Assembly: GCA_963752595.1 (NCBI GenBank)
Contig: CAVVYZ010000022.1
Coordinates: 112,043 to 176,042 of the forward strand
DNA: 64,000 nt
Direction of reading: 5' to 3'
DNA from: an uncultured delta proteobacterium
GTDB taxonomy: Bacteria > Desulfobacterota > Desulfomonilia > UBA1062
Part shown: positions 1-64,000 of the stretch, piece after piece
Layout of the letters: every line of letters begins with the position of its first letter
How positions within the stretch are numbered: the stretch's first letter is position 1
Notes under the pieces: model-generated
What the model was told of the DNA's origin: nothing
Databases searched by the model: none
What the model saw: the letters and a program-made list of their open reading frames with translations, nothing else
Made by a program: the position numbers and the translations under genes

Positions 1-720
1 ATGATGAGGTAGACCAGGGCCACCACCGTGTAGGTCTCGAAGTAGGTGAAGCTCTCCGATGCATACTCCCTGCCCCGCCTCAGGAGATCGGCAACCGCAA
101 GGATGGAAACGAGGGATGAGTCCTTGAGCAGGGCCACGAATTCGTTTCCCACGGGCGGCAGGATGGTCTTGAATGCCTGGGGCAGGATGACATGATACAT
201 GGACTGCGCGGGTGTCATGCCCAGGGAACGGGCCGCCTCGGTCTGCCCTTTGGGGATGGACTGGATGCCTGCCCTGAAGATCTCTCCCATGTAGGCGCCG
301 TAGCATATGGCCATGGCGAGCACCGCGCTCGGCAATGGCGGCATCTGGACGACGCGGCCCAGGGCGTAATAGATGTAGAAGAGCTGGACGAGCAGCGGGA
401 TGCCCCGGATCACCTCCACGTAAAGCGAGGCGATGCCGTTGATGAGCGGGTTCTTCGAAATCCTGCCCAAGCCCGTGAAAAGGCCGATCACAAGGGCCAG
501 GATGATGGACAGCACCGTGACCTCGAAGGTGACCAGGATCCCGTCCGGGACGAACTGCATGATGTCGAGATACGGATCCTTCTTGAAAGATCGCGAGGTA
601 TGCAATAATGGCGATGGCGCCGAAGAAGGCCACCCTCCAGGCCGTAAAGAGGCCGATATCTTCCTTTGTGGGGATGGCGGCACCATCGCCTACATCGATA
701 GAAACCTTCTGAGTATCTTC
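1..720 (-). CDS. Polar amino-acid ABC transporter permease (3' end runs off the window; frameshift near 585; start unclear)
   Basis: Manual translation of the minus strand gives ...YHVILPQAFKTILPPVGNEFVALLKDSSLVSILAVADLLRRGRE..., the HisM/GlnP signature. The N-terminal frame shifts at a T-run near 585. Confidence 0.85.
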
Positions 721-741
721 GAGTATCTTCTCTCTTTTGCT

Positions 742-1504
742 TTATCTCAGCCACTTCTTCTCAAGCTGCTTGTCGATGCCTTTTGCCTGGACAGCCTTGA
801 TGCCCTTGTTGAGCAGGTCCAGCAGTTCCTTGTTGCCCTTCTTCACCACGATGCCGTAGCTCTCCTTGGTGAAAGGCTTGCCCACGATCATGAACTTTGC
901 TTTGTATTCTTTCCTCTGGAGCGCGTAGTCTGCAGCTACAGGAGTATCGCACACAACGCCCTCGATCCTGCCGGCTGCCATGTCCTCGAAAGCGAGGCCG
1001 ATCTCATCGTAGTTCTTACCCTCGACTCCTGCAACCTTCTTGATCTCCATGGCGCCGGTGGTCCCGATCTGGGCTCCGACCTTCTTGCCTTTCATGTCGG
1101 CAAGGGAGGATACGCCTTTGAGTGTCTTGGGGGACGGTAAGCACCTGGCCGGCATTGATGTAGGGAAGAGAGAAATCAAAGTTCTTTTTCCGCTCGTCAT
1201 TGATGGTCACGGATGAGATGACTGCATCATACTTACCCAGTTTCAGCCCCTCGAAAATTCCATCCCATGCCGTATTCTTGAACTCGACATTGAAACCTGC
1301 CTCTTTGGCAACGGCGCTTAGGAAGTCGATATCAAACCCGACAATTTTTTTGTTCGTATTCACCATCTCCATGGGGGGCCATGTTGCGTCGGTGGCCACA
1401 ACGATCGTTTTCTTCCCGGCAGCGGATGCCTGCCCGGATACAAAAACACCCAGGAACACAGCGATTGCTAGAACAGCGACAAAAAGAGACCTGGCATTTC
1501 TCAT
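742..1504 (-). CDS. Basic amino-acid ABC transporter substrate-binding protein (frameshift near 1130)
   Basis: ORFs 1016..1615 (signal peptide, ATDATWPPME, GFDIDF) and 742..1200 (GAQIGTTG, ESYGIVVKKGN) join at a C-run. Likely start is MRNARS at 1504. Confidence 0.9.
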
Positions 1505-1739
1505 AGATTCCCTCCCCTTATAAAGTGGAAAAACTTGGCTATTCACTAATGCTTCGAATGTTGAGTAACACAATTTCAACCCCACGTCCAGAGCAGAGAA
1601 GGATTTTAGATTCATTTATCAAAAGCATATGATGAAGGGCTTGAATGCCTTGGGAAAATGGCTGTCGATCAATTTTATTGAACCTGGGATTTATCCTCGT
1701 GCATATTTCATAGTAGAAAATTTCATGAAGGTATTTTTC

Positions 1740-1768
1740 TTGACAAGAAACGGTTGTGGGCTTATCTT
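1740..1768 (+). promoter_or_regulatory. sigma70-type promoter for the TetR gene
   Basis: TTGACA-N17-TATCTT, followed by the imperfect palindrome TGAATAAAATTTCA (possible operator). Confidence 0.55.
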
Positions 1769-1814
1769 TCCGGATTGAATAAAATTTCAGATTATCCTTT
1801 AATGTAGGTACATT

Positions 1815-2475
1815 ATGACGACCAAAGGGTCAGAAAAAAGAAAAGAAGAAACAAAAGAAAAAATAGTTGCTGCTGCGTGCGAGCTTTTCAGCAAGTACGG
1901 CTACCACAACACGCAGGTGATGGATATCGTCAAGGCCGTGGGGATGTCTGCCGGAACATTCTACAATCATTTCCGCGACAAGAAAGACCTCTACCGGCAG
2001 CTTACCCTCGAAAGCCTCGAGAGTCTCAGACTGCACGTGAAAAAAATGCGGGAGCCTGTCGATATCTGGAACCCGAATGAAAGAAGCCAGATCTTGAACG
2101 AGATGTTTAATGCAATCTTCGATTTTATCGATTCAAATCCCCAGCAGTTCCTTATGCTGCTGCGTGGTGGTTTCGGCGTAGACGAAGAGCTTGACTTCAG
2201 CATCTGGAATTACTTTATCGGTTTTGCAGAAGATGCGGGTGAGGACGTTCAGCGATGGATGAGCGAGGGGGTAATCGAAGGAATTGACCCCATGCTCTTC
2301 GGACATGCCTGTGTCGGGATGTGCCTTCAGCTCATCCACAGCTACCTGGTCGAAAAGAGATTCTCCCGGGAGGATGTAATTAAGAACCTGATCCGGATGA
2401 TCCTCGCCATGTTCGAATCACTACCTCACAGAAGAAGGTCGCAAGGCGCTGGAGTCTCAAATTACAGAAGGGTAA
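1815..2475 (+). CDS. TetR/AcrR family transcriptional regulator (probable frameshift near 2420; true stop about 2475)
   Basis: N-terminal HTH (AACELFSKYGYHNTQVMDIVKAVGMSAGTFYNHFRDK). An alternative frame continues YLTEEGRKALESQITEG* and gives a normal TetR length. Confidence 0.9.
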
Positions 2476-2724
2476 AACCTCTCTATTCCCTTTGCTTACT
2501 CTTGCTCCCAAAGCCGGGCGAGTACGTCTTTCATGCCTTTGTCGAGGATATCCAGGTGGGCGGCCACATCCACATACCCTGTCTTCTTCATCCCGGGCCG
2601 CCAATATAGGAATAATTACACAATTGTCTCTTTGAGATTGATATAACTTGGTTTGTTGACAATATCCTTGAAGATGGATACACCTATTGAAATACTAACT
2701 GATTATCGAACGAGGGGAGGAATC

Positions 2725-3540
2725 ATGAATATCATTTATGAAAAGCAAGGCCATATCGCGCGTGTCGGCCTCAACCGCCCGAAGCAGCTCAACGCCCTTG
2801 ATCCCGGCATTCTCCTGGATCTCCACAATGCCTGGATAGATATCAACAATGACGATTCCATAAGGGTTGCCGTGCTCTATTCCTCGCTTCCCGGAATCTT
2901 CTGCTCGGGCATGGATCTGAAGACAGCCATCCCGGTCCTCACGAAAGCCCGGGAGCCGGAGAACGATGCCGAAAAATGGATCATCACCGGATGGGATGGT
3001 TCGGGCGGCGTTGCCGAGGCCATGCTCAAGGTCAGCTTTGTGAACAAGCCTGTCATCGCAGCAATCAATGGCTACTGCCTCACCGGAGGATTCGAGATGG
3101 TCATGGGGGCAGACTTGAGGGTCGCATCCACTGATGCAGTTTTCCAGATGCGGGAAGCAAGCCTCGGAATCATGCCCACGGGCGGGGGTAATGTCTTTCT
3201 CCCTCGGCATGTCTCTCCATGCAGGGCCCTGGAGATCCTGCTGACAGCCGGGAACTTCGATGCCCAGACCATGTACGAGTGGGGGTTCCTCAATCGCGTC
3301 GTACCCAAAGAAAAGCTCATGGACACAGCCATGGAGCTTGCAGAAAAGATCGCAGGCAACGGCCCTCTTTCTACCCAGGGGATCATCCGCCTGTCCAGGG
3401 AAACGAGGATGATGGAGATGAGTGAGTCATTTAAAAAAGAAGTGGCGATCGGCATGCCCATCTTCGGGAGCGAAGATGCACGGGAAGGTGTCAGGGCGCA
3501 AAAAGAGAAGCGCAAACCCGATTTCCCGGGTAAATACTGA
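2725..3540 (+). CDS. Enoyl-CoA hydratase/isomerase (crotonase) family protein
   Basis: LNRPKQLNAL, FCSGMDL, PVIAAINGYCLTGGFE, EDAREG motifs. RBS GAGGGGAGG precedes ATG 2725. Confidence 0.92.
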   Translation: MNIIYEKQGHIARVGLNRPKQLNALDPGILLDLHNAWIDINNDDSIRVAVLYSSLPGIFCSGMDLKTAIPVLTKAREPENDAEKWIITGWDGSGGVAEAMLKVSFVNKPVIAAINGYCLTGGFEMVMGADLRVASTDAVFQMREASLGIMPTGGGNVFLPRHVSPCRALEILLTAGNFDAQTMYEWGFLNRVVPKEKLMDTAMELAEKIAGNGPLSTQGIIRLSRETRMMEMSESFKKEVAIGMPIFGSEDAREGVRAQKEKRKPDFPGKY

Positions 3541-3595
3541 TCTTTGGCTTCTGCCTGTTTTGTCACGCGCAGTTTCAAGAAATCAGCGGGCATCC

Positions 3596-4507
3596 ATGGA
3601 TCGGTTTGCAAAGGCATCAGCCATGCTGGGATATTTCCTGAGGACGAGCGTTCTCGGGCAGCAGATCCCGCTCCTTGCAAGCATAAAGCTGACATACCGG
3701 TGCAACCTGGCCTGTTCCGGATGCCCCTTTCACCAGCGCGCAAGGATGCCCGGCTCTCATATGAGCAAGGATAACGCCTTTCAGAGCCTGAATAGTCTGA
3801 AGCAGATGGGGTGCAACTTCATCGTGTTTGAAGGCGGTGAGCCGTTGCTCTGGAAAGACGGGAGCTATACGTTCAGCGACCTTGTACATCATGCACGAAA
3901 GAATTTCTTGTGTGTCGGAGCGACAACCAACGGAACCATGCCCCTTGATGCTCCAACCGATGTACTCTGGGTGAGCATCGACGGGTTGAAGCCCACCCAT
4001 GATGCCTTGAGGAGCAACTCATATGATGCAATCATGGCCAATATCCGCTCGTCCGGTCATCAGAAACTCTTTGTGCACTATACGCTCAACACAAGGAACT
4101 GGCGTGATTTTGCCGCAGCCGCAGACATGCTTTCCTCCCTTGAGCAGATCAAAGGCATCACCGTGCAATTCTTCTATCCTTATGAACAGGGAGAGGAGAA
4201 CCTGAAGCTTTCACCCGAAGACCGCACGCAGGCGATACGGACAATCTTGAGCCTCAAAAGGCTCGGCTATCCCATCATGAACTCCGCGTGGAGCCTGAAG
4301 GCGATGATCCATAATACCTGGCAATGTCGCGACCGTCTCCTCGCCAATGTGGAACCGGACGGGAACGTTTCCGTCGGATGCTATGTAAAAAACCGCGGAA
4401 ACATAAAATGCCATGAGTGCGGGTTTACCCCTGTGGCCGAGGCATCCGGGGCCATGGATCTTACCATCGGATCGCTCAAAGCGGGCTGGGATATTTTCCT
4501 CTCATGA
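3596..4507 (+). CDS. Radical SAM protein with Cys-containing C-terminal extension
   Basis: CNLACSGC (CxxxCxxC), GGEPLL, VSIDG, and C-terminal C...C...CHEC. Confidence 0.88.
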   Translation: MDRFAKASAMLGYFLRTSVLGQQIPLLASIKLTYRCNLACSGCPFHQRARMPGSHMSKDNAFQSLNSLKQMGCNFIVFEGGEPLLWKDGSYTFSDLVHHARKNFLCVGATTNGTMPLDAPTDVLWVSIDGLKPTHDALRSNSYDAIMANIRSSGHQKLFVHYTLNTRNWRDFAAAADMLSSLEQIKGITVQFFYPYEQGEENLKLSPEDRTQAIRTILSLKRLGYPIMNSAWSLKAMIHNTWQCRDRLLANVEPDGNVSVGCYVKNRGNIKCHECGFTPVAEASGAMDLTIGSLKAGWDIFLS

Positions 4508-5364
4508 ATAGCGTGAATAATCCTCCAACCGGCCTTATGAGCGGACTCCCGGAAAAGATCATCGACTTCCATGTTCACCTGTTTCCTGACGATCTGTTTG
4601 AGGCCATATGGGATTTTTTTAAAAGGCACTATGGTCTGGAGGTGGTCCATAAACTCTATGCTCAGCAATGCATAGAGTATCTAAGGGATAAGGGCGTTGA
4701 TGCCATCGTATACTCCAATTATGCCCATAAAAAGGGAGTGGCGGAAAGGCTGAACGACTGGAATGTAAACCTCCTCGATCGAACGGAATCTCTCTACTGT
4801 TTTGCAGCTTTTCACCCTGATGATGACAAGGCCCTGGAAATGGCGGATCGTATCATTACTCACCCCAGGGTGCTGGGTTTCAAGCTTCATTTCCTTGTGC
4901 AGTGCTTCTATCCCGACGACGAGCGCCTCTTCCCTCTGTATGAGATGGTAATGAAGCATAACAAGAGGCTTCTTCTGCATATCGGCACAGGCCCCATAGG
5001 AAACGATTACACGGGTATCATACGTTTCAGGAACGTACTTGCCCGCTATCCTGATCTTCCCGCAAATATCGCGCACATGGGGGCATTCGAATTCGGTGAA
5101 TTCTTCGATCTTCTGGGTGGTCATCCCAAACTATTCCTCGACACATCATACTGTTTCCTTCCCGGAAAATTCAGGATGTTCAAGCTGGAAAACGACCTCC
5201 TGGAAAGGTATCAGAACAGGATTCTTTATGGATCGGACTTCCCGAACCTTTTCCATCACCGCCGGGAAGAGATCATGGCTCTGAAGGCATTGGGTCTCTC
5301 TCGGAGATTCTATGACCGTATCTTCCTGGAAAATGCAAAAACACTCCTTATGCCTGTTACTTAG
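4504..5364 (+). CDS. Amidohydrolase family protein (amidohydro_2 type)
   Basis: IIDFHVH, GFKLH, LHIG, IAHMG, LYGSDFP metal-ligand motifs. ATGA overlap with the radical SAM gene. Confidence 0.88.
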   Translation: MNSVNNPPTGLMSGLPEKIIDFHVHLFPDDLFEAIWDFFKRHYGLEVVHKLYAQQCIEYLRDKGVDAIVYSNYAHKKGVAERLNDWNVNLLDRTESLYCFAAFHPDDDKALEMADRIITHPRVLGFKLHFLVQCFYPDDERLFPLYEMVMKHNKRLLLHIGTGPIGNDYTGIIRFRNVLARYPDLPANIAHMGAFEFGEFFDLLGGHPKLFLDTSYCFLPGKFRMFKLENDLLERYQNRILYGSDFPNLFHHRREEIMALKALGLSRRFYDRIFLENAKTLLMPVT

Positions 5365-5485
5365 TGATATGGCCGGTTATCGCTGAATATCTGCCTTTTA
5401 TATTCCCTAATGACCAGCAAATGCATCGGATCTTATTTTATTATCTATTTTTGACATTTATTGTGCATCCTTTTTAGATCCGGAT

Positions 5486-5587
5486 CATCAAAAATATATA
5501 AAAAGAGAAACAGACCTAAAGAAGCAAACATTTAACCTCCTCTTATAGGATGGCGCGTCCTATGCCCTAACCGCCATCCTTTTTTTT
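5486..5587 (+). ncRNA. Candidate small RNA (about 100 nt) ending in an anti-SD motif and an intrinsic terminator
   Basis: TTGACA at 5451 with a weak -10 near 5474. No ORF. AACCTCCTCTT then hairpin GGATGGCG/CGCCATCC plus a T-tract. The 3' module matches the one at 24291-24345 on the minus strand. Confidence 0.4.
5548..5587 (+). terminator. Rho-independent terminator
   Basis: 8-bp GC-rich stem GGATGGCG/CGCCATCC followed by T8. Confidence 0.75.
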
Positions 5588-5620
5588 GCCCTTTCCCTTG
5601 AAAATATCGATATAATTTAA

Positions 5621-7036
5621 GAGCCGATTGCAAAACTCACAACGAGGGATAATATTGCGAATCAGCATATAAGTAATGAAATAGTGATGAGAAAGCTCTA
5701 TTCTTTTTGTGCTGAGCAAAAAGAAAGGAGAAGCGATGAGCAATCTCTTCGAGATATGGAATACCAGACAGGCGAGATTTTTCCATGGTTGGAAGAGAGA
5801 CTCGATCCGTTGAGTGATAAGGAGCAGCAATTTGTGAGAGTTGTCTGTCTGATGGACCTGCCGAAGCACATGCAGGGGTATCGCTGGATCGGGATAGGGA
5901 GGAAGCGAGAGGACAGGGTCTCAATCGCCAAGGCGTTTGTGGCGAAGGCGGTATACAATTTTGAGACGACGAAGGTGCTCATAGAGTATCTGAAGGGGTG
6001 CAAGAATCCGAGGCGGTTATGCGGATGGGAGACGAGAGGAGATATTCCCTCTGAGTCGACCTTTTGCCGGGCGTTTGGGGAGTACTCCCATGGATGCCTG
6101 CCACAGAAGATCCACGAGGCCATGGTGGAGGAGCATTGTGGGGACAAGCTTGTGGGTCATGTGAGCCGGGATGCGACGGCCATAGAGGCGCGAGAGACGA
6201 GAGAAGACGATAAAGAAAGAAGCGGGTGAAACTGCGTCGGTGCCGAAGAGGAAACGGGGTCGCCCCAGGCAGGGAGAAGAAGTTGCTCCCAAGCCTCCGA
6301 AGAGGCTGGATCTTCAGGTTGGCCGGAGCCTGGAGGAGAATCTAAAGGATCTGCCGTATCACTGTGCTGTAGGGACCAAGGTAGACAGCAAGGGATACAA
6401 GATGACCCGGAGGGGATACAAGCTGCATATCGACTGTATTGATGGGGATATTCCGGTGAGTGCATTATTAACCTCTGCGTCATTGCATGATTCCCAGGCA
6501 GCGATACCGCTTATGCAGATGACGTCGAAGCGGGTGGTGAGTCTGTATGATCTTATGGATTCCGCCTATGATGCGCCGCAGATCAAGGAATTCAGTGAGG
6601 CGCTCTCGCATGTTCCGATCATTGATCCCAACCAGAGGCGAGGAGAGAAGATCCCGCTTGATCCAGCCAGGAAAGCTCGTTTTGCGCAAAGGAGCAGTAG
6701 TGAGAGAGTAAACTCGTATCTGAAAGACAACCACGGAGGAAATCATATCCGGGTAAGGGGGGCATCCAAGATCATGGCACATCTCATGTTCGGGCTCATT
6801 GTCATAACCGCGAATCAGCTTTTTCAGATGCTTTGTTGAAAGGTGTACATGCAAACTAGGACATATTCTCGGTACTTCCTGTGCAGTATGGCGGACAGCT
6901 ACGCCCGAAAATCCGCATTTGGGCAATTTTTAGAATGGTAACATCAGGTAAACAGCTCTCATGACCTTGAACATAGAAAGTAACAGCGGCTTTGGGCTTC
7001 AAAATCTAAACCGGCTGAGAGTTTTGCAATCGGCTC
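5621..7036 (+). mobile_element. Insertion sequence, 1416 bp, DDE transposase (IS5/IS1182-like)
   Basis: Perfect 18-bp terminal inverted repeats GAGCCGATTGCAAAACTC (5621-5638 / 7019-7036), flanked by direct repeat TTTAA (5616-5620 / 7037-7041). Encodes a transposase. Confidence 0.92.
5736..6839 (+). pseudogene. Transposase split by frameshifts (about 5770 and 6195)
   Basis: RBS AAAGGAG precedes ATG 5736. RRLCGW..IPSESTF, SRDATAIEA, GYKLH, LHDSQ, MDSAYD and SERVNSYLK motifs are spread over three frames. Confidence 0.8.
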
Positions 7037-7114
7037 TTTAAGTATGGAATTTCCTATTCTGCATCAATGATTTGAGATCGTCTCCCGGCATATTACAATA
7101 TACTTCTAACCGCT

Positions 7115-7152
7115 TTGCAATATGTGTGTTCGGTTGCAATATGTGTGTTCGG
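7115..7152. repeat. Exact 19-bp tandem duplication
   Basis: TTGCAATATGTGTGTTCGG x2 between the IS end and the kinase start. Confidence 0.9.
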
Positions 7153-7183
7153 GCAGAATATTAGTGCAGGAGTGTTTTGATTT

Positions 7184-10069
7184 ATGAGCAATGGAACGAT
7201 TACCCATGCTTCGGAGGAGGCCCTGCAGAAAGAAATGAATAACCTTCGCAGGCTGCTCACGGAAACCGATTTAAAAAAAACTGCTATTTTTCATAATGAT
7301 ACCTATACTTCTCTCCTGGAAGACCTTCCTGATCTCCTGTGCCTCTTCCGGCCCGACGGCCGGATTACCTATGCGAATGCAGCGTTCTGCAAATATTTCA
7401 GGAAGAAAAAGCGAGAAACCTTAGGCAGCATGGTTTATAGCTACATTCCCAGAAAGGACAGAAAACGTTTTGCCCACCAGCTTGAAAATATCGGCCCAAG
7501 CAAGCCGGTAAGGAGATTCGAATATCGGATAATGCCTCTTGACGGACAGATGCAGTGGTATCAGTGGACGCTCAAGGCCTTGTTCGACGAATCCGATGCA
7601 CCTGTTGATTATATCCTTACGGGCAGGGACATCACCAGCCTGAAATCCATGGAAGAGGATCTTATAGATGCCCTGGAGAAATACGCCACACTCTTCGAAT
7701 CTACGAAAGATGCCATCATTCTCACTGACAAGGACAGATTTATAGATTGTAACACGGCAGCTCTCAAGATATTTCGCTGCAGAGACAAGGATGCGTTCCT
7801 CCACAGCAATTTTAAAGACTTTTCTTTCCCTGACCTCTCGGGAAAGCATGAGACGGGCAACGAGCTGCAGAAGCATTTTGAGCGTGCATCCAGACTGGGT
7901 ATGGACCGTTTTCAGTGGATGTGCAGGCGCTCGGATGCAACCGTATTCCCGGCCGACATAATATTAAGCCCCTTCCCTCTGGGTGCAAAAAAGATCGTCG
8001 CTGCCGTTATCAGAGACATTTCCGAGTTGAAAGAAACCGAAGAAGCCTTGAGAAAAAGCAGGGAACAATACCGGGAACTGGTGGAAAATATTAATGATGC
8101 GATTTTCTCTCTGGATGAAAACGGCACTATTACCTATACAAGCCCGGTGATTAAAAAAATAACGGGCTATAAACCTCAGGAAATGACCGGCAGGCATTTT
8201 ACCGATTTCGTTTACGCTGAAGACAGTAAAAGAATAAGCAGCCGGTATTCAGAGCTCAGGTCAGGAAAAATCCTGTCTTTCGAATATAGGATTCTGAAAA
8301 AATCCGGCGCCCTCTGCTGGGTGAGTGCCTTTAACAAGCCCATCATAGAGGGAGACAGGCTGAGGATTTATGGTGTCGTAACGGATATTACGAACCGGAA
8401 AAAGGCAGAAGAAGAGCTGAGAAAGGCGTATGACGAGCTCGAAGCAAAGGTAAAAGAGCGTACCGAAGAGCTCATCGAGATCAACAAACGCCTCACTCAG
8501 GAAATCCAGGAACGGAAACTGATCGAAGAAACCCTCCGGACAAACGAAGAACGGTATCGAATGAAAGCAGAAGAGCTTGATGTCGTACTGAACGGTATAA
8601 CCGACATCATCATGATGCAGGACACTTCCCTGAATATTATCTGGGCCAATGAAGCAGCCTCCCGAACCCTCTACCTTTCACCGGAAGAGCTCATCGGGAA
8701 AAAGTGCTACGAGCTTTGGCAGGGCAGCTCTGCGCCGTGCGATAAATGCCCGGTGACCAGGGCGGTAAAAACAGGCTTGCCCCATGAGGAAACGGTAAAA
8801 ACAAAAAACGGTGCTCTCTGGCAGGTCATGGGCTACCCGGTCATGGACGACCACGGTGCCGTCAGGGGAGCAATCGAGATATCAAGGAATATAACGGGAA
8901 GAAAATACCTGGAGGAAGAACTCCAGAAGCGGTACAAGCTCGATTCCCTGGGTACACTTGCAGGTGGAATCGCACATGATTTCAATAATATTCTTACCGT
9001 AATCCTGGGCAATGTATCGTTTGCAAAAATGCTGATCGATGCCCAAGAAAAGGTTTACGGCAGGCTGGATGACATCGAGAAGGTATCTATGAAGGCACAA
9101 GACCTCACCGGTCAGCTTCTGACTTTTTCCAAAGGGGGAAGCCCTTTGAAAAAGAAGATGCACCTGGACCAGCTTCTGCGGGATACTGCCCATTTCGTAC
9201 TCCGGCATTCCGAGGTCACTGCCCGTTTTCACACCGAAGCAGATCTCTGGCCTGTGGAAGCAGACGAGTCGCAGATCGCTCAAGTCATTCAGAATATTAT
9301 CCTCAATGCCAGACAAGCCATGACCGATGGCGGGACGATTACCATAGAAGCCGGCAACAGTTCACGATCGGACGACAACCCCCTCTTCTGTCCCGAGGGT
9401 AACCATGTAAAGATAACCATCAAGGACACAGGCTGCGGTATCGATGAAGCGGTTCTCAACAATATCTTCGATCCCTTCTTCACTACGAAAAAGAAAAGTC
9501 ACGGCCTCGGGCTCGCCACCTCTTATTCCATTGTGAGGAAACACGGCGGCCATATCACTGCGTCGTCTACGCCCGGCAAAGGCACGACGATAACCATATA
9601 TCTCCCTGCTCTAATCGAAACAAAAGAAGAGCCTCGCACGGAGATTCAGGAAACCTTCCCGGGCAAAGGCCGCATCCTGTTCATGGATGATGAGGCTTTC
9701 ATCCGCGATCTGGCCAAGAGCATTCTTTCCCATCTGGGCTATGAAATTGTCTTTGCAAGAGATGGCAACGAAGCAATCCAGGTATTTGAAAAGGCAATGA
9801 AGGACGGTGAAGGCTTTGATGCCGTGATTCTGGACCTCACCGTTGTCGAAGGGATGGGCGGGAAGGAATGCATCAAAGAGTTGAAAAGGATGGATCCCGG
9901 GGTAAAGGCCATCGTATCGAGCGGCTACTCGAACGATCCTATCATGTCTGAACCGGGGAAATACGGGTTTACGGCTTTTATAGCAAAGCCGTATAGTATT
10001 CAGGCGCTCAGCTCGGTATTAAGAAACACTATCCAAAGAGAGGCCGTCTCCTGTGAGATTACCGGATAG
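7184..10069 (+). CDS. Multi-PAS hybrid sensor histidine kinase / response regulator
   Basis: Four PAS/PAC repeats (ending DIT/DIS/NIT), H-box AGGIAHDFNNIL, DTGCG/FDPFFTTK/GLGL ATPase motifs, C-terminal receiver (MDDE, ILDL, IAKP). Confidence 0.95.
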   Translation: MSNGTITHASEEALQKEMNNLRRLLTETDLKKTAIFHNDTYTSLLEDLPDLLCLFRPDGRITYANAAFCKYFRKKKRETLGSMVYSYIPRKDRKRFAHQLENIGPSKPVRRFEYRIMPLDGQMQWYQWTLKALFDESDAPVDYILTGRDITSLKSMEEDLIDALEKYATLFESTKDAIILTDKDRFIDCNTAALKIFRCRDKDAFLHSNFKDFSFPDLSGKHETGNELQKHFERASRLGMDRFQWMCRRSDATVFPADIILSPFPLGAKKIVAAVIRDISELKETEEALRKSREQYRELVENINDAIFSLDENGTITYTSPVIKKITGYKPQEMTGRHFTDFVYAEDSKRISSRYSELRSGKILSFEYRILKKSGALCWVSAFNKPIIEGDRLRIYGVVTDITNRKKAEEELRKAYDELEAKVKERTEELIEINKRLTQEIQERKLIEETLRTNEERYRMKAEELDVVLNGITDIIMMQDTSLNIIWANEAASRTLYLSPEELIGKKCYELWQGSSAPCDKCPVTRAVKTGLPHEETVKTKNGALWQVMGYPVMDDHGAVRGAIEISRNITGRKYLEEELQKRYKLDSLGTLAGGIAHDFNNILTVILGNVSFAKMLIDAQEKVYGRLDDIEKVSMKAQDLTGQLLTFSKGGSPLKKKMHLDQLLRDTAHFVLRHSEVTARFHTEADLWPVEADESQIAQVIQNIILNARQAMTDGGTITIEAGNSSRSDDNPLFCPEGNHVKITIKDTGCGIDEAVLNNIFDPFFTTKKKSHGLGLATSYSIVRKHGGHITASSTPGKGTTITIYLPALIETKEEPRTEIQETFPGKGRILFMDDEAFIRDLAKSILSHLGYEIVFARDGNEAIQVFEKAMKDGEGFDAVILDLTVVEGMGGKECIKELKRMDPGVKAIVSSGYSNDPIMSEPGKYGFTAFIAKPYSIQALSSVLRNTIQREAVSCEITG

Positions 10070-11075
10070 CGGCCAATATATCGGCTCCCTTATCGGTCAG
10101 TGCCTTGGCGATGCCGTCGGATTCCCGGTCGAAGGTCAGCCGTATGCCGTCTGCAAAGAATACGTGGAGGAAATAATTGAAGAAGGGCCTGGGCTGAGAG
10201 CCAGGCCCGGGTATGTTTTCGGCCAGTATACTGATGACTCGCAACTTGCACGCGAGCTGATTATCAGTTGCGTCTTATCCAGGGGCTTCAATCCTGAAGA
10301 TTATGCCGGGCGGATAGCGGATATCTTCTCCAAGGGAAAAGTCGTGGGAGGAGGAACTGCTACCTGGGAGGCTGCAATCCGCTTGTCACAGGGCATTCCC
10401 TGGTACGAGGCAGGAACCCCAAGCCCGTCTGCCGGAAACGGAAGTGCCATGCGGGCAGGACCCGTCGGTCTGATGTTCTTCGACCGAACCGAATCCCTGA
10501 TCAAGGCAGCACATGATCAGAGTATCATCACCCACAAGGATATCAGATGTTCCGTAGGTTCTGTAGCCATTGCCGGATCTGTCGCATTGGCCCTTGTAAA
10601 CAAACCCGTTTCCAAGCCGGAGTTCATCAATGAGATATCGCGGCTGGTTGCGACAATCGACCCGTCGGCCGAAATCGCCTTTGCATCGCTGATCAACTGG
10701 ATCGATCTTGAGCCTATCGATGCGCTCCGGGAAATTGTCAGTGCCGGGTATGCCTTTGGAGACTGGCAGGATTGGCAGGGACTGACCCAGTTTGTTACAG
10801 GAACCGTTCTTTGGAGCCTGTATGCGTTTCTGCACTCCCCGGAAAGCTACCTGGAGACCCTTGCCTCTGCCATAGAAGTCGGTGGCGATGTTGACACCAC
10901 GGCGGCAATGGCCGGGGCTATCAGCGGGGCCTACCTCGGAATCGAAAATCTTCCCGGCGAACTGATAACGCATCTCACAGACGAAGAAACATGGGGATTC
11001 GATGAACTCACCCAGTTGGCAATCGATCTCTATAATCTGAAAGTATTTCAAAAAAAGATCCCGGCATATACCTGA
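10053..11075 (+). CDS. ADP-ribosylglycohydrolase (DraG/ARH family)
   Basis: GDAVG, YTDDS, GNGSAMR, GGDVDTT motifs. Confidence 0.92.
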   Translation: MRLPDSGQYIGSLIGQCLGDAVGFPVEGQPYAVCKEYVEEIIEEGPGLRARPGYVFGQYTDDSQLARELIISCVLSRGFNPEDYAGRIADIFSKGKVVGGGTATWEAAIRLSQGIPWYEAGTPSPSAGNGSAMRAGPVGLMFFDRTESLIKAAHDQSIITHKDIRCSVGSVAIAGSVALALVNKPVSKPEFINEISRLVATIDPSAEIAFASLINWIDLEPIDALREIVSAGYAFGDWQDWQGLTQFVTGTVLWSLYAFLHSPESYLETLASAIEVGGDVDTTAAMAGAISGAYLGIENLPGELITHLTDEETWGFDELTQLAIDLYNLKVFQKKIPAYT

Positions 11076-11195
11076 ACCGGCGCTTTTGCCGGTGTTTTGT
11101 CCTTGTCGGTTTTCCTTCCTGCCCGACTGCATTGACATGGGCTGAAGCAAATCCCTACTTATATCATAACGAAGCAATCAAGAGGAGTTTCTCCC

Positions 11196-11582
11196 ATGAA
11201 CGATAAAGAATATTTTGACAACACGAAAGGGAAAGGGGTTCTCGCTACGGCAGATGCCCAAGGTAATGTCGATGCTGCGCTCTATGCAAAACCTTTCTTC
11301 GTCGATGAAAAGACCGTAGTGTTCATCATGGCCGACCGGTTGAGCCATGAAAACCTGAAATCAAATGTCCACGCGGCATACCTCTTCATGGAGGAGGAAA
11401 ACAGCTTGAAAGGAAGAAGGCTCTACCTGACAAAAATTCGGGAGGGAAAAAATTCCGAACTCATCGATGAGTTGAGGCGCTTGAGAAATTATGCCTCTCA
11501 GGACAGGATATATGAAGAGGATTCATATCTTGTCTATTTTTCAATCGATAAAGTAACGCCTTTGATCGGGCACGGCTTATGA
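11196..11582 (+). CDS. Pyridoxamine 5'-phosphate oxidase-like FMN-binding protein
   Basis: GVLATADAQGNVDAA...SHENLKSN pattern of split-barrel proteins. RBS GAGGAG. Confidence 0.75.
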   Translation: MNDKEYFDNTKGKGVLATADAQGNVDAALYAKPFFVDEKTVVFIMADRLSHENLKSNVHAAYLFMEEENSLKGRRLYLTKIREGKNSELIDELRRLRNYASQDRIYEEDSYLVYFSIDKVTPLIGHGL

Positions 11583-12437
11583 ACCGGCAGAACCGGATTT
11601 ATGCTTCCATAGAAGCCTGTTTACAAGGCCGGCAATGACCCCACCGAAGCCTATGATCAATGCGCAGGCGGTAAACAGCCGCCCAACAAAGGGAGCCATG
11701 CCTGCCAGGCTTATTGCCACAGTTCCGGCTAATGTTTCCAGAAGCATAGGTCTGTCCGGCATTTTCAAGGCGAGGAAGAGTTTTTTTCCTATGAGCTGGA
11801 CAACGGCGACGTAGCCGATAAAAAATGCAATGCCCACCAGAAGCATCTCGAATGGGATAAGGATGATGCCGATGATCGAAATAAGAAGCATGAACGCTAC
11901 GGGGAAGATCGAAGCACTCCCGAGAATGCCTAAAAAGAATGTCTTCAGTAAAGCGTGCTCGATGGTAAAGGAAATATATCCGATGGCGCGGGGTGCTATG
12001 GCAACCGTGATCAGGGCAAGCGCGAGAAAGCCTATAAAGGGAAAGATGCTAAACGGGGTATGAAACCCGTAGGGCATATCCCGCCAATGGTCATTCCCGG
12101 GCATGATAAATGATTTTATCCGGGAGGGATCGATAACGGTGATATCTCCGAGAACCGAAGCGCCTTGCTCTTTCACCACCGTCCCACCGAGAGAAACGAT
12201 ATTCCCTTTGATTATCGAACCCGGCCCCAGGAACACTGATCCGCCCACGGCAACTACATCATTCCTGACAAGCCCGTCCACACGGACATCACCGCCGAGC
12301 GAGACTGCCGAATCCACCTCTTGTCCCCGCTCCACGGTCGCATTCCTGCCCAGTTCGACCAGGGTATCCGCCTTTGCATATGCCGGAATGCAGATCATGC
12401 ACAGCATAACGGCCGGCCAGGTTATCATTCGCGTCAT
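11577..12437 (-). CDS. Membrane protein with N-terminal beta-helical (bactofilin-like) GG repeats and C-terminal TM helices
   Basis: Signal peptide; VSLGGDV, VAVGGSV, VSLGGTV repeats; several hydrophobic helices. Confidence 0.65.
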   Translation of the reverse strand: MTRMITWPAVMLCMICIPAYAKADTLVELGRNATVERGQEVDSAVSLGGDVRVDGLVRNDVVAVGGSVFLGPGSIIKGNIVSLGGTVVKEQGASVLGDITVIDPSRIKSFIMPGNDHWRDMPYGFHTPFSIFPFIGFLALALITVAIAPRAIGYISFTIEHALLKTFFLGILGSASIFPVAFMLLISIIGIILIPFEMLLVGIAFFIGYVAVVQLIGKKLFLALKMPDRPMLLETLAGTVAISLAGMAPFVGRLFTACALIIGFGGVIAGLVNRLLWKHKSGSAGS

Positions 12438-12519
12438 GTCATCTGCTCCTGATTTTTTCCTGCTCTATCGTTGAGCACGATATACAAGGGACTTTGTTTC
12501 CTTTATACAGCTCTCCCTG

Positions 12520-13377
12520 TTACCCTCTGGAAAACCGCCTGATATTCACTATCCGCAAGATGAGCACCACGCTCAGGTATACTGCACCGGCCAGAAGAAT
12601 GATCGTTGCTCCGGTAGGAAGTCCCGGCCCGTAACTTATAGCCAGCCCGCCTGTAGTGAATGCGGCGGAAAAAAACATGGAGAGCACCATCATGTGCCCG
12701 AGCTTCTTGGAAAAATATCCGGCTGTTGCCGGAGGCAGCGTCAGGAGTGCGATAACCATGACAATACCGACCACGCTGAGCATGAGCACAACGGTCAATG
12801 CTGTCAGGCACAGGAGCAGAAGGTAATACACCTCGACTCGCACGCCGCGCAGAAGGGCAAATTCCTCATCGAAGCAGACGGCGAGGAACTTGTTGTAGAA
12901 GATAAGGACAAGGACGATGATGAGCAGATCGAGGCCTGCCATGAGCCAGATGTCTCCCTGTGTCACCATGAGGATGTTCCCGAAGAGATAGCTCATCAGA
13001 TTCTCGCTGTATCCCGGGGTCTTGAAGATGAACATGATACCCGCCGCCATGCCGATTGCCCATACGGCACCGATCACCGTATCCTCCCGCTGCTTTGCTC
13101 GGAGGCTCACCAGGCCGATGATGACGGCGGAGAGGAGAGCTGCGATCGTTGCGCCGATGAGGGGATGAAACCACTCCCATCTCAGCACGACCTCACAGTA
13201 TCGTGCCGCACCCATCCCGCCCAGAACGCTATGGGAGATAGCTCCTGCGATATATGTGATCCTCCTGGTGACGACATAACTGCCGATTATCCCGCATGCA
13301 ACACTGGCAAGAAGGCCTGCCATAAGTGCATACCTGAGGAACGAAAAGCTCATGAGATCGGACAAGAATTCAGTCAT
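12520..13377 (-). CDS. znuB: Zn/Mn ABC transporter permease
   Basis: AISHSVLGG, YLFGNIL, FDEEFA motifs; in an operon with the ATPase and binding protein. Confidence 0.9.
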   Translation of the reverse strand: MTEFLSDLMSFSFLRYALMAGLLASVACGIIGSYVVTRRITYIAGAISHSVLGGMGAARYCEVVLRWEWFHPLIGATIAALLSAVIIGLVSLRAKQREDTVIGAVWAIGMAAGIMFIFKTPGYSENLMSYLFGNILMVTQGDIWLMAGLDLLIIVLVLIFYNKFLAVCFDEEFALLRGVRVEVYYLLLLCLTALTVVLMLSVVGIVMVIALLTLPPATAGYFSKKLGHMMVLSMFFSAAFTTGGLAISYGPGLPTGATIILLAGAVYLSVVLILRIVNIRRFSRG

Positions 13378-14128
13378 GCAGTTTCCCTTTTTTAGGATTC
13401 ATATCATGATCATGCCTGACCATCTGTACCTTTGATCCATAAATCTCATTAATTATATCTCCGGTAATATCACAGGTCGGATGGCACAGAAGCCTGCGGT
13501 TTACGCAGGCGACATTTTTCACGTGCCGTGAAACAAACCCGAGGTCATGGGTTACGAGCACGATGGTCATCTTCTGGTTCAGCTGATTGAGAAATTCGTA
13601 AAATTCCGTCTCTGCAGCGGCATCAACATTTGCCGTAGGTTCGTCGAGAAGCAGAAGATCCGGGTGTGAGACGAGTGATCTGGCTATCAGCACCCGCTGG
13701 GTCTGCCCTCCGGAAAGGTCGGCGAACGGTCGGCTCCTCACCCCATAAAGATCCACTGTTCTAAGGGCCTCCTCTGCTGACAGTTTATCAGACTTGCTGT
13801 ACCCCCCGAACCGTATGCCTGTCCCCAGACGTCCCATGAGGACGACGTCAATGACCGTTACAGGGAACAAGGGGTCAAGGGCGGTATGCTGCGGCATGTA
13901 TCCGATTCTGGTTCGTGCCTTTTCCGGAGATGTCCCGAACACGCTCACCTTGCCTTTGTCCGGTTTTACGAGGCCCAGGATGAGCTTTAAAATCGTTGTT
14001 TTTCCACCGCCGTTCGGCCCCACGATGGACAGAAAATCCTGCTCTTGGATCTTTAAGCTCACATCTTCCAGGACCGGCATGCGCCCGTAGGTAAAGGATA
14101 CCGCATCAAGTTCGATTACCGGCTTCAT
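13370..14128 (-). CDS. znuC: Zn/Mn ABC transporter ATP-binding protein
   Basis: GPNGGGKTT, LSGGQ, LLLLDEP, VTHDL; His-containing C-terminus. Confidence 0.9.
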   Translation of the reverse strand: MKPVIELDAVSFTYGRMPVLEDVSLKIQEQDFLSIVGPNGGGKTTILKLILGLVKPDKGKVSVFGTSPEKARTRIGYMPQHTALDPLFPVTVIDVVLMGRLGTGIRFGGYSKSDKLSAEEALRTVDLYGVRSRPFADLSGGQTQRVLIARSLVSHPDLLLLDEPTANVDAAAETEFYEFLNQLNQKMTIVLVTHDLGFVSRHVKNVACVNRRLLCHPTCDITGDIINEIYGSKVQMVRHDHDMNPKKGKLHD

Positions 14129-14177
14129 CTTTTCACGATACCTCTCATATCCTATAATCCCCTTTCATCTTCGGGTC

Positions 14178-15053
14178 TTACTTCCGACCCGCAAGAGAGG
14201 TCTTAATCGTTTCAGCCATTTTCTTCATTTCCGTGAGATAGTTCCCGGGAAGGGGGTTGATGGGGATGACCTCCCCTCCGATCGATTGGGCAATTGCCCG
14301 GGCAGCCCTTTGAGAGAACTGGGGCTGGACAAAGATAACCTTGACGTTTTCCTTTCTCGTGCTCTCTATCAGCCTGGCAATCTGTCTGGCGCTGGGCTCT
14401 TTTCCCTCAACTTCGAAAGCTACCTGCTGCAGCCCGTAGGATTCACAGAAATACCCGAAGGCGGGGTGAAATACATAAATTTTTCTGCCTTTGACGGGTG
14501 CGAGTATTCCCGTGATCTCGGAATCGAGTTTGTCCAGGTCCTTTTGGAAAACTTCCAGATTCTTTCGATAAAATTCTCCATGAACCGGATCGATCTTCGT
14601 GAGCCCTTCGGATATATTCCGGGCAATTATCTTGACCCGCTTGGGATCAAGCCAGATATGGGGGTCAGGCCCCTGCTCGCCGGAACCCGGCGAAAAAAAG
14701 AGAATTTTGACTCCCCTGGTTGTATCGATTATGGAAAGCTGTGGAAATAGGCCGGCAATCTTCGGAACCAGGGCACGCTCGAAAGGTGCCCCGATCGTGA
14801 AGAAAACCCGTGAGCGAGCCAGTTTGGACATCTGGGCCGGAGTGGGTTCATACGTCTCATGAGACTGTCCTTCGCCCACGAGGACACTGACCTCGACGTA
14901 TTCCCCTCCTACTCTTTCCACAAAATACTTCTGCGAGATAATACTCACGAAGGCCTTGATCTTCTCCCCTCCGGCCTGAGAGGCACTCGATGGGCACGCC
15001 ATCAGGATGATGACGATCAGGCCTGTCAGAAAGGACAGTACCTTTCCCTTCAT
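14178..15053 (-). CDS. znuA: Zn ABC transporter substrate-binding protein
   Basis: SHETYEP, DPHIWLDP, FHPAFGYF cluster A-I metal-binding motifs. Confidence 0.9.
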   Translation of the reverse strand: MKGKVLSFLTGLIVIILMACPSSASQAGGEKIKAFVSIISQKYFVERVGGEYVEVSVLVGEGQSHETYEPTPAQMSKLARSRVFFTIGAPFERALVPKIAGLFPQLSIIDTTRGVKILFFSPGSGEQGPDPHIWLDPKRVKIIARNISEGLTKIDPVHGEFYRKNLEVFQKDLDKLDSEITGILAPVKGRKIYVFHPAFGYFCESYGLQQVAFEVEGKEPSARQIARLIESTRKENVKVIFVQPQFSQRAARAIAQSIGGEVIPINPLPGNYLTEMKKMAETIKTSLAGRK

Positions 15054-15082
15054 ATTATTTACCTCCGGGTCTTATCCCCATA

Positions 15083-15343
15083 TTATTCATGCCCGATCTT
15101 GGTGCAGACAAGGAAACGCTCGTTGCACTGCTCGCACGTTTCGATCGAATGGGCCTCCGAGAAATCCTTCCAGTGCTGCTTCTGGTTCGGCGTCAGCGTG
15201 CCTTTCCCGTTGCACAGGGGGCAGACGCTGTCCAGTGCAGTTAGAATAGCTGAACGGATGAATTCCGATCTGTTGGGTATTCCCTGAATGATCCTGAAAA
15301 GATGCTCATCAACTTTGAAAGTTACGATCTCATGCTTTTTCAT
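15083..15343 (-). CDS. Ribbon-helix-helix (CopG-like) regulator with C-terminal Cys/His metal-binding domain
   Basis: IVTFKVD beta strand plus NRSEFIRSAI helix (RHH pattern); CPLC, H..H, CEQC, C; first gene of the znu operon. Confidence 0.75.
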   Translation of the reverse strand: MKKHEIVTFKVDEHLFRIIQGIPNRSEFIRSAILTALDSVCPLCNGKGTLTPNQKQHWKDFSEAHSIETCEQCNERFLVCTKIGHE

Positions 15344-15365
15344 GCTATACTCTCACCGGACCTTA

Positions 15366-15417
15366 GTAATACTATGTAATACTTTTGTATTAGAAACCAA
15401 GACCTGATAATTGTCAA
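15366..15417 (-). promoter_or_regulatory. sigma70 promoter with overlapping TAATAC operator array
   Basis: Minus-strand TTGACA (15417-15412)-N17-TCTAAT (15394-15389). GTAATACT at 15366 and 15376, plus inverted GTATTA at 15387 (TAATAC-N4-GTATTA). Confidence 0.65.
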
Positions 15418-15570
15418 GATCACTCATAAGATATACATAATGAATACTTTCGGTTACTTTTTAGCAGGATCGGAGCAGTGCGTTCGCGATCAATCCGGGG
15501 TGCATACCTCTCTTAAAATCGAGGGCTTCCGGTTACGCCGCCTTCACGAGGCATACTGACCGTACAATCA

Positions 15571-16521
15571 CTACTTTTTTGACGTACCCTTGAGCACCTT
15601 GAAAAAGTCGTAATCCGTACTGAGGATCAGGGTTGTATTGTCGAAAGAGGTTTGCTTATACGTCTCGAGGGTCTTGTAGAAGGAATAAAATTCCGGATCC
15701 TGATTGTAGGACTTCCCATAGATCCTGGTGACCTCGGCATCGGCCTTTCCCTTGATCTCTTCCGCTGTCTTGAAGGCCTCTGACCGGATAGCCTGGAGAT
15801 CTTTACCCATGCGCCCGGTTATCTCTGCCTTTTTTCCCTCTCCTTCGGATATCAGCTGAGCTGCCTGGTATTTCCTTTCGGAGATCATCCGGGCATACAC
15901 CCTATCTTTGACCTTTTCTCCGTAGTGTAGGCGCTTTACCTGAACATCTACGAGTCCCATGCCAAAGCTCGAGATGGATTTCGAGGCTCCCGCAAGCATC
16001 CTTCGGGCGACGGCATCCCTCCCCAGCACAACCTTTTCCCCTGGTACGGCATCATTTGTGGTAAATTTATCACCGCTATCCCAGCCGGGGACGGACTTGA
16101 TCTGATCCGACGACCTTACCAGCTCAACGAGGGGATTTGCTGCGACAGTATCCTTCGCAATCGAATCCATGATGTCATCAAGCTTGGCGTATGCCTGGTC
16201 ATAGGTTCCGATCGCCTTGATGAATGTCATCGGATCGACGATCTTCCATCTTGCAGTCACCTCTATCCGGATGATCATATTATCACGGGTTGAGATCTCG
16301 CCTGAATCTCCATTCCACCTGAGTATCCGCTTCTCGAATTTCGCAACCCTCTGGACAAGGGGAATCTTGAAATGAAGGCCGGCTTCTTTGACTGACCTTA
16401 CCGGGTTCTCGAATTGCAAGATGGCTGCCTGTTCGTATTCGCTGACCGTATAGAATGCATCGAACATGCTCAAAACCGCAAGTGCGCAAAGGAAGACGAG
16501 GATGACTTTTGCTGTTTTCAT
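15571..16521 (-). CDS. hflC: FtsH protease modulator HflC (SPFH domain)
   Basis: N-terminal TM, GLHFKIP, RMISER, YNQDPEFYSFYKTLETY. Confidence 0.9.
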   Translation of the reverse strand: MKTAKVILVFLCALAVLSMFDAFYTVSEYEQAAILQFENPVRSVKEAGLHFKIPLVQRVAKFEKRILRWNGDSGEISTRDNMIIRIEVTARWKIVDPMTFIKAIGTYDQAYAKLDDIMDSIAKDTVAANPLVELVRSSDQIKSVPGWDSGDKFTTNDAVPGEKVVLGRDAVARRMLAGASKSISSFGMGLVDVQVKRLHYGEKVKDRVYARMISERKYQAAQLISEGEGKKAEITGRMGKDLQAIRSEAFKTAEEIKGKADAEVTRIYGKSYNQDPEFYSFYKTLETYKQTSFDNTTLILSTDYDFFKVLKGTSKK

Positions 16522-17552
16522 CGCTCACCCCCTGTTCCCGGCATGCGCTTTTCCGAATCGAACAAAGGGAATACGTTTTTCTGTCTGCTGTCAATCACCT
16601 GCACCTGCCTGGCCTTGGGCAGGACCTCGCGGCAAGTCTCAAGGTAGAGCCGCTTCCGCGTTACTTCTTTGGCATTGCGGTATTCATGCAGCACATCATT
16701 GAACCGTGATGTTTCTCCTTTTGCGACATTGGCACGCTCCAGGGCATACCCCTGGGCCATATTAACGAGGCCGGCCGCCTCGCCGCGCGCCTTTGGTATT
16801 TCACGGTTATAGGCTTCCAGGGCCTGGTTGATAAGGCTTTCCTTTTCCTGCCGGGCCGCATTTACTTCATTGTAAGCATCCCTGACCTGGTCAGGAGGCA
16901 GTACATTCCGAAGCCGGACATCTACAACCTTTATTCCGCTGTCATACCTGTCGAGCGACCTCTGAAGCTCGTCTATAAAGATTCTGCTTATTTCCTCCCT
17001 GTTCTTGAGCACATAATCGAAACTCCGATCGCTTACGACCCCTCTCATGACCGATTCGCTGATATCCCGGATGGATTGAACGGAATCATGGATGCCGAGC
17101 AGGAACTTCTTCGGGTCCTGGCGCTTATAGTGGACGCTCCATTCGAGGTCGACTATGCTCAAATCACCTGTAAGCATCAATGATTCTTTCATGCTTTCCG
17201 GATCTTTCCGATATCTGTTTCTGATACCCGGCTTGCCGCTCCTGAATCCGAACGACTCGCTTTCGATCGTATCCGTGTTCACCTCGATCACTTTATCTAC
17301 TCCGAAGGGTACCTTGAGATGCGGGCCGGACAGCACAATACCTGAAAATTTCCCGAATCGCATAATTACGCCCTGGTATCCGGCAGGTACGGTATAAAAC
17401 GAAGTGAAAGCACCTCCTGCCAGAATCAGTAGCATTGTTAAAATGATGCCGATGGTCCTCCCTGTGTGCTTCCGTGCATCGGAGCCCGGATTCACAGGCA
17501 TCATCGTTTCGGTTTTATCCTGATCGCCCGGCTGTTGCGCATTCAAGGACAT
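16518..17552 (-). CDS. hflK: FtsH protease modulator HflK (SPFH domain)
   Basis: MLTGD, PPDQVRDAYNEV, IPKARGEA, VTRKRLYLET; overlaps hflC. Confidence 0.9.
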   Translation of the reverse strand: MSLNAQQPGDQDKTETMMPVNPGSDARKHTGRTIGIILTMLLILAGGAFTSFYTVPAGYQGVIMRFGKFSGIVLSGPHLKVPFGVDKVIEVNTDTIESESFGFRSGKPGIRNRYRKDPESMKESLMLTGDLSIVDLEWSVHYKRQDPKKFLLGIHDSVQSIRDISESVMRGVVSDRSFDYVLKNREEISRIFIDELQRSLDRYDSGIKVVDVRLRNVLPPDQVRDAYNEVNAARQEKESLINQALEAYNREIPKARGEAAGLVNMAQGYALERANVAKGETSRFNDVLHEYRNAKEVTRKRLYLETCREVLPKARQVQVIDSRQKNVFPLFDSEKRMPGTGGER

Positions 17553-17745
17553 AGCAGATCTCCCTTTTCAAGGATTATAACCAGTTACGATTAGGTATCC
17601 TTGGGGTAGCTTCCTTGTCAATGTCAAAGAAGAAATTTTACTTTCATCTTAAGTGCGGATAAAGTAAATTTATCGGTTGAGTCCAGGGACACCCCAATGA
17701 ATGCTTAAAATTTTATACCCATGCTGCTTAGGGAGAATTTCAGCG

Positions 17746-18597
17746 ATGACCGGTTCGATGTCTTCAGGATACCTGCAGACGATCCCTTCACAATACGCTT
17801 CCCTTGCGTCTTTTAAGATGCACTTTCTTGAGATGGGCGAAGGAGACCCTCTGATCCTGATCCATGGAGGGGGAGTGTGGCTGTATTCTTTCAGGCACAA
17901 TCTCCGGGATCTTTCCTGCTTCTTTCGAGTATATGCCCTTGATATGCCGGGATACGGCTATACGCTCCCGCTGCAGGATACCGTATCATACGGTCTTGAG
18001 ACAGCTGCAGAAGTTTTGCTCGAATTCATGAATATGAAAAATATCGAACGGGCATCGCTTCTCGGGCATTCCTGGGGAGGCGGATGGGTGCTTCGTTTCG
18101 CTTCTCAATATCCGGAACGGGTGGAAAGGCTCATCCTCATAGACTCAAGCGGTTTTAATGTTCCCGATGTTCTCGAATGGGAACTCATGAAGTATCCGGT
18201 TATCGGAGGACTCCTCATGAAATGCATCACGGTCGGCATCGTGAAAAAACGCCTTGAGCGCTCCTTTTTTCACAAGGAGATGGTAAGCCGCGATATGGCT
18301 GAAGAGGTCTACCTTCCCTTGACATTTCCCTACAACCAGAAGGCCCAGTTGAAGATTGCAAGAAACCAGGACTGGTCGCTGACCGAAAGATTAATGCCTG
18401 TAATACGGCACCCCTCGCTTGTCATCTGGGGAGATCATGATGCATATCTCGATACCGAACTGCTGCACCGGTTTCACCGGCAACTGCCGAATGCGCGAAC
18501 CTTTCTCTTCAAGCAATGCGGACACTCTCCCCACGAGGAGTACCCGCAGGATGTCAATGCCTTGATCACGGCGTACTTAAGGCAAAAAGCTGTCTGA
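17746..18597 (+). CDS. Alpha/beta fold hydrolase
   Basis: LIHGGG, DMPGYG, GHSWGG nucleophile elbow, WGDHD, GHSPHEE. Start uncertain. Confidence 0.88.
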   Translation: MTGSMSSGYLQTIPSQYASLASFKMHFLEMGEGDPLILIHGGGVWLYSFRHNLRDLSCFFRVYALDMPGYGYTLPLQDTVSYGLETAAEVLLEFMNMKNIERASLLGHSWGGGWVLRFASQYPERVERLILIDSSGFNVPDVLEWELMKYPVIGGLLMKCITVGIVKKRLERSFFHKEMVSRDMAEEVYLPLTFPYNQKAQLKIARNQDWSLTERLMPVIRHPSLVIWGDHDAYLDTELLHRFHRQLPNARTFLFKQCGHSPHEEYPQDVNALITAYLRQKAV

Positions 18598-18740
18598 CAG
18601 GGATTGGGGGATCGATTTAATCACTGGCTTTTTTTCACCCGATTATCAATAATGATGTTTTGATATTGGTGATTCTTATCCGTTCGTTTACTTAATAGTA
18701 TTATTGCACGCCTTGAAAAACCAGGCAGGAGTTACAGAGT

Positions 18741-19937
18741 ATGTTTTTGCCCATAGGAGACAGCCCTAATCCGAAGAATTACACTCCATGGATGAACTGG
18801 ACCCTGATCGCAGCGAATATCCTGGTTTATGTGTTCATCACCATACCCCTCTCCCGCCGGGGCGTGAGCATGAATGACCCGCTCCTGCATGAATACCTCC
18901 GGACCATTGCGAATCAGCTCCCGCCAGGGGTCACGATCAACGAAGTTTTATCCCAGGTCAGCTCATACGATCTCTATACCTTTGTCCATGGATATAAACC
19001 CGGTGCCCCGAAAATAGCCAATCTCTTTTACAGTATGTTTCTCCATGGGGGCATCCTCCACCTCGCGGGGAATATGCTCTTCCTGTGGATTTATGGCGAC
19101 AACGTTGAGTACCGGCTTGGAAAGATAGGGTACCTGATGACCTATCTTTTTACCGGTGCGCTGGCCACCCTGTTCTTTGCCCTCTTCGCAGGACCTTCCA
19201 TGGTGCCGCTCGTAGGCGCATCAGGAGCCATATCAGGAATTCTGGGCGTTTATTTCCTTCTCTTCCCGAGAAACAAGATCAAGGTATTCATCGCGCTCAT
19301 TCCTTTTTACGTGGATGTCCTTTCCATGCCGTCGCGTCTGGTCCTCGGCATTTTCATCGTCATTGACAATCTCCTGCCTTTTCTTATCAGCCACCAGTCA
19401 GCAGTGGCTTATGGCGCTCATATCGGGGGCTTTCTGGGAGGAATGTCTATCGCTTTTGTCGGCGAAAGGTTTTCCTGGCACTGGCCCTGGAGGGACAGCA
19501 TGTGGCATGTCGGAAATGCCATGACGCGGATAAACCCGGCATCAGGAAAAGAAAGTATCGCAAATCTTTCGGAACTACGGGCTGCCATGAATGAGAATTT
19601 GCCGGGGAAAGCAGTGGACATCCTCGCTCACATGGAGGGAAAGGATGTATCCGTGCTCAAAACCGATGAATGCATAACCCTGTCCCAGTGGCTCGATGAA
19701 TCAGGACATCCCATTGCCGCATCGAGGATGCTGAGGCAATGCGTGACAAACCGGCAGAAATCCGAAACCCTCGCTGATGTCTATCTTGCTCTTGGCCTCA
19801 TGCGCCTGAAACAAGGGCAGCCGACGGCAGCCTACCAATATCTCCTCTCGGCCCTCAAGAATCAACCCTCTGAAGAAACCGAAAAACAAACCAGGGATGC
19901 TCTGAGCCGGATTGACATCTACCGGAGCGCCCACTGA
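18741..19937 (+). CDS. Rhomboid intramembrane serine protease with C-terminal TPR-like domain
   Basis: SMFLHGGILHLAGNM, GASGA, AHIGG; helical C-terminus (LALGLMRLKQG..AAYQYL). Confidence 0.9.
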   Translation: MFLPIGDSPNPKNYTPWMNWTLIAANILVYVFITIPLSRRGVSMNDPLLHEYLRTIANQLPPGVTINEVLSQVSSYDLYTFVHGYKPGAPKIANLFYSMFLHGGILHLAGNMLFLWIYGDNVEYRLGKIGYLMTYLFTGALATLFFALFAGPSMVPLVGASGAISGILGVYFLLFPRNKIKVFIALIPFYVDVLSMPSRLVLGIFIVIDNLLPFLISHQSAVAYGAHIGGFLGGMSIAFVGERFSWHWPWRDSMWHVGNAMTRINPASGKESIANLSELRAAMNENLPGKAVDILAHMEGKDVSVLKTDECITLSQWLDESGHPIAASRMLRQCVTNRQKSETLADVYLALGLMRLKQGQPTAAYQYLLSALKNQPSEETEKQTRDALSRIDIYRSAH

Positions 19938-20139
19938 TTCAAAAGGGGCAGTATTCTTCTTGTGCTTGAATATTTCCATTTTATGGGTAATCTTATTCCT
20001 TTTCCTTCCCTCTCTTCATCAAATCGCCTAATATATTGTTATTACATATCATTGGCAAAGGCATATTATTTGCTTTAATTTACGCCGTGCAGAGGAAAAG
20101 CTCAACCATTCTGACATCTTCAAGGGAGGAAAAGCTGCT

Positions 20140-20436
20140 ATGAAGACCGTCGCCATCACTTTTCTTTTAACCCTTATTCTTTCCTCACCGATCCATGCAT
20201 TTATGAAATCGGCAACTGAATATGCGATAGCGAGTGCAGAGCAGAATATCATTCCCCGGAACCTATCGGATGACCTTGATAAAGATCCGGGCAGTAAGGT
20301 TGACAAGCCCCTCGTCGTAATCCTGGGAGATGCCGGGGAAGTATATTTCCTTTTCATGAACCAGCTTTTCGGTCTTCACAAAAACGATGAGGCCCTTCTT
20401 CCATGCAGCACCCCTCTCCAAAAATCTTTTAATTGA
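20140..20436 (+). CDS. Small hypothetical exported protein
   Basis: RBS GGGAGG; signal peptide ending IHA; no recognisable domain. Confidence 0.55.
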   Translation: MKTVAITFLLTLILSSPIHAFMKSATEYAIASAEQNIIPRNLSDDLDKDPGSKVDKPLVVILGDAGEVYFLFMNQLFGLHKNDEALLPCSTPLQKSFN

Positions 20437-20478
20437 GAAAAATGAAGCTGATAAAGTATCTTATCTCCCCCCATCATC

Positions 20479-20683
20479 TTACATCTGCACCGGCTTTCTT
20501 CGGTAGTCCGTCAGTACTTTATCATAGTTACTCTGTGCAACAACCCAGGTGATGCATTTAAGACACAGGCCATCCGCTCTGACCTCGTATAATCAATACC
20601 TTATAACCTGGCCTACATCTTGCTGTTACTTGGGCATGGAGATTTTTCAGGACATCAGATATGTATTGACAGAGGTCCCGCAT
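20479..20683 (-). CDS. Possible small hypothetical protein (needs one frameshift)
   Basis: RBS AAAGGAG before ATG 20683. MRDLCQYISDVLKNLH... either stops after about 41 codons or joins ...GLCLKCITW...KPVQM*. Confidence 0.3.
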
Positions 20684-20830
20684 GCGGTCTCCTTTGTCTT
20701 TTTCTTTATCATATCCCTCTGCCTTTGCCTCAAACGAGCCTGATCTTCCGGATCGTACAGATCAGAAAGGCTCATTCCCCGGGGTGAAGGCGAGAATGAT
20801 CCGGAATGCTTCTGGTCATCCTGCGGGTAT

Positions 20831-21250
20831 TCATTCCTTAAGAAAGATATCATGGAAGGTTACCATAGGGCATTTACTTTCCTGAAGATCCGATAACGAA
20901 GCGAAGTCACGGGGTTTCGATCTTGCATGATCATACCATGCAACGTAAAGCATCACCTGTTTCCCCAGGGGAATATCACTGACCTCCCAGTATCTGTAAA
21001 ATGACACATTACCTTGTAAAATCGGATTTTCAGGATCTTGGTGCCATTCCGGAGACATCTGGGAAGATTCTGCAGGAAGATTTTTCAAGGAGACAAGTTT
21101 TGTATGTGCCAGGATCGAGGCAGTGGTAAGGTCTTCGGAATACCTGTTCGAGCGGATCGATACTATCGAAAATTTCATGTATGAGAGAAAAATGATCATA
21201 ATGACAAGGAGTGCTACCAGCACTTCAAGAAGGCTGAACCCTTTCTTCAT
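20831..21250 (-). CDS. Type IV minor pilin / pseudopilin (PilV-like)
   Basis: Class III signal KKG|FSLLEVLVAL. Confidence 0.85.
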   Translation of the reverse strand: MKKGFSLLEVLVALLVIMIIFLSYMKFSIVSIRSNRYSEDLTTASILAHTKLVSLKNLPAESSQMSPEWHQDPENPILQGNVSFYRYWEVSDIPLGKQVMLYVAWYDHARSKPRDFASLSDLQESKCPMVTFHDIFLKE

Positions 21251-21837
21251 TTTATTATCTCCCATGAGCTTCCGTACCGCCAGATTCTGATGACCCCGGA
21301 GGCGGGCAAGACTCTGATCGCTATGGAGGAGGTATCATTCCGCAGGTAGATGCTGCCGGAATTGCAGCATCCCATGGGTGAGAAGGTGATACGGTTGTCC
21401 GAGAAACTTACTCCGTCATCCGGGAGATCCGTATCATTCGGCCCTTTGTGAGAACGGCAGCCGAAGCGGACCGGTTCACTCAGGGAAAACGGCCCGAGTA
21501 GTCTTTCTCCCGGGTCTATCCGGGAGTCGCCATTCTGGTCGCCATAGCACACCCATGATCCATGGCCAGGGTTGAAGACAATGCGCCACGGATATCCCTG
21601 ATCCATCGCCAGATCCCGTGCCCGGTGAATCATGGTTGCCAGGTGTTCTGTCTGTTGAGATAGTTCCTTACCTGATGTAAGTCTGCTCAAGTTGGGAAAG
21701 GCGAGCGCGGCCAGCAGAGAAATAATACCCAAGACCACGAGCAGTTCGAGAAGATTGAAGCCCCTTTCCTTTGATCCCTGTGAAATTTTGCCGGATCCGA
21801 CCTGTCCAAATGCAAAAATAGAGCACTTGTCCTGCAT
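21247..21837 (-). CDS. GspH/FimT family pseudopilin
   Basis: RG|FNLLELLVVL, ARDLAM, ITFSPMG...GSIYL. Confidence 0.85.
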   Translation of the reverse strand: MQDKCSIFAFGQVGSGKISQGSKERGFNLLELLVVLGIISLLAALAFPNLSRLTSGKELSQQTEHLATMIHRARDLAMDQGYPWRIVFNPGHGSWVCYGDQNGDSRIDPGERLLGPFSLSEPVRFGCRSHKGPNDTDLPDDGVSFSDNRITFSPMGCCNSGSIYLRNDTSSIAIRVLPASGVIRIWRYGSSWEIIK

Positions 21838-21961
21838 TTTTCAGTGAGAATTATCCCCTCCTCAATACCATATCAATACATCATGATACTCATGTATACA
21901 CCGGATCTGGGTAAAATACCAGGATTTATCAAGATCAATTGTATCAGGAAGATAAAGGATA

Positions 21962-22456
21962 TTATTTCATCGATGAAAAGGCTATCGATGGCTCCCCCTG
22001 TTCATTCATTACCAATATCCCGTTTTCCAGAAGTAATGCAGCGGTTACCCCGACACCCTGAATTCTTCCTTCCTGCGACCGCACCTGATTCGTTCCGCAT
22101 GAAGGGCTTCCTTCCTTGAACACAGCCCGGCTTATATTGAGGACATACGCCAGTTCCAGGACATGCATGGCGCCATTGATAAAGGATCCGGTAACGTTGA
22201 CCCCATCGGCATTTACGATTCGAGCCCTTTCTTTCAGAACATCCCGGCCGTCGCCACTGACAAAACATGCGGTCGGCCGTGGAGTAGGCAGTCCGCCGAG
22301 CCTTTCCGGACAGACAGGAACAGGCGTAAAATTCTTTGATGAAAGAATTCCTTTACAGGGTTTCGCTTTCCCGTCATACCGGCAGTTGATGCCCAGGAGG
22401 CAGGCACTGACCAGGACCGGGCCTTCTAGATATCCAAAGGGGGATTTACAAGGCAT
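21962..22456 (-). CDS. DUF523 (TudS-like 2-thiouracil desulfidase family) protein
   Basis: VSACLLGINCRYDG, VCPE..GGLPTPR, KEGSPSCG. Confidence 0.88.
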   Translation of the reverse strand: MPCKSPFGYLEGPVLVSACLLGINCRYDGKAKPCKGILSSKNFTPVPVCPERLGGLPTPRPTACFVSGDGRDVLKERARIVNADGVNVTGSFINGAMHVLELAYVLNISRAVFKEGSPSCGTNQVRSQEGRIQGVGVTAALLLENGILVMNEQGEPSIAFSSMK

Positions 22457-23079
22457 AGGGACTCATCCTTCTCAAGCCCTTGAATGAAGACCTTTCTGCC
22501 CACGATGTCGAGCCTTCCCTGAGCAAAGAGCTGTAAGGCCTTGGGATATATTTTATGCTCAAGGGCAAGGATCCTGTTTTTCAGGTCTTCTTCCGCATCA
22601 TCCGGATATACAGGCACTACGGCCTGAATGATGATGGGGCCGGTATCTACCCCTGCATCAACGAAATGCACGGTACAGCCTGAAAAACGGACGCCATGGT
22701 CTATGGCCTTCTGCCTTACCCCGAGGCCGGGGAAAGAGGGAAGCAGCGCAGGATGGATATTTATCACCCTTCCGGGGAATTCCTGGAGAAATCCCTGGGT
22801 GAGGACCCGCATGAAGCCGGCGAGGGCGATGAGATCCACCTGGTATTCGTGGAGGATTCGTACGAGCTCACGGTCAAATTTTTCCCGGTCCGGGTATGTG
22901 CTGTGGGGGACGACGGCGGCGGGTATTGATTTCTGTTCAGCCCTTTTCAGGGCGAACGCCTCTGATGTGTTGCTGATGACCACAGCTACGCGGCCGTCAA
23001 TCTCACCCCGCTCGCAGGCATCCATGATCGACTGCAGGTTGGACCCGCTTCCGGATACCAGCACGCCTATCCGTATCAC
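22426..23079 (-). CDS. purN: Phosphoribosylglycinamide formyltransferase
   Basis: SGSGSNLQ, LAGFMR, NIHPALLP, VDTGPII. Confidence 0.97.
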   Translation of the reverse strand: MIRIGVLVSGSGSNLQSIMDACERGEIDGRVAVVISNTSEAFALKRAEQKSIPAAVVPHSTYPDREKFDRELVRILHEYQVDLIALAGFMRVLTQGFLQEFPGRVINIHPALLPSFPGLGVRQKAIDHGVRFSGCTVHFVDAGVDTGPIIIQAVVPVYPDDAEEDLKNRILALEHKIYPKALQLFAQGRLDIVGRKVFIQGLEKDESLCLVNPPLDI

Positions 23080-23089
23080 TTAGGCCCTC

Positions 23090-24130
23090 CTACTCTTCGA
23101 AAACAACCGGGGCCTCTCCCTTTTTCAATGTCCTCACATACCCGATCACACTTGCAGATTCTTTCAGGCCTTTGAGTCGCAGAAGCACGTCCTCTGCATC
23201 TTTTTCAGCCACGATAAGCACCATGCCGATGCCCATGTTGAACGTCCGGTACATCTCAAGATCTTCGATCCTTCCGAGATCCTGGATAAACGTGAATATG
23301 GGGGGTACCTGCCAGGAGTTTTTCTTTATTACAACGCCGGTCCGCGCTGATAAAACCCTTGGGATATTATCGATGAACCCGCCGCCCGTGATATGGACGA
23401 TCCCTTTGATCTCAAACGCCCGGAGCAGGTTCAGAATGCTTTTTACATAGATTTTTGTCGGAGTCAGGAGCTCTTCTGCAAGGGTTTTGCCGATGTCTTC
23501 GACATAATCATCGATCTTCATCCGAGCCCTGTCGAAAAGGACCTTCCGCACCAGAGAGAAACCGTTGCTGTGAACACCTGAGGACTGCACCCCGATGACA
23601 ACGTCTTTTGCGGAGACCCTCGAACCGTCGATGATCTTATCGCTGTCGACTATTCCTACACCGAACCCGGCGATATCATATTCACCATCACTATAGATTC
23701 CCGGCATTTCGGCGGTTTCACCGCCGATCAGAGCGCAACCTGCCTCTTTGCACCCTTTGGCCATGCCGGTAACGATTGTTTTTGACCGCTCCACATCGAG
23801 CTTACCGGTCGCCAGATAATCAAGGAAGAAAAGCGGGGTCGCACCATCAACGACGATGTCGTTCACGACCATGGCCACGAGATCTATGCCGATAAATTCA
23901 TGATTGTCTGCCATAAGGGCGATCTTGATCTTCGTTCCTACCCCGTCGGTGGAAGAAACGAGAACCGGATCTTTGAAGTTTCCAACGTCCAGCTTGAATA
24001 AACCGGCAAATCCTCCGATCCCGCCAAGGACTTCAGGCCCGTATGTGGATTTGATGACGGATTTAATCCCTTTGATAAAGAGATTCTGCTTATCGATATC
24101 AACGCCAGCTTCTTTATATGTCAATGACAT
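23090..24130 (-). CDS. purM: Phosphoribosylformylglycinamidine cyclo-ligase
   Basis: YKEAGVDI, TDGVGTK, GGETAEMPG, HSNGFSL, TFNMGIG. Confidence 0.97.
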   Translation of the reverse strand: MSLTYKEAGVDIDKQNLFIKGIKSVIKSTYGPEVLGGIGGFAGLFKLDVGNFKDPVLVSSTDGVGTKIKIALMADNHEFIGIDLVAMVVNDIVVDGATPLFFLDYLATGKLDVERSKTIVTGMAKGCKEAGCALIGGETAEMPGIYSDGEYDIAGFGVGIVDSDKIIDGSRVSAKDVVIGVQSSGVHSNGFSLVRKVLFDRARMKIDDYVEDIGKTLAEELLTPTKIYVKSILNLLRAFEIKGIVHITGGGFIDNIPRVLSARTGVVIKKNSWQVPPIFTFIQDLGRIEDLEMYRTFNMGIGMVLIVAEKDAEDVLLRLKGLKESASVIGYVRTLKKGEAPVVFEE

Positions 24131-24290
24131 GGGTAACCCCCCTTACGCACATCTTCCTACTATAGTATCCTTCTTCTAGTCAATTATGCTTTCTGATGAA
24201 TCCGATTTTTCCTGATGGAAATTAGTTTTGGATTAAGGCAGATGAATCGCGGGCTCGATTCCGGGACTAGCCGCAGGCTGGTATTCTGAT

Positions 24291-24332
24291 AAAAAAATAG
24301 GGATGGCGCCTGGGCAAGGGAACGGCCATCCC
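24291..24332 (-). terminator. Rho-independent terminator
   Basis: Minus strand GGGATGGC...GCCATCCC followed by TATTTTTTT. Confidence 0.75.
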
Positions 24333-24446
24333 GAAGAGGAGGTTTTTTGCTATGAAGATCTTTTATCGATGAGACTGAAGGACGGTTACCTCCTTATTTC
24401 GGTTTCCTCCAGTCCGGATTATATCGCTTGATATCGATTCATATGC
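24291..24446 (-). ncRNA. Candidate sigma54-dependent structured small RNA (about 155 nt)
   Basis: Lies between a -24/-12 promoter and a terminator with no usable ORF. 10-bp stem GACUGGAGGA/UCCUUCAGUC with AAGGAGGU in the loop; outer UAUGAA/UUCAUA pairing; anti-SD ACCUCCU before the terminator. Confidence 0.5.
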
Positions 24447-24457
24447 CCACTCATTAT

Positions 24458-24472
24458 TCAATTGGCATGCCA
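24458..24472 (-). promoter_or_regulatory. sigma54 (-24/-12) promoter, divergent from the sensor kinase
   Basis: TGGCAT-GCCAA-TTGA versus consensus TGGCAC-N5-TTGC. Confidence 0.6.
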
Positions 24473-24569
24473 AACTGATCACCTGGCAGCTATCCCATTG
24501 TATTAACATTATATCCATCTTTCGATGAAGGTATTTATTGCACCAGTACGATAAACCCGGCAGGATGAA

Positions 24570-24618
24570 TGTATAATACCTATACAATCCAAGGATACAC
24601 ACGTATACAGAATATACA
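24570..24618. promoter_or_regulatory. Two tandem enhancer (UAS)-like palindromes
   Basis: TGTATA-N5-TATACA (24570-24586) and CGTATA-N5-TATACA (24602-24618), about 100-150 bp from the minus-strand sigma54 promoter. Confidence 0.65.
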
Positions 24619-24670
24619 GTTTTATGAAGCATCTTATCGAGACAGGAAGGCAAGGCCATCATGGAGCGTT

Positions 24671-24685
24671 TGGCATGAGATTTGT
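24671..24685 (+). promoter_or_regulatory. Possible sigma54 promoter for the two-component operon
   Basis: TGGCAT-GAGAT-TTGT, ending about 30 bp before ATG 24714. Confidence 0.45.
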
Positions 24686-24713
24686 TAATTACTCAGGCGA
24701 GAATATTCATGGA

Positions 24714-26465
24714 ATGAAAGATAAGAGTACAGACCGGAATTGGATCCGCATGTCGCCCTGGGTCATCGTGGGTGCCTTTATCGTTTTGGTGCCGATCTTC
24801 GCCTTCATGACCGTGAAGACGATCAGAACCCAGCAGGATAATATGATCATGCTGCTTCGTGAGAAAGGCGACGCCCTCATCCGGTCTTTTGAAGCCGGCA
24901 CCAGGACGGGTATGGTGGGATTCAACTGGAGCTGGGTTCAGGTCCAGAGGCTTATCATGGAAACCGCAGAGCAGCCGGATATCCTTTACATACTCATTAC
25001 GGATGTACAGGGAAAGATCATTGCCCATAACCAGCCTATGCATATCGGAAAAACCCATGGGACAGGCCTCGATCTTACGGCTGTCGGCGATAAGATCCAG
25101 TCACGCCGGATAATAAGGTCCGATGGAAAGCCCATCTTCGAAGTCTACAGAAGGTTCGTTCCCTCAAGGGGAAGACTGCTTTCTCACAGCAGTCGTATCT
25201 TACCGGAAGAATGGTTCATCAATCATATATTCCCACAGGAATTCAAACAGCCGGCTCTGACGATATTTGTCGGGCTCGATATGGATCCCATCGTGAAAAC
25301 GACACGGGAAAACACCCTCCAGAGCATCCTCATAGCAGTTATACTCCTTTTGATAGGCTTTTCAGGGATTGTATCCATAATCATCGCCTACAACTACCGT
25401 ATTGCGCGGATGAGCCTTTCGAGGATCAAGGCCTTCTCGGATAACATTGTGGAAAACATCCCGGTAGGTCTTATTTTTATCGGTGAAAACCGTAAGCTCA
25501 TCACCATGAACAATGCTTCTGAAGATATGCTGAAGCTCTCCTCCCAGGACATACAGAATGAGCATGCAGAAGACATTCTTCCTCCTCAGATTAACGAGCT
25601 TTTCGATCAGGCGCTGAAGTCGCCGACCGTATTCATCAAAGAGATCGACATCCCGATCCAGGGAAAGAATATGCTGTTTGAAACCAGTACGAGCGTATTG
25701 TACGACGACAACAATATTTTTCTGGGATACATAATGCTCCTGAGGGACACCACGGAGATCCAGCACCTGAAGAAAGAAGTGTTGAGGAAGGAACGGCTCG
25801 CGTCTCTGGGAAGCCTTGCTGCCGGAGTCGCACATGAGATAAGGAATCCTTTAAGCTCTATCAAGGGGTTTGCAACGTATTTCAAGGAACGGTACCGTGA
25901 TGTGCCGGAAGACCAGAAAACCGCTGATATCATGATCAGAGAGGTTGAACGCCTCAACAGGGTCATCAGTCAGCTTCTGGAATTTGCCAGGCCGATGAAT
26001 GTGGTTCAGAAACAGGCAAGCGTGAAGGACACGATCCGTCATTCCATCGAGATGATAAAACATCAGGCCGATGCTAAGGAAATCGAGATCATTGCCGACA
26101 GCATCTCCAATGTGCCCCTTATCGCGAATATCGATCAGGATAAAATTACCCAGGTCCTGCTCAACGTCTATCTGAATGCGATAGAAGCGATGGACAGCAG
26201 GGGTGTTCTCGAAATATGGACAGAGCAGGACGAGGTAAATTCGAATATCATCGTGAATATCTCCGATACCGGCCAGGGGATACCGAAACAGGACCTGAGC
26301 AGGGTTTTTGATCCCTATTTCACCACGAAACAGTCAGGTACCGGCCTCGGCCTCGCCATTGTACACAAGATCATGGAGGCCCATGCAGGTCAGGTGAAAA
26401 TATCCAGCAGAGAAAGCCAGGGCACGACGGTGTCCATCATTTTGCCCTCCAGAGGAAAGGAATAA
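24714..26465 (+). CDS. Membrane sensor histidine kinase (ZraS/HydH-like)
   Basis: Two TM helices, periplasmic domain, PAS, AGVAHEIRNPL H-box, DTGQG/FDPYFTTK/GTGLGL. Confidence 0.92.
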   Translation: MKDKSTDRNWIRMSPWVIVGAFIVLVPIFAFMTVKTIRTQQDNMIMLLREKGDALIRSFEAGTRTGMVGFNWSWVQVQRLIMETAEQPDILYILITDVQGKIIAHNQPMHIGKTHGTGLDLTAVGDKIQSRRIIRSDGKPIFEVYRRFVPSRGRLLSHSSRILPEEWFINHIFPQEFKQPALTIFVGLDMDPIVKTTRENTLQSILIAVILLLIGFSGIVSIIIAYNYRIARMSLSRIKAFSDNIVENIPVGLIFIGENRKLITMNNASEDMLKLSSQDIQNEHAEDILPPQINELFDQALKSPTVFIKEIDIPIQGKNMLFETSTSVLYDDNNIFLGYIMLLRDTTEIQHLKKEVLRKERLASLGSLAAGVAHEIRNPLSSIKGFATYFKERYRDVPEDQKTADIMIREVERLNRVISQLLEFARPMNVVQKQASVKDTIRHSIEMIKHQADAKEIEIIADSISNVPLIANIDQDKITQVLLNVYLNAIEAMDSRGVLEIWTEQDEVNSNIIVNISDTGQGIPKQDLSRVFDPYFTTKQSGTGLGLAIVHKIMEAHAGQVKISSRESQGTTVSIILPSRGKE

Positions 26466-26466
26466 T

Positions 26467-27819
26467 ATGAATATAAGCAGGGACATTCTCGTCGTGGATG
26501 ATGACTTGGGTCATCGCACCATGCTCAAAACACTATTGTCCGGATGGGGCTACCACGTGACGGAGGCCGATGACGGTTCGAGCGCCATCGAAACAGTCCG
26601 GAACAAGCCGTTCGATCTTATCCTGATGGATATCCGTATGGTCAAGGTATCAGGTCTTGAGGCATTGAGCGTGATCAAAAGCATAAACCCTGCCATTCCC
26701 GTCATCATCATCACCGCCTTCTCATCGGTGGAGACAGCCATCGAAGCCATGAAAAAAGGTGCTTACGAGTATCTGACAAAACCGCTCGACTTCGAAGAGA
26801 TGCGCATGAAAATGGAGAAGGCCATGGATCATAACCGGCTCAAGCAGGAAAACCGCATCCTCAGAGAAATCATCGGGGAACACTTTGATGCCCGCAACAT
26901 CATCGGCAAGAGCCCTCTGATGATCCGCCTCCTCGAAACCACCTCAAAGGCTGCTTCGTCGGAAGCGACCGTTCTGATCATGGGCGAAAGCGGAACAGGC
27001 AAAGAAATGATAGCAGGAGCGATCCATTTCAACAGTTCAAGAAAAGACAACTCTTTCATAAAGCTCAACTGTGCAGCCATTTCCGAAGGTCTCCTGGAAT
27101 CGGAGCTGTTCGGACATGAAAAGGGTGCTTTTACCGGAGCTATCAGGAGGAGAGACGGACGGTTCAGCCAGGCACATCTCGGCACCTTGTTCCTGGACGA
27201 GATAAGCGAGATGTCCATGGCCATGCAGGCGAAGCTGCTCCGGGTAATCCAGGAAAAAGAGATGACCAGGGTCGGCGGAGAAGAGGTAATTTCTGTGGAT
27301 GTGAGGCTCATTGCAGCAACCAACCGGGATCTTCTCTCCCAGGTTCAGAAGGGAAATTTCAGGGAAGATCTCTACTACCGCCTCAATGTCATCACTTTGA
27401 AAGTTCCTCCGCTCAGACAGCGCCGGGAGGATATACCCCTCCTCGCAGAAAATTTCCTCAAGATGTTTTCCGAGAAGAATACAAAGCATATTAAAGGCTT
27501 CACACCTCAGGCGATGGACAGGATCATCAGGTATAACTGGCCCGGCAATGTCAGGGAGCTGATGAATACCGTTGAAAGTGCTGTGGTGCTTTCGAGTACG
27601 GATTACTTGAGCTTCGATGATCTGCCCCTGCTGCCCGATGAATTACCTGCCCAGCCGCCGGCAGGTCATTTCCCGACGGATCTGCCTCTGGATGAAGTCG
27701 AAAAGTCAACCATACTCAAAACTCTGGAGGTATCCCACGGGAATAAGAGCGAAGCTTCCCGGAGGCTCGGCATAACCCGCGCCACGCTGCATAAGAAGCT
27801 GAAGAAATACGGGGTATAA
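26467..27819 (+). CDS. sigma54-dependent response regulator (ZraR/NtrC-like)
   Basis: Receiver domain, GESGTGKE, GAFTGA, LFLDEI, WPGNVREL, Fis-type HTH. Confidence 0.95.
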   Translation: MNISRDILVVDDDLGHRTMLKTLLSGWGYHVTEADDGSSAIETVRNKPFDLILMDIRMVKVSGLEALSVIKSINPAIPVIIITAFSSVETAIEAMKKGAYEYLTKPLDFEEMRMKMEKAMDHNRLKQENRILREIIGEHFDARNIIGKSPLMIRLLETTSKAASSEATVLIMGESGTGKEMIAGAIHFNSSRKDNSFIKLNCAAISEGLLESELFGHEKGAFTGAIRRRDGRFSQAHLGTLFLDEISEMSMAMQAKLLRVIQEKEMTRVGGEEVISVDVRLIAATNRDLLSQVQKGNFREDLYYRLNVITLKVPPLRQRREDIPLLAENFLKMFSEKNTKHIKGFTPQAMDRIIRYNWPGNVRELMNTVESAVVLSSTDYLSFDDLPLLPDELPAQPPAGHFPTDLPLDEVEKSTILKTLEVSHGNKSEASRRLGITRATLHKKLKKYGV

Positions 27820-27829
27820 AAAAAGAGGA

Positions 27830-28465
27830 TCAGAAATCCTCAGGCAAATCAGGGAAGAAAACGGAAAGCTCCTTCAGGAAGTCGTCTTTGCCCCTGAAAA
27901 AAATGGCATGGAGGCCCATTTCCCTCGCCCTCTCCACATGCCCCTCCGTATCGTCCACAAACAGGGCCTCGCCGGGTTCAAGCTTCAGGATCTTGAGTAC
28001 ATCGGGAAAAATCGTTCTGTCTTTCTTGCTTTTTCCGAGATGATAACTGTTGAATACCTGCTCGAAGAGGCCGAAGATCTTCATATGCGTTTCCAGTTCA
28101 TCGAGCCAGTTGGTCTGGTCGCTCAGGATGGCAAGCCTTATTTCTTTTCCTTTGAGCCGTTCAATGACCTTGAGCATCCACTCCCTTACCGTGAAACCCT
28201 TGAGGATGATGTTTCTCAACTCGGCATCGGTTTTTTTAATCCCGGTCTCTTTCCTCATGGTTTCCCAAAAATATTCTTCCGTACCTCTCCCGGTGAGGTA
28301 TCCGGTTTCATGGATGATTTCCCGTGCCTTTTCTACGAACGATTCTCCGTCAAGGCCGCTCTTTGCGGCTATCTCCAACAAGCCGTTCCTGAACCCCTCA
28401 TCCGCGATCACGCCGCCGAAATCAAACAATGCTGCTTTGATTTTATGTCCTCTCACCGCTGTCAT
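27830..28465 (-). CDS. HAD family phosphatase
   Basis: LFDFGGV, ILSD, K, FVDD motifs. Confidence 0.85.
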   Translation of the reverse strand: MTAVRGHKIKAALFDFGGVIADEGFRNGLLEIAAKSGLDGESFVEKAREIIHETGYLTGRGTEEYFWETMRKETGIKKTDAELRNIILKGFTVREWMLKVIERLKGKEIRLAILSDQTNWLDELETHMKIFGLFEQVFNSYHLGKSKKDRTIFPDVLKILKLEPGEALFVDDTEGHVERAREMGLHAIFFRGKDDFLKELSVFFPDLPEDF

Positions 28466-28474
28466 CCATCCCTT

Positions 28475-29424
28475 CTACAGACCAAGAATATATCCCTTGA
28501 ACACAAAAAGCAAAGGCAGCACGAGGAAGATAAAGATAAGGGTGTTCACTACGAAAAGGTTTGCAGTGAGCTTTGTATCCAGATGAAACAGCACTGAAGC
28601 AACCACCGAATAGATGGCTGCCGGCATGAATGATTCTAACCGGATGACCGATTCAATCTGCCTGTCGATCTCGAGGATGGCGAGAACCGCGGCTGTAAGA
28701 GCAGGTACTATCATGAACTTGATAAGGGAAAGGGTAATGTTTTCTCTCAAGAATAGGAAAATATTCGATACACTGAAATTCATGCCCATGCTGAAATAAT
28801 AGAGGGCTATCGAGATGAGCATCAACGCATCGATCGGGAAGAAAAAGAAGGCCTGGCCAGATGAAATGCCTTGAATATCAACCCCAGGAGCACGGCAAAA
28901 AGTGGCATGTTCTGAAGGTCGAATACATGACTCCATATCATCATGCCGTGCTGATCCTCCTGAAGTGATGATACTGACCTGGCGTAGGGGAAAATAACGG
29001 TGAACACAAAGAGCATGAAATAGGACAGGAAAAGAAATGCAAGGCCGAGCCCCCTCTCGCCAAGAAAGAGGTAGCAGAGGAAAGCACCCATGGTGAACCC
29101 ATGATTGGCTATGGATGAACTGATGAGGAAACTTGCCCGCGATTTTCCCTCCAAAGGCACAACAGCCATCATCATCCTGCCTGCAGCCATTCCTATGAGG
29201 ACGAGAAACAGGCCGGATATGGGGAGGATGATGACATCCCAGCTGAAATCAAGACCCCATATGCTCCAGAGCGCGATGCACGGCTCGATAAAGATGAGAT
29301 TGAACCTGATGAGCTTTCTTGAAGACAACCTGCCGGCGGGGATCCTGTTTTTGAGAATCATCCCTGCCACAAAGGGGAAGACGATCATGCATTGAAACAG
29401 GATAAATCGAGCATGAGCACTCAT
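28475..29424 (-). CDS. AEC (auxin efflux carrier) family transporter (frameshift near 28845)
   Basis: Two hydrophobic ORFs join at a T-run; ANHGFTMG, KFMIVP, MPAAI motifs. Confidence 0.75.
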
Positions 29425-29505
29425 GGAAACCCATCCTTACCGATGGAGTACCCCTTAAGCCAAGCCTAAAGGGTATCATCTGAATGAAGATTAAATGTAT
29501 CGATA

Positions 29506-29865
29506 TTACTTCGCAACCTTTTCCCGTGCACGTTTGGCCCGTTTGCTTTTCTGCCTGCGGATCTTCTCGATCTTCCTGGCAAGCGAAGAATCTTCTCCCA
29601 GCCGGGATTCTTCTATCTTATCCGCTATCATGCGGCGGGCGAAAAAACGGTTTGCAGCCTGGGATCTGGATTTCTGGCATTTCACTTCTATCCCGCTAGG
29701 GATGTGCTTCAGATACACGCAGGAGGACGTCTTGTTTACCTTCTGCCCTCCCCTTCCTTGAGCATGGACAAACTTTTCTTCCAGGTCTCCATTTTTTATA
29801 CCCAGCGATTTCATCCGCTCTTCGAGCAGCTTTACTTTTTCAGGGCTGATAGGAGTATCGCTCAT
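29506..29865 (-). CDS. Codon-independent peptide chain release factor-like protein (RF-1 GGQ domain plus basic tail)
   Basis: GRGGQKVNKTSSCV, CQKSRSQAANR, K/R-rich C-terminus. Confidence 0.88.
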   Translation of the reverse strand: MSDTPISPEKVKLLEERMKSLGIKNGDLEEKFVHAQGRGGQKVNKTSSCVYLKHIPSGIEVKCQKSRSQAANRFFARRMIADKIEESRLGEDSSLARKIEKIRRQKSKRAKRAREKVAK

Positions 29866-29893
29866 CGGCAGGCTTTAAATGAACTGCATCATG

Positions 29894-30226
29894 TCAACGG
29901 ATATACACCAGATAAAAAATAGTAAACATGATGTACACGATTGAAACTCCCAGGATGAAGGGCCATCTGCCGTGGAAGGATACAGGCCCGAAAAGCCAAT
30001 ATCCGCACTCCTTGCACTTGGTGAACCACCTGCGGGAAACGATGCTGTCACAGCGGGGGCAGCAGCAGACATTTCCGCGCGGCCCCATCTCCCGTATTTT
30101 TATATTCTCCCTGAACGATTTCCGGAGATTGATGTCGTGCCTGCACTTCGGGCACGTGATGTCCATGGGCTGGAAATCATCCCACACGACTTTATTACCG
30201 CATGTCGGGCACTTGATCACGATCAT
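29894..30226 (-). CDS. Double zinc-ribbon protein with C-terminal TM helix
   Basis: CPTC, CPKC, CPRC, CKEC and a hydrophobic C-terminus. Confidence 0.7.
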   Translation of the reverse strand: MIVIKCPTCGNKVVWDDFQPMDITCPKCRHDINLRKSFRENIKIREMGPRGNVCCCPRCDSIVSRRWFTKCKECGYWLFGPVSFHGRWPFILGVSIVYIMFTIFYLVYIR

Positions 30227-30229
30227 AGG

Positions 30230-30832
30230 CTAGTACAATCCTCCCTTATCACCATTAAAGCTTCCTTTCCCCCACCTGCCGCCCGAGACGACGGATATCG
30301 ACAGCTGAACTTTATCAGAACCGTAGGTCATCATCAATCCTATTGTCCCGTCTTTTCTGGTAAAAATTGCATCAGCAGGAAGATTGCCTCGTATATGGAG
30401 CTCCTGGGGCAGCAGATCCTCATCAACGTGCAAGTTGCCCCAGGTATAGGTTACTGATGTCGTATCGTTACGGGTTCGTTTCCAAAGATAAGGGGATTCG
30501 GGAGGTACTCCGGCAATAAGGCCAAGGAATTGCTCCGCAGGCAGCGTGTACTGCTTGATCTGCTTCCCCCAGACATCATAGATCTTTACCTGACCCTGGG
30601 AAATGTCCAGGGTAAACGCTGCCAGGCCCATGGGACCGTAAATCTGTGCATACCCATGATCCCGGGAGACAATAGCCAAGGCGCCTTTAAAGCTGATATC
30701 CTCACCTTGCACAGATGCCCGTCCCTCAAATACCGCCCGAAAGGGATACACATCGGCATTGGGGATCTTCAATGATGCGCAGCTTGTGAGAAGCATCGAA
30801 CAGGCAAGAAGAAAGGCGGAAAGGTTTTTCAT
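30230..30832 (-). CDS. Lipoprotein, possibly LolB-like fold
   Basis: Lipobox LTSC; 200 aa beta-rich; YGPMG..AFTL resembles the LolB loop. Confidence 0.6.
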   Translation of the reverse strand: MKNLSAFLLACSMLLTSCASLKIPNADVYPFRAVFEGRASVQGEDISFKGALAIVSRDHGYAQIYGPMGLAAFTLDISQGQVKIYDVWGKQIKQYTLPAEQFLGLIAGVPPESPYLWKRTRNDTTSVTYTWGNLHVDEDLLPQELHIRGNLPADAIFTRKDGTIGLMMTYGSDKVQLSISVVSGGRWGKGSFNGDKGGLY

Positions 30833-30926
30833 AGTAATGTATTATCTTATATAGAGCTTTGGCTCAAAGGCAATAAGAAAGGCATAAGCTATTGACAAGG
30901 AGGAGAATAATATTACTTTATACGGT

Positions 30927-31385
30927 ATGATAGAGAGGATACTGATACCAACGGACTTCAGTGAATCTTCCCGGTATGCCTTGAAATACGCCGTTGATCT
31001 GAATGCAGTTTTCAAAGCAAGGCTCTTTCTTCTCCATGTCCTGCAGGATTTTACCGAGTTTTCCGAGTACAATCTGAGCCCGAGCATCCTCCCGCAGCTC
31101 TATCTCGAGTTCGAAGAGAATGCCGCCAAGCGCCTCGAGGAGATGGTGACCCACATGGTGCCTCCCGAGACGCACTGCGATACGTATATTCTTCACGGAG
31201 TTCCTTTCTATGAGATCATCCAATTTTCAAAGCGTGAGAAAGTAGATATGATTGTGATCGGTACCCGAGGCAGGACCGGAATTCAGCATGTTCTGTTCGG
31301 GCATACCGCAGAAAAAGTCGTGAAGAAGTCACACTGTCCTGTTCTCTCGGTCAAGCACCCGGAAATTGAGTTCTCCATGCCGTAA
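30927..31385 (+). CDS. Universal stress protein
   Basis: ILIPTDFSESS, IVIGTRGRTG...FGHTAEKVV...CPVL. Confidence 0.93.
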   Translation: MIERILIPTDFSESSRYALKYAVDLNAVFKARLFLLHVLQDFTEFSEYNLSPSILPQLYLEFEENAAKRLEEMVTHMVPPETHCDTYILHGVPFYEIIQFSKREKVDMIVIGTRGRTGIQHVLFGHTAEKVVKKSHCPVLSVKHPEIEFSMP

Positions 31386-31435
31386 GCTGCACCAGGCAAA
31401 TCATTGTACAAAAGGTATGCAAAGCCTGCTAAGGA

Positions 31436-32185
31436 TTATTCTATCGGATTGATCGGCCCTTCCACATACCCATGGATAAACTGCTTTACCAGCGGGTCTT
31501 CGGTATTTTTGAAATCTTCCGGCGAACCTTTGAAAACGATACGTCCGCGATAAATCATGGCCATGTAATCTGCCAGGTTGAATGCGCCTTCGATATCATG
31601 GCTGATTACCAGACTGGTTGCCCCCGTCCTTTTCTGAACCTGACGGATGAGCATGTCGATCGCACGCGATATCACCGGATCCAGACCGCTTGTCGGCTCG
31701 TCGAAAAGAAGGCATTTCGGGTTCATTGCCAGAGCCCTGGCTAATCCTACACGTTTTTTCATTCCGCCTGAGAGCTGGGAGGGCATCTTTTCCTCTGCGC
31801 CTGACAGGCCTACCTCTTTCAGAAGCTCCGCCACTACATGCCTGATTTTTTCTTTGGAATAATCGGTATGAATGACGAATGGGAATCCCACGTTTTCTCC
31901 TACATTCATGGAATCAAAGAGTGCCGCATCCTGGAAGCAGACGCCAAAATATTTCCTCACTTTATTGAGCTCGACCTCATCCATTCCTGTGATATCCATG
32001 CCGTCGATCATGATGCTGCCCGAATCGGGCTTGATAAGGCCTACGATATGTTTCAGCAGGACACTTTTCCCTGTCCCGCTGGGGCCGATGACAACCGTTA
32101 TCTTGGACTCAGGGATATCAAGATCAAGATCATTCAGAACTTTCTGTCCATTAAAGGATTTAAAGAGAGAGCGTATCGCGATCAT
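31436..32185 (-). CDS. MlaF/Mkl-type ABC transporter ATP-binding protein
   Basis: GPSGTGKSVLLK, FQDAALFDSM, LSGGMKKRVGLARA, DEPTSGLDP. Confidence 0.88.
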   Translation of the reverse strand: MIAIRSLFKSFNGQKVLNDLDLDIPESKITVVIGPSGTGKSVLLKHIVGLIKPDSGSIMIDGMDITGMDEVELNKVRKYFGVCFQDAALFDSMNVGENVGFPFVIHTDYSKEKIRHVVAELLKEVGLSGAEEKMPSQLSGGMKKRVGLARALAMNPKCLLFDEPTSGLDPVISRAIDMLIRQVQKRTGATSLVISHDIEGAFNLADYMAMIYRGRIVFKGSPEDFKNTEDPLVKQFIHGYVEGPINPIE

Positions 32186-33015
32186 ATATGTCCCTGCCAG
32201 GTCGTGTTATAGAGATCCTTCCTCCGGTGAGCCAGCAGAGGAAATTTTGCCCGTATGTCCTTTATCATCTCAAGGTCGATGTGCATGACCTCCACCGTCT
32301 CATCCTGCCCTGCATCCATGAGCACCTCGCCCCATGGTGACGTGACCATTGAATGTCCGTAGGGGATGTATTTGAGCGATGGATTGTGTGCAGGCTGTAC
32401 CCCTATGACATATGCCTGCATCTCGACAGCACGGCTTCTCACCAGCATTTCCCAGTGAGCGGTCCCGGTAGCGAGGGAAAACGCTGCCGGCACAAAGAGC
32501 AGCCTTACATCCTGATCGGCAAGTATCTGAGCTATGGGTGTGAACCTGATGTCATAGCAGACGATGACCGATGCATTGCCCCAGGGCGTTTCAAACGAGC
32601 CGAGGGAATCTCCGGGCCTTATGACATCCGATTCCTTGACTACAGGCCCTCCTGGAGGGGTACAGTCAAAGAGGTGGATTTTATCATGGGAATACATCGT
32701 GTTTCCTTCACGATCGAAGACAAAGGCCCTGTTGAAGTACCTCTTTCCATCACCATCCCAAGGCATGGAGCCGGCAATGAGGATAATGCAGTGCCGTTTT
32801 GCCCGTTCCCTGAGGGAGTCGACCGCCTTCATCGCAACCGGCGCCGAAGAGCGGATAGAAAAAGGCTCATAGGGCGTAAAGAACATCTCCGGCAGCGCCA
32901 CGATATCTGAACCTTTGCGGGCTGCCTCATCGATCATGCCGAGGGCGCTGGACAGGTTTTTCTCATGATCGTACCCCTGCTTTATCTGGCATATCCCGAT
33001 TGCAACCGTATCCAC
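32182..33015 (-). CDS. Carbon-nitrogen hydrolase (Nit family)
   Basis: LPEMF, KIHLFD, VCYDIRF catalytic E-K-C triad; YGHSM. Confidence 0.9.
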   Translation of the reverse strand: MDTVAIGICQIKQGYDHEKNLSSALGMIDEAARKGSDIVALPEMFFTPYEPFSIRSSAPVAMKAVDSLRERAKRHCIILIAGSMPWDGDGKRYFNRAFVFDREGNTMYSHDKIHLFDCTPPGGPVVKESDVIRPGDSLGSFETPWGNASVIVCYDIRFTPIAQILADQDVRLLFVPAAFSLATGTAHWEMLVRSRAVEMQAYVIGVQPAHNPSLKYIPYGHSMVTSPWGEVLMDAGQDETVEVMHIDLEMIKDIRAKFPLLAHRRKDLYNTTWQGHI

Positions 33016-33122
33016 AAAAACCCCCGTAAAGCTTATAGGATCCGATGAAAGAAGCGAGCTTGTCTTTCTTTATGAATGTGATATCGGTATTCAGGAGCTC
33101 AAGTCAATTATTTTCAAGGTAA

Positions 33123-35021
33123 TCAATAAAACAGAGAATAGAGCATATTTACGAGATGCTTCGATTTTCCCTCTCTCGACAACCAAATATTGATCTCGGT
33201 CCTTGATGTCCTGTTCTTCCTCATCCATGCTCTGAGCTCATTGGGAAGCAGATTGATGCAGAAAAATTCGTTCCAGGAATTTATGTAGAGAATATCCACC
33301 TCCTGGATTGTGTGATAAATGTCAGGGACCTCCATATTGCCGATTATGATCATTTTTTTTAAGTATTTCTTATCCATGAGGGAATCCCTGTCCAGCCCTA
33401 CGGAATTGGCATCGGGGATCAAGGTGTTCAACTCCCTCAAGAGAGCCTGGATATCCGACAGCGATGCCCCGGAAGCATTGGGGACCATGTGTAGGGAAGT
33501 CGAGGCATCGATCCGTTTATTGTAGACCAGCCACGTCATGATCTTTACTACCCTCTCTGCACTCATGATGGGCTTCTGTTTTTTCTGCTCTGGATATACT
33601 TCATGGATAAACCATTGCTTTTTGTCGTAGGAAAAGAAGAGTTCCTCGTAGGCAGGTTCTTTTTTCTTTACCCTCTTTTCAGGATCGATCTTGCCTTCCT
33701 TGGAAACATAGAAAGCTTCGATCCTTCTCCGCAAGACTTCAATCTCGACATCCTGGTCGAGCTGGGAATTCATGAGAAAAGATTTTGCCCTTCGTATAAG
33801 GAGCACAGTTGTACGCTTGAGATAGTCATGGAGTTCGTCGCCGAATGCCCGGTATTTTTCCACGTCCCATTCATTGAAACGGTTGAGTTCGCGGAAAAAT
33901 CCAATGGACCAATCCCATTTCTTTACGATTTCCACCATGAAGGCCTGCTTGTCATGCTGTCCTATGTTGAGAAGATCATTGCCGGTAATATTGGCAGATA
34001 TTTTCAGATAAAAACATTTTCTGAGGAGGTCTATGGTCTTCTCGTCACCTTTGGACCGGTAGTAGTCTTCTACCCGCTGAAAGACTTCGACGTATGGATC
34101 TACTACTTCATCCTGGCCTGCTTGCAGTACATGATCCTTCACTTCTTCGCACAAGAGGGCCTTTTCCTCCGAGGGCTCGAGATATGTGGCAAGGAGCGCC
34201 ATTTTAAGAACCGACTTGAGGGGATCATCGAGGGCTTTGTGCATCTGCCACAATGCGGCCCCGAGAAGCTCTTCCTCGGGTATATTGGTGATATTGCCCA
34301 TATCGATAAAATCATCAATGTCAAAGTCCGCAGATTTTTTTAGGTGCTGGTTTATTGTCTCATAGGAATTGCCATCATTTCCAGGAGGAACCACCCACCA
34401 CAGAGGCACCCTTCCTTCGATCAAGGTCATCGTACGGTAGAATTCCTCCTTCAGGGTATTCTTCAATGCCGAGCCTGAGCCTTCCTGTGATACCGTGCCG
34501 AAATGGTTCTGTTGGATATCGTTGATATCCATGAGGAAGAAATGGACTTCGATGATATATTGGCTGGTAATCCACCTCTGAAGGAGCTTTAGTTTCCTCT
34601 CAAGCAGCCTCAGCCTGGATTTACCGATCCCCTCAGAGCTGACGACGACCCAGATATCATAATCGGATTCCCTGGTCTGTCCAAGGCTCCCCACAGAGCC
34701 GATGGTGAAAAGACCTTCGATTTCACGATGCCTGGGCACAAGGTTCTGGACCTCTCCTACCTTGATGCGTACGGGCAGAAATGACTCCAGGCTACTGATT
34801 GTGCTTGCAGGCCATTCCATGCACTTGACCCCTGACGGGCAATCGTTATCTCCCATAAAACCGGGTAACGCAGGATGGTTGATATGGAGGCACAGCGGAA
34901 CTAGACTAAGAATGACGCGGGCTCCCAGAGGGTCATTCATCAGCATGACCTTTTTCTTACCCCGATTATACTGCGTAAAAGTCCGGAGTCCCGCTACTAG
35001 CTTTATTTCAATATCATTCAT
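33123..35021 (-). CDS. cyaA: Class I adenylate cyclase
   Basis: LHINHPALPG, IGSVGSLGQTRESDYDIWV, KEEFYRT, PLWW, PLKSVLK, NSWNE. Confidence 0.85.
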   Translation of the reverse strand: MNDIEIKLVAGLRTFTQYNRGKKKVMLMNDPLGARVILSLVPLCLHINHPALPGFMGDNDCPSGVKCMEWPASTISSLESFLPVRIKVGEVQNLVPRHREIEGLFTIGSVGSLGQTRESDYDIWVVVSSEGIGKSRLRLLERKLKLLQRWITSQYIIEVHFFLMDINDIQQNHFGTVSQEGSGSALKNTLKEEFYRTMTLIEGRVPLWWVVPPGNDGNSYETINQHLKKSADFDIDDFIDMGNITNIPEEELLGAALWQMHKALDDPLKSVLKMALLATYLEPSEEKALLCEEVKDHVLQAGQDEVVDPYVEVFQRVEDYYRSKGDEKTIDLLRKCFYLKISANITGNDLLNIGQHDKQAFMVEIVKKWDWSIGFFRELNRFNEWDVEKYRAFGDELHDYLKRTTVLLIRRAKSFLMNSQLDQDVEIEVLRRRIEAFYVSKEGKIDPEKRVKKKEPAYEELFFSYDKKQWFIHEVYPEQKKQKPIMSAERVVKIMTWLVYNKRIDASTSLHMVPNASGASLSDIQALLRELNTLIPDANSVGLDRDSLMDKKYLKKMIIIGNMEVPDIYHTIQEVDILYINSWNEFFCINLLPNELRAWMRKNRTSRTEINIWLSREGKSKHLVNMLYSLFY

Positions 35022-35819
35022 TTAAAGATTGTTATCGCGTGAATCACTGCTCGACTTTAATACATAGGTAAGGATGCATATGCCGGTCCCTATCATGAGG
35101 GCACACAAGATTTGTCCCATGGTAAGCATGCCGATGACGAATCCCAGCTGGGAGTCCGGTTCGCGGAAAAATTCCAGAAAAAATCTCATGATCCCATAAA
35201 GTATTAAGAAGGAGGAAATGAGAACTCCTCGGGTATTCACCTTACTGCATATAAAGGAGAGTATGAGAAAAAGGAGAATACCCTCGGAAAAAGCTTCATA
35301 CAACTGGGATGGATGTCTCGGAAGATATCCTGCCCCGGGGAAAACCATCCCCCATGGTACGTCAGTAACCCTCCCATAGAGCTCTGCATTGATAAAATTC
35401 CCGATGCGGCCGAAGAAGAGCCCGGGTGCAGCTGCCAGAGCGCCCATATCGGCCAGCATGAGAAATGATTTTTTCTTCAGGCGGGCATACAGATAACCTG
35501 CAATGACCAATCCTATGAGTCCTCCGTGAAAGGACATCCCGCCTTCCCATACGGCAAAGCACTTCAGCGGATGGGTGATATAAAAACCAAAATTATAGAA
35601 TGCACAGTACCCGAGGCGGGCACCGATAATAAGTCCCGCAACACAGTAGGAAAGAAGATCCTCAATCTCTCTGCTTCCCATATCGTATCCTTTTTTCTTC
35701 GATAAGCGGACCAATATGAAGTATGCGCATACGAAGCCAAGGATATACATCAAGCCGTACCATCGCAGCTGTAAGGGACCTATCTGAAAAAATACGGGAT
35801 CGATGTGAGGATATTTCAT
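35022..35819 (-). CDS. lgt: Prolipoprotein diacylglyceryl transferase
   Basis: RWYGLMY, GARLGY, GGMSFHGG, GRIGNFINAELYGR, RHPSQLYE. Confidence 0.97.
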   Translation of the reverse strand: MKYPHIDPVFFQIGPLQLRWYGLMYILGFVCAYFILVRLSKKKGYDMGSREIEDLLSYCVAGLIIGARLGYCAFYNFGFYITHPLKCFAVWEGGMSFHGGLIGLVIAGYLYARLKKKSFLMLADMGALAAAPGLFFGRIGNFINAELYGRVTDVPWGMVFPGAGYLPRHPSQLYEAFSEGILLFLILSFICSKVNTRGVLISSFLILYGIMRFFLEFFREPDSQLGFVIGMLTMGQILCALMIGTGICILTYVLKSSSDSRDNNL

Positions 35820-35907
35820 GGTGATTTGCTTCTCATATAATTCCATAGGAAGTCAAGGCCCCGGCACTGCGCTCAAACCGGCAGAGCCTTAGCCGGTATG
35901 GGGCTTT

Positions 35908-35950
35908 ATCCCTCTCCCCCGAACACGGGGGAGAGGGATGGGGAGAGGGG
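35908..35950. repeat. CCCTCTCCC/GGGAGAGGG palindromic (REP-like) repeat, copy 1
   Basis: ATCCCTCTCCCCCG-AACA-CGGGGGAGAGGGAT followed by GGGGAGAGGGG. Confidence 0.8.
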
Positions 35951-36116
35951 AAATGTTCGATATGAGGATGATATACCTGCAGATTTGCCCTGCTCCATGT
36001 TTTAACACTTCCTCCTTCCTATAATCACTGAACATTTATTCTCTGAAAGCCTCCGGCAGCCTTGACTAAATTACATTGAATTGTTATTGTCTTATTTTAA
36101 CAAAGGGGATGAATTC

Positions 36117-36617
36117 ATGTTTAAAGTTGGAGATATTGTAGTGTACCCTGCACATGGGGTATCTGAAGTTGAATCGATAGAAACCAGAGAGATCTCGGGA
36201 AACAAAATATCTTTCTTCATCCTGAAGGTCCTGGATACCCAGATGACCGTTATGGTTCCCGTTACCAACGTACAGAATGTCGGCATACGTGAACTTATAG
36301 ACAATAAAGGAATAGAAAAGGTTCTCAATATCCTCAAGGAGCGCTCCGTATCTGTCGATAATCAAACCTGGAACAGACGGTATCGGGAATATATGGAAAA
36401 GATAAAAAGCGGCTCAGCCTTCGAGATCGCCGAAGTACTGAGGGACCTGAACATCCTCAAACGGGGAAAGGAACTCTCATTCGGCGAAAGAAAGATGTAC
36501 GATACGGCAAAGAATCTTCTGGTAAACGAGGTATCGACATCCAAGAAAATAGACAAGAAAGAGGTTGAGAAGATGCTTCTTGAGGCAATGGGCAAGATTG
36601 AAACGAAAACACCTTAG
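36117..36617 (+). CDS. carD: CarD/CdnL family transcription factor
   Basis: FKVGDIVVYPAHGV, WNRRYRE, LSFGER. Confidence 0.93.
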   Translation: MFKVGDIVVYPAHGVSEVESIETREISGNKISFFILKVLDTQMTVMVPVTNVQNVGIRELIDNKGIEKVLNILKERSVSVDNQTWNRRYREYMEKIKSGSAFEIAEVLRDLNILKRGKELSFGERKMYDTAKNLLVNEVSTSKKIDKKEVEKMLLEAMGKIETKTP

Positions 36618-36632
36618 GACAGGATTATTGAT

Positions 36633-37616
36633 ATGAAATGGTTTCTTCGGATTATCGTGGCACTGGTAGTATTTTACGGGTCATTCATGTATGCCGCCAT
36701 GGAGATGGGCGGAGGCATATGGCTCATCATCCTGCCTTCCATCGCAGAACTATGCGTGGCATTCATCATTATCGGCGAGCTACAGGGCCTTCGACTTCAT
36801 CCCATGGCCTACATAGGGGGATTCCTCGGGGCAATACTCGGGCTCATCATCGGGAGCCTGCTGGGGTATGTGCTCCTTCGTCTGGAAGGCGGCATCTTTC
36901 TTTTCATCCTGATCAACTCCATCTTTGCCTACCTTGGCTACACGATCGGCCTTGCGTGGGGCAAGGAGATAGGCGATCTCCCGGTTTTTCACCGTGCAGG
37001 CCGGGGCCAGCAGACAATGAGAAAGATCCTCGACACCAGCGTGATCATTGACGGCAGGATCCCTGATATCTGCGATGCCGGATTCATCGACGGCATCCTC
37101 GTAGCTCCCCAGTTCATCCTCAACGAGCTCCAGCACATCGCCGACTCCTCAGATCCCCTGAAGAGGGCGCGGGGCAGAAGAGGGCTCGACATCCTCAACA
37201 GGCTTCAGAAAAGCCCGCAGGTACAGGTCGAGATATCCGATAAAGATTTCCCGAAGATCAAGGAAGTGGACTCCAAGCTCATTGCGCTCGCCAAGGAGAT
37301 GGATGCAGATGTCCTCACCAATGATTTCAATCTCAACAAAATCGCCCAGATTCAGGGGGTGAATGTCCTCAACATCAATCAGCTCGCAAATGCAGTCAAG
37401 CCGATTGTGCTTCCCGGCGAGAGCCTGACCGTGATCATCACCAAACAGGGAAAGGAACGGGGCCAGGGAGTTGCCTACCTCGAAGACGGCACCATGGTCG
37501 TCGTAGAGCAGGGTGAAAACCTGCTCAACAAGAACGCTGAAGTGGTGGTTACCTCAATCCTTCAGACCCCTGCAGGAAGGATGATTTTCGCAACTCCAAG
37601 AAGTAATGGCGGCTGA
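36633..37616 (+). CDS. Membrane-anchored PIN/TRAM domain protein (YacL-like)
   Basis: TM helices, LDTSVIIDGR, RGRRGLDIL, TNDFNL, YLEDGTMVVVE; conserved carD-yacL-ispDF-cysS context. Confidence 0.92.
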   Translation: MKWFLRIIVALVVFYGSFMYAAMEMGGGIWLIILPSIAELCVAFIIIGELQGLRLHPMAYIGGFLGAILGLIIGSLLGYVLLRLEGGIFLFILINSIFAYLGYTIGLAWGKEIGDLPVFHRAGRGQQTMRKILDTSVIIDGRIPDICDAGFIDGILVAPQFILNELQHIADSSDPLKRARGRRGLDILNRLQKSPQVQVEISDKDFPKIKEVDSKLIALAKEMDADVLTNDFNLNKIAQIQGVNVLNINQLANAVKPIVLPGESLTVIITKQGKERGQGVAYLEDGTMVVVEQGENLLNKNAEVVVTSILQTPAGRMIFATPRSNGG

Positions 37617-38287
37617 TGCGATCATCGTGGGAGGCGGAAGCGGCATACGCTTCGGCAGGAAGAAGCAGTTCATCATCTCTGGGAGGTATCCCGCTCCTCC
37701 AAAGGACCGTGCGTGCCTTCGAAAACCATCCGTCCGTCGAGCAGATCATTATCGTAGTCCCTCATGAAGACCTCGTCCTTGCCGGCCAAATCCTCTGCAG
37801 AGCGCAAAAGCCGCTGCAAATGGTAGAAGGAGGCAAGACCAGGCAGGAATCCGTCTGGAACGGTCTGATGTCCGTTCAACAGAGCGATCTTGTCCTTATC
37901 CATGACGCGGTGAGGCCTTTCGTGAGCCGGGAGCTCATCTCCCGGGTTCTCGACGGAGTCAAGGGATATGATGCGTGTATCCCTGGACTTGCCGTTGCAA
38001 ATACCTTAAAAGAAGTAAGAGACGGGGTTGTTACGAGAACCATACCGAGGACCGGCCTCTATGGAGTGCAGACCCCGCAGTGCTTTTTCACGCAGAGTGC
38101 CATCGCGGCTCATACATGGGCACGCGATCAGGGGATATATAATGCCACCGATGACAGTTCCCTGATTGAAGAAATCGGCGGCAAAGTACGGCTTGTGGAC
38201 GGGGATCCTTTCAATATGAAAATCACCCTCAAACAGGACATGGATATTGCAGAGGCCATACTGAAATGTCGTATAGAACCGGCATAG
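37606..38287 (+). CDS. ispD: 2-C-methyl-D-erythritol 4-phosphate cytidylyltransferase (frameshift near 37675)
   Basis: MAADAIIVGGGSGIRFGRKKQF from ATG 37606 joins the ORF with GGKTRQESV, IHDAVRP, VQTPQ, TDDSS. Confidence 0.93.
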
Positions 38288-38748
38288 GGTATGACATCCA
38301 CCGCCTGGTGGAAGGAAGGAATCTTGTCCTCGGCGGCCTTAACGTCCCCTACCCTAAGGGCCTCCTGGGCCATTCGGATGGGGATGTGATCGTCCACGCA
38401 GTCTGTGATGCTCTTCTCGGGGCATGCGCCCGCCCGGATATCGGCGAGATTTTTCCTGATACTGCTCCTGAAACAGAAGGAATCTACTCGCTTACCATGC
38501 TGAAGACCATCGTTTCCCAAATGAGTAATGAGTACGGAATAGTGAATATCGATGTGAACTGTATCTGCGAAAAGCCGAAGCTCTCGGCCTATCGCAATAA
38601 AATGGTTGCGAACATTGCAGATGTGTGTATGATCGATCATTCGCAGGTTTCTATAAAGTTCAGGACGCATGAAGGCCTCGGAGAGATCGGTACCGGTAAT
38701 GCAATAGCTGCCCAGGCTGTCGTTCTCATAAAAATCAAAAGCTTCTGA
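38266..38748 (+). CDS. ispF: 2-C-methyl-D-erythritol 2,4-cyclodiphosphate synthase
   Basis: GIGYDIH, GHSDGDV..HA, DIGEIFP. Confidence 0.95.
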   Translation: MSYRTGIGYDIHRLVEGRNLVLGGLNVPYPKGLLGHSDGDVIVHAVCDALLGACARPDIGEIFPDTAPETEGIYSLTMLKTIVSQMSNEYGIVNIDVNCICEKPKLSAYRNKMVANIADVCMIDHSQVSIKFRTHEGLGEIGTGNAIAAQAVVLIKIKSF

Positions 38749-38764
38749 GTAAGGAGTGAGCACC

Positions 38765-40197
38765 ATGACCATTTCCATATACAATACACCGTTCAAGAAG
38801 AAACAGCCCTTCACCCCTCTTTCCGGGAAAAAGATCGGAATGTATGCATGTGGGGTCACTGTCTACGACATGAGCCACATCGGGCATGCACGTTCCTTGA
38901 TCGTCTTCGATGTGATTTCCCGTTATCTGAGAAAAAAAGGGTATAAGCTCACCTACGTCAGGAACTTCACCGACGTCGACGACAAGATAATCGCCCGTGC
39001 AAACTCGCTCGGCACCTCTTACAAAGAGATTTCGGAAAGTATATCGATGAGTTCAGGACCGACATGAAAACCCTGAAAGTCAAACGGCCGATGTGGAGCC
39101 CAGGGCAACGGAATACATCCCCCAGATAGTCGAAATGGTCAGGACTCTCGAAGAAAAAGGGCTTGCCTACAAGGCGGAAGACGGCAGTGTCTATTACAGC
39201 GTCTCGAAGTTCAGAGGATACGGCAAGCTCAGCGGCAGACGGACCGAAGAGATGATTGCAGGGGCACGGGTCGATATCGAAGAAATGAAACGGGATCCTC
39301 TGGATTTCGCCCTGTGGAAGCGGAGCAAGGAGGGAGAGCCGTGGTGGGAAAGTCCCTGGTCCAAGGGCAGGCCCGGCTGGCACATCGAATGCTCTGCCAT
39401 GAGCACCGATATTCTTGGCAAAACGCTCGATATACACGGAGGCGGAAGAGATCTCATCTTCCCCCACCATGAAAACGAGATCGCCCAGTCCGAAGGGGCC
39501 TATGATGTTCCGTTCGTGAGGTTCTGGGTGCACAACGGCTTCGTCACCATAAGCGGGGAGAAAATGAGCAAGTCGCTCGGCAACTTCCTGACGCATCCGG
39601 GAGCTCACTTCCGAGGTACATCCCGAGACCTTGCGGCTGCTCCTGGTGTCCCAGCATTACCGGAGCCCGATCAATTTTTCAAAGAAGCGATCCAGACGTC
39701 TAATCAGGCCATGGTCCGGTTCTATGAGCTGCTCGACCGGATCAACCGCGCTGCGAGAATCGGTGTACCTACCCGTCTGAAGCCCCTGGCTGACGCATTT
39801 GCCGATAATTTCGATGCAGCCATGTCGGATGACTTCAATACGGCAAAGGCCATCGCCCAGCTCCATGATCTGACGACGGAGATCAACAGGGAATTGGACA
39901 GCAGTTCGACAATATCGGAAGAAGACTTCCCGATCCCTCAATATTGCCTTTGGATTGGTTTCGGAAGTTTTCGGCATACTGGAAGACGACCCCTCCAAGT
40001 TCCTCGAGCAGATCAAACGCTCCGGGATCGGCGATACAGGCCTTGACGGGAAAGAGATCCAGGATCTGATAGACCAGCGGGGCGCTGCGAGAAAGGCCAG
40101 GGATTTCAAGCGTGCGGACGAGATCAGAAATATGTTGTTGTCAAAAGGTATTCAACTGAAAGACACCCCGGAAGGAACCGTCTGGGAAAAGATATAG
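38765..40197 (+). CDS. cysS: Cysteine--tRNA ligase (several frameshifts)
   Basis: [45 protein letters not shown] spread over several frames. Confidence 0.95.
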
Positions 40198-40204
40198 AAG
40201 CATT

Positions 40205-42200
40205 ATGGCATTTAAAATCGTATCGCCTTTTCAGCCGCAGGGTGACCAGCCTGCAGCAATAGATGCACTCTGTGAAGGGATAAGCAAAGGAATCCGCGAT
40301 CAGGCCCTCCTCGGCGTAACCGGCTCGGGGAAGACCTTCACCATGGCGTGCGTCATCGAACGTATGAACAGGCCTGCCCTTGTCATCGCACCCAACAAGA
40401 TCCTTGCTGCCCAGCTCTACGGCGAATTCCAGGAACTCTTCCCGGAAAACGCGGTGGAGTACTTCGTGAGCTACTACGATTACTATCAGCCCGAGGCTTA
40501 TGTGCCTTCGCGGGATCTCTTTATCGAGAAAGACTCCGCCATAAACGAAGACATCGATAAGCTCAGGCACCGGGCGACCAGGGCGCTCTTTGAACGGGAA
40601 GACTGCATCATCGTTGCATCCGTATCCTGCATATATGGTCTGGGCTCGCCCGAGGCGTATTCAGGCATGCTCCTTTACCTCGAAAAAGGCAGGAACCTGA
40701 CGAGCAACGATGTCCTCAAGAAACTCGTCGAGATCCAGTACGAGCGGAACGATTATGATTTCACCCGCGGCACGTTCCGTGTCCGGGGAGACGTAATCGA
40801 TATATTCCCGGTCCACGAGGAGGATTCGGCGGTCCGCATCGAATTCTTCGGTGACGAGATCGACTCGCTCTGGCAGATCGACACCTTGCGCAACAGGAAG
40901 ATCCGCGAACTTACCCACTTTCCCATTTATCCTGCCTCACACTACGTTACCCCGCGATCGATTCTTGTCAACGCCATAGATGCAGTACGGGAAGAGCTCA
41001 AAGAGAGGGTTGCATACTTCCGGTCCGAAAACCGCCTCATCGAAGCACAGAGGATCGAGGAGAGGACCAATTACGACATCGAGATGCTCATGGAAACCGG
41101 CGTCTGCAGGGGGATAGAGAACTATTCGAGGCACCTTACCGGCAGGTCTGCCGGGAGACCCGCCGCCTACTCTCATGGACTACCTTCCCAATAATACGCT
41201 GGTGTTTCTCGATGAATCCCACATCGGGATACCTCAGCTCATCGGCATGTATCGGGGGGATCATTCACGGAAAGCGACCCTGGTGGATTACGGCTTCAGG
41301 CTCCCATCGGCCCTGGACAACAGGCCGCTTCGTTTCGATGAATTCAACAAGATCGTCAACACCCTCGTGTATGTATCGGCGACACCGGGCGATTATGAGA
41401 TAACGCAGGCCAAGGGCCGGGTTATCGAACAGCTTGTCCGGCCCACCGGGCTGCTCGATCCCCAGATCGAGATCAGGCCTGCCAGTTCGCAGGTTGACGA
41501 CCTGTACCGGGAAATCACGAAGCGGGTCGATGCAGGCGAGCGCGTTCTGGTGACCACGCTGACCAAGCATATGTCGGAAGAGCTTACCGATTACTACCAG
41601 AATCTCAATCTCAAGGTGAAATACATGCACTCCGATATCGACACCCTTGAGCGAATAGAGATCGTGAAAGGCTTGCGCGAAGGCAAGTTCGATATCCTCG
41701 TCGGGATCAATCTTCTGAGGGAAGGACTCGACATCCCTGAGGTTTCGCTCGTGGCGATTCTTGATGCGGACAAGGAAGGCTTCTTAAGGTCCGCCCGCTC
41801 TCTCATTCAGACAGCCGGACGGGCGGCGCGAAATGTCAACGGCAAGGTCATCATGTATGCCGATACCAGGACCGATTCTATAGAGTACGCGACATCAGAG
41901 ACGCTCCGGAGAAGAGAGAAACAGAACGAATACAACAAAGTCCATGGAATTACACCCAAAACGATCCAAAAAGGGATCAGAGATATCCTGGCATCCATCT
42001 ATGAGCGGGACTACGCTGATATCTCCTCGACCGTCAGCACTTCTTTGGGAACGGTGGAGACGGGAAAGATGAAGCAGACCATTCGTCAGCTCGAAAAAAA
42101 GATGTTCGAAGCTGCGGACGATATGCGATTTGAGGATGCCGCATCTCTCAGAGATGAGGTAAAGCGCCTCAGGAAGATCTCCCTTGTGGTGGAAGGATAG
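40205..42200 (+). CDS. uvrB: Excinuclease ABC subunit B (frameshift near 41160)
   Basis: [43 protein letters not shown]-terminal UVR motif. Confidence 0.97.
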
Positions 42201-42205
42201 CCTCT

Positions 42206-42913
42206 ATGTACAAGATCGTAAGAGATCTGGGATATGCCGTTCGAGAGTTCGCCCCCTATACGGTCATATATAAACAAGACCATCCGCTCATCCCGGATAT
42301 GATTGGCGACAAGCCTGTACTCGGAGAGAAATCTTTCATTCAAGGCAGGAATGCCATGCGCATCATCGAGCCTGATCTCATGGTCAGGTCCCTCACCCAT
42401 GGCGGCAGTTTGAGATATATAACAAAGTCACGCTTCCTGAGCATAGACAGGAGCCTGAGGGAGATCGAGATCAGCTCATTCCTCAGATCAAAGAATATCC
42501 CCACCCCCGAAATCTTAGCGGTGAGGTTTCATAAAAAAGGCTTTTTCTTCTCCATAGAGGTGATTACGTCCCTGGTTCCTGAATCAATCGACCTGCTCGT
42601 TTATCTTGAGAAAAACGCAGGAGATTCCCTGCAGCCCCTTCTCCGGACAGGCAGACTCGTTCAGGATATTCACCGCCTCGGGGTTTACCATGCAGATCTC
42701 CATGTAAAAAATATCCTTCTTGACCGGAACAAGGCCCCATGGATCATCGACCTCGATAATGCATACCGTTTTTCCAGCCTCCCTTCTCTCCTGAAGGCAA
42801 AGAACCTCAAGCGGTTCGTCCACTCGTTGAGGAAATGGCAGAAAAAGGGGAGAATACTACTTGCAGAAGGCTGGGAGCAGGCATTCATGGACGGCTATAC
42901 CCGGCAGGAATAA
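42206..42913 (+). CDS. Kdo kinase / lipopolysaccharide kinase (KdkA/InaA family)
   Basis: GR, HGG, REI, HADLHVKNIL, IIDLD, NLKRF..SLRK. Confidence 0.75.
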   Translation: MYKIVRDLGYAVREFAPYTVIYKQDHPLIPDMIGDKPVLGEKSFIQGRNAMRIIEPDLMVRSLTHGGSLRYITKSRFLSIDRSLREIEISSFLRSKNIPTPEILAVRFHKKGFFFSIEVITSLVPESIDLLVYLEKNAGDSLQPLLRTGRLVQDIHRLGVYHADLHVKNILLDRNKAPWIIDLDNAYRFSSLPSLLKAKNLKRFVHSLRKWQKKGRILLAEGWEQAFMDGYTRQE

Positions 42914-42934
42914 GCCGAGCATGCCCCCTCTCCC

Positions 42935-43690
42935 TTATCCTCCGGCAATAAGAGAGTCTATAGCATCCCTCACGTCATTCATGAGTTGATCTCTCGTTTC
43001 CGGTGAATATAATGAGGCATCGAGAGGTTTCCCGATATTGATGTGCACGTGCCCGTCAAGGTTGACCTCCCAGGTATCCGGCTTATGAATGTTTTCCGAA
43101 CCGGTGATTCCCACAGGGATTATCTGAGCCCCTGTCTGGATAGCAACCATGAATCCGCCCTTCTTAAACCGGCCGAGAGACCCGTTGCGAGACCTTGTCC
43201 CTTCAGGAGCTATCCAGAGCACGACTCCGTTCTTCATCTTTTCTTTCGCAAGCTCAAGGTCTTTCAACGCCTGCTCATGGTTATGGCGATCAATGGAGAG
43301 GAATTCTGCAGCCTTGAGCCCCCTTCCCCATATGGGAATCCTGAAAAGTTCCTTCTTTGTAAGCATACGGATGCTTCCCGGAAGAGATACGAAGATAAGG
43401 GGGATATCGTAATGACTCCGGTGATTGGACATAATGATGTATGGAGTATCCGGCTGTATCGTCACCCCATGGGGATTGGAAACCTCGTAAGAGCCCCTGA
43501 CGGCCTTGAGCAGATGACGAGACCACCAGCGCAAAACACTGTCGGCGTAAGGCCTGTTGTATGTCCTGCTGTAACGCAGGTAAAGCCCGAGGAAAGAGAT
43601 GCCCAGGGTTGATGCTGTAGTCTGAAGGATGATCCATGCCTTCTGGAAGAATGACGCCCTCACTCTGCAAAGCCTCCTCTCTAATAACAA
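42935..43690 (-). CDS. plsC: 1-acyl-sn-glycerol-3-phosphate acyltransferase
   Basis: NHRSHYD (HX4D), APEGTRS, FKKGGF. Start uncertain. Confidence 0.88.
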   Translation of the reverse strand: MLLERRLCRVRASFFQKAWIILQTTASTLGISFLGLYLRYSRTYNRPYADSVLRWWSRHLLKAVRGSYEVSNPHGVTIQPDTPYIIMSNHRSHYDIPLIFVSLPGSIRMLTKKELFRIPIWGRGLKAAEFLSIDRHNHEQALKDLELAKEKMKNGVVLWIAPEGTRSRNGSLGRFKKGGFMVAIQTGAQIIPVGITGSENIHKPDTWEVNLDGHVHINIGKPLDASLYSPETRDQLMNDVRDAIDSLIAGG

Positions 43691-43746
43691 TGGTTTGTTT
43701 ATGGGATCAAAGCATCATACCTATGCTCTGATCATATATTTCATAT

Positions 43747-44151
43747 TCAAGTATGATCGTGGATGCCCTTGGATTTTTCTTCATCCATTCTTTTTTGAAT
43801 ATAATCCCGTTCCTTTATCAGATGACTCACAAGGTCTGCAAACGTCCAATGGATGGATTGCTGCGTAACTACCGCATAGATAGGTTTTGGGAGATCCCAT
43901 TTCTTTGCTTCACGCATGATCGTATGAATAGTCTGGGCAGGGACGTTGAAAAAGAGCATCACCTTTTCATTACAGGAATATTCCTGATCCGATTTCTTAT
44001 CGGAAAACAGGATATCCTGGACCAGGATGTTTCCCTGATCCTTTTCTATTGCCTGCACAAGAGGCGCACCTATTTCCTGAAAGAAATGATCCATCAGGAG
44101 CCTTTCCTCAAAGCTGTAATTCCAGAGCAGTATCCTTGGCTCAGTATTCAT
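43747..44151 (-). CDS. DUF3783-like protein
   Basis: VMLFFNV...PIYAVVTQQSIHWTFADLVSHLIKER pattern. Confidence 0.7.
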   Translation of the reverse strand: MNTEPRILLWNYSFEERLLMDHFFQEIGAPLVQAIEKDQGNILVQDILFSDKKSDQEYSCNEKVMLFFNVPAQTIHTIMREAKKWDLPKPIYAVVTQQSIHWTFADLVSHLIKERDYIQKRMDEEKSKGIHDHT

Positions 44152-44192
44152 GGAAAACTCCATTTCTACTCAGGTGATTCCCCGTGGAGTTA

Positions 44193-44238
44193 CCCCATCT
44201 TCCTCTCACCTCGTGGGAGAGGACAGAGGAGAGGGGGG
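44193..44238. repeat. CCCTCTCCC-type repeat, degenerate copy 2
   Basis: TCCTCTCACCTCGTGGGAGAGGA followed by GGGGAGAGGGGGG. Confidence 0.65.
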
Positions 44239-44436
44239 TAAGCAAAATATTCGAACAGTATTTGTAATACATAATATAGAAAAAAATAAACATCAAGGGA
44301 CACTTTCCGCTCTATCCTTGCATCCGGACAAAGTTATGGAAGCCTTTAAAAGACATGCTGTGAGTGCATTCTTCATTAATGGTTTGCTTTTATTATTCCG
44401 ATACATTTAGGAGATAAAACAGGAGGTACGTCATAT

Positions 44437-44724
44437 ATGAGATGCCCCAAATGCGGCTATGTGAGCTTTGATTATCTGGATCGATGCAAGAGTTGCGGTG
44501 AGGATCTTGTGCCCGCTAAGATTAAATTGAACATATACACCAAGCCACCCGAAATCGATATCAATGATGATGGTTTTGCCATCGGCAAGGTTGAAGAAGA
44601 GCGCAAGGACCTTATTGAAGAAACACCTGGGAGCAACAAGGGCAATGTATCCATGGACGATGTTTTGAAAGAAGATGGTGATAATCTTGAGAGCTTTAAT
44701 TTTGAAGAGGACGAAAAGGCTTGA
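44437..44724 (+). CDS. Small zinc-ribbon protein with acidic tail
   Basis: MRCPKCGYVSFDYLDRCKSCG; RBS AGGAGG; D/E-rich C-terminus. Confidence 0.75.
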   Translation: MRCPKCGYVSFDYLDRCKSCGEDLVPAKIKLNIYTKPPEIDINDDGFAIGKVEEERKDLIEETPGSNKGNVSMDDVLKEDGDNLESFNFEEDEKA

Positions 44725-44759
44725 CAAGAAATCCCAAATTCAATACACATTCTCCTGTT

Positions 44760-44835
44760 GCCGAGGTAGCTCAGTAGGTAGAGCAGAGGACTGAAAATCC
44801 TCGTGTCGGCGGTTCAACTCCGTCCCTCGGCACCA
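44760..44835 (+). tRNA. tRNA-Phe (GAA)
   Basis: 76 nt. Acceptor stem GCCGAGG/CCTCGGC, anticodon loop CTGAAAA, TTCAA T-loop, encoded CCA. TTGACA at 44721. Confidence 0.97.
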
Positions 44836-44980
44836 AGAATTCACTTCAGTTATTCTTACTTTTTTTTCTTTCACCCGGATAGAAAACCCCAGCCTTATTT
44901 GCCCTTCTGTCATCCGGCAACAGAAGGTATGCACATCGAAATCCTGTGAGCAGCAGATTGATGAAAAGGAGGATACGACA

Positions 44981-45160
44981 ATGCTGAGTCTTTGGATCGT
45001 AATAGGTTGCTTGTTCATGACCGGGATCGGGATCAGGTTCACCTATAAGGTTCTCGGGCTCACCGCTACCGAGGCAATTGCGATTTTCATCCTGATTGTC
45101 ATTCTCGTGGGCGTTAACACAGCTCCGGCAAGAGAACTCCTCATGCAGCTGATGTACTGA
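44981..45160 (+). CDS. Small (59 aa) two-helix membrane protein, absent from the ORF track
   Basis: RBS AAAAGGAGG; MLSLWIVIGCLFMTGIGIRFTYKVLGLTATEAIAIFILIVILVGVNTAPARELLMQLMY*. Confidence 0.75.
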   Translation: MLSLWIVIGCLFMTGIGIRFTYKVLGLTATEAIAIFILIVILVGVNTAPARELLMQLMY

Positions 45161-45217
45161 TAAGAACATACGTGTCCCGCAAGACTGATCTCGCGTGACG
45201 CGTCGGCTCCACGATAA

Positions 45218-47893
45218 TTACTTTTTTATCATCTTGTTCAGAAAGTTATTTAAGGGATCCTGTGACCCCTCACTGCCCTCGGGGACAGGGATGTTGAATT
45301 TCTTTCTGAGCTTCTCAACACCCTTTTCAATACCCTTATTCATATAATACTTTGCGATAGCCTGATTTATCTCTTTTAACTGGAGCGACAGCAAAGGCCT
45401 GCTCGTAGTGCCGGTTATCTTGATGGGCAAGACCATTCTGCGCTGATCGTTTACCAGTGCATTCGTGGCAGGGGCCCTTTTCGTAAGCCTGGAAGAAAAC
45501 TCGGGTGAGAAGGCAACATCCCCGGTAAAGCCGATCTTCCGGGATACCATATCAACTGATCCCTTCATCGTTGCAATGGAGTTCGTCTCTTTGCCCGTGC
45601 TGATGTTGACGAGTTTCATTGAAGGCACTTCGAGAACCTTCCGGGCCATCTGGAAACCTGCACTGAAGGAATCAAATCTCGTTTGGCGATTCCTTTGTAC
45701 CGCACCCTGCTCGCTTGTGATCATCCCGGACAATCCTTGAATGCCGGAAAAGCCGTCGATTACCGAATTTACTATATCGATGTTGTTGATTGTACCCTTA
45801 TCGATCCCGATAGTTCCTTGTGTGGAAAGAGAATCGAGGCCCTTTTTCTCGGCGTTCCCCTTTATCTGCATGTTTCCGGAGAGCGTGCCCGTGAATATGT
45901 CTTTAAACGAAGTCAAGGTATTCATGGCCTGGCCGGCATTGATCCCCTTGATTACCGGGTTGAAGGTCCAGTCTTTGCTTACGGTCATGTATGTTGCGCT
46001 CCCGGCAACAGAACCGTTAAAGACATTCATGCGGAAATCCGGGATGTTGAGGCGCTTCCCTGCATAACGGAAAGCTGTCGTTGTTTTGCCTAAGGCAATT
46101 TTATCGAAATTTCCGCCCTGGATTCCGAATGTGCCCAGACCTGCAAACACTTTGTTCTCGCTCTTTCCCTGGAAATCGAGATTCAGCCCCCGGAATAGTA
46201 TTGCCTTGCTTTTTGCGGATGGGTCTTTGGCCGTATTCGCAGGGACAGTGAAACCCACCTGCTGGGATAAAGCCTGGAATTTGACCGAAGGACTCAATTT
46301 GGTGCCGGTGATCCCTGCCTTCATAGCGACAGACCCGCCGAGCTTGTAGGTCCGCATAAAAGGAATGAGTGCATCCCAGCCCTGCAGCGGAAAAGGCTTT
46401 GTATCGAACTGAATGTTCATGCTGCGTGACGGGTCCTTAATGTTCATCACACCGTTCCCTGTGAGCGTGAGATTGTACAGGATAAGGTTGAGAGTCCTGA
46501 TATTCAGCAGTCCTTCTTTGATACCGGCGGTCGACCCAAACGTGCAGGTCAGCCCTGCAGGCTTGTGGAAGGTTTTTCCATAGGTTATTTCGGTCGAGCT
46601 CATCTCGACGCCGGCTTCAATTGCGATGTCCTGAGTCGTGCCTGCTGTAGATAACCGGAGTGTGGCCGGACCCTTGAAACTGAGGGCGGCAGGGAGGCTT
46701 ACTCCAAACGCAGAAGCAACGTCCACAAGAGTGGCAGGTGTGAGGGATACGCTTCGCACGTTAAAATTCCATGCCGGACCGCTCGCGACGTGCTGGGCCT
46801 TTCCTGCGATGGCAAACTGATTCCCGTTTAACGTGAGGTTCGCAGAATCAACGGTAACATCCTGCGGCAGGGCGTCATACAATATTTTCCCTGAGAGCTC
46901 ACCTGCGATGGCGGCCGGGTTCTTCGCTGCAGGAGCACCTGCCTTTTTCTGCATGATCAGATCACTCAACGTGATTCCGGGGTCTATCGCTATCTTCTGT
47001 TTCAGCTCTCCTTTGGCGGTGATATTACCGCTCATGGTACCGGAAGCTGCTTTGAGAGAAAGCCCGAGGCCTTCGGTAAGCTTTTTCAGAGGAATCGAGT
47101 CCATTTTGATCGTGACATCCAAAGGCATCTTCTCGATCTGCAGATCCAGGCCGATCGGGCCCACCTGCCCTGTAACCAGGAAATTCCGATTCTCTTCGTT
47201 CAGGAAGCTCCCCTCGGCAGCAATCTTGATAGCATCAGTCAGGGAGATGTCTTCGATATCGATATCGAGCTTGCTGATGGTGATGTTTTTATTTGCCGGC
47301 GGCAGGCCTTTCCCCTGATTCGGGTCTTTCCTGTCTTCGTAAATAAGGGTGCCATCGGTGACGGCAAGCTCGTTTATGCCGAATGATGCGAGGATAGCCG
47401 GAACTTTGGAGGGTTTCTCTTTCTTTTCTTCAGGACCCGCCATGTCGCTGAAATTGAACACACCCTGGGGATTCTTGATAATATGTATTGCCGGAGACTT
47501 GAATACGAGCTTGGCTATCCTCACTTCTCCCTTGAGAAGGGGAAGGAGGCGGAGCCGTACCTTTACGCTGTTGAGAGACACGAAATCGCCCGAGGCGAAT
47601 GCAGGGTTTTCAGGAACTTTCAGCCCCTTTATCTCTGCACCGATCCCGGTCAGGACTGTGAGGTTTATGCTCTCGAAATCAACGTCCCGGTGAACGGCCG
47701 GCCGGATACGTGAGAGGATAGTCCCTTTGTATTTGTTCAAATCGATAACGAATGGGGCAATAAGGGCCAGAACAATAAATAGGATGATGCCTGCTGCTAT
47801 CCCTATGAAGACCTTCTTCCTGCCGGAATGTCCATCCGCGGTTCCAGTTTCATGCTGAACGCGTGCTTTAAAAAAATCTCGGATCTTCTTCAT
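45218..47893 (-). CDS. AsmA family protein
   Basis: N-terminal TM then IDLNKYK, LLPLLKG, GVFNFSD; beta-rich body; C-terminal LPIKITGT..RP. Confidence 0.85.
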   Translation of the reverse strand: MKKIRDFFKARVQHETGTADGHSGRKKVFIGIAAGIILFIVLALIAPFVIDLNKYKGTILSRIRPAVHRDVDFESINLTVLTGIGAEIKGLKVPENPAFASGDFVSLNSVKVRLRLLPLLKGEVRIAKLVFKSPAIHIIKNPQGVFNFSDMAGPEEKKEKPSKVPAILASFGINELAVTDGTLIYEDRKDPNQGKGLPPANKNITISKLDIDIEDISLTDAIKIAAEGSFLNEENRNFLVTGQVGPIGLDLQIEKMPLDVTIKMDSIPLKKLTEGLGLSLKAASGTMSGNITAKGELKQKIAIDPGITLSDLIMQKKAGAPAAKNPAAIAGELSGKILYDALPQDVTVDSANLTLNGNQFAIAGKAQHVASGPAWNFNVRSVSLTPATLVDVASAFGVSLPAALSFKGPATLRLSTAGTTQDIAIEAGVEMSSTEITYGKTFHKPAGLTCTFGSTAGIKEGLLNIRTLNLILYNLTLTGNGVMNIKDPSRSMNIQFDTKPFPLQGWDALIPFMRTYKLGGSVAMKAGITGTKLSPSVKFQALSQQVGFTVPANTAKDPSAKSKAILFRGLNLDFQGKSENKVFAGLGTFGIQGGNFDKIALGKTTTAFRYAGKRLNIPDFRMNVFNGSVAGSATYMTVSKDWTFNPVIKGINAGQAMNTLTSFKDIFTGTLSGNMQIKGNAEKKGLDSLSTQGTIGIDKGTINNIDIVNSVIDGFSGIQGLSGMITSEQGAVQRNRQTRFDSFSAGFQMARKVLEVPSMKLVNISTGKETNSIATMKGSVDMVSRKIGFTGDVAFSPEFSSRLTKRAPATNALVNDQRRMVLPIKITGTTSRPLLSLQLKEINQAIAKYYMNKGIEKGVEKLRKKFNIPVPEGSEGSQDPLNNFLNKMIKK

Positions 47894-48031
47894 AATAACT
47901 CCTCATTCATAATAACTCTTCAAGCCGGGGCAATGGGAAATCTCTCCTTTTATTGCTGCCCGGACATTCAGATCCTCCTATCTTTATAATAAATCTTTTG
48001 GATATATTATACTTCTTTTTTCTCAAGATCA

Positions 48032-48143
48032 TAGTGCCTCGTCAACTTCGAATTCACAGGTGAGCATTCCCCCTCTCCCTGCCCTCTCCCCCGGTACCGG
48101 GGGAGGGGCAAGGGAGAGGGGGGCAAAATTGACAAGGTAATAG
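48032..48143. repeat. MITE-like element containing CCCTCTCCC repeat copy 3 (48069-48123)
   Basis: Near-complete palindrome, flanked by imperfect inverted ends TAGTGCCTCGTCAA / TTGACAAGGTAATA. Confidence 0.6.
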
Positions 48144-48230
48144 TGGAGAAGTTCAAAGGAACAGCTTTCAGTTTGATTACTGCTCGACGGATATACTGAA
48201 ATTGAGATAGTATGCAGGCTGGAGAATGCC

Positions 48231-49394
48231 ATGCGCTTTGAGTTTGCAACCGCTTCACGGATTATCTTTGGTGAAGGGACCATACAGGAGGTGCCTGCTC
48301 TTGCCGCCCGGATGGGAAGGCGCGCCCTCGTCATCACCGGCAGCAGTCCGCTTCGTTCACAAGGGTTTATAGACTGTTTACAGAATATGGGCACTTCCGT
48401 GACACCATTCGTCATAGCCCGAGAGCCCACAACTGATATCATTCTTGAAGGAACGGCAATCGCAAAGTCCCATGCGTGTGACCTGGTCGTCGGAATCGGA
48501 GGCGGCAGCGTCATCGACGGTGGGAAAGCCATTGCTGCGCTCCTCACCAACCCAGGAGAGCTTTTCGATTATCTCGAGGTGATCGGGAAGGCTCAAACCC
48601 TTCTCCTGCCCCCTGCGCCGTACATCGCTATCCCCACGAGTGCGGGGACAGGGACCGAGGTTACAAAGAACGCGGTCATCATCTCCAGAGAGCATAAGGT
48701 CAAGGTGAGCATGAGGTCTGAGATGATGCTGCCGAAGCTTGTGGTAGTGGACCCCGAGCTCACCTATTCCATGCCGCCCGGAGTTACCGCAACCACCGGG
48801 CTCGATGCGCTTACCCAGCTCATAGAAGCCTACGTTTCCCTGCGAGCCAATCCCCTCACCGATGGAATCTGCAGGGAAGGACTCACACGCGCGGCCCGGT
48901 CGTTAAAGGCTGTATATGAAGACGGGAATGACTCTGATGCCCGCCATGACATGTCTCTGGCAAGCCTTTTCTCGGGCATAGCGCTGGCAAATGCTGGTCT
49001 GGGAGCTGTCCACGGCTTTGCAGCCCCGATCGGCGGCCGGTTCGATGCCCCGCACGGGCTTGTATGTGCCAGGCTTCTTCCGGTTGTGATGGAAACGAAT
49101 ATCCGGGCTCTCGCCCAGAGGGATCCCGGCTCTTCCGCACTCAACCGGTATGATGGCATCGCAAGAATTCTGACGAATCACTCTGCCGCTCATGCACGAG
49201 AAGGCATCACATGGATTCAGGGCCTCTGCAAAGATCTTCACATCCCCTCCCTGGCCGGTATCGGTATGTCAGAAAGGGATATTCCATCGCTCGTGCAAAG
49301 TGCCATGAGGGCAAGCAGCATGAAAGGGAATCCTGTAGAGCTCACCGAAGAGGAGCTAAAATCAATTCTGCAATCGGCAATGACGCATGAATAG
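48231..49394 (+). CDS. Iron-containing alcohol dehydrogenase
   Basis: GGGSVIDGGK, PTSAGTGTEVT, GLDALTQ, GAVHG, PHG. Confidence 0.93.
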   Translation: MRFEFATASRIIFGEGTIQEVPALAARMGRRALVITGSSPLRSQGFIDCLQNMGTSVTPFVIAREPTTDIILEGTAIAKSHACDLVVGIGGGSVIDGGKAIAALLTNPGELFDYLEVIGKAQTLLLPPAPYIAIPTSAGTGTEVTKNAVIISREHKVKVSMRSEMMLPKLVVVDPELTYSMPPGVTATTGLDALTQLIEAYVSLRANPLTDGICREGLTRAARSLKAVYEDGNDSDARHDMSLASLFSGIALANAGLGAVHGFAAPIGGRFDAPHGLVCARLLPVVMETNIRALAQRDPGSSALNRYDGIARILTNHSAAHAREGITWIQGLCKDLHIPSLAGIGMSERDIPSLVQSAMRASSMKGNPVELTEEELKSILQSAMTHE

Positions 49395-49433
49395 TAAGGG
49401 ATGACCACATGGGGCACTACAAAATCGTCAAAA

Positions 49434-49483
49434 CCCCCTCTCCCCCCTCCCCGTTTCCGGGGGAGAGGGCTAGGGAGAGGGGG
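49434..49483. repeat. CCCTCTCCC-type repeat, copy 4
   Basis: CCCCCTCTCCC...GGGAGAGGGCTAGGGAGAGGGGG between convergent genes; GGGGCACTAC occurs at both 49411 and 49480. Confidence 0.8.
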
Positions 49484-49485
49484 CA

Positions 49486-49680
49486 CTACTCTGCTTTCGT
49501 CTCGTTCTCTACATGAAAGAGCTCGCCGGGCTCTTGCAGCATCTTGTAAAGGGTTTTAACCTTCTCTTCGAGCTCGTCGATCTTGAGCTGCTGTTTGTAC
49601 ACAACATCATTGAGTTTCTGGATCGTATCTTCATGGAATGCCATAAGGGTTTCGAGGTTGGCAAATCTGTCATCATTCAT
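49486..49680 (-). CDS. slyX: SlyX family protein
   Basis: RFANLETLMAFHEDTIQKLNDVVYKQQLKIDEL coiled-coil signature. Confidence 0.85.
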   Translation of the reverse strand: MNDDRFANLETLMAFHEDTIQKLNDVVYKQQLKIDELEEKVKTLYKMLQEPGELFHVENETKAE

Positions 49681-49758
49681 ACATCCCCCAGGATCAGGCA
49701 TGATATTTCAGGATGCTTTCTCTAATTACTATAAAAGATATTTACCTGGAATCAATTA

Positions 49759-49798
49759 CCCCCTCTCCCTGACCCTCTCCCGCAAGGGGAGAGGGGGG
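49759..49798. repeat. CCCTCTCCC-type repeat, copy 5
   Basis: CCCCCTCTCCCTGACCCTCTCCC-GCAA-GGGGAGAGGG. Confidence 0.8.
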
Positions 49799-49902
49799 CG
49801 GTTATTTCCATAAAATTGAAATTCCATAGGGACATACAGGCATTGAATGGTGTATGAAAAACATCGGTTATTCACCACGACGAGCAGGAGGAACTTGATA
49901 TC

Positions 49903-51276
49903 ATGGATTTTTTCTTCAATCCGGACAGTATTGCGGTTATCGGGGCATCTGCCGACCCTGCAAAGGTCGGCTACTATATATTGAGGAACGCCATTGGCGG
50001 TTTTCAGGGAAAGATTTATCCGGTAAATCCGAGGTATGATTCCATTCTGGATCTCCCGTGTTATCCTGATGTCGAATCGATCCCGGAACCTTTCGAGCTG
50101 GCGATTTTCTTCATACCTGCCAGGTTTCTGCCCGATACGATACGCGCCTGCGCAAAGAAGGGAGTAAAGGGCATCATCATCGAATCTGCAGGATTCGCCG
50201 AAGTGGGAGATGCCGGGAAGCAGCTCCAGCAAGAGTCGGTGAGGCTTGCCGGTGAAAACAATATCAGGCTCTGGGGCCCGAACTGCATGGGGCTCATAGA
50301 CGGATACAAACGGCACGTCTTCTCTTTTTTAATGAATGACCAGATATGGGAACTCTTAAAACCCGGCAATGCTTCATTCATCGTCCAGAGCGGAATGCTC
50401 TCTGCCGGTTTTCTCCTGATGATGCTGGAGCGCGGCGGCATAGGGGTCTCCAAGATGTGCTCCATCGGAAACAAGTGCGACATCCAGGAGACCGAACTCC
50501 TCGAGTATCTCATCAATGATGATTCAACCGATGTTATCGGGATGTATGTCGAGTCCATCATCGATCCCAAAGGATTTATGGACCTTGCACGGTCAACCCG
50601 CAAACCTATCGTGCTTCTCAAAGGCGGGCAAAGCCCTGCCGGCGCCAAGGCGGCAGAGAGCCATACAGCCAGCATGGCCGGAAACCATGAGATCATGAGT
50701 CATGCCTTCCGCCAATGCGGAATCATAGAGGTGTTCGACATAAACGAGCTCATGGATTTTGTTCGCGGCTTTTCGAAAACACATTTGCTCTCGCATGATG
50801 CAGGCACTGCCATCGTTTCATTCTCAGGGGCAGGAGGGATCATTACCTCGGACATGCTCCATAAAAAAGGGCTGCCTGTTGCCGAACTGAGTGAGGAGAG
50901 CCTCAAAGCCCTTGAAGAGATCTTCCCGGAATGGATGGCGCCCTCGCATCCTGTGGACATCTGGCCTGCTATCGAGAAGTATGGTTATGAAAAGGTGTAT
51001 TCACGGGCTATCGAGATCCTCATGAACGACCCAAAGGTGGATTCTCTCATCATCCATCTCTTTGCAAGCAGGATGAAGCTCGAGCATATCATCAACCTGG
51101 TCAGCATGAAGGATGTTCACGGCAAACCGGTCATTGCCTGGATCACCGGCAACGGCGAGAAGCTTCACACCTTCAAGCAGGAGTTGGAGGATGTGGGAAT
51201 CCCTGTTTTCGAGGAAATGACGAGAGGTGTTGATTTCCTGGCTGCATTGAAGAGGTATTTTCATTCTGCACCCTGA
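49903..51276 (+). CDS. NDP-forming acyl-CoA synthetase, alpha subunit (CoA-binding)
   Basis: SIAVIGAS, YPVNP, GFAE, WGPNCMG, QSG, SHTASMAG phospho-His motif; no ATP-grasp domain. Confidence 0.88.
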   Translation: MDFFFNPDSIAVIGASADPAKVGYYILRNAIGGFQGKIYPVNPRYDSILDLPCYPDVESIPEPFELAIFFIPARFLPDTIRACAKKGVKGIIIESAGFAEVGDAGKQLQQESVRLAGENNIRLWGPNCMGLIDGYKRHVFSFLMNDQIWELLKPGNASFIVQSGMLSAGFLLMMLERGGIGVSKMCSIGNKCDIQETELLEYLINDDSTDVIGMYVESIIDPKGFMDLARSTRKPIVLLKGGQSPAGAKAAESHTASMAGNHEIMSHAFRQCGIIEVFDINELMDFVRGFSKTHLLSHDAGTAIVSFSGAGGIITSDMLHKKGLPVAELSEESLKALEEIFPEWMAPSHPVDIWPAIEKYGYEKVYSRAIEILMNDPKVDSLIIHLFASRMKLEHIINLVSMKDVHGKPVIAWITGNGEKLHTFKQELEDVGIPVFEEMTRGVDFLAALKRYFHSAP

Positions 51277-51278
51277 TA

Positions 51279-51319
51279 CCCTCTCCTCCGTTTTCGGGGG
51301 AGTGGGATGGGAGAGGGGG
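51279..51319. repeat. CCCTCTCCC-type repeat, degenerate copy 6
   Basis: CCCTCTCCTCCG-TTTT-CGGGGGAGTGGG-ATGGGAGAGGGGG. Confidence 0.7.
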
Positions 51320-51329
51320 TTTCGAGAAA

Positions 51330-52037
51330 ATGACAGGGATGAAAGATAGGATATTCATCCACCAAAGGTTCTGCGGGCCTCCGGATTCGGGAAACGGTGG
51401 GTATGTGTGCGGTCTGGTCGCGCAGCATCTGGAAGGGGTTGCCGAAGTCAGGCTTCATAAGCCTCCTCCTCTTGAAAGGCCCCTGGATGTCGAGGTCACC
51501 CACGATAGCAGGGTTCTTCTGAAAGACGGAGAAACAATCATTGCCCAGGGAAAACACTCGATCCTTAGCCTTGATCTCCCTTCCCCACCCTCGTTTGATC
51601 AGGCCCGTGAAGCATCAAAATATTATGTAAGCGAAAAAGATCACTTCTTCCCAACATGCTTTGTGTGCGGACCGGCGCGCAGCATAAAGGATGGTCTTCG
51701 CATCTTCCCAGCCCTGCTTCCGAATAAAACCATGGTCGCTTCTGCCTGGGTTCCTGATGAAACCCTGGACGATGAGACATCCCATGTTAGGCGGGAATTC
51801 GTCTGGGCCTCTCTGGACTGTCCGGGGGCTTTTGCCGTTTTAGGCTCGGCTATAAGGCCGATCGTTCTCGGATCTCTCACTGCCGACATTATCAAGTGCC
51901 CTGCTATCGGCCAGAGATGCATAGCCATCGGCTGGGAGATTGGTGCACAGGGAAGGAAACGCTCGGCAGGGACAGCCCTCTTTTCCGATACAGGTGAAAT
52001 CCTCGCAAAGGCCCAGGCTGTCTGGATCGAGATCTGA
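51330..52037 (+). CDS. Double hot-dog fold (thioesterase-like) protein
   Basis: FCGPPDSGNGGY, CFVCG, WASLDCPG, GRKRSAGTAL. Confidence 0.7.
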   Translation: MTGMKDRIFIHQRFCGPPDSGNGGYVCGLVAQHLEGVAEVRLHKPPPLERPLDVEVTHDSRVLLKDGETIIAQGKHSILSLDLPSPPSFDQAREASKYYVSEKDHFFPTCFVCGPARSIKDGLRIFPALLPNKTMVASAWVPDETLDDETSHVRREFVWASLDCPGAFAVLGSAIRPIVLGSLTADIIKCPAIGQRCIAIGWEIGAQGRKRSAGTALFSDTGEILAKAQAVWIEI

Positions 52038-52047
52038 CAGTTAAACT

Positions 52048-52643
52048 ATGGAATGGTTCTTTCTTGCACTTCCGGCTGCGTTCAGCCTGGCAACTGCGGA
52101 TGCGTTAACCAAGAAGTTTTTCAGCAAGCTCAGTGCCTATGAGATGGGCATCACCAGGCTTAGCTATACGATTCCCTGGCTTGTTCTCGCTCTGTTCTTC
52201 ATCCCCATGCCCTATCTTGACCGAACCTTTTTCTTGAGCTTTGCAGCAGCGCTTCCCCTGGAGGCCCTTGCATTCATCAGCTACATGAGGGCAATCAAGG
52301 TCTCGCCCCTTTCACTCACCCTGCCCTTCCTTTCCTTCACCCCTCCATCACGTCGACGCTCGGCAAGCTCGGCGTACTCCATTCAAGTCCCTATTTCTTT
52401 GGAATAAGCTATTACATCGTCTTTGCCTTGTTCATGCTCTCTTTCCTGCCTTTCGTACGCGAGGCAAGGGCCAAGAGCCTTTTCATGAACCCATTGGCCG
52501 GCTTGGCTGTGGGTGCGGCCATGGCCTTGATGGTCTTTTCTCATATGCTCGCCATATCCATGGTCGAGGCTGCATACATGATATCGATCAAGCGCACGAG
52601 CATCGTTTTCGGCGTGCTCCTGATCGGATGGTTCGGCCATTGA
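52048..52643 (+). pseudogene. EamA/DMT transporter with internal deletions
   Basis: First half ends ...SPLSLTLPFLSFTP, then jumps out of frame to SITSTLGKLGVLHSS of the second EamA repeat. The C-terminus is also shortened. Confidence 0.7.
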
Positions 52644-52726
52644 TCAAAGATCTTGATTCGCCTTTCATTTCCCTATAGGAAGGAATCGATACACTCATTT
52701 CCAATTTTTTCTATTAAGGGGTTCAT

Positions 52727-54079
52727 ATGAAGATTTGCATGATCGGCAGCGGCTACGTTGGGCTCGTAACAGGCGCTTGCTTCTCTGAAATGGGAAACGA
52801 TGTCATATGCGTGGATGAAAACGTAGAAAAAATCGAGATGCTCAAAAAAGGTGTTGTACCGATCTATGAGCCCGGCCTGAAGGAAATAATAGAAAGAAAT
52901 GTCCAGGGAGGCCGACTGAGCTTCACCACAAGCCTTGCAGACGGCGTAGCGAAATGTCAGATCTGCTTTATCGCCGTTGGTACCCCTCAGGATAAGGATG
53001 GCTCTGCAGATTTAAAATATGTGCTCCAGGTTGCCCGCCAGATCGGCTCTCTCATGGAAGGATATAAAGTCATTGTCGACAAATCCACGGTTCCGGTGGG
53101 CACTGCGGATAAAGTTCGCGAGGCGGTCAAGGAAGAGCTGATCAAGAGAAACCTGGCGAGCATCGAGTTTGACATTGTCTCGAACCCGGAATTTCTCAAG
53201 GAGGGCAATGCCATACAGGATTTCATGCGGCCCGAGCGGGTCGTTGTCGGCACCGACAATGTCAGGACGGCCGCCCTTTTCAAGGAGCTTTACGATCCGT
53301 TTGTGCGCACCACCAACAACCCGGTGCTCATTATGGATGTGAAAAGCGCAGAGCTCACCAAGTATGCATCGAACGCCTTTCTGGCAACAAAGGTTTCGTT
53401 CATCAATGAGCTTGCAATCCTCTGCGATACGGTCGGGGCGGACATATCCCAGGTCAGGGAAGGCATGGGCACGGATTCACGGATCGGCCCGAGATTCCTG
53501 CTTGCCGGGCCCGGATATGGCGGCTCATGCTTCCCGAAGGACGTCCTTGCCCTGATTCATACTGCAAAGGTGCACGGCCACTCGCTGCAGATCTGCCGGG
53601 CAACGCATGAGGCCAACCAGCGGCAGAAGGCATATTTTGCCGAAAGAATCATCAATTATTACGTCGATCAGAAGGCAGACCTCTCAAAGGTCGTGATTGC
53701 CGTGTGGGGCCTGACCTTCAAACCCAAGACCGATGACATCAGGGAAGCTCCTGCCCTCGATATCATAGCCAGGCTCCTTGAAAAAGGCATGAAGGTAAGG
53801 GTTTACGACCCTGTCGGCATGGAAAATGCTCGCGCGGAGCTCGGTGATGCGGTCTTTTACGCAAAAGACAATTACGAGGTGCTTGAGGGCGCAGACGGTC
53901 TGGCGATCGTTACCGAATGGAACCTCTTCAAGAGTCCGGACTTTGATAAAATGAAAGGACTCATGAAAAGGCCCATCGTGTTTGACGGCAGAAACATCCT
54001 CAACATAACCGATATCAGAAACAAAGGCTTCACCTATTTCGGCATAGGAAAGGGCGCCGATTCACCGTTCATCTGCTGA
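52727..54079 (+). CDS. ugd: UDP-glucose 6-dehydrogenase
   Basis: GSGYVGL, KSTVPVGT, SNPEFLKEG, GYGGSCFPKD, FKPKTDDIRE. Confidence 0.95.
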   Translation: MKICMIGSGYVGLVTGACFSEMGNDVICVDENVEKIEMLKKGVVPIYEPGLKEIIERNVQGGRLSFTTSLADGVAKCQICFIAVGTPQDKDGSADLKYVLQVARQIGSLMEGYKVIVDKSTVPVGTADKVREAVKEELIKRNLASIEFDIVSNPEFLKEGNAIQDFMRPERVVVGTDNVRTAALFKELYDPFVRTTNNPVLIMDVKSAELTKYASNAFLATKVSFINELAILCDTVGADISQVREGMGTDSRIGPRFLLAGPGYGGSCFPKDVLALIHTAKVHGHSLQICRATHEANQRQKAYFAERIINYYVDQKADLSKVVIAVWGLTFKPKTDDIREAPALDIIARLLEKGMKVRVYDPVGMENARAELGDAVFYAKDNYEVLEGADGLAIVTEWNLFKSPDFDKMKGLMKRPIVFDGRNILNITDIRNKGFTYFGIGKGADSPFIC

Positions 54080-54304
54080 TCCGCCCTGCGCTTCTTGGCA
54101 GGAAAACAACATATAAATTCGCGGCTGAAAGGGCCGGATCGATATTGTCATCCGGTGTAATCAATATACTGAGGCCGGATAGATATGATGAAGTAGAGGC
54201 CGTCAAAAAGTAATGGTTGTCCCCGCGATCATTTTTTGGAATAATTCTGTTTGATCATATCACTACATATTGTGGTGAATAGAAGATGAAAGGAGGGCCG
54301 TCCG

Positions 54305-55390
54305 ATGACCGGAGCCAGGACAAAAAGAACCGATGTCGGCATGAAGAGCACAAAGCAGGAGCTTCTCGATGCCTATAATGAGGTGTTGGAGGAGCTGGAA
54401 GAAACAAATAAGGCCGAGCTCAAGCCGGAGAAGAAGATCGAGGAGAAGAAGAAGCAGGAGGTCGTTCTTGCCGTGAGCGATGTCACCATGGAAGGCGTGG
54501 CTCACAACATCAAAAACCTGAAAACCGATATCGATCGCAACCTTTCCCAACTCCTGGAAAGGCTCGAGTCTGAGGTGAAGAAGCTGGCCGATATCCAGGC
54601 AGCGATCAGCATCAGGGATGCCGAGCTCAAGGAAATATATGAGATCGACAGGTCTGCAAGCTCACTTGCCGCACTGATCGAGGCCAACAACCGAAAAAAC
54701 CGCGTCTTTGAAGAGGAGCTTGAGCAGAAAAGAACAAACCTCCTTGGCGAGATAGAAGAAACCCGCCGGAAATGGGACCAGGAAAAGGCCCTGCACGCAG
54801 CCGAAGCAAAGGAGCAGAAAGAGCAGGAAGCACGGCAGAGGCAAAGAGAGAAAGAAGAGTATCTGTATTCAATCCAGAGAGAGCGCCAGATCGAGAAAAA
54901 CAGGCTTGAGGATGAAAAGGCTCAGCTCCTTTCTGAAAAGCAGGCCCTTGAGACCGAGATCAAGGCCATGCGCGAGGCTGCTGAAAAAGAGCTCGAAGAG
55001 AGAAGAAAGGCCATTGCCGAAAAGGAGACGGAGTTCCAGGAGCTGAGAAAACGCTCGGAAGCATTCCCCAAAGAGCTCGAATCCGCTGTCGCCAGGGCTT
55101 CCAAGGAAACATCCGACAAGCTCAAGCTGGAGTCGGACTATCAGGCAAGCATCCTCAAGCAGCAGTTTGCGGGGGAAAAGAACGTGCTGCTTACGCGCAT
55201 CGAGGCCCTGGAGAAAAGCGTGAAGGACCAGACCGAGCAGATCTCGAAGCTCTCAAGGCTTCAGGAGGCCGCTTACCAGAAGGTGCAGGACGTTGCGGTA
55301 AAGGCCATCGAGGGCGCCTCGAAGCTGGGCTCGTTTTCCGGCCTTCAACAGGCCCTTTCCGAGCAGGGGAGAAAATCGAATTCAGATTAG
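54305..55390 (+). CDS. Long coiled-coil hypothetical protein
   Basis: 361 aa, E/K/Q/R-rich, almost no Pro or Gly; RBS AAAGGAGG. Confidence 0.85.
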   Translation: MTGARTKRTDVGMKSTKQELLDAYNEVLEELEETNKAELKPEKKIEEKKKQEVVLAVSDVTMEGVAHNIKNLKTDIDRNLSQLLERLESEVKKLADIQAAISIRDAELKEIYEIDRSASSLAALIEANNRKNRVFEEELEQKRTNLLGEIEETRRKWDQEKALHAAEAKEQKEQEARQRQREKEEYLYSIQRERQIEKNRLEDEKAQLLSEKQALETEIKAMREAAEKELEERRKAIAEKETEFQELRKRSEAFPKELESAVARASKETSDKLKLESDYQASILKQQFAGEKNVLLTRIEALEKSVKDQTEQISKLSRLQEAAYQKVQDVAVKAIEGASKLGSFSGLQQALSEQGRKSNSD

Positions 55391-55602
55391 CGAGCTCACC
55401 ATATACGAGATGGAATACCATATCTTATCATATACTGCGAATATGGTGTACAAATGAAGATCCGCAATGCATTCTCGGGCTGAGGGGGCACACCCCCTAT
55501 TCAACCCGATCCGTGGCCATATGCACTTGATACTGAGTGACGTTTGCGTACATAATTTTGCCGAAAGAATTCATCTGCTGATTCCCGCCGTACTCAGCCT
55601 GC

Positions 55603-55651
55603 AAATAAAAATGAGCTGCCCTTGACGTTGAAAGCAGCAGGGCAGCTCATT
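55603..55651 (-). terminator. Intrinsic terminator downstream of the C1 peptidase
   Basis: 13-bp stem AATGAGCTGCCCT/AGGGCAGCTCATT followed by TTTATTT on the minus strand. Confidence 0.65.
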
Positions 55652-55731
55652 CGTTGTTGCCGTTACAGCCGTACATTCACCGTAGCACGGCACTTTATCC
55701 TTGGACAGATGCGGCTGACCGGCGTTTGTGA

Positions 55732-56667
55732 TCAATCTTCCAGCCTGAACTCTCCGGTATCTATCCATTCATTCTTGAGAATGGTCCACCAGTCGACAGC
55801 CAGCCCCTGAAGCACATACTCATACGGGAGCCAGCCATAGCCCTTGTCTCCCCATCCCTTGCCCCATGAATTCCGTATCAATAAGCCGCCGGTCGTTGTT
55901 CCCTTACGAGAGGACTTATTCTCGATCTTCATTTTATCATCGTATCCAACGGCCATGATTGCATGACCCCCCAGGAGCTTTTCCCCTTTGCCCGGAAATG
56001 GTATCTTTCCATCGTCATCTGCCTGGGAAATGGAATCATACACTGAAAACCCGAACATCGAGGGTATCTTTGCCGCGAGATTGGTTTTGATCTGCCGCAG
56101 CACCTGATCTTTGGACTTGAGCGGAGGATCGAGCCTTAAGTACTGCAGCGTCTGATAATTCTGCGCGAATGAATAGCAAAAGGCGGTAGGCTCTTTATCG
56201 AAGTCATTGATAGTGTAAGGCCAGTACTCCTCGGGTGGAACACCGAAGAGGATCATTGCCTCCATGGTGGACCTCAGGTAGGCCCCGGTATCCCCTTTCA
56301 TGTGCATGAGATTCCGAGTAGACTTGTAGAGAAAAAGGCGGGATGCATCGATGTGCTTTCCGAATGCCTTGCGCTCATAATACTCAATGAGCCCGATGCC
56401 GGCATGGGCAGTGCACGACCCCACATTATCCTGATCCTCAACCGGCGCACACCACTTTCTCAAATCAACGGATGCGGGAACTTTCGCCTTTGCAGGATCT
56501 GTAGCCCCTGCCTTTGCAAGCATATCATGGGGAGACTCCTTCTGGTTCAGGCGTAAAAGCCTGCGCGGTACGCTCGTGGTCTCGACCGTGTAATCACGAA
56601 TGTCCGGATAGTCGGGAAGCCACCCCATGACCCGAGAAACACTACTTTTCTCCTGATTCTTTTCCAT
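55732..56667 (-). CDS. Papain-like (C1 family) cysteine peptidase
   Basis: SVDLR, DQDNVGSC, GGHAIMAVGY, RNSWG..WGDKGY. Confidence 0.93.
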   Translation of the reverse strand: MEKNQEKSSVSRVMGWLPDYPDIRDYTVETTSVPRRLLRLNQKESPHDMLAKAGATDPAKAKVPASVDLRKWCAPVEDQDNVGSCTAHAGIGLIEYYERKAFGKHIDASRLFLYKSTRNLMHMKGDTGAYLRSTMEAMILFGVPPEEYWPYTINDFDKEPTAFCYSFAQNYQTLQYLRLDPPLKSKDQVLRQIKTNLAAKIPSMFGFSVYDSISQADDDGKIPFPGKGEKLLGGHAIMAVGYDDKMKIENKSSRKGTTTGGLLIRNSWGKGWGDKGYGWLPYEYVLQGLAVDWWTILKNEWIDTGEFRLED

Positions 56668-56870
56668 TCTGTACCTCCTCGTTAAATTTAAAAAATAGCA
56701 ATGTGATTAAATGGTTGTTCTCTCAGGTAGATGACACATTGGCACCAATCAATATATTTTATAACTCAGGACTCACAGCCTTTCAACAAATTTGTAAGTT
56801 ATCTCTCGTCCTGATGTATAGTTCATGGTTATTTTAGCATTTGTAACGGCATCTGATGCCAATAAGGCTC

Positions 56871-57245
56871 TCAGATTGAGCACATGAGGATGTCAAGTAT
56901 CCTTGACGATGATTTACCGTCCCATTTCGGGGGGACTGCATATGAATCGGGCTTTGCCCGCATGCATTTCTTATACGAGCTAAGAATTGATTCCTTTTTG
57001 TGCCTGCCAGAATATATGAACCGACCTGAGCCGTGATCGGACGCTCGGTATTTTCCCTCAACGTCAGGCATCGAACTTCAAAGCAGTAGTATCCTCCTGG
57101 AGTTCGTCGCTATCGGTAAGAACTACGACAGCATCCTTCCATAGGAACAATGATTCCTTGAGGGCCAGGGGAGGAAGCTGGATAATATTTTCAGACAGAC
57201 CGATCCCGTGCACCTTCGTCCTTTTCTGCGTCCTCAGGTGAACAT
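56871..57245 (-). pseudogene. Remnant of UDP-N-acetylglucosamine 2-epimerase (wecB-like), C-terminal part
   Basis: Fragments LWKDAVVVLTDSDELQEDTT, RENTERPIT and PPKWDGKSSSRI in different frames. The N-terminal two thirds are missing. Confidence 0.8.
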
Positions 57246-57410
57246 GGTCTGAAGTTTTTTAATATGGTCTTTGAATTTTTTGACCTTGCTTCCACCGAAG
57301 TGACTTCACGCTGTTACCAAATGACCGGGGAATTGTCTTCCATTTCGAATGTATGCCCCTGAATTTGAAAATATTCTTGGAATATAAACTTACCCAAGGA
57401 TGGTCGCTTA

Positions 57411-58928
57411 CTATTGCATTCTCGAGCCATTTTTTCTGTAAAGCTTGAATTTAGCATTCTCGAATATTTGGTTTGCAATGGAGTTGTTTTTATTGAGCAA
57501 CATGTCCACCTCGTCATTTTTTTTGCAGGCTATATATTCTGCTTTTGAAGCCATGATTCTGCTGAGGTTGGATAGCGCTATCGATCTCCTGCTTGTATAG
57601 AGTGTTATTGCTCTTGGCTTATAGAAGATGATGATATTATTATTATTGGTGTATTTTATTATATACCCGATAAGCTCGATGCTGTCTTTCGAGTAAGGCC
57701 CTTCCATAACTTCGTCCCGATGTTTCATATTGTAAATTGCACTCGAAATGGTTGTCAGGCCGAAAACCAATATAATAGCGATACTGAAAATTAACATGAA
57801 ATTTATTTTGATATATCTGCTCAAGATAGGGATCTGGAATGAAATCTTTATCTCACTCAGGCCAGCTATGAAGAAAAAGAGATAAAAGGGCAGTATGGGG
57901 AATAAGAATCGTATCCCTTGGACGCCCGGCCATATGACATAGATGATCAATAGAAAGGCTGAGAAAATGATAAAATGGTAATTCCCCCTGAATTCCTTCA
58001 ACACTCCAAAGCATACAAATGGAAAGGATGCAAGATAAAGGACCCTGCCTAGAAATATGAAAGTTGGGCTCATGGCCTCAGTAAAAAATACGCCGGGCAG
58101 TTTCATGTAGTATACGACATTGTTCATGATCGTATTCACGTTTATCAAGCTCAGCTGATCAATGTATGAGCTCGAGCTTTCTGATGGAAGAAGCCTGCCT
58201 GCGATAAGGGTCAATGCAAGGAATATGACGTAGGGAGTGGCATGTTTGAGGTCTCTCCGCGTGAAGATGGAGGAGTCCCTTATGGCATGTGCGTTCTCGA
58301 TGCATTGGATGAGGAATAAGGTGGGAAGGAGTACTATCCCATTTGAGCGGATGAAGCATGAAGCGAATATCGAGGCGCCGATGAGAATGTTGCTGATCAT
58401 TTCACTATGAAACAGCCTTTTCTCGATGGTGAATCGCTGCATGAAGAAGATGGAGAGCAGGCAAAAAAACATGAACGGGAAGTCAGATGTGACATTGTCC
58501 TTGAACAAGAAAAACGACGGACTGAGGCCCAGAATTAGAATGATAAGAAACGCCTGAGACCTCTCTACCCTGTTTCTGAACATATAAAAGAGAACCGGAA
58601 GGGAAAGCAGGAAAAAGAGGCTGGTAAACAGCTTCATGGGAAGGAGACCCAGCCCGAAAAAGTCGTAAACGCCGCTGAGCAGTAGGGGGTAACCCCATGG
58701 GTACAGGACAGGTCCAAGGTTTTTGATGTCGGAGTTGTGAAACCGGTAACGGGATATCTCCAAGAGCCTGTCGATATTTCCGTCCACAATGCTCCTGGCC
58801 TGTGCGACATACTGCGAGAAATCGTCGCCCCAGCTGTGGCCGTTCCTTAAGCCGATCAGATAGAGAAGGAGGAAGGCTGCAAAGATAAAGATGAGCAGGA
58901 AGAGATCATTTCTCTTCTTTTGATTCAT
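57411..58928 (-). CDS. Polytopic membrane glycosyltransferase (GT-C, ArnT/PMT-like)
   Basis: WGDDFSQY first-loop [29 protein letters not shown]; many TM helices. Confidence 0.8.
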
Positions 58929-60489
58929 GATACTCTTCCTCTGTGTTGATCTGCCATACATTCTCTTTCGAAACATATCCCTTCATGATGTTTTCCACTG
59001 CCGTCATTGCTGTCAGCATGGAGTGATCGGCATTATTGTACTTGTGCATTCCGTTCCTTCCTATCAGGAACAGGTTCTCGTAACCGTCTACATACTCCCT
59101 GACCACGGGGAAGCGTTCATAGGTCCCGAAATATGCAGGATAGGTCTTTGGCATTCTGATGACCACGTGGTCCAGCACGTCTCCCTTCTCGATTATGTCT
59201 ATCTTTGCGAGCTCATCGATGGCGAACCGGGCGAACTCCTCGTCAGACTTGCTCCACAGCCAGTCTCCCTCGTTGCAGAAATATTCCAGTCCGATCCATA
59301 CATTATCTGGGTCCTTGACCATATACGGGCTCCAATTGTTGAATATCTGCAGCCTCCCGAGCCTAACGTCCCGCTCCTGGATGTAAATCCAGTTATCCGG
59401 GACAATGTTCTTGATCGTCTTCTCCCTGGTTTCATTCTTTATCTTTAGCTTCTTCAAGAGAAGGCCTACCGTAATGAAATCCCGATAGATAAGGCCATCT
59501 GCTACCTCCTTGACTTCCTGGGGCGGGCTCGGGTTCATACCCTGAATGAGTTCCTTTATCGGCATTGTCGAGAATAGGTAATCAGCAGTTACAGCGGTTA
59601 CCTCCTTTGTTTCCCTGCCAAGTACTTTTACCCCCCGTACCTTGCCATCACTGGTATCAATTCCTACCACTTTGGTGTTGAGATAGATCTCGCCGCCCTT
59701 TTCCTTGATTCGGGCTGCAACCTCCTCCCACAACTGGCCCGGCCCAAGCTTAGGATACATGAATTGCTCTATCAGAGATGTCTCCGTATTTTTCTGATGA
59801 ATGGAGGTGTCTTTCGACAAGGCACTCTTTACCGCATGAAATATTGCCTTTGTAATGGACAGTCCTTTTACCCTCTGTGCTCCCCAGTCCGGCTGTATCT
59901 CCCTGCAGGGCACGCCCCAGACCTTTTCTGTATAATCCTTGAAAAAGGTTTCGTAGAGCTCACGGCCGAATCTGTTGATGAAGAAGTCTTCAAGTGAAGC
60001 TTCATTCTTGATTGGAAAGAGTGCGGACCAGATGTAGCTGAACCCTGCCCTCATTGTGCGGATAAGACCGAGATTCTTGAACGTGGCGATCTTTAGGGAA
60101 ATCGGATAATCGAAAAAAGACCTCAGGAAGAAGATTCTCGAGACTCTGCCTCTGATCAGCATAACTTTGTCTGTCTTCTCTGGATCGGCAGCTTGGAGTG
60201 CCTGGGACAGGTTCAGGCGTCTCTTCAGGATTATGTCGTCACGCGCCGGTGCACCCTGCGGTGGAAGGATGTTCTGCCACCATTGCATGACGGCGTCCGA
60301 TTTTGAGAAGAACCTGTGCCCGCCAATATCGATTCTGTTGCCCTTGAAGTTCACTGTTTTCGATATGCCGCCGATATCCGATGTCATCTCGTATATGACC
60401 GGTTTGATATCGGTCTTGCTCAGGAGCTCGAAAGCTGCAGTCAGACCTGCAGGCCCTGCACCAATAATGATGGCTGTTTTCTTATCCAT
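58906..60489 (-). CDS. FAD-dependent oxidoreductase, UDP-galactopyranose-mutase/PPOX-like
   Basis: GAGPAG dinucleotide fold, [37 protein letters not shown]. Confidence 0.85.
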
Positions 60490-60499
60490 ATGATTCCTC

Positions 60500-60952
60500 C
60501 TAGCGGAATAGGGTTAATTTTCTAACAAAGAAGTTCCAGCAATAAACAACTATTGTGGAGACGATCTTGGAGATGAGGTAATGAAAATGGATCTTTTCCG
60601 TAAAAAACCAAATGATGAGCTCGTTCAGACCTAGTCCGATGAGCCCGATAAATCCGAAAATGAAAAATTCCATCCACCGGGACTGAACAGCCCTCTTGTC
60701 AAAAACCCATAGGATGCTCAGACAATAGTTCGTACTCAGTCCGAATAGAAATGCTATGGCTGCAGAGATCAGGTAGTGGATGTGGAAAAACTCGGTCAGG
60801 GCAAAGAGGGAACCGAAATCGATGATGAAAGCGATTCCCCCTACAAAGGTGTAGCGAAACAACTGGATCAAGGTATTGTTGGTCTTGTTGATGAATAGAT
60901 CATCTACCAGCTTTCTTATGAGTAATCCGGATGCAGGAGAGAGTTGTTTCAC
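60500..60952 (-). CDS. GtrA family flippase-like protein
   Basis: Four TM helices; [26 protein letters not shown]. Confidence 0.9.
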
Positions 60953-61268
60953 GGATATTATCCTCCTTATGGGGGTACAAAAATATATGCTTATTTTTTA
61001 AGATCTTAGATGAGCAACTAATTTTTTGTCAATTATTAAATTTTATGCGAGGTACACATCGGCAATAGTTCTACGTCCTTCTGCATACGATACGATCAGT
61101 TGATAGAGGAAAAAACCCATCACGATGACCAGATTAACTGTGCGTGGTAAAATCTTTAACTGATCTCTGGCCCTGTTTTAGTTCGATTGTTTTATGTGGG
61201 ATAAAAGCCATATTTTATACTGCATTTCGTCTACACAACTCTGCAGCAGCATGGAGCATATGCAAAAA

Positions 61269-61285
61269 TGTCGATTATTTTAACA
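61269..61285. promoter_or_regulatory. Possible enhancer site upstream of the PEP-CTERM gene
   Basis: TGT-N11-ACA about 185 bp upstream of the sigma54 promoter. Confidence 0.4.
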
Positions 61286-61469
61286 ATGCCTGGAAATTGT
61301 CTTTATATTTCATATCATATTGACATTATTTAACTATTTATTCATCATGAATTTTTGAATCTTTGATCCATCATCCTAATCCCATTCTAACTGTCGGCTT
61401 CCTTTACTAGTTTTTAATTTTTATCTCGATCATCCTTTTAAGTTATTGATTTATCTTATTTAATTATAT

Positions 61470-61484
61470 TGGCATTTGGATTGC
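61470..61484 (+). promoter_or_regulatory. sigma54 promoter of the PEP-CTERM gene
   Basis: TGGCAT-TTGGA-TTGC, near-consensus -24/-12. Confidence 0.75.
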
Positions 61485-61518
61485 TTTATAATTACAAACT
61501 GCAAGAGGAGATGATTAA

Positions 61519-62187
61519 ATGATCAAGAAACTTTCCATGGTAACATTAGTAATAATCAGTACGATCTTTGTAAGCTCTTTCGGTTATGCTTATGTCATCC
61601 AGTACGATGCAGGTGATTATACAATGCCGGTTGATAATGCTACATTCGTTTCGCGTGATTTCCGCGACAATGTCGACCTTAATCACGATTATTTCTATTT
61701 CTGGACCATTAACGATGTGGCTCAGGTGGACGATGGCACCCTGCAGATAGTATTTCATGACATATACAACTGGAGAGGCGACGAAGCGAATTGGCTCAAC
61801 GCCTACATAAGGAATGGAGGCAGCAACGATACACCCGGTTTCTCAACCCAATATGATGATGAGAGTCGTTCTGTACCCAACTGGGGCAGTTGGCTCTATG
61901 CAGGTACATGGTCCTATCCGATTCAACCCGATGCTCTTCCGGGTACTTTGCCCAGCCAGCATTATGATGTTGCTTTTGTTCTTGATCTTTCAACGGTGGA
62001 CCCGAACACCGGCTTAACCCTGGCGAATTACCTCACCGACGGCGGCACTTTCGTGATCGGCTTCGACCCTGATTGCCTCTATTACAGTGACGGAGTTACC
62101 GTGAATGCTCCTGTTCCGGAGCCTGCAACCCTTCTGCTGTTAGGCACAGGGTTACTGGGAATTGCAGGTTTTAGGAGGAAAAGCTAA
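61519..62187 (+). CDS. PEP-CTERM sorting domain protein
   Basis: Signal peptide; D/N/T-rich body; C-terminal VPEPATLLLLGTGLLGIAGFRRKS. Confidence 0.95.
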   Translation: MIKKLSMVTLVIISTIFVSSFGYAYVIQYDAGDYTMPVDNATFVSRDFRDNVDLNHDYFYFWTINDVAQVDDGTLQIVFHDIYNWRGDEANWLNAYIRNGGSNDTPGFSTQYDDESRSVPNWGSWLYAGTWSYPIQPDALPGTLPSQHYDVAFVLDLSTVDPNTGLTLANYLTDGGTFVIGFDPDCLYYSDGVTVNAPVPEPATLLLLGTGLLGIAGFRRKS

Positions 62188-62203
62188 TTCATTCCACTGT
62201 CCT

Positions 62204-62240
62204 AAAAAAATAGCTGAGCAAAAAGCTCAGCTATTTTTTT
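62204..62240. terminator. Bidirectional intrinsic terminator
   Basis: A7-TAGCTGAGC-AAAAA-GCTCAGCTA-T7 between convergent genes. Confidence 0.85.
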
Positions 62241-62318
62241 ACCTTATTTCCGAAAAACATTACTTAAGATACGCTGCTGGATACTGTATTATCTTCATTT
62301 TTTGATTTTAATTTCTAT

Positions 62319-63276
62319 TTATTGATTAACCCTAGCGTTAACCCCGGTGGGGGGAGGGTTCGGAGAAGTAGTATCGCCGTTCTGACCATTCCCGCCATAA
62401 ATCCGTTGCTCACAGTGAAATCATCAATCCAGAATGTCTGAGGGTGGGAAACACCATTGTGATAATAGGGAGCAATCATCACCTGGTTGAACATCATGGT
62501 GGGGTTTTGTCCAGTTCTGATGAATAACGTTCTCGTGATCAATGACGAGGACATTGTCCAGCCAGTACTTTACCTGGCCGTCAGCAACAGCCTTCCCGTT
62601 CACGATACTGTTCATCTTGAACTCTGGCCTCGACCAGATACCATTTACCATTCTGAATCAGGGCTGTCGGAGCCTTCCACCCCTTGCCGTTGTACCATCT
62701 CCCTCCTGAAGAGTATGCCGAACAATAATCATAACCACCAGGACTGCATCCATTTCCACCGGCAACCGCCCTGTTCTCGGTAATCTGGGTAAGATCCTGA
62801 TTAATTCTTGATGAGTCAATGTTCATGCCATCCTGGATTATCAGGTGCGGCCTACCATTATTGACCTCAATGTATGCCGTCATATTTGTCCATGCAGGGG
62901 CGGAATACGCCGATTGCTTATTTGTAAGAATATAAATTTCATGGGGACCATATGCCTGTCCGGTCCATGTCCAGTTATCGCTATATTTTACAAAAAATCG
63001 GATATGTATTTTATCGGTTGCAGGAGTCCCATGTCTCAAGGCTCCAAGGCCAGTTTGTCCTCCAGTAGTCGGATAAAGTAGCTCGAGTACATTGCTTTGT
63101 CGTTGGGAATCAAAAACAACCTTGTGTCCAGCGGTACCGTCATACCATCCGCGGGAGGCCAAGTTGGAATCAGTGAATTCTTCTTTAAAGTAAATATCAC
63201 CTGCAGATAAAGTGTTACAACAGAAAAAGGAAATGCAATATGCTATGGAAAGAGCTATGTAAGCCTTCATATTCAT
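62319..63276 (-). CDS. Secreted beta-sandwich protein, possibly polysaccharide-lyase/lectin-like (several frameshifts)
   Basis: Signal peptide; ORFs 62581..63327, 62424..62651 and 62315..62554 chain together (RFFVKYS, GKWYLVE, DGQVKYWLD, FWIDDF), ending DTTSPNPPPTGVNARVNQ*. Confidence 0.6.
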
Positions 63277-63298
63277 GATCGTTCTCCTTGTTTGTAAG

Positions 63299-63985
63299 TC
63301 ATTTATTTTCACCATGCCCAACGGCACCGGCCAATGGTTCTCTCGAATTCTTCAGCCAGGTAAAAAAACCCCACCTATACAGCTCGCCAACCTTATTAAA
63401 ACCTGCCTTTTCAATATAGCTTATCGACACACTATTCCCTGAATCAGGCACTGCCCAGACACCTTTGGTTCCGTCTCTCTTGTGATTATGCGACAGACAT
63501 TGAATTGCTCGAAAATAAAGCTGTTTTCCTCTATAAAGAGGCAGGCAGTAGGCAAAATTCATCTCGACAGTACCTTGTGTGATGTGGATGAGCCCGCTAG
63601 AGTCCTTGCTGCTTGTCCAGATAATAAAAGCCAAATCACCTTTTACAATTCCAATGAAGCAACGCTCCTCAATCCCGATCACGTCTCTGTAAAAGTCGGA
63701 GGGCAATCCTTGGGCATCTTTCCTGAGATATGCAAGATCTTTTCTGCTGACTTCCTTGACTTCTATATCACCGGGTAAAGGATCCAGTTGCTTAATCTCT
63801 TTTGTAAGATCCAAATAATAGATAATGTACTTTGTAACCTTGAAGAACCTGTTTCTCAATCTCCTGAAAGTCTTTTCCAGTGGCTCCTGCTTTAGATCGA
63901 CAAACAGCCTCCTTATATCACTTGTCAACCTTGTAATCATGTCCTGCTGGATTTCTTTAGAGGAGAAACAGCAATTTATCCTCAT
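63299..63985 (-). CDS. GNAT family N-acetyltransferase
   Basis: YCLPLYRGKQLY acetyl-CoA motif; N..S...IEKAGF. Start uncertain. Confidence 0.75.
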   Translation of the reverse strand: MRINCCFSSKEIQQDMITRLTSDIRRLFVDLKQEPLEKTFRRLRNRFFKVTKYIIYYLDLTKEIKQLDPLPGDIEVKEVSRKDLAYLRKDAQGLPSDFYRDVIGIEERCFIGIVKGDLAFIIWTSSKDSSGLIHITQGTVEMNFAYCLPLYRGKQLYFRAIQCLSHNHKRDGTKGVWAVPDSGNSVSISYIEKAGFNKVGELYRWGFFTWLKNSREPLAGAVGHGENK

Positions 63986-64000
63986 ACCCCAGATTCCTTA

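Follow-up and report, generated by a model that had tools for sequence, protein, structure and literature searches.

A ribbon-helix-helix protein with a Cys/His domain is a candidate zinc-responsive repressor of a znuACB-type operon and of unlinked metal-uptake genes

The small protein encoded by the first gene of a znuA-C-B-type operon in the window (the whole stretch of 64,000 nucleotides that was analysed) is predicted with fair confidence to be a zinc-activated repressor of its own operon and, through a shared upstream box, of other metal-uptake genes. Binding and repression by this regulator are highly probable from the comparisons described below, and its dependence on a metal is likely with good confidence. 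By sequence comparison, the protein is a member of a real, widespread and unnamed family of regulators with a defined operator and an uptake regulon. A search of the open literature found no description of the family or of its box; subscription journals, RegPrecise and supplements, which lay outside its scope, could contain a prediction.

The regulator gene (15083..15343, minus strand; supported by ORF call, homologues and alignment) had been described in the first-pass annotation as encoding an 86-aa protein with a ribbon-helix-helix (RHH) part and a Cys/His motif, and the ORF and the motif, read from the translation as C41-P-L-C44-x12-H57-x7-H65-x4-C70-E-Q-C73-x6-C80, are exactly as claimed. 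Judged by its relatives this is a real gene, since all 495 candidates were homologous at E<=0.001 and six of the seven Cys/His residues are invariant. The predicted RHH part covers residues 5-39 (15227..15331, minus strand), with the strand EIVTFKV and helices 13-20 and 25-39, and was delimited from the model, the fold alignment and RHH_1 matches. It is followed by the Cys/His domain, residues 41-80 (15104..15223, minus strand), which was delimited from the alignment and the model and contains C41, C44, H57, H65, C70, C73 and C80.

The signals for an RHH N-terminus are weak but consistent in sequence and model. No Pfam or NCBIfam family reached its cut-off with the regulator, RHH_1 of Pfam scoring 13.9 bits against a cut-off of 20.5, and RHH_1 was matched at E<=0.01 by 63 of 119 family members. 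The AlphaFold model (mean pLDDT 86) has helices at 13-20, 25-39 and 52-61 and a hairpin at 65-69/76-80; its residues from about 2 to 45 align with solved RHH proteins at Z 2-3.3, low values that are expected for some 40 aligned residues. The partners include PutA52, CopASO, Arc, omega, NikR and StnY (rmsd 1.7 over 40 residues, Z 3.2); some of the structure titles name the fold, and most of the other top rows are proteins that we take to be RHH proteins. The arrangement that marks the superfamily, an N-terminal strand of alternating polar and hydrophobic residues and then two helices, was found, and T8-F9-K10-V11 of the strand are conserved in the family alignment. From the fold and a near-palindromic heptad in the operator, we infer an RHH dimer whose two-stranded sheet would read the major groove. 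No solved relative was detected by sequence at E<=0.001, nor was any Foldseek match at E<=0.001, and no separate fold match was listed for the Cys/His domain, the search having used the full-chain model only. In a protein language-model atlas all 30 matches were without a common Pfam family and were automatically named CopG family. A homodimer prediction with zinc scored 0.23 against a mark of 0.42 and was used neither for nor against the proposal.

A profile search gathered 372 clusters at 50% identity; family members carry the NCBI label 'CopG family transcriptional regulator'. C41, C44, H57, H65, C70 and C73 are invariant in all 119 aligned close relatives, and C80 is kept in 118 of them. 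Among stretches from GTDB genomes, at least 524 of 598 encode a relative, and the locus counts out of 80 given below refer to the best 80 of these, which come from many phyla by record title and include many kin, so that they are not independent events. According to the record titles the loci belong to delta-proteobacteria, Planctomycetota, Spirochaetota, Zixiibacteriota, Verrucomicrobiota, Fibrobacterota and others. The gene was present in 19 of 301 genomes drawn evenly from the phylum of the window and in 11 of the 12 genomes of its genus; the distribution is patchy across families and steady within some. In two natural members, P0121 (185 aa) and P0146, the complete RHH-Cys/His unit occurs twice in tandem within a single polypeptide, a ready-made single-chain dimer, and one genome has the regulator in two frames (G338:C2:4250-4508).

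The regulator had also been said to head a znuA-C-B operon, and this was borne out. A gene for a cluster A-I metal-binding protein of the ZnuA family (14178..15053, minus strand; PF01297, E 3e-67; closest solved structure Synechocystis ZnuA) begins 29 bases on, followed by a znuC-like ABC ATPase (13370..14128, minus strand; Pfam/NCBIfam) and a znuB-like ABC-3 permease (12520..13377, minus strand; PF00950, E 3e-69). A 286-aa membrane protein of no known family (11577..12437, minus strand) is possibly encoded by a fifth gene of the operon, and follows znuB in 13 of the 80 loci. On the other side, hflK-hflC-type genes lie 227 bases upstream of the regulator, with a promoter-like gap in between; they occupy 15571-17552 of the window, and hflC-type genes come before the regulator in 9 of the 80 loci.

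Linkage of the homologues to metal import, as had been expected, was observed: a ZnuA/ABC-3-type importer accompanies the regulator in 73 of the 80 loci, with the full three-gene set within 4.5 kb downstream in 65 and a partial set in 8, 4 of them cut by contig ends. The linkage to COG0523 genes that was expected with it was not seen. No Fur- or DtxR-like gene was detected near the regulator in the 80 loci with three queries. Six loci have a distant paralogue as their binding protein (25-28% identical), with the regulator and the box retained, and these loci are nested among those with the usual importer in a quick tree of 85 columns with many open forks. One locus (L072) has the regulator and the box, and neither importer nor His-rich protein in its 1.4 kb.

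In six other loci (L012:717-1334, L013, L038, L039, L043 and L079) the place of the importer behind the regulator is taken by a His-rich 205-aa membrane protein, which matches no Pfam or NCBIfam family and which, from its sequence, is a candidate metal transporter. Its family is large (7889 of 7998 scored candidates), with H12, H46, H49, H113, H144, H147 and C187-C188 invariant. The model (pLDDT 84) is all helical; its best fold match was to TRIC channels (Z 10.0, rmsd 3.2, 132 aligned residues), which is under the trusted level for helical bundles, and Foldseek gave no match at E<=0.001. The protein was not found in the six genomes searched with it as query, that of the window included.

The upstream regions of the 80 loci share a common box, GTAWTAC-N3-GTAWTAH, which occurred at <=2 mismatches in 78 of these 80 regions and in 5 of 1600 shuffles, the first figure being in-sample because the box was derived from the same regions. 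The spacer has 3 bases in 69 of the 80, and spacers of 2, 4 or 5 bases occurred in none; in two loci (L024, L048) there is no box within 250 bases of the regulator gene. In the window the box forms a predicted operator of two GTAWTAC heptads 10 bases apart (15366..15382, unstranded), placed over the likely transcription start, and at 27.5 bits it is the top site of the genome, the next scoring 17.4. The region 15350-15420, which had been proposed for a zinc-dependent EMSA, does contain it. A third, imperfect heptad read from the sequence (15387..15393, unstranded) overlaps the likely -10 hexamer TCTAAT (15389..15394, minus strand), which was placed by eye and is absent from the consensus-scan output. 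This hexamer lies 17 bases from the -35 hexamer TTGACA (15412..15417, minus strand), and the promoter of the regulator was not among the promoters listed by the sigma-70 scan. Of 78 relatives, 70 have a -35-like word ahead of the box, with gaps mostly near 5, 13-15 or 28 bases, and therefore the box would cover the spacer, the -10 or the start. Comparison gives good support for binding of the box by the regulator.

The box was also found at genes unlinked to the regulator. In 10 genomes of one family, 23 sites with <=1 mismatch were collected, compared with 4 for the reversed pattern. Nine of them lie before the regulator, 4 before a detached znuA, 4 before an LbtU-type porin, 2 before a TonB receptor and 1 before an unrelated gene. 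The remaining 3 lie before a His-tailed outer-membrane protein, and both loci of this kind that were read completely have a second znuA-C-B set after it. In G107, G248 and G271 the znuB and znuA genes are detached with a box of their own: where the operon is split, the box accompanies the pieces. In one spirochaete the box stands before an AztD-like gene and before znuA, and not before the regulator. This recurrence before unlinked uptake genes is the strongest sign, at the level of sequence, of a trans-acting repressor of metal uptake.

Several box-marked operons (L104:2650-4710, L105, L112:4063-4500, L280 and L309) start with a small His-rich ORF with CxxC. The gene after it encodes either a TonB receptor or a His-tailed outer-membrane-like protein of 486 aa, and no Pfam or NCBIfam family was matched by the latter protein or by the small ORF. 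In L119 and L122 a detached, boxed znuA is followed by an ArsP_1 (PF03773) permease instead of znuCB. The box-bearing LbtU-family porins were read in L114, L115, L272 and L306; a DtxR-type gene lies divergent to two of them and feoAB precedes a third, a placement that hints at joint iron and zinc control. The unlinked exact sites in L106, L116 and L117 had no nameable uptake gene. The genome of the window seemingly has one target operon: site C9:62704 overlaps a TGGT-N3-ACCA word, which we take to be of FadR type, before a gene that by eye resembles one for a GntR-family regulator, and the four other next-best sites had no metal gene nearby. A looser box added 12 sites in other phyla: one belonged to the regulator itself, another, at the end of a contig, had a -35 in register, and 10 were chance-like. 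Controls were equally frequent, and the extra sites are at chance level.

Zinc sensing is likely. Against solved structures, the binding protein of the window matched Synechocystis ZnuA at E 1e-52 and the best manganese protein at 2e-25, so that the closest structure is that of the zinc-specific ZnuA by 27 orders of magnitude. In the portions of the literature consulted, zinc-specific binding proteins are described as marked by three His residues and a His-rich loop (PMC4542158). Among 58 linked binding proteins, at least 2 His residues occur in the loop in 38, and the second and third His ligands are present in 57. The first His is found in 33 and is missing at its usual place in 25, with Ala there in 20. 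The binding protein of the window (14178-15053) has Glu at the first His position, His one residue earlier and no His loop; it reads S-H-E-T, and its relatives S-P-H-T or S-P-A-T.

The same repressor and box might serve to sense another metal (Mn, Fe, Co or Ni), either in place of zinc or together with it, in anaerobes that need much of these metals, a reading that we regard as unlikely. It would account for the frequent loss of the first His ligand and for the four LbtU-type porin targets, whose position beside dtxR-type genes or feoB (feoAB) counts against zinc alone. Moreover, the TonB targets scored best against haem and siderophore receptor models, with ZnuD lower; the binding protein did slightly better against the Deinococcus MntC model than against AztC, both far below the cut-off; NicO and DUF1007 genes adjoin one locus on the other strand; and none of the 23 sites, exact or with one mismatch, preceded a COG0523 gene or a zinc-free ribosomal paralogue, a result that counts against the zinc model. 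Set against these observations are the distance in E-value to ZnuA, the His-rich loops, and an AztD-like partner (E 9e-29, below the cut-off) that joins two loci. Cys/His ligand sets, too, usually favour zinc.

Natural controls were available in a sister clade that has the same RHH part with C41, C44, C70 and C73 (profile match probability 99.9) and that was split off by one long branch with support 92 in the quick tree. Its members (P0244 and relatives; L136-L215) are of about 120-145 aa, have further CxxC pairs and in most loci stand alone and share no neighbour. No znuA or znuB was found in 80 of its metagenome loci, many of them short, nor any box at <=2 mismatches in the 73 loci with enough upstream DNA. 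H57, H65 and C80, near-invariant in the importer-linked clade, are present in 15, 8 and 0 of 24 sister-clade members. The sister clade thus has the Cys4 core without the importer: metal control does not follow from the architecture by itself, and the extra ligands go with the link to the importer.

A second control came from 251 Planctomycete genomes that were scanned for the box itself. An exact match was present in 21 of them: at the regulator in 11, at pairs of an RHH antitoxin and a PIN toxin in 5, and at unrelated places in 5. The pairs (L284, L285, L298, L299 and L300) combine an RHH-type antitoxin with a TIGR00305 PIN toxin and have GTAWTAC-N3-GTAWTAC at their start; by their sequence they may point to the origin of the regulator. 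Since such pairs use the box, it is an RHH-type word and not a zinc signature; this supports assigning the box to the regulator and removes it as evidence for zinc.

Both controls bear on the possibility that the metal is only structural, the protein being a metal-blind autorepressor that sets the importer level, or one that responds to another signal such as thiol oxidation or a partner protein, like RHH proteins of the antitoxin type. The shared box of the RHH-PIN pairs and the sister clade with its Cys4 core and no metal genes speak for it, as does the resemblance of the CxxCxGxG-helix to the structural zinc site of anti-TRAP (E 0.0016) and to DnaJ (64 of 119 members). We nevertheless consider it doubtful: it is only in the importer-linked clade that the three additional ligands are fixed, and a signal-blind repressor explains poorly a box that accompanies uptake genes to unlinked places and across transporter swaps.

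For the preferred reading, a zinc-activated repressor, a mechanism can be proposed by analogy with RHH proteins in general. One RHH dimer would bind each near-palindromic heptad; the two dimers, separated by one turn of the helix, would lie on the same DNA face and block RNA polymerase. The seven ligands would make one full four-ligand site and one site a ligand short, and zinc filling the second site, or bridging subunits, would stabilise the two dimers on the DNA. Under zinc scarcity this site would lose its metal, which would free the promoter and allow production of the importer; as the linked gene is an importer, co-repression is the expected logic. The ligands could be divided in two ways. 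In the first, the Cys4 set would be structural and H57, H65 and C80 would sense; in the second, C41, C44, H57 and H65 would form a C2H2-like finger and C70, C73 and C80 would sense. The first is favoured because of the comparison with the sister clade and because H65 and C80 face each other at the ends of the hairpin in the model.

It had been put forward as a refutation that a Zur box might control the operon. The box was found to track the regulator gene across genomes and not a Fur-family gene. An exact box was present in 17 of 19 genomes with the gene, some of which may be among the 80 loci, and in 0 of 20 without it; the two carriers lacking an exact box have one with one or two mismatches at the gene. 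The box also stands at the gene in all 10 other gene-carrying genomes of the genus of the window and, in another family, next to it in 25 of 27 carriers. Two of the 8 non-carriers of that family also have a site, which in one case is a perfect box ahead of znuA; such a case, G119 (97% complete, with a perfect znuA box and no match to the gene), counts against the best explanation. At one mismatch the reversed control matched in 16 of 35 genomes, and therefore only position makes such sites meaningful. The genome of the window has two Fur-family genes, both on other contigs (L081:1432-1893 and L082:1459-2040): one is PerR-like, by eye before a rubrerythrin-like gene, and the other matches best as Fur and not clearly as Zur, so that this second, unclassified gene could be Zur. 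Control of the operon by a Fur-family protein (Zur) that reads the box, with the RHH gene as a passenger, is very improbable: these two genes and the occurrence of at least one Fur-family gene in 18 of the 19 RHH-gene genomes would allow it, but 17 of the 20 genomes without gene or exact box also have Fur-family genes, G107 (scored 100% complete) has the gene and two boxes with no Fur-family match, and 12 znuA loci of non-carrier genomes have no box at <=1 mismatch, 2 of them with a Fur-family gene in the regulator's slot.

The regulator was compared with the metal sensors already described. The sections of a 2024 review of metal sensing cover ArsR, MerR, CsoR, CopY, Fur, DtxR, NikR, Rrf2, GntR, MarR, TetR and LysR, and the portions of it used here mention the ribbon-helix-helix once, for NikR (PMC11672702). 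In the same portions, NikR is described with an N-terminal RHH and metal-activated repression of an ABC importer, nikABCDE (PMC11672702), features that are also proposed for the regulator, and NikR chains align with the RHH part of the regulator at Z 2.2-2.5. By contrast, the metal domain of NikR, as described there (PMC11672702), is central in the chain, forms tetramers and holds nickel in a His3Cys site, and the regulator has a 40-residue Cys5/His2 domain. The solved NikR chains have 115-132 residues, compared with 86 aa, and no NikR family of Pfam or NCBIfam matched the regulator at E<=1. NikR represses a nickel importer, whereas the regulator is linked to a cluster A-I ZnuA/ABC-3-type importer (73/80 loci) and its box consists of two heptads 10 bases apart.

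Zur resembles the regulator in its first-gene position, in its box over the promoter, in autoregulation, which is predicted for the regulator, and in a regulon that, in the portions of the source used here, includes znuABC, TonB receptors and a porin (PMC6103462). The genes marked by the box here, namely znuABC, detached znuA and znuB, an AztD-like gene, TonB receptors and porins, correspond to such a regulon, with zinc as the presumed metal. However, Zur has the winged-helix domain of Fur, and the regulator has no PF01475 match and a different box; COG0523 genes and zinc-free ribosomal paralogues, features of Zur regulons, account for 0 of the 23 sites.

Repressors and antitoxins of the CopG/Arc/omega type share the fold and, as the omega-DNA structure 2bnw has it in its title, the use of repeated short heptads. 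The regulator differs from them in its Cys/His domain and its unlinked targets, and whereas RHH antitoxins have the toxin directly downstream, the next gene by identity is here an importer gene or a membrane protein in 79 of the 80 loci. The zinc sites of anti-TRAP and DnaJ have, like the regulator, a CxxCxGxG followed by a helix; the regulator differs in having it in single copy, with a second CxxC without GxG, H57, H65 and C80 in addition, and a fused DNA-binding domain, and it scored 17.6 bits against DnaJ (cut-off 32.7) and 11.6 bits against anti-TRAP (cut-off 32).

The regulator would work like NikR and Zur, yet belongs to neither by the features that mark them. The box indicates how zinc import may be controlled where no Zur adjoins znuABC, and it predicts candidate uptake proteins of unknown function; moreover, with a small protein and an operator defined to the base, the claim is testable by a reporter in E. 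coli and would suit biosensor work. We hold it slightly better than even that this is a new structural family of metal sensors beyond the review's twelve: a minimal zinc co-repressor of 85 residues, derived from an antitoxin-type RHH protein by retention of the operator and acquisition of a sensing site within a zinc finger, which would have replaced Zur in lineages of eight or more phyla, the bacteria being mostly uncultured, and whose box would mark new zinc-uptake proteins, including the large unnamed family of His/Cys-rich membrane proteins and the His-tailed outer-membrane protein. If true, a zinc-sensing RHH protein adds a family to the known metal sensors and, besides NikR, a second and independent coupling of a metal to the RHH fold.

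Follow-up and report, generated by a model that had tools for sequence, protein, structure and literature searches.

The 3′ end of a short predicted minus-strand transcript (about 60 nt, 24291-24348) encoded in the analysed window, i.e., the whole 64-kb stretch of DNA, constitutes a conserved module, which, judging from its sequence conservation, is a real and previously undescribed candidate family of small RNAs (sRNAs) of a known kind. It is probable that the module acts in trans as an anti-Shine-Dalgarno (anti-SD) sRNA, which is driven by sigma54 and a ZraSR-like two-component system and represents what is left of a deleted zraP-like gene. The original prediction had offered either a regulatory RNA with a CCUCC seed as the output of the two-component system, or a deleted zraP-like gene that left an orphan ribosome-binding site (RBS). 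The former is supported by the conserved 3′ 60 nt and by stand-alone copies of the module, the latter by the 21 of 36 loci that keep the gene and by the presence of a Shine-Dalgarno (SD) remnant; the two readings are not mutually exclusive, and both appear to hold. In the following, G000 is the genome of the window, other G-numbers refer to genomes, and L-numbers to fetched loci.

Organization of the Locus and the Predicted Transcript

The element is located between purM (23090..24130, minus strand) and a kinase-regulator pair (24714-27819, plus strand). The purM gene is the downstream neighbour on the strand of the RNA, and it is considered to lie outside the unit because in some relatives different genes come after the RNA. 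The predicted primary transcript is 156 nt long (24291..24446, minus strand), with its start placed from the spacing of the -24/-12 promoter. On the same strand, it harbors a 7-codon ORF (24419..24442), which has no RBS upstream and is not conserved, followed by a lineage-specific 10-bp hairpin round the deletion scar (24373..24414; arms 24405-24414 and 24373-24382, 22-nt loop), whose loop holds the orphan SD AAGGAGGU (24388..24395), a remnant of the zraP-like RBS. Next come a YYYAUAR motif (UUCAUAG, 24350..24356), which is a candidate processing site, and the anti-SD seed ACCUCCUCU (24335..24343), predicted to be single-stranded and preceded by a run of A. The transcript ends with a conserved terminal hairpin GGGAUGGC/GCCAUCCC (24300..24332), the large loop of which contains UGCCC at 24312-24316, and with a U tail (24291..24297), which forms part of an intrinsic terminator and is a candidate Hfq site. 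The promoter, the 7-codon ORF, the stem arms, the loop, the seed, and the terminator had all been placed correctly in the original prediction.

The sigma54 -24/-12 motif of the RNA is TGGCATGCCAATTGA (24458..24472, minus strand); each of the 35 ZraS-divergent loci that carry the RNA has a motif of this type in the corresponding position, with TTGA or TTGT as the -12 element in the genus of G000 and TTGC in others. A pattern scan of the 64-kb window found two sigma54 sites, namely this promoter and its partner TGGCATGAGATTTGT (24671..24685, plus strand) before the kinase-regulator operon; rpoN is present in G000. That operon encodes a ZraS-like sensor kinase (24714..26465, plus strand) and a ZraR-like sigma54 activator (26467..27819, plus strand). 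Among NCBIfam families, the kinase scores highest with ZraS (412 bits, cut-off 479) and the activator with ZraR (558 bits, cut-off 760), neither reaching its cut-off, and the system is, by its sequence, ZraSR-like, with orthology to enterobacterial ZraSR not proven. Two activator-like palindromes are found between the two promoters: the first (TGTATA-N5-TATAC[AG], 24602..24618), a predicted ZraR-like binding site, is 146 nt before the sigma54 motif, and the second (24570..24586) 114 nt before it. Palindromes at about -146 and -114 are kept in 13 of the 14 genomes in which the zraP-like gene is missing from the locus (gene-less), and at least one activator-like site is found in 13/14 gene-less and 20/21 gene-bearing genomes; these sites could equally serve the divergent zraSR promoter. 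A second sigma54-type RNA copy was observed in G112 (L103:1567-1706); neither a kinase gene nor activator sites were found in its vicinity.

The fold of the whole 156-nt RNA is no better than that of shuffled sequences (z -0.77; 47/200 shuffles equally good), and structure alone is, therefore, no argument for a functional RNA. The minimum-energy fold includes the UAUGAA/UUCAUA pairing, without the UCGAU/AUCGA pairing. The terminal hairpin was not called by a simple terminator scan of the region because its loop exceeds 8 nt. The seed-plus-stem pattern has two matches in the 64-kb window versus 0.00 in 100 shuffles. A scan of the element with the Rfam 15 covariance models, at both gathering and E-value thresholds, gave no match (best E 2.7), in agreement with the novelty that the original prediction had proposed to check; the best score over the element was that of folP (15 bits against a gathering cut-off of 99), and the families not matched include CpxQ, GlmY/Z, CsrB/RsmY, AbcR, and OxyS. 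The only Rfam match in the window is a tRNA gene at 44760-44832 (plus strand).

A Conserved 60-nt RNA Module

The conserved unit (24291-24348) corresponds to the 3′ end of the zraP-like gene and consists of an A-rich stretch, the invariant ACCUCCUC, the UGCCC-loop hairpin, and the U tail; in the consensus derived for the module, an A/U-rich stretch is followed by ACCUCCUCU, a hairpin of 8 bp whose loop (13-18 nt) holds UGCCC, and a U tail. A DNA search of 40 relatives located the module at the ZraS-divergent site in 11/11 same-genus genomes, and the segment common to these matches is the last 60-70 nt (24288-24358), outside the 10-bp stem. The comparison of the purM-kinase region with relatives, suggested in the original prediction, thus revealed conservation of the 3′ 60-70 nt and covariation in the terminal hairpin, and not conservation of the 10-bp stem. 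Covariance model R1 has matches in 44 of 51 family genomes and in none of 70 sister-family genomes. Two of the 44 matching genomes (genus g13) carry a divergent type without the UGCCC loop, giving 42/51 family genomes with the [U/A]GCCC-loop type of the module.

In an unfitted alignment of 17 sequences, double changes were observed in 5 of the 11 proposed pairs, and the covariation score (0.279), which kinship may inflate, was higher than that of all 500 shuffles and all slid controls. Among 64 distinct aligned model matches, pairing reaches 98.6% in the outer helix and only 67% in the inner helix of 3 bp. G-U pairs outnumber A-C combinations in the outer helix (15 versus 2 in the 64 distinct rows), and therefore the RNA strand is fixed. 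ACCUCCUC is present in 64/64 of these matches, a figure inflated by the fact that they were gathered with a seed-containing model, and the UGCCC loop in 57/64. Both ACCUCCUC and GCCC are kept in 15/15 gene-less rows, in which the leader length varies from 21 to 167 nt. Judging from these alignments, the unpaired seed is the most conserved part of the module, although it is not required for termination. Only 6 of the 229 terminator-like sites in the genome are preceded by ACCTCCTC, 4 of these 6 being copies of the module, so ACCTCCTC is not a generic terminator signature.

The range of the module was not extended beyond the group by a 150-genome sample of the phylum, in which two borderline matches outside the family (E 0.008 and 0.009) both lack the layout, or by an exact-pattern scan of the GTDB collection, which returned 76 loci. 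Nine of these loci have non-delta titles, and among them the model scored only a 1,143-bp contig, which is probably mis-binned. Among the top-listed literature on sRNAs, zraP, sigma factors, and the lineage (mainly open papers), the module was not found described, nor were a zraP 3′ UTR sRNA or any riboregulators of the lineage.

Several related arrangements were observed. In part of genus g1, a tandem second ACCUCCUC lies just upstream of the seed in the zraP-like 3′ UTR (L004, L006, L007, and L009). Anti-SD sequences followed by a hairpin and U residues, with other stems and no UGCCC loop, are found at L068:2020-2063, L098:2017-2060, L085-L088, and G000:C11:16240 and 5678, and these may represent additional sRNA families that share the seed. 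In G024, two identical RNA copies flank a run of N (L076:1894-2176); this duplication is probably a scaffolding artefact, and genome tallies count one copy.

Repeated Loss of the zraP-Like Gene

In the family, 36 ZraS-divergent loci could be scored, including that of G000; of these, 21 contain a zraP-like ORF, 14 are gene-less, and 1 (G023) drives an unrelated gene and lacks the element. The 21 gene-bearing loci have the order sigma54 promoter, zraP-like ORF, RNA element, while the 14 gene-less loci, that of G000 among them, have the promoter and the element without the ORF. Outside the 36, G101 is cut by a contig end, and the kinase query gave no match in 15 of 21 further family genomes searched. 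In G023 (L112), the gene opposite a related kinase, which has activator-like sites of the same kind, is apparently one for a flavin oxidoreductase and takes the place of zraP; no module was found in the 1.5 kb examined.

An ORF of 158-160 aa is located between the sigma54 motif and the element in 7/11 same-genus genomes. Three tested ORFs are PF13801 members and ZraP-like, and the best NCBIfam family for the zraP-like protein is ZraP (62 bits, below the cut-off of 200). A protein gene between promoter and terminator in relatives had been named in the original prediction as evidence against a regulatory RNA; such a gene does exist, and the RNA reading survives because conservation resides in the 3′ 60 nt, which are also found as stand-alone copies. 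A divergent sigma54-driven PF13801 gene is present in 21 relatives and lost in G000. In the 21 gene-bearing genomes, the element lies 22-137 nt 3′ of the zraP-like stop codon, between the stop and the shared terminator; this position within a 3′ UTR does not apply to G000, where the ORF is gone.

The gene-less leaders differ in what they retain. That of G013 has a 39-codon stub with an SD-like site, those of G000, G004, G009, and G001 have an orphan GGAGGU and no start codon, and the others have no remnant, the shortest (G011) leaving 21 nt before the seed. An SD-like remnant is, accordingly, found in 5/14 gene-less loci, and neither ORF nor SD in 9/14. On the kinase tree, the gene-less state requires five changes, at least three of them forced by well-supported branches; the trees are quick ones built from partial ZraS sequences (9/34 rows cover under half of the columns). 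In genus g1, the five loci without the gene form the sister group of the seven that have it, whereas the seven gene-less g14 loci are nested among gene-bearing ones of that genus. A single clade of these 12 gene-less g1 and g14 loci was rejected by the AU test (p-AU 1.7e-65), the tested group omitting G015 and G013, excluded once their long branches had been noticed, and with G023, G104, and the outgroups dropped. Based on these sequence comparisons, at least two independent events removed the coding part and left the sigma54 promoter and the activator sites in place, and G013 and G015 may represent further loss events. In G015, a zraP orthologue (L343, G015:C1:19690-20031), which is not accompanied by the RNA, and the RNA (L070) occupy different loci, and a sigma54 motif is present at both; by this evidence, gene and RNA appear to have been split apart there, the gene not being lost.

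Relocation of zraP in G000 was considered and rejected: the product of its other PF13801 gene shares 25% identity with the locus protein, and this gene has orthologues of its own in gene-bearing genomes. Among 30 of the 37 PF13801 matches, fetched from 18 genomes, a relocated orthologue was found only in G015 (43%). An assembly error as the cause of the missing ORF is unlikely, because G004 shares the 124-nt promoter-to-core spacing and 13 other genomes are without the ORF. Among the contigs of three DNA runs with small shares, none spans 24288-24455. Frame splits occur elsewhere: a membrane-transport gene at 28475-29424 of the window (minus strand) is broken into overlapping frames, and groEL (two copies), hrcA, and clpB are also split (G000:C22:87631-89131, C31:26951-28422, C30:79368-80135, and C9:229782-232137), which suggests indel errors in the G000 assembly.

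A YYYAUAR motif shortly before the seed is found in 19/21 gene-bearing and 2/14 gene-less loci (4/14 if two seed-abutting cases are included) and in 1/48 stand-alone rows. Judging from this distribution, which represents few independent lineages, the motif may behave as a processing signal that is required only inside an mRNA; we regard this as a lead.

Stand-Alone Copies of the Module

G000 holds four copies of the module, and the three outside the zra locus stand alone behind another promoter motif. One of them is found in the window, with the motif TGCATCC-N15-CATC at 5464..5489 (plus strand), the core at 5530..5587 (plus strand; 68.8 bits, E 2.8e-12), and a predicted transcript of about 5496-5587. 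The other two (C1:410921-411024 and C1:415456-415556) are each located behind the alternative motif, and most family genomes contain one to three such siblings. The motif, TG[AC]ATCC(T/A)TT-N-CATC, was derived from paralogues in relatives, and a genome scan with the motif alone uncovered the copy at 5464-5587 of the window that BLAST had missed. Using a pattern loosened after seeing the data (TG[AC]ATCC-N15/16-CATC type), a motif was found 12-40 nt before the core in 40/48 non-sigma54 rows; the eight rows without it comprise two contig ends and six divergent matches without the UGCCC loop. With a weight matrix, the three G000 copies rank first to third of 29 sites, the third being outside the training set. 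These apparent promoter-RNA-terminator units are the strongest argument for regarding the module as an RNA gene. Another sibling type was observed in genus g1, after a cspA gene (L020, L022, and L032).

The geometry of the sibling motif fits sigma32-like and ECF promoter types alike. G000 has three RpoH-like factors. No alternative motif was found upstream of dnaK, groESL, and hsp20-clpB in G000, nor, with a stricter pattern, upstream of its four ECF sigma genes; therefore, neither a canonical heat-shock regulon nor an autoregulated ECF regulon is shown. For comparison, sigma32 sites are given in the available text of PMC545781. The motif suggests an alternative sigma promoter and an uncharacterised alternative-sigma regulon. 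Further sites of the type TG[AC]ATC[CT]WTT-N12/13-CATC were recorded (G000:C30:5072, C14:82929, C1:397926 and 398026, C14:31659, and C30:74644; L194, L195, L199, and L200). Sites of this motif precede an rpoH-like gene with hsp20, a PAS protein, and what appear to be an rRNA operon leader and an operon for a 2-oxoacid:ferredoxin oxidoreductase, and the motif also occurs inside dnaG before rpoD in four genomes of three genera (G000, G004, G020, and G097).

The 10-bp Stem and Accessibility of the Seed

Taken on its own, the 10-bp hairpin is modest (z -2.1; 13/300 shuffles as good), and it is found in 2 of the 14 gene-less loci, i.e., in G000 and in G004, where one G-U is replaced by A-U and the length is still 10 bp; it is absent in the other 12. 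The original prediction had put forward the stem with its outer pairings, the AAGGAGGU loop as a possible CsrA site, and a loop-seed pairing as a pseudoknot or switch. As conserved features, the first and the last of these are not supported, the stem being found in 2/14 gene-less loci, and a loop-seed pairing may form in G000 alone; nor is the second, the SD-like remnant being present in 5/14 gene-less loci. With the stem in 2/14 loci and no downstream ORF in the unit, a conserved alternative pairing upstream of a regulated ORF was not found; nor were conserved GGA loops of the CsrB/RsmY type, the GGAGG remnant occurring in 5/14 gene-less loci and the conserved GGA being paired.

According to the folding predictions, the accessibility of the seed is 1.00 in G000 and 0.96 in G004, and it falls to 0.36 and 0.17, respectively, when the 3′ stem arm is barred from pairing. 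In G009 and G001, which have the orphan SD and no stem, the seed is predicted to be paired to the SD (accessibility 0.15 and 0.13), and in G013 it is partly trapped (0.35). The duplex of the seed with the orphan SD is predicted at -12.0 kcal/mol. Thus, the stem is likely to have arisen as a local remedy, hiding the orphan RBS and leaving the seed free, and its distribution indicates that it is neither the conserved core nor a conserved switch.

Comparison with Known Systems

CpxP and ZraP are related families, as Pfam matches to PF13801 and PF07813 also indicate. CpxQ is an sRNA from the cpxP 3′ UTR (PMC4817254, in its available text). Like CpxQ, the module is located in the 3′ UTR of a gene for a periplasmic chaperone of the Spy/CpxP/ZraP type, which is the divergent output of an envelope-type two-component system. 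Unlike CpxQ, to which it has no sequence match, it has a sigma54 promoter, a ZraR-like activator, an anti-SD seed, and stand-alone siblings, and its protein gene was repeatedly lost. According to the available text of PMC8825220, OxyS evolved from a peroxidase mRNA divergent from oxyR; here, too, a gene divergent from a regulator was deleted and the 3′ fragment stayed as an RNA under the ancestral promoter. That text deals with one replacement and low sequence conservation to the parent, whereas the module is fully formed in the 3′ UTRs of extant mRNAs, was freed by at least two losses, and shows graded intermediates (the 39-codon stub, the orphan RBS, and the 21-nt leader). By analogy, the origin of the module may be called CpxQ-like and its fate OxyS-like, although it belongs to neither of these families.

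AbcR1/AbcR2 and NfeR1 of rhizobia are sibling anti-SD sRNAs under LsrB and RpoH1 (PMC8844928, as far as its available text goes), which resemble the module and its siblings in carrying single-stranded anti-SD seeds under different regulators, and which act on many mRNAs. They differ in sequence and fold and in having two or three seeds instead of one, and none is described in that text as derived from a zraP-like 3′ UTR. CJnc230 (FlmE) of Campylobacter jejuni, as presented in the available part of PMC11187230, is likewise an anti-SD sRNA and is released by processing of an RpoN-dependent mRNA at its 3′ end; it belongs to a flagellar regulon and is processed by RNase III/Y, no sequence similarity was shown, and a gene-less form is not described in that part. 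Dv_sRNA2 of Desulfovibrio vulgaris is another sRNA targeted by a delta-proteobacterial response regulator, DVU0679 (PMC3333781, available text); it differs in lying downstream of the regulator gene and in having no known function there, a distinction drawn from the description and not from sequence.

How new sRNAs originate and enter regulons is an open question, for which OxyS is the main worked example of an mRNA becoming an sRNA. The present locus can be regarded as a replicated natural experiment, in which the same 3′ UTR RNA was freed at least twice and both ancestors and intermediates are extant, and its natural variants allow tests of orphan RBS masking and of processing-site loss in E. 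coli reporters. The results suggest that what a ZraSR-like system retains as its output can be the RNA rather than the chaperone, and zraP 3′ UTRs elsewhere are worth examining. A conserved candidate sRNA family and a promoter motif are also supplied for a lineage without riboregulators found in the literature search.

Proposed Function, Alternative Explanations and Targets

Sequence comparison points to an ancestral order of activator sites, sigma54 promoter, zraP-like ORF, and RNA module, from which the ORF was lost at least twice, with promoter, activator sites, and module retained. The neighbouring ZraSR-like system is predicted to switch on the 24291-24348 copy through the sigma54 promoter. 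Once transcribed, the module would be released from the mRNA, where one exists, through cleavage near the YYYAUAR motif, Hfq would bind the U tail, and the single-stranded ACCUCCUCU is likely to pair with RBSs and lower translation. In this way, many mRNAs with AGAGGAGG-type sites might be repressed, possibly in a role in stress. Pairing to RBSs is the likeliest action because the layout fits characterised anti-SD sRNAs and hfq is present in G000, as it is in 111/122 class genomes, which makes its presence not discriminating. In G000 and its sister, the deletion left the gene's own SD 45 nt upstream of the seed, and the 10-bp stem likely persists as it buries this remnant and frees the seed.

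A wider scheme is proposed tentatively, being slightly more doubtful than probable: the siblings would join two stress inputs, a ZraSR-like sigma54 system and an uncharacterised alternative sigma factor, on one seed, the two-component system would have become RNA-only in two to four independent lineages, and their leaders would have been repaired stepwise. The orphan RBS would at first trap the seed and then be hidden in a new hairpin, as in G000, or be deleted, and the processing motif would decay once the RNA need not be cut from an mRNA.

It is unlikely, if the best surviving of the alternatives, that the RNA is functional through a partner other than an RBS, for instance, a protein that binds the UGCCC loop, or an sRNA or GGAGG-rich RNA that it sponges. 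The loop is conserved almost like the seed (UGCCC in 57/64), no complement to it is evident at G000 gene starts, no conserved mRNA target emerged from the target tests, and csrA is present in G000; on the other hand, the GGA motifs available to CsrA sit in the non-conserved 5′ part or in a paired stem, and a single-stranded anti-SD with a U-tailed terminator is the layout of base-pairing sRNAs in the available texts of PMC8844928 and PMC11187230.

Somewhat less probable still is a pseudogene scar, in which the RNA is functionless and the sole reason for keeping the terminator is to prevent a still-decaying sigma54 promoter from reading through into purM. The deletion of a zraP-like gene and the orphan RBS are both real, purM is directly downstream on the same strand, the full 156-mer folds no better than shuffles, and the activator sites may persist for the divergent zraSR promoter alone. 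Termination, however, needs neither an invariant unpaired 8-mer nor an invariant loop, ACCTCCTC is not general among the terminators of G000, most genomes of the family contain the module as a stand-alone unit with a promoter motif of its own, and an RNA-facing sigma54 motif is found in 14/14 gene-less loci across deep branches.

A cis-acting element, whose 3′ anti-SD pairs with its own SD and limits ZraP synthesis, with a pseudoknot or switch in G000, is very unlikely. Such pairing is possible energetically (-12.0 kcal/mol) and predicted in the G009 and G001 folds, and CpxP levels are lowered by CpxQ according to the available text of PMC4817254, but the module persists without ORF or SD in 9/14 gene-less loci and as stand-alone copies, it pairs only weakly with the zraP start of the same genome in many cases (9/19 scorable genomes, -7.5 to -10.6 kcal/mol), and the switch stem-loop is found in 2/14 loci. 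That the opposite strand is the functional one, its hairpin, GAGGAGG, and ATG forming the leader of a small peptide such as a type I toxin, or that the element is a mobile repeat, is hardly credible: a plus-strand GAGGAGG does lie 8 nt before the ATG of a 6-codon ORF in the window, but an ATG within 30 nt is missing from 22 of 81 rows and the others give 1 to 98 residues at offsets of 3 to 27, no conserved small hydrophobic antisense ORF of a type I toxin-antitoxin system was found in the 81 rows, the promoters, U tail, and G-U pairs all favour the minus strand, and one to four copies per genome, in recurring neighbourhoods and each with a promoter motif before it, do not suit a mobile repeat.

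For the preferred reading, i.e., an sRNA that represses translation through its anti-SD seed, targets were sought in G000 and its relatives. The seed complements a common SD type, and genomes that lack the RNA have AAGAGGAGGT-ATG sites just as often. When 3,596 crude gene starts in G000 were ranked by duplex strength, no clear target set emerged, and no signal-peptide enrichment was found among genes with the extended complement compared with other AGGAGG genes (9/35 versus 67/308, p=0.67). In scoring with a heuristic signal-peptide classifier (four tests), signal-peptide genes scored slightly better for the zra-locus copy only (p=0.014; siblings 0.31-0.45). Of about 300 family matches to AAGAGGAGGT-ATG, 90 were fetched, and among the 70 proteins encoded behind them, a 217-aa membrane protein and acyl-CoA dehydrogenases recur (five each). 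The 217-aa membrane protein was rejected as a target, as AGAGGAGG is kept in only 7/29 scorable orthologous or paralogous starts. Its family, which has no Pfam match, is present in 47/52 family genomes, usually in two copies (L225:1516-2166; G000:C9:182999 and C1:9536-10162).
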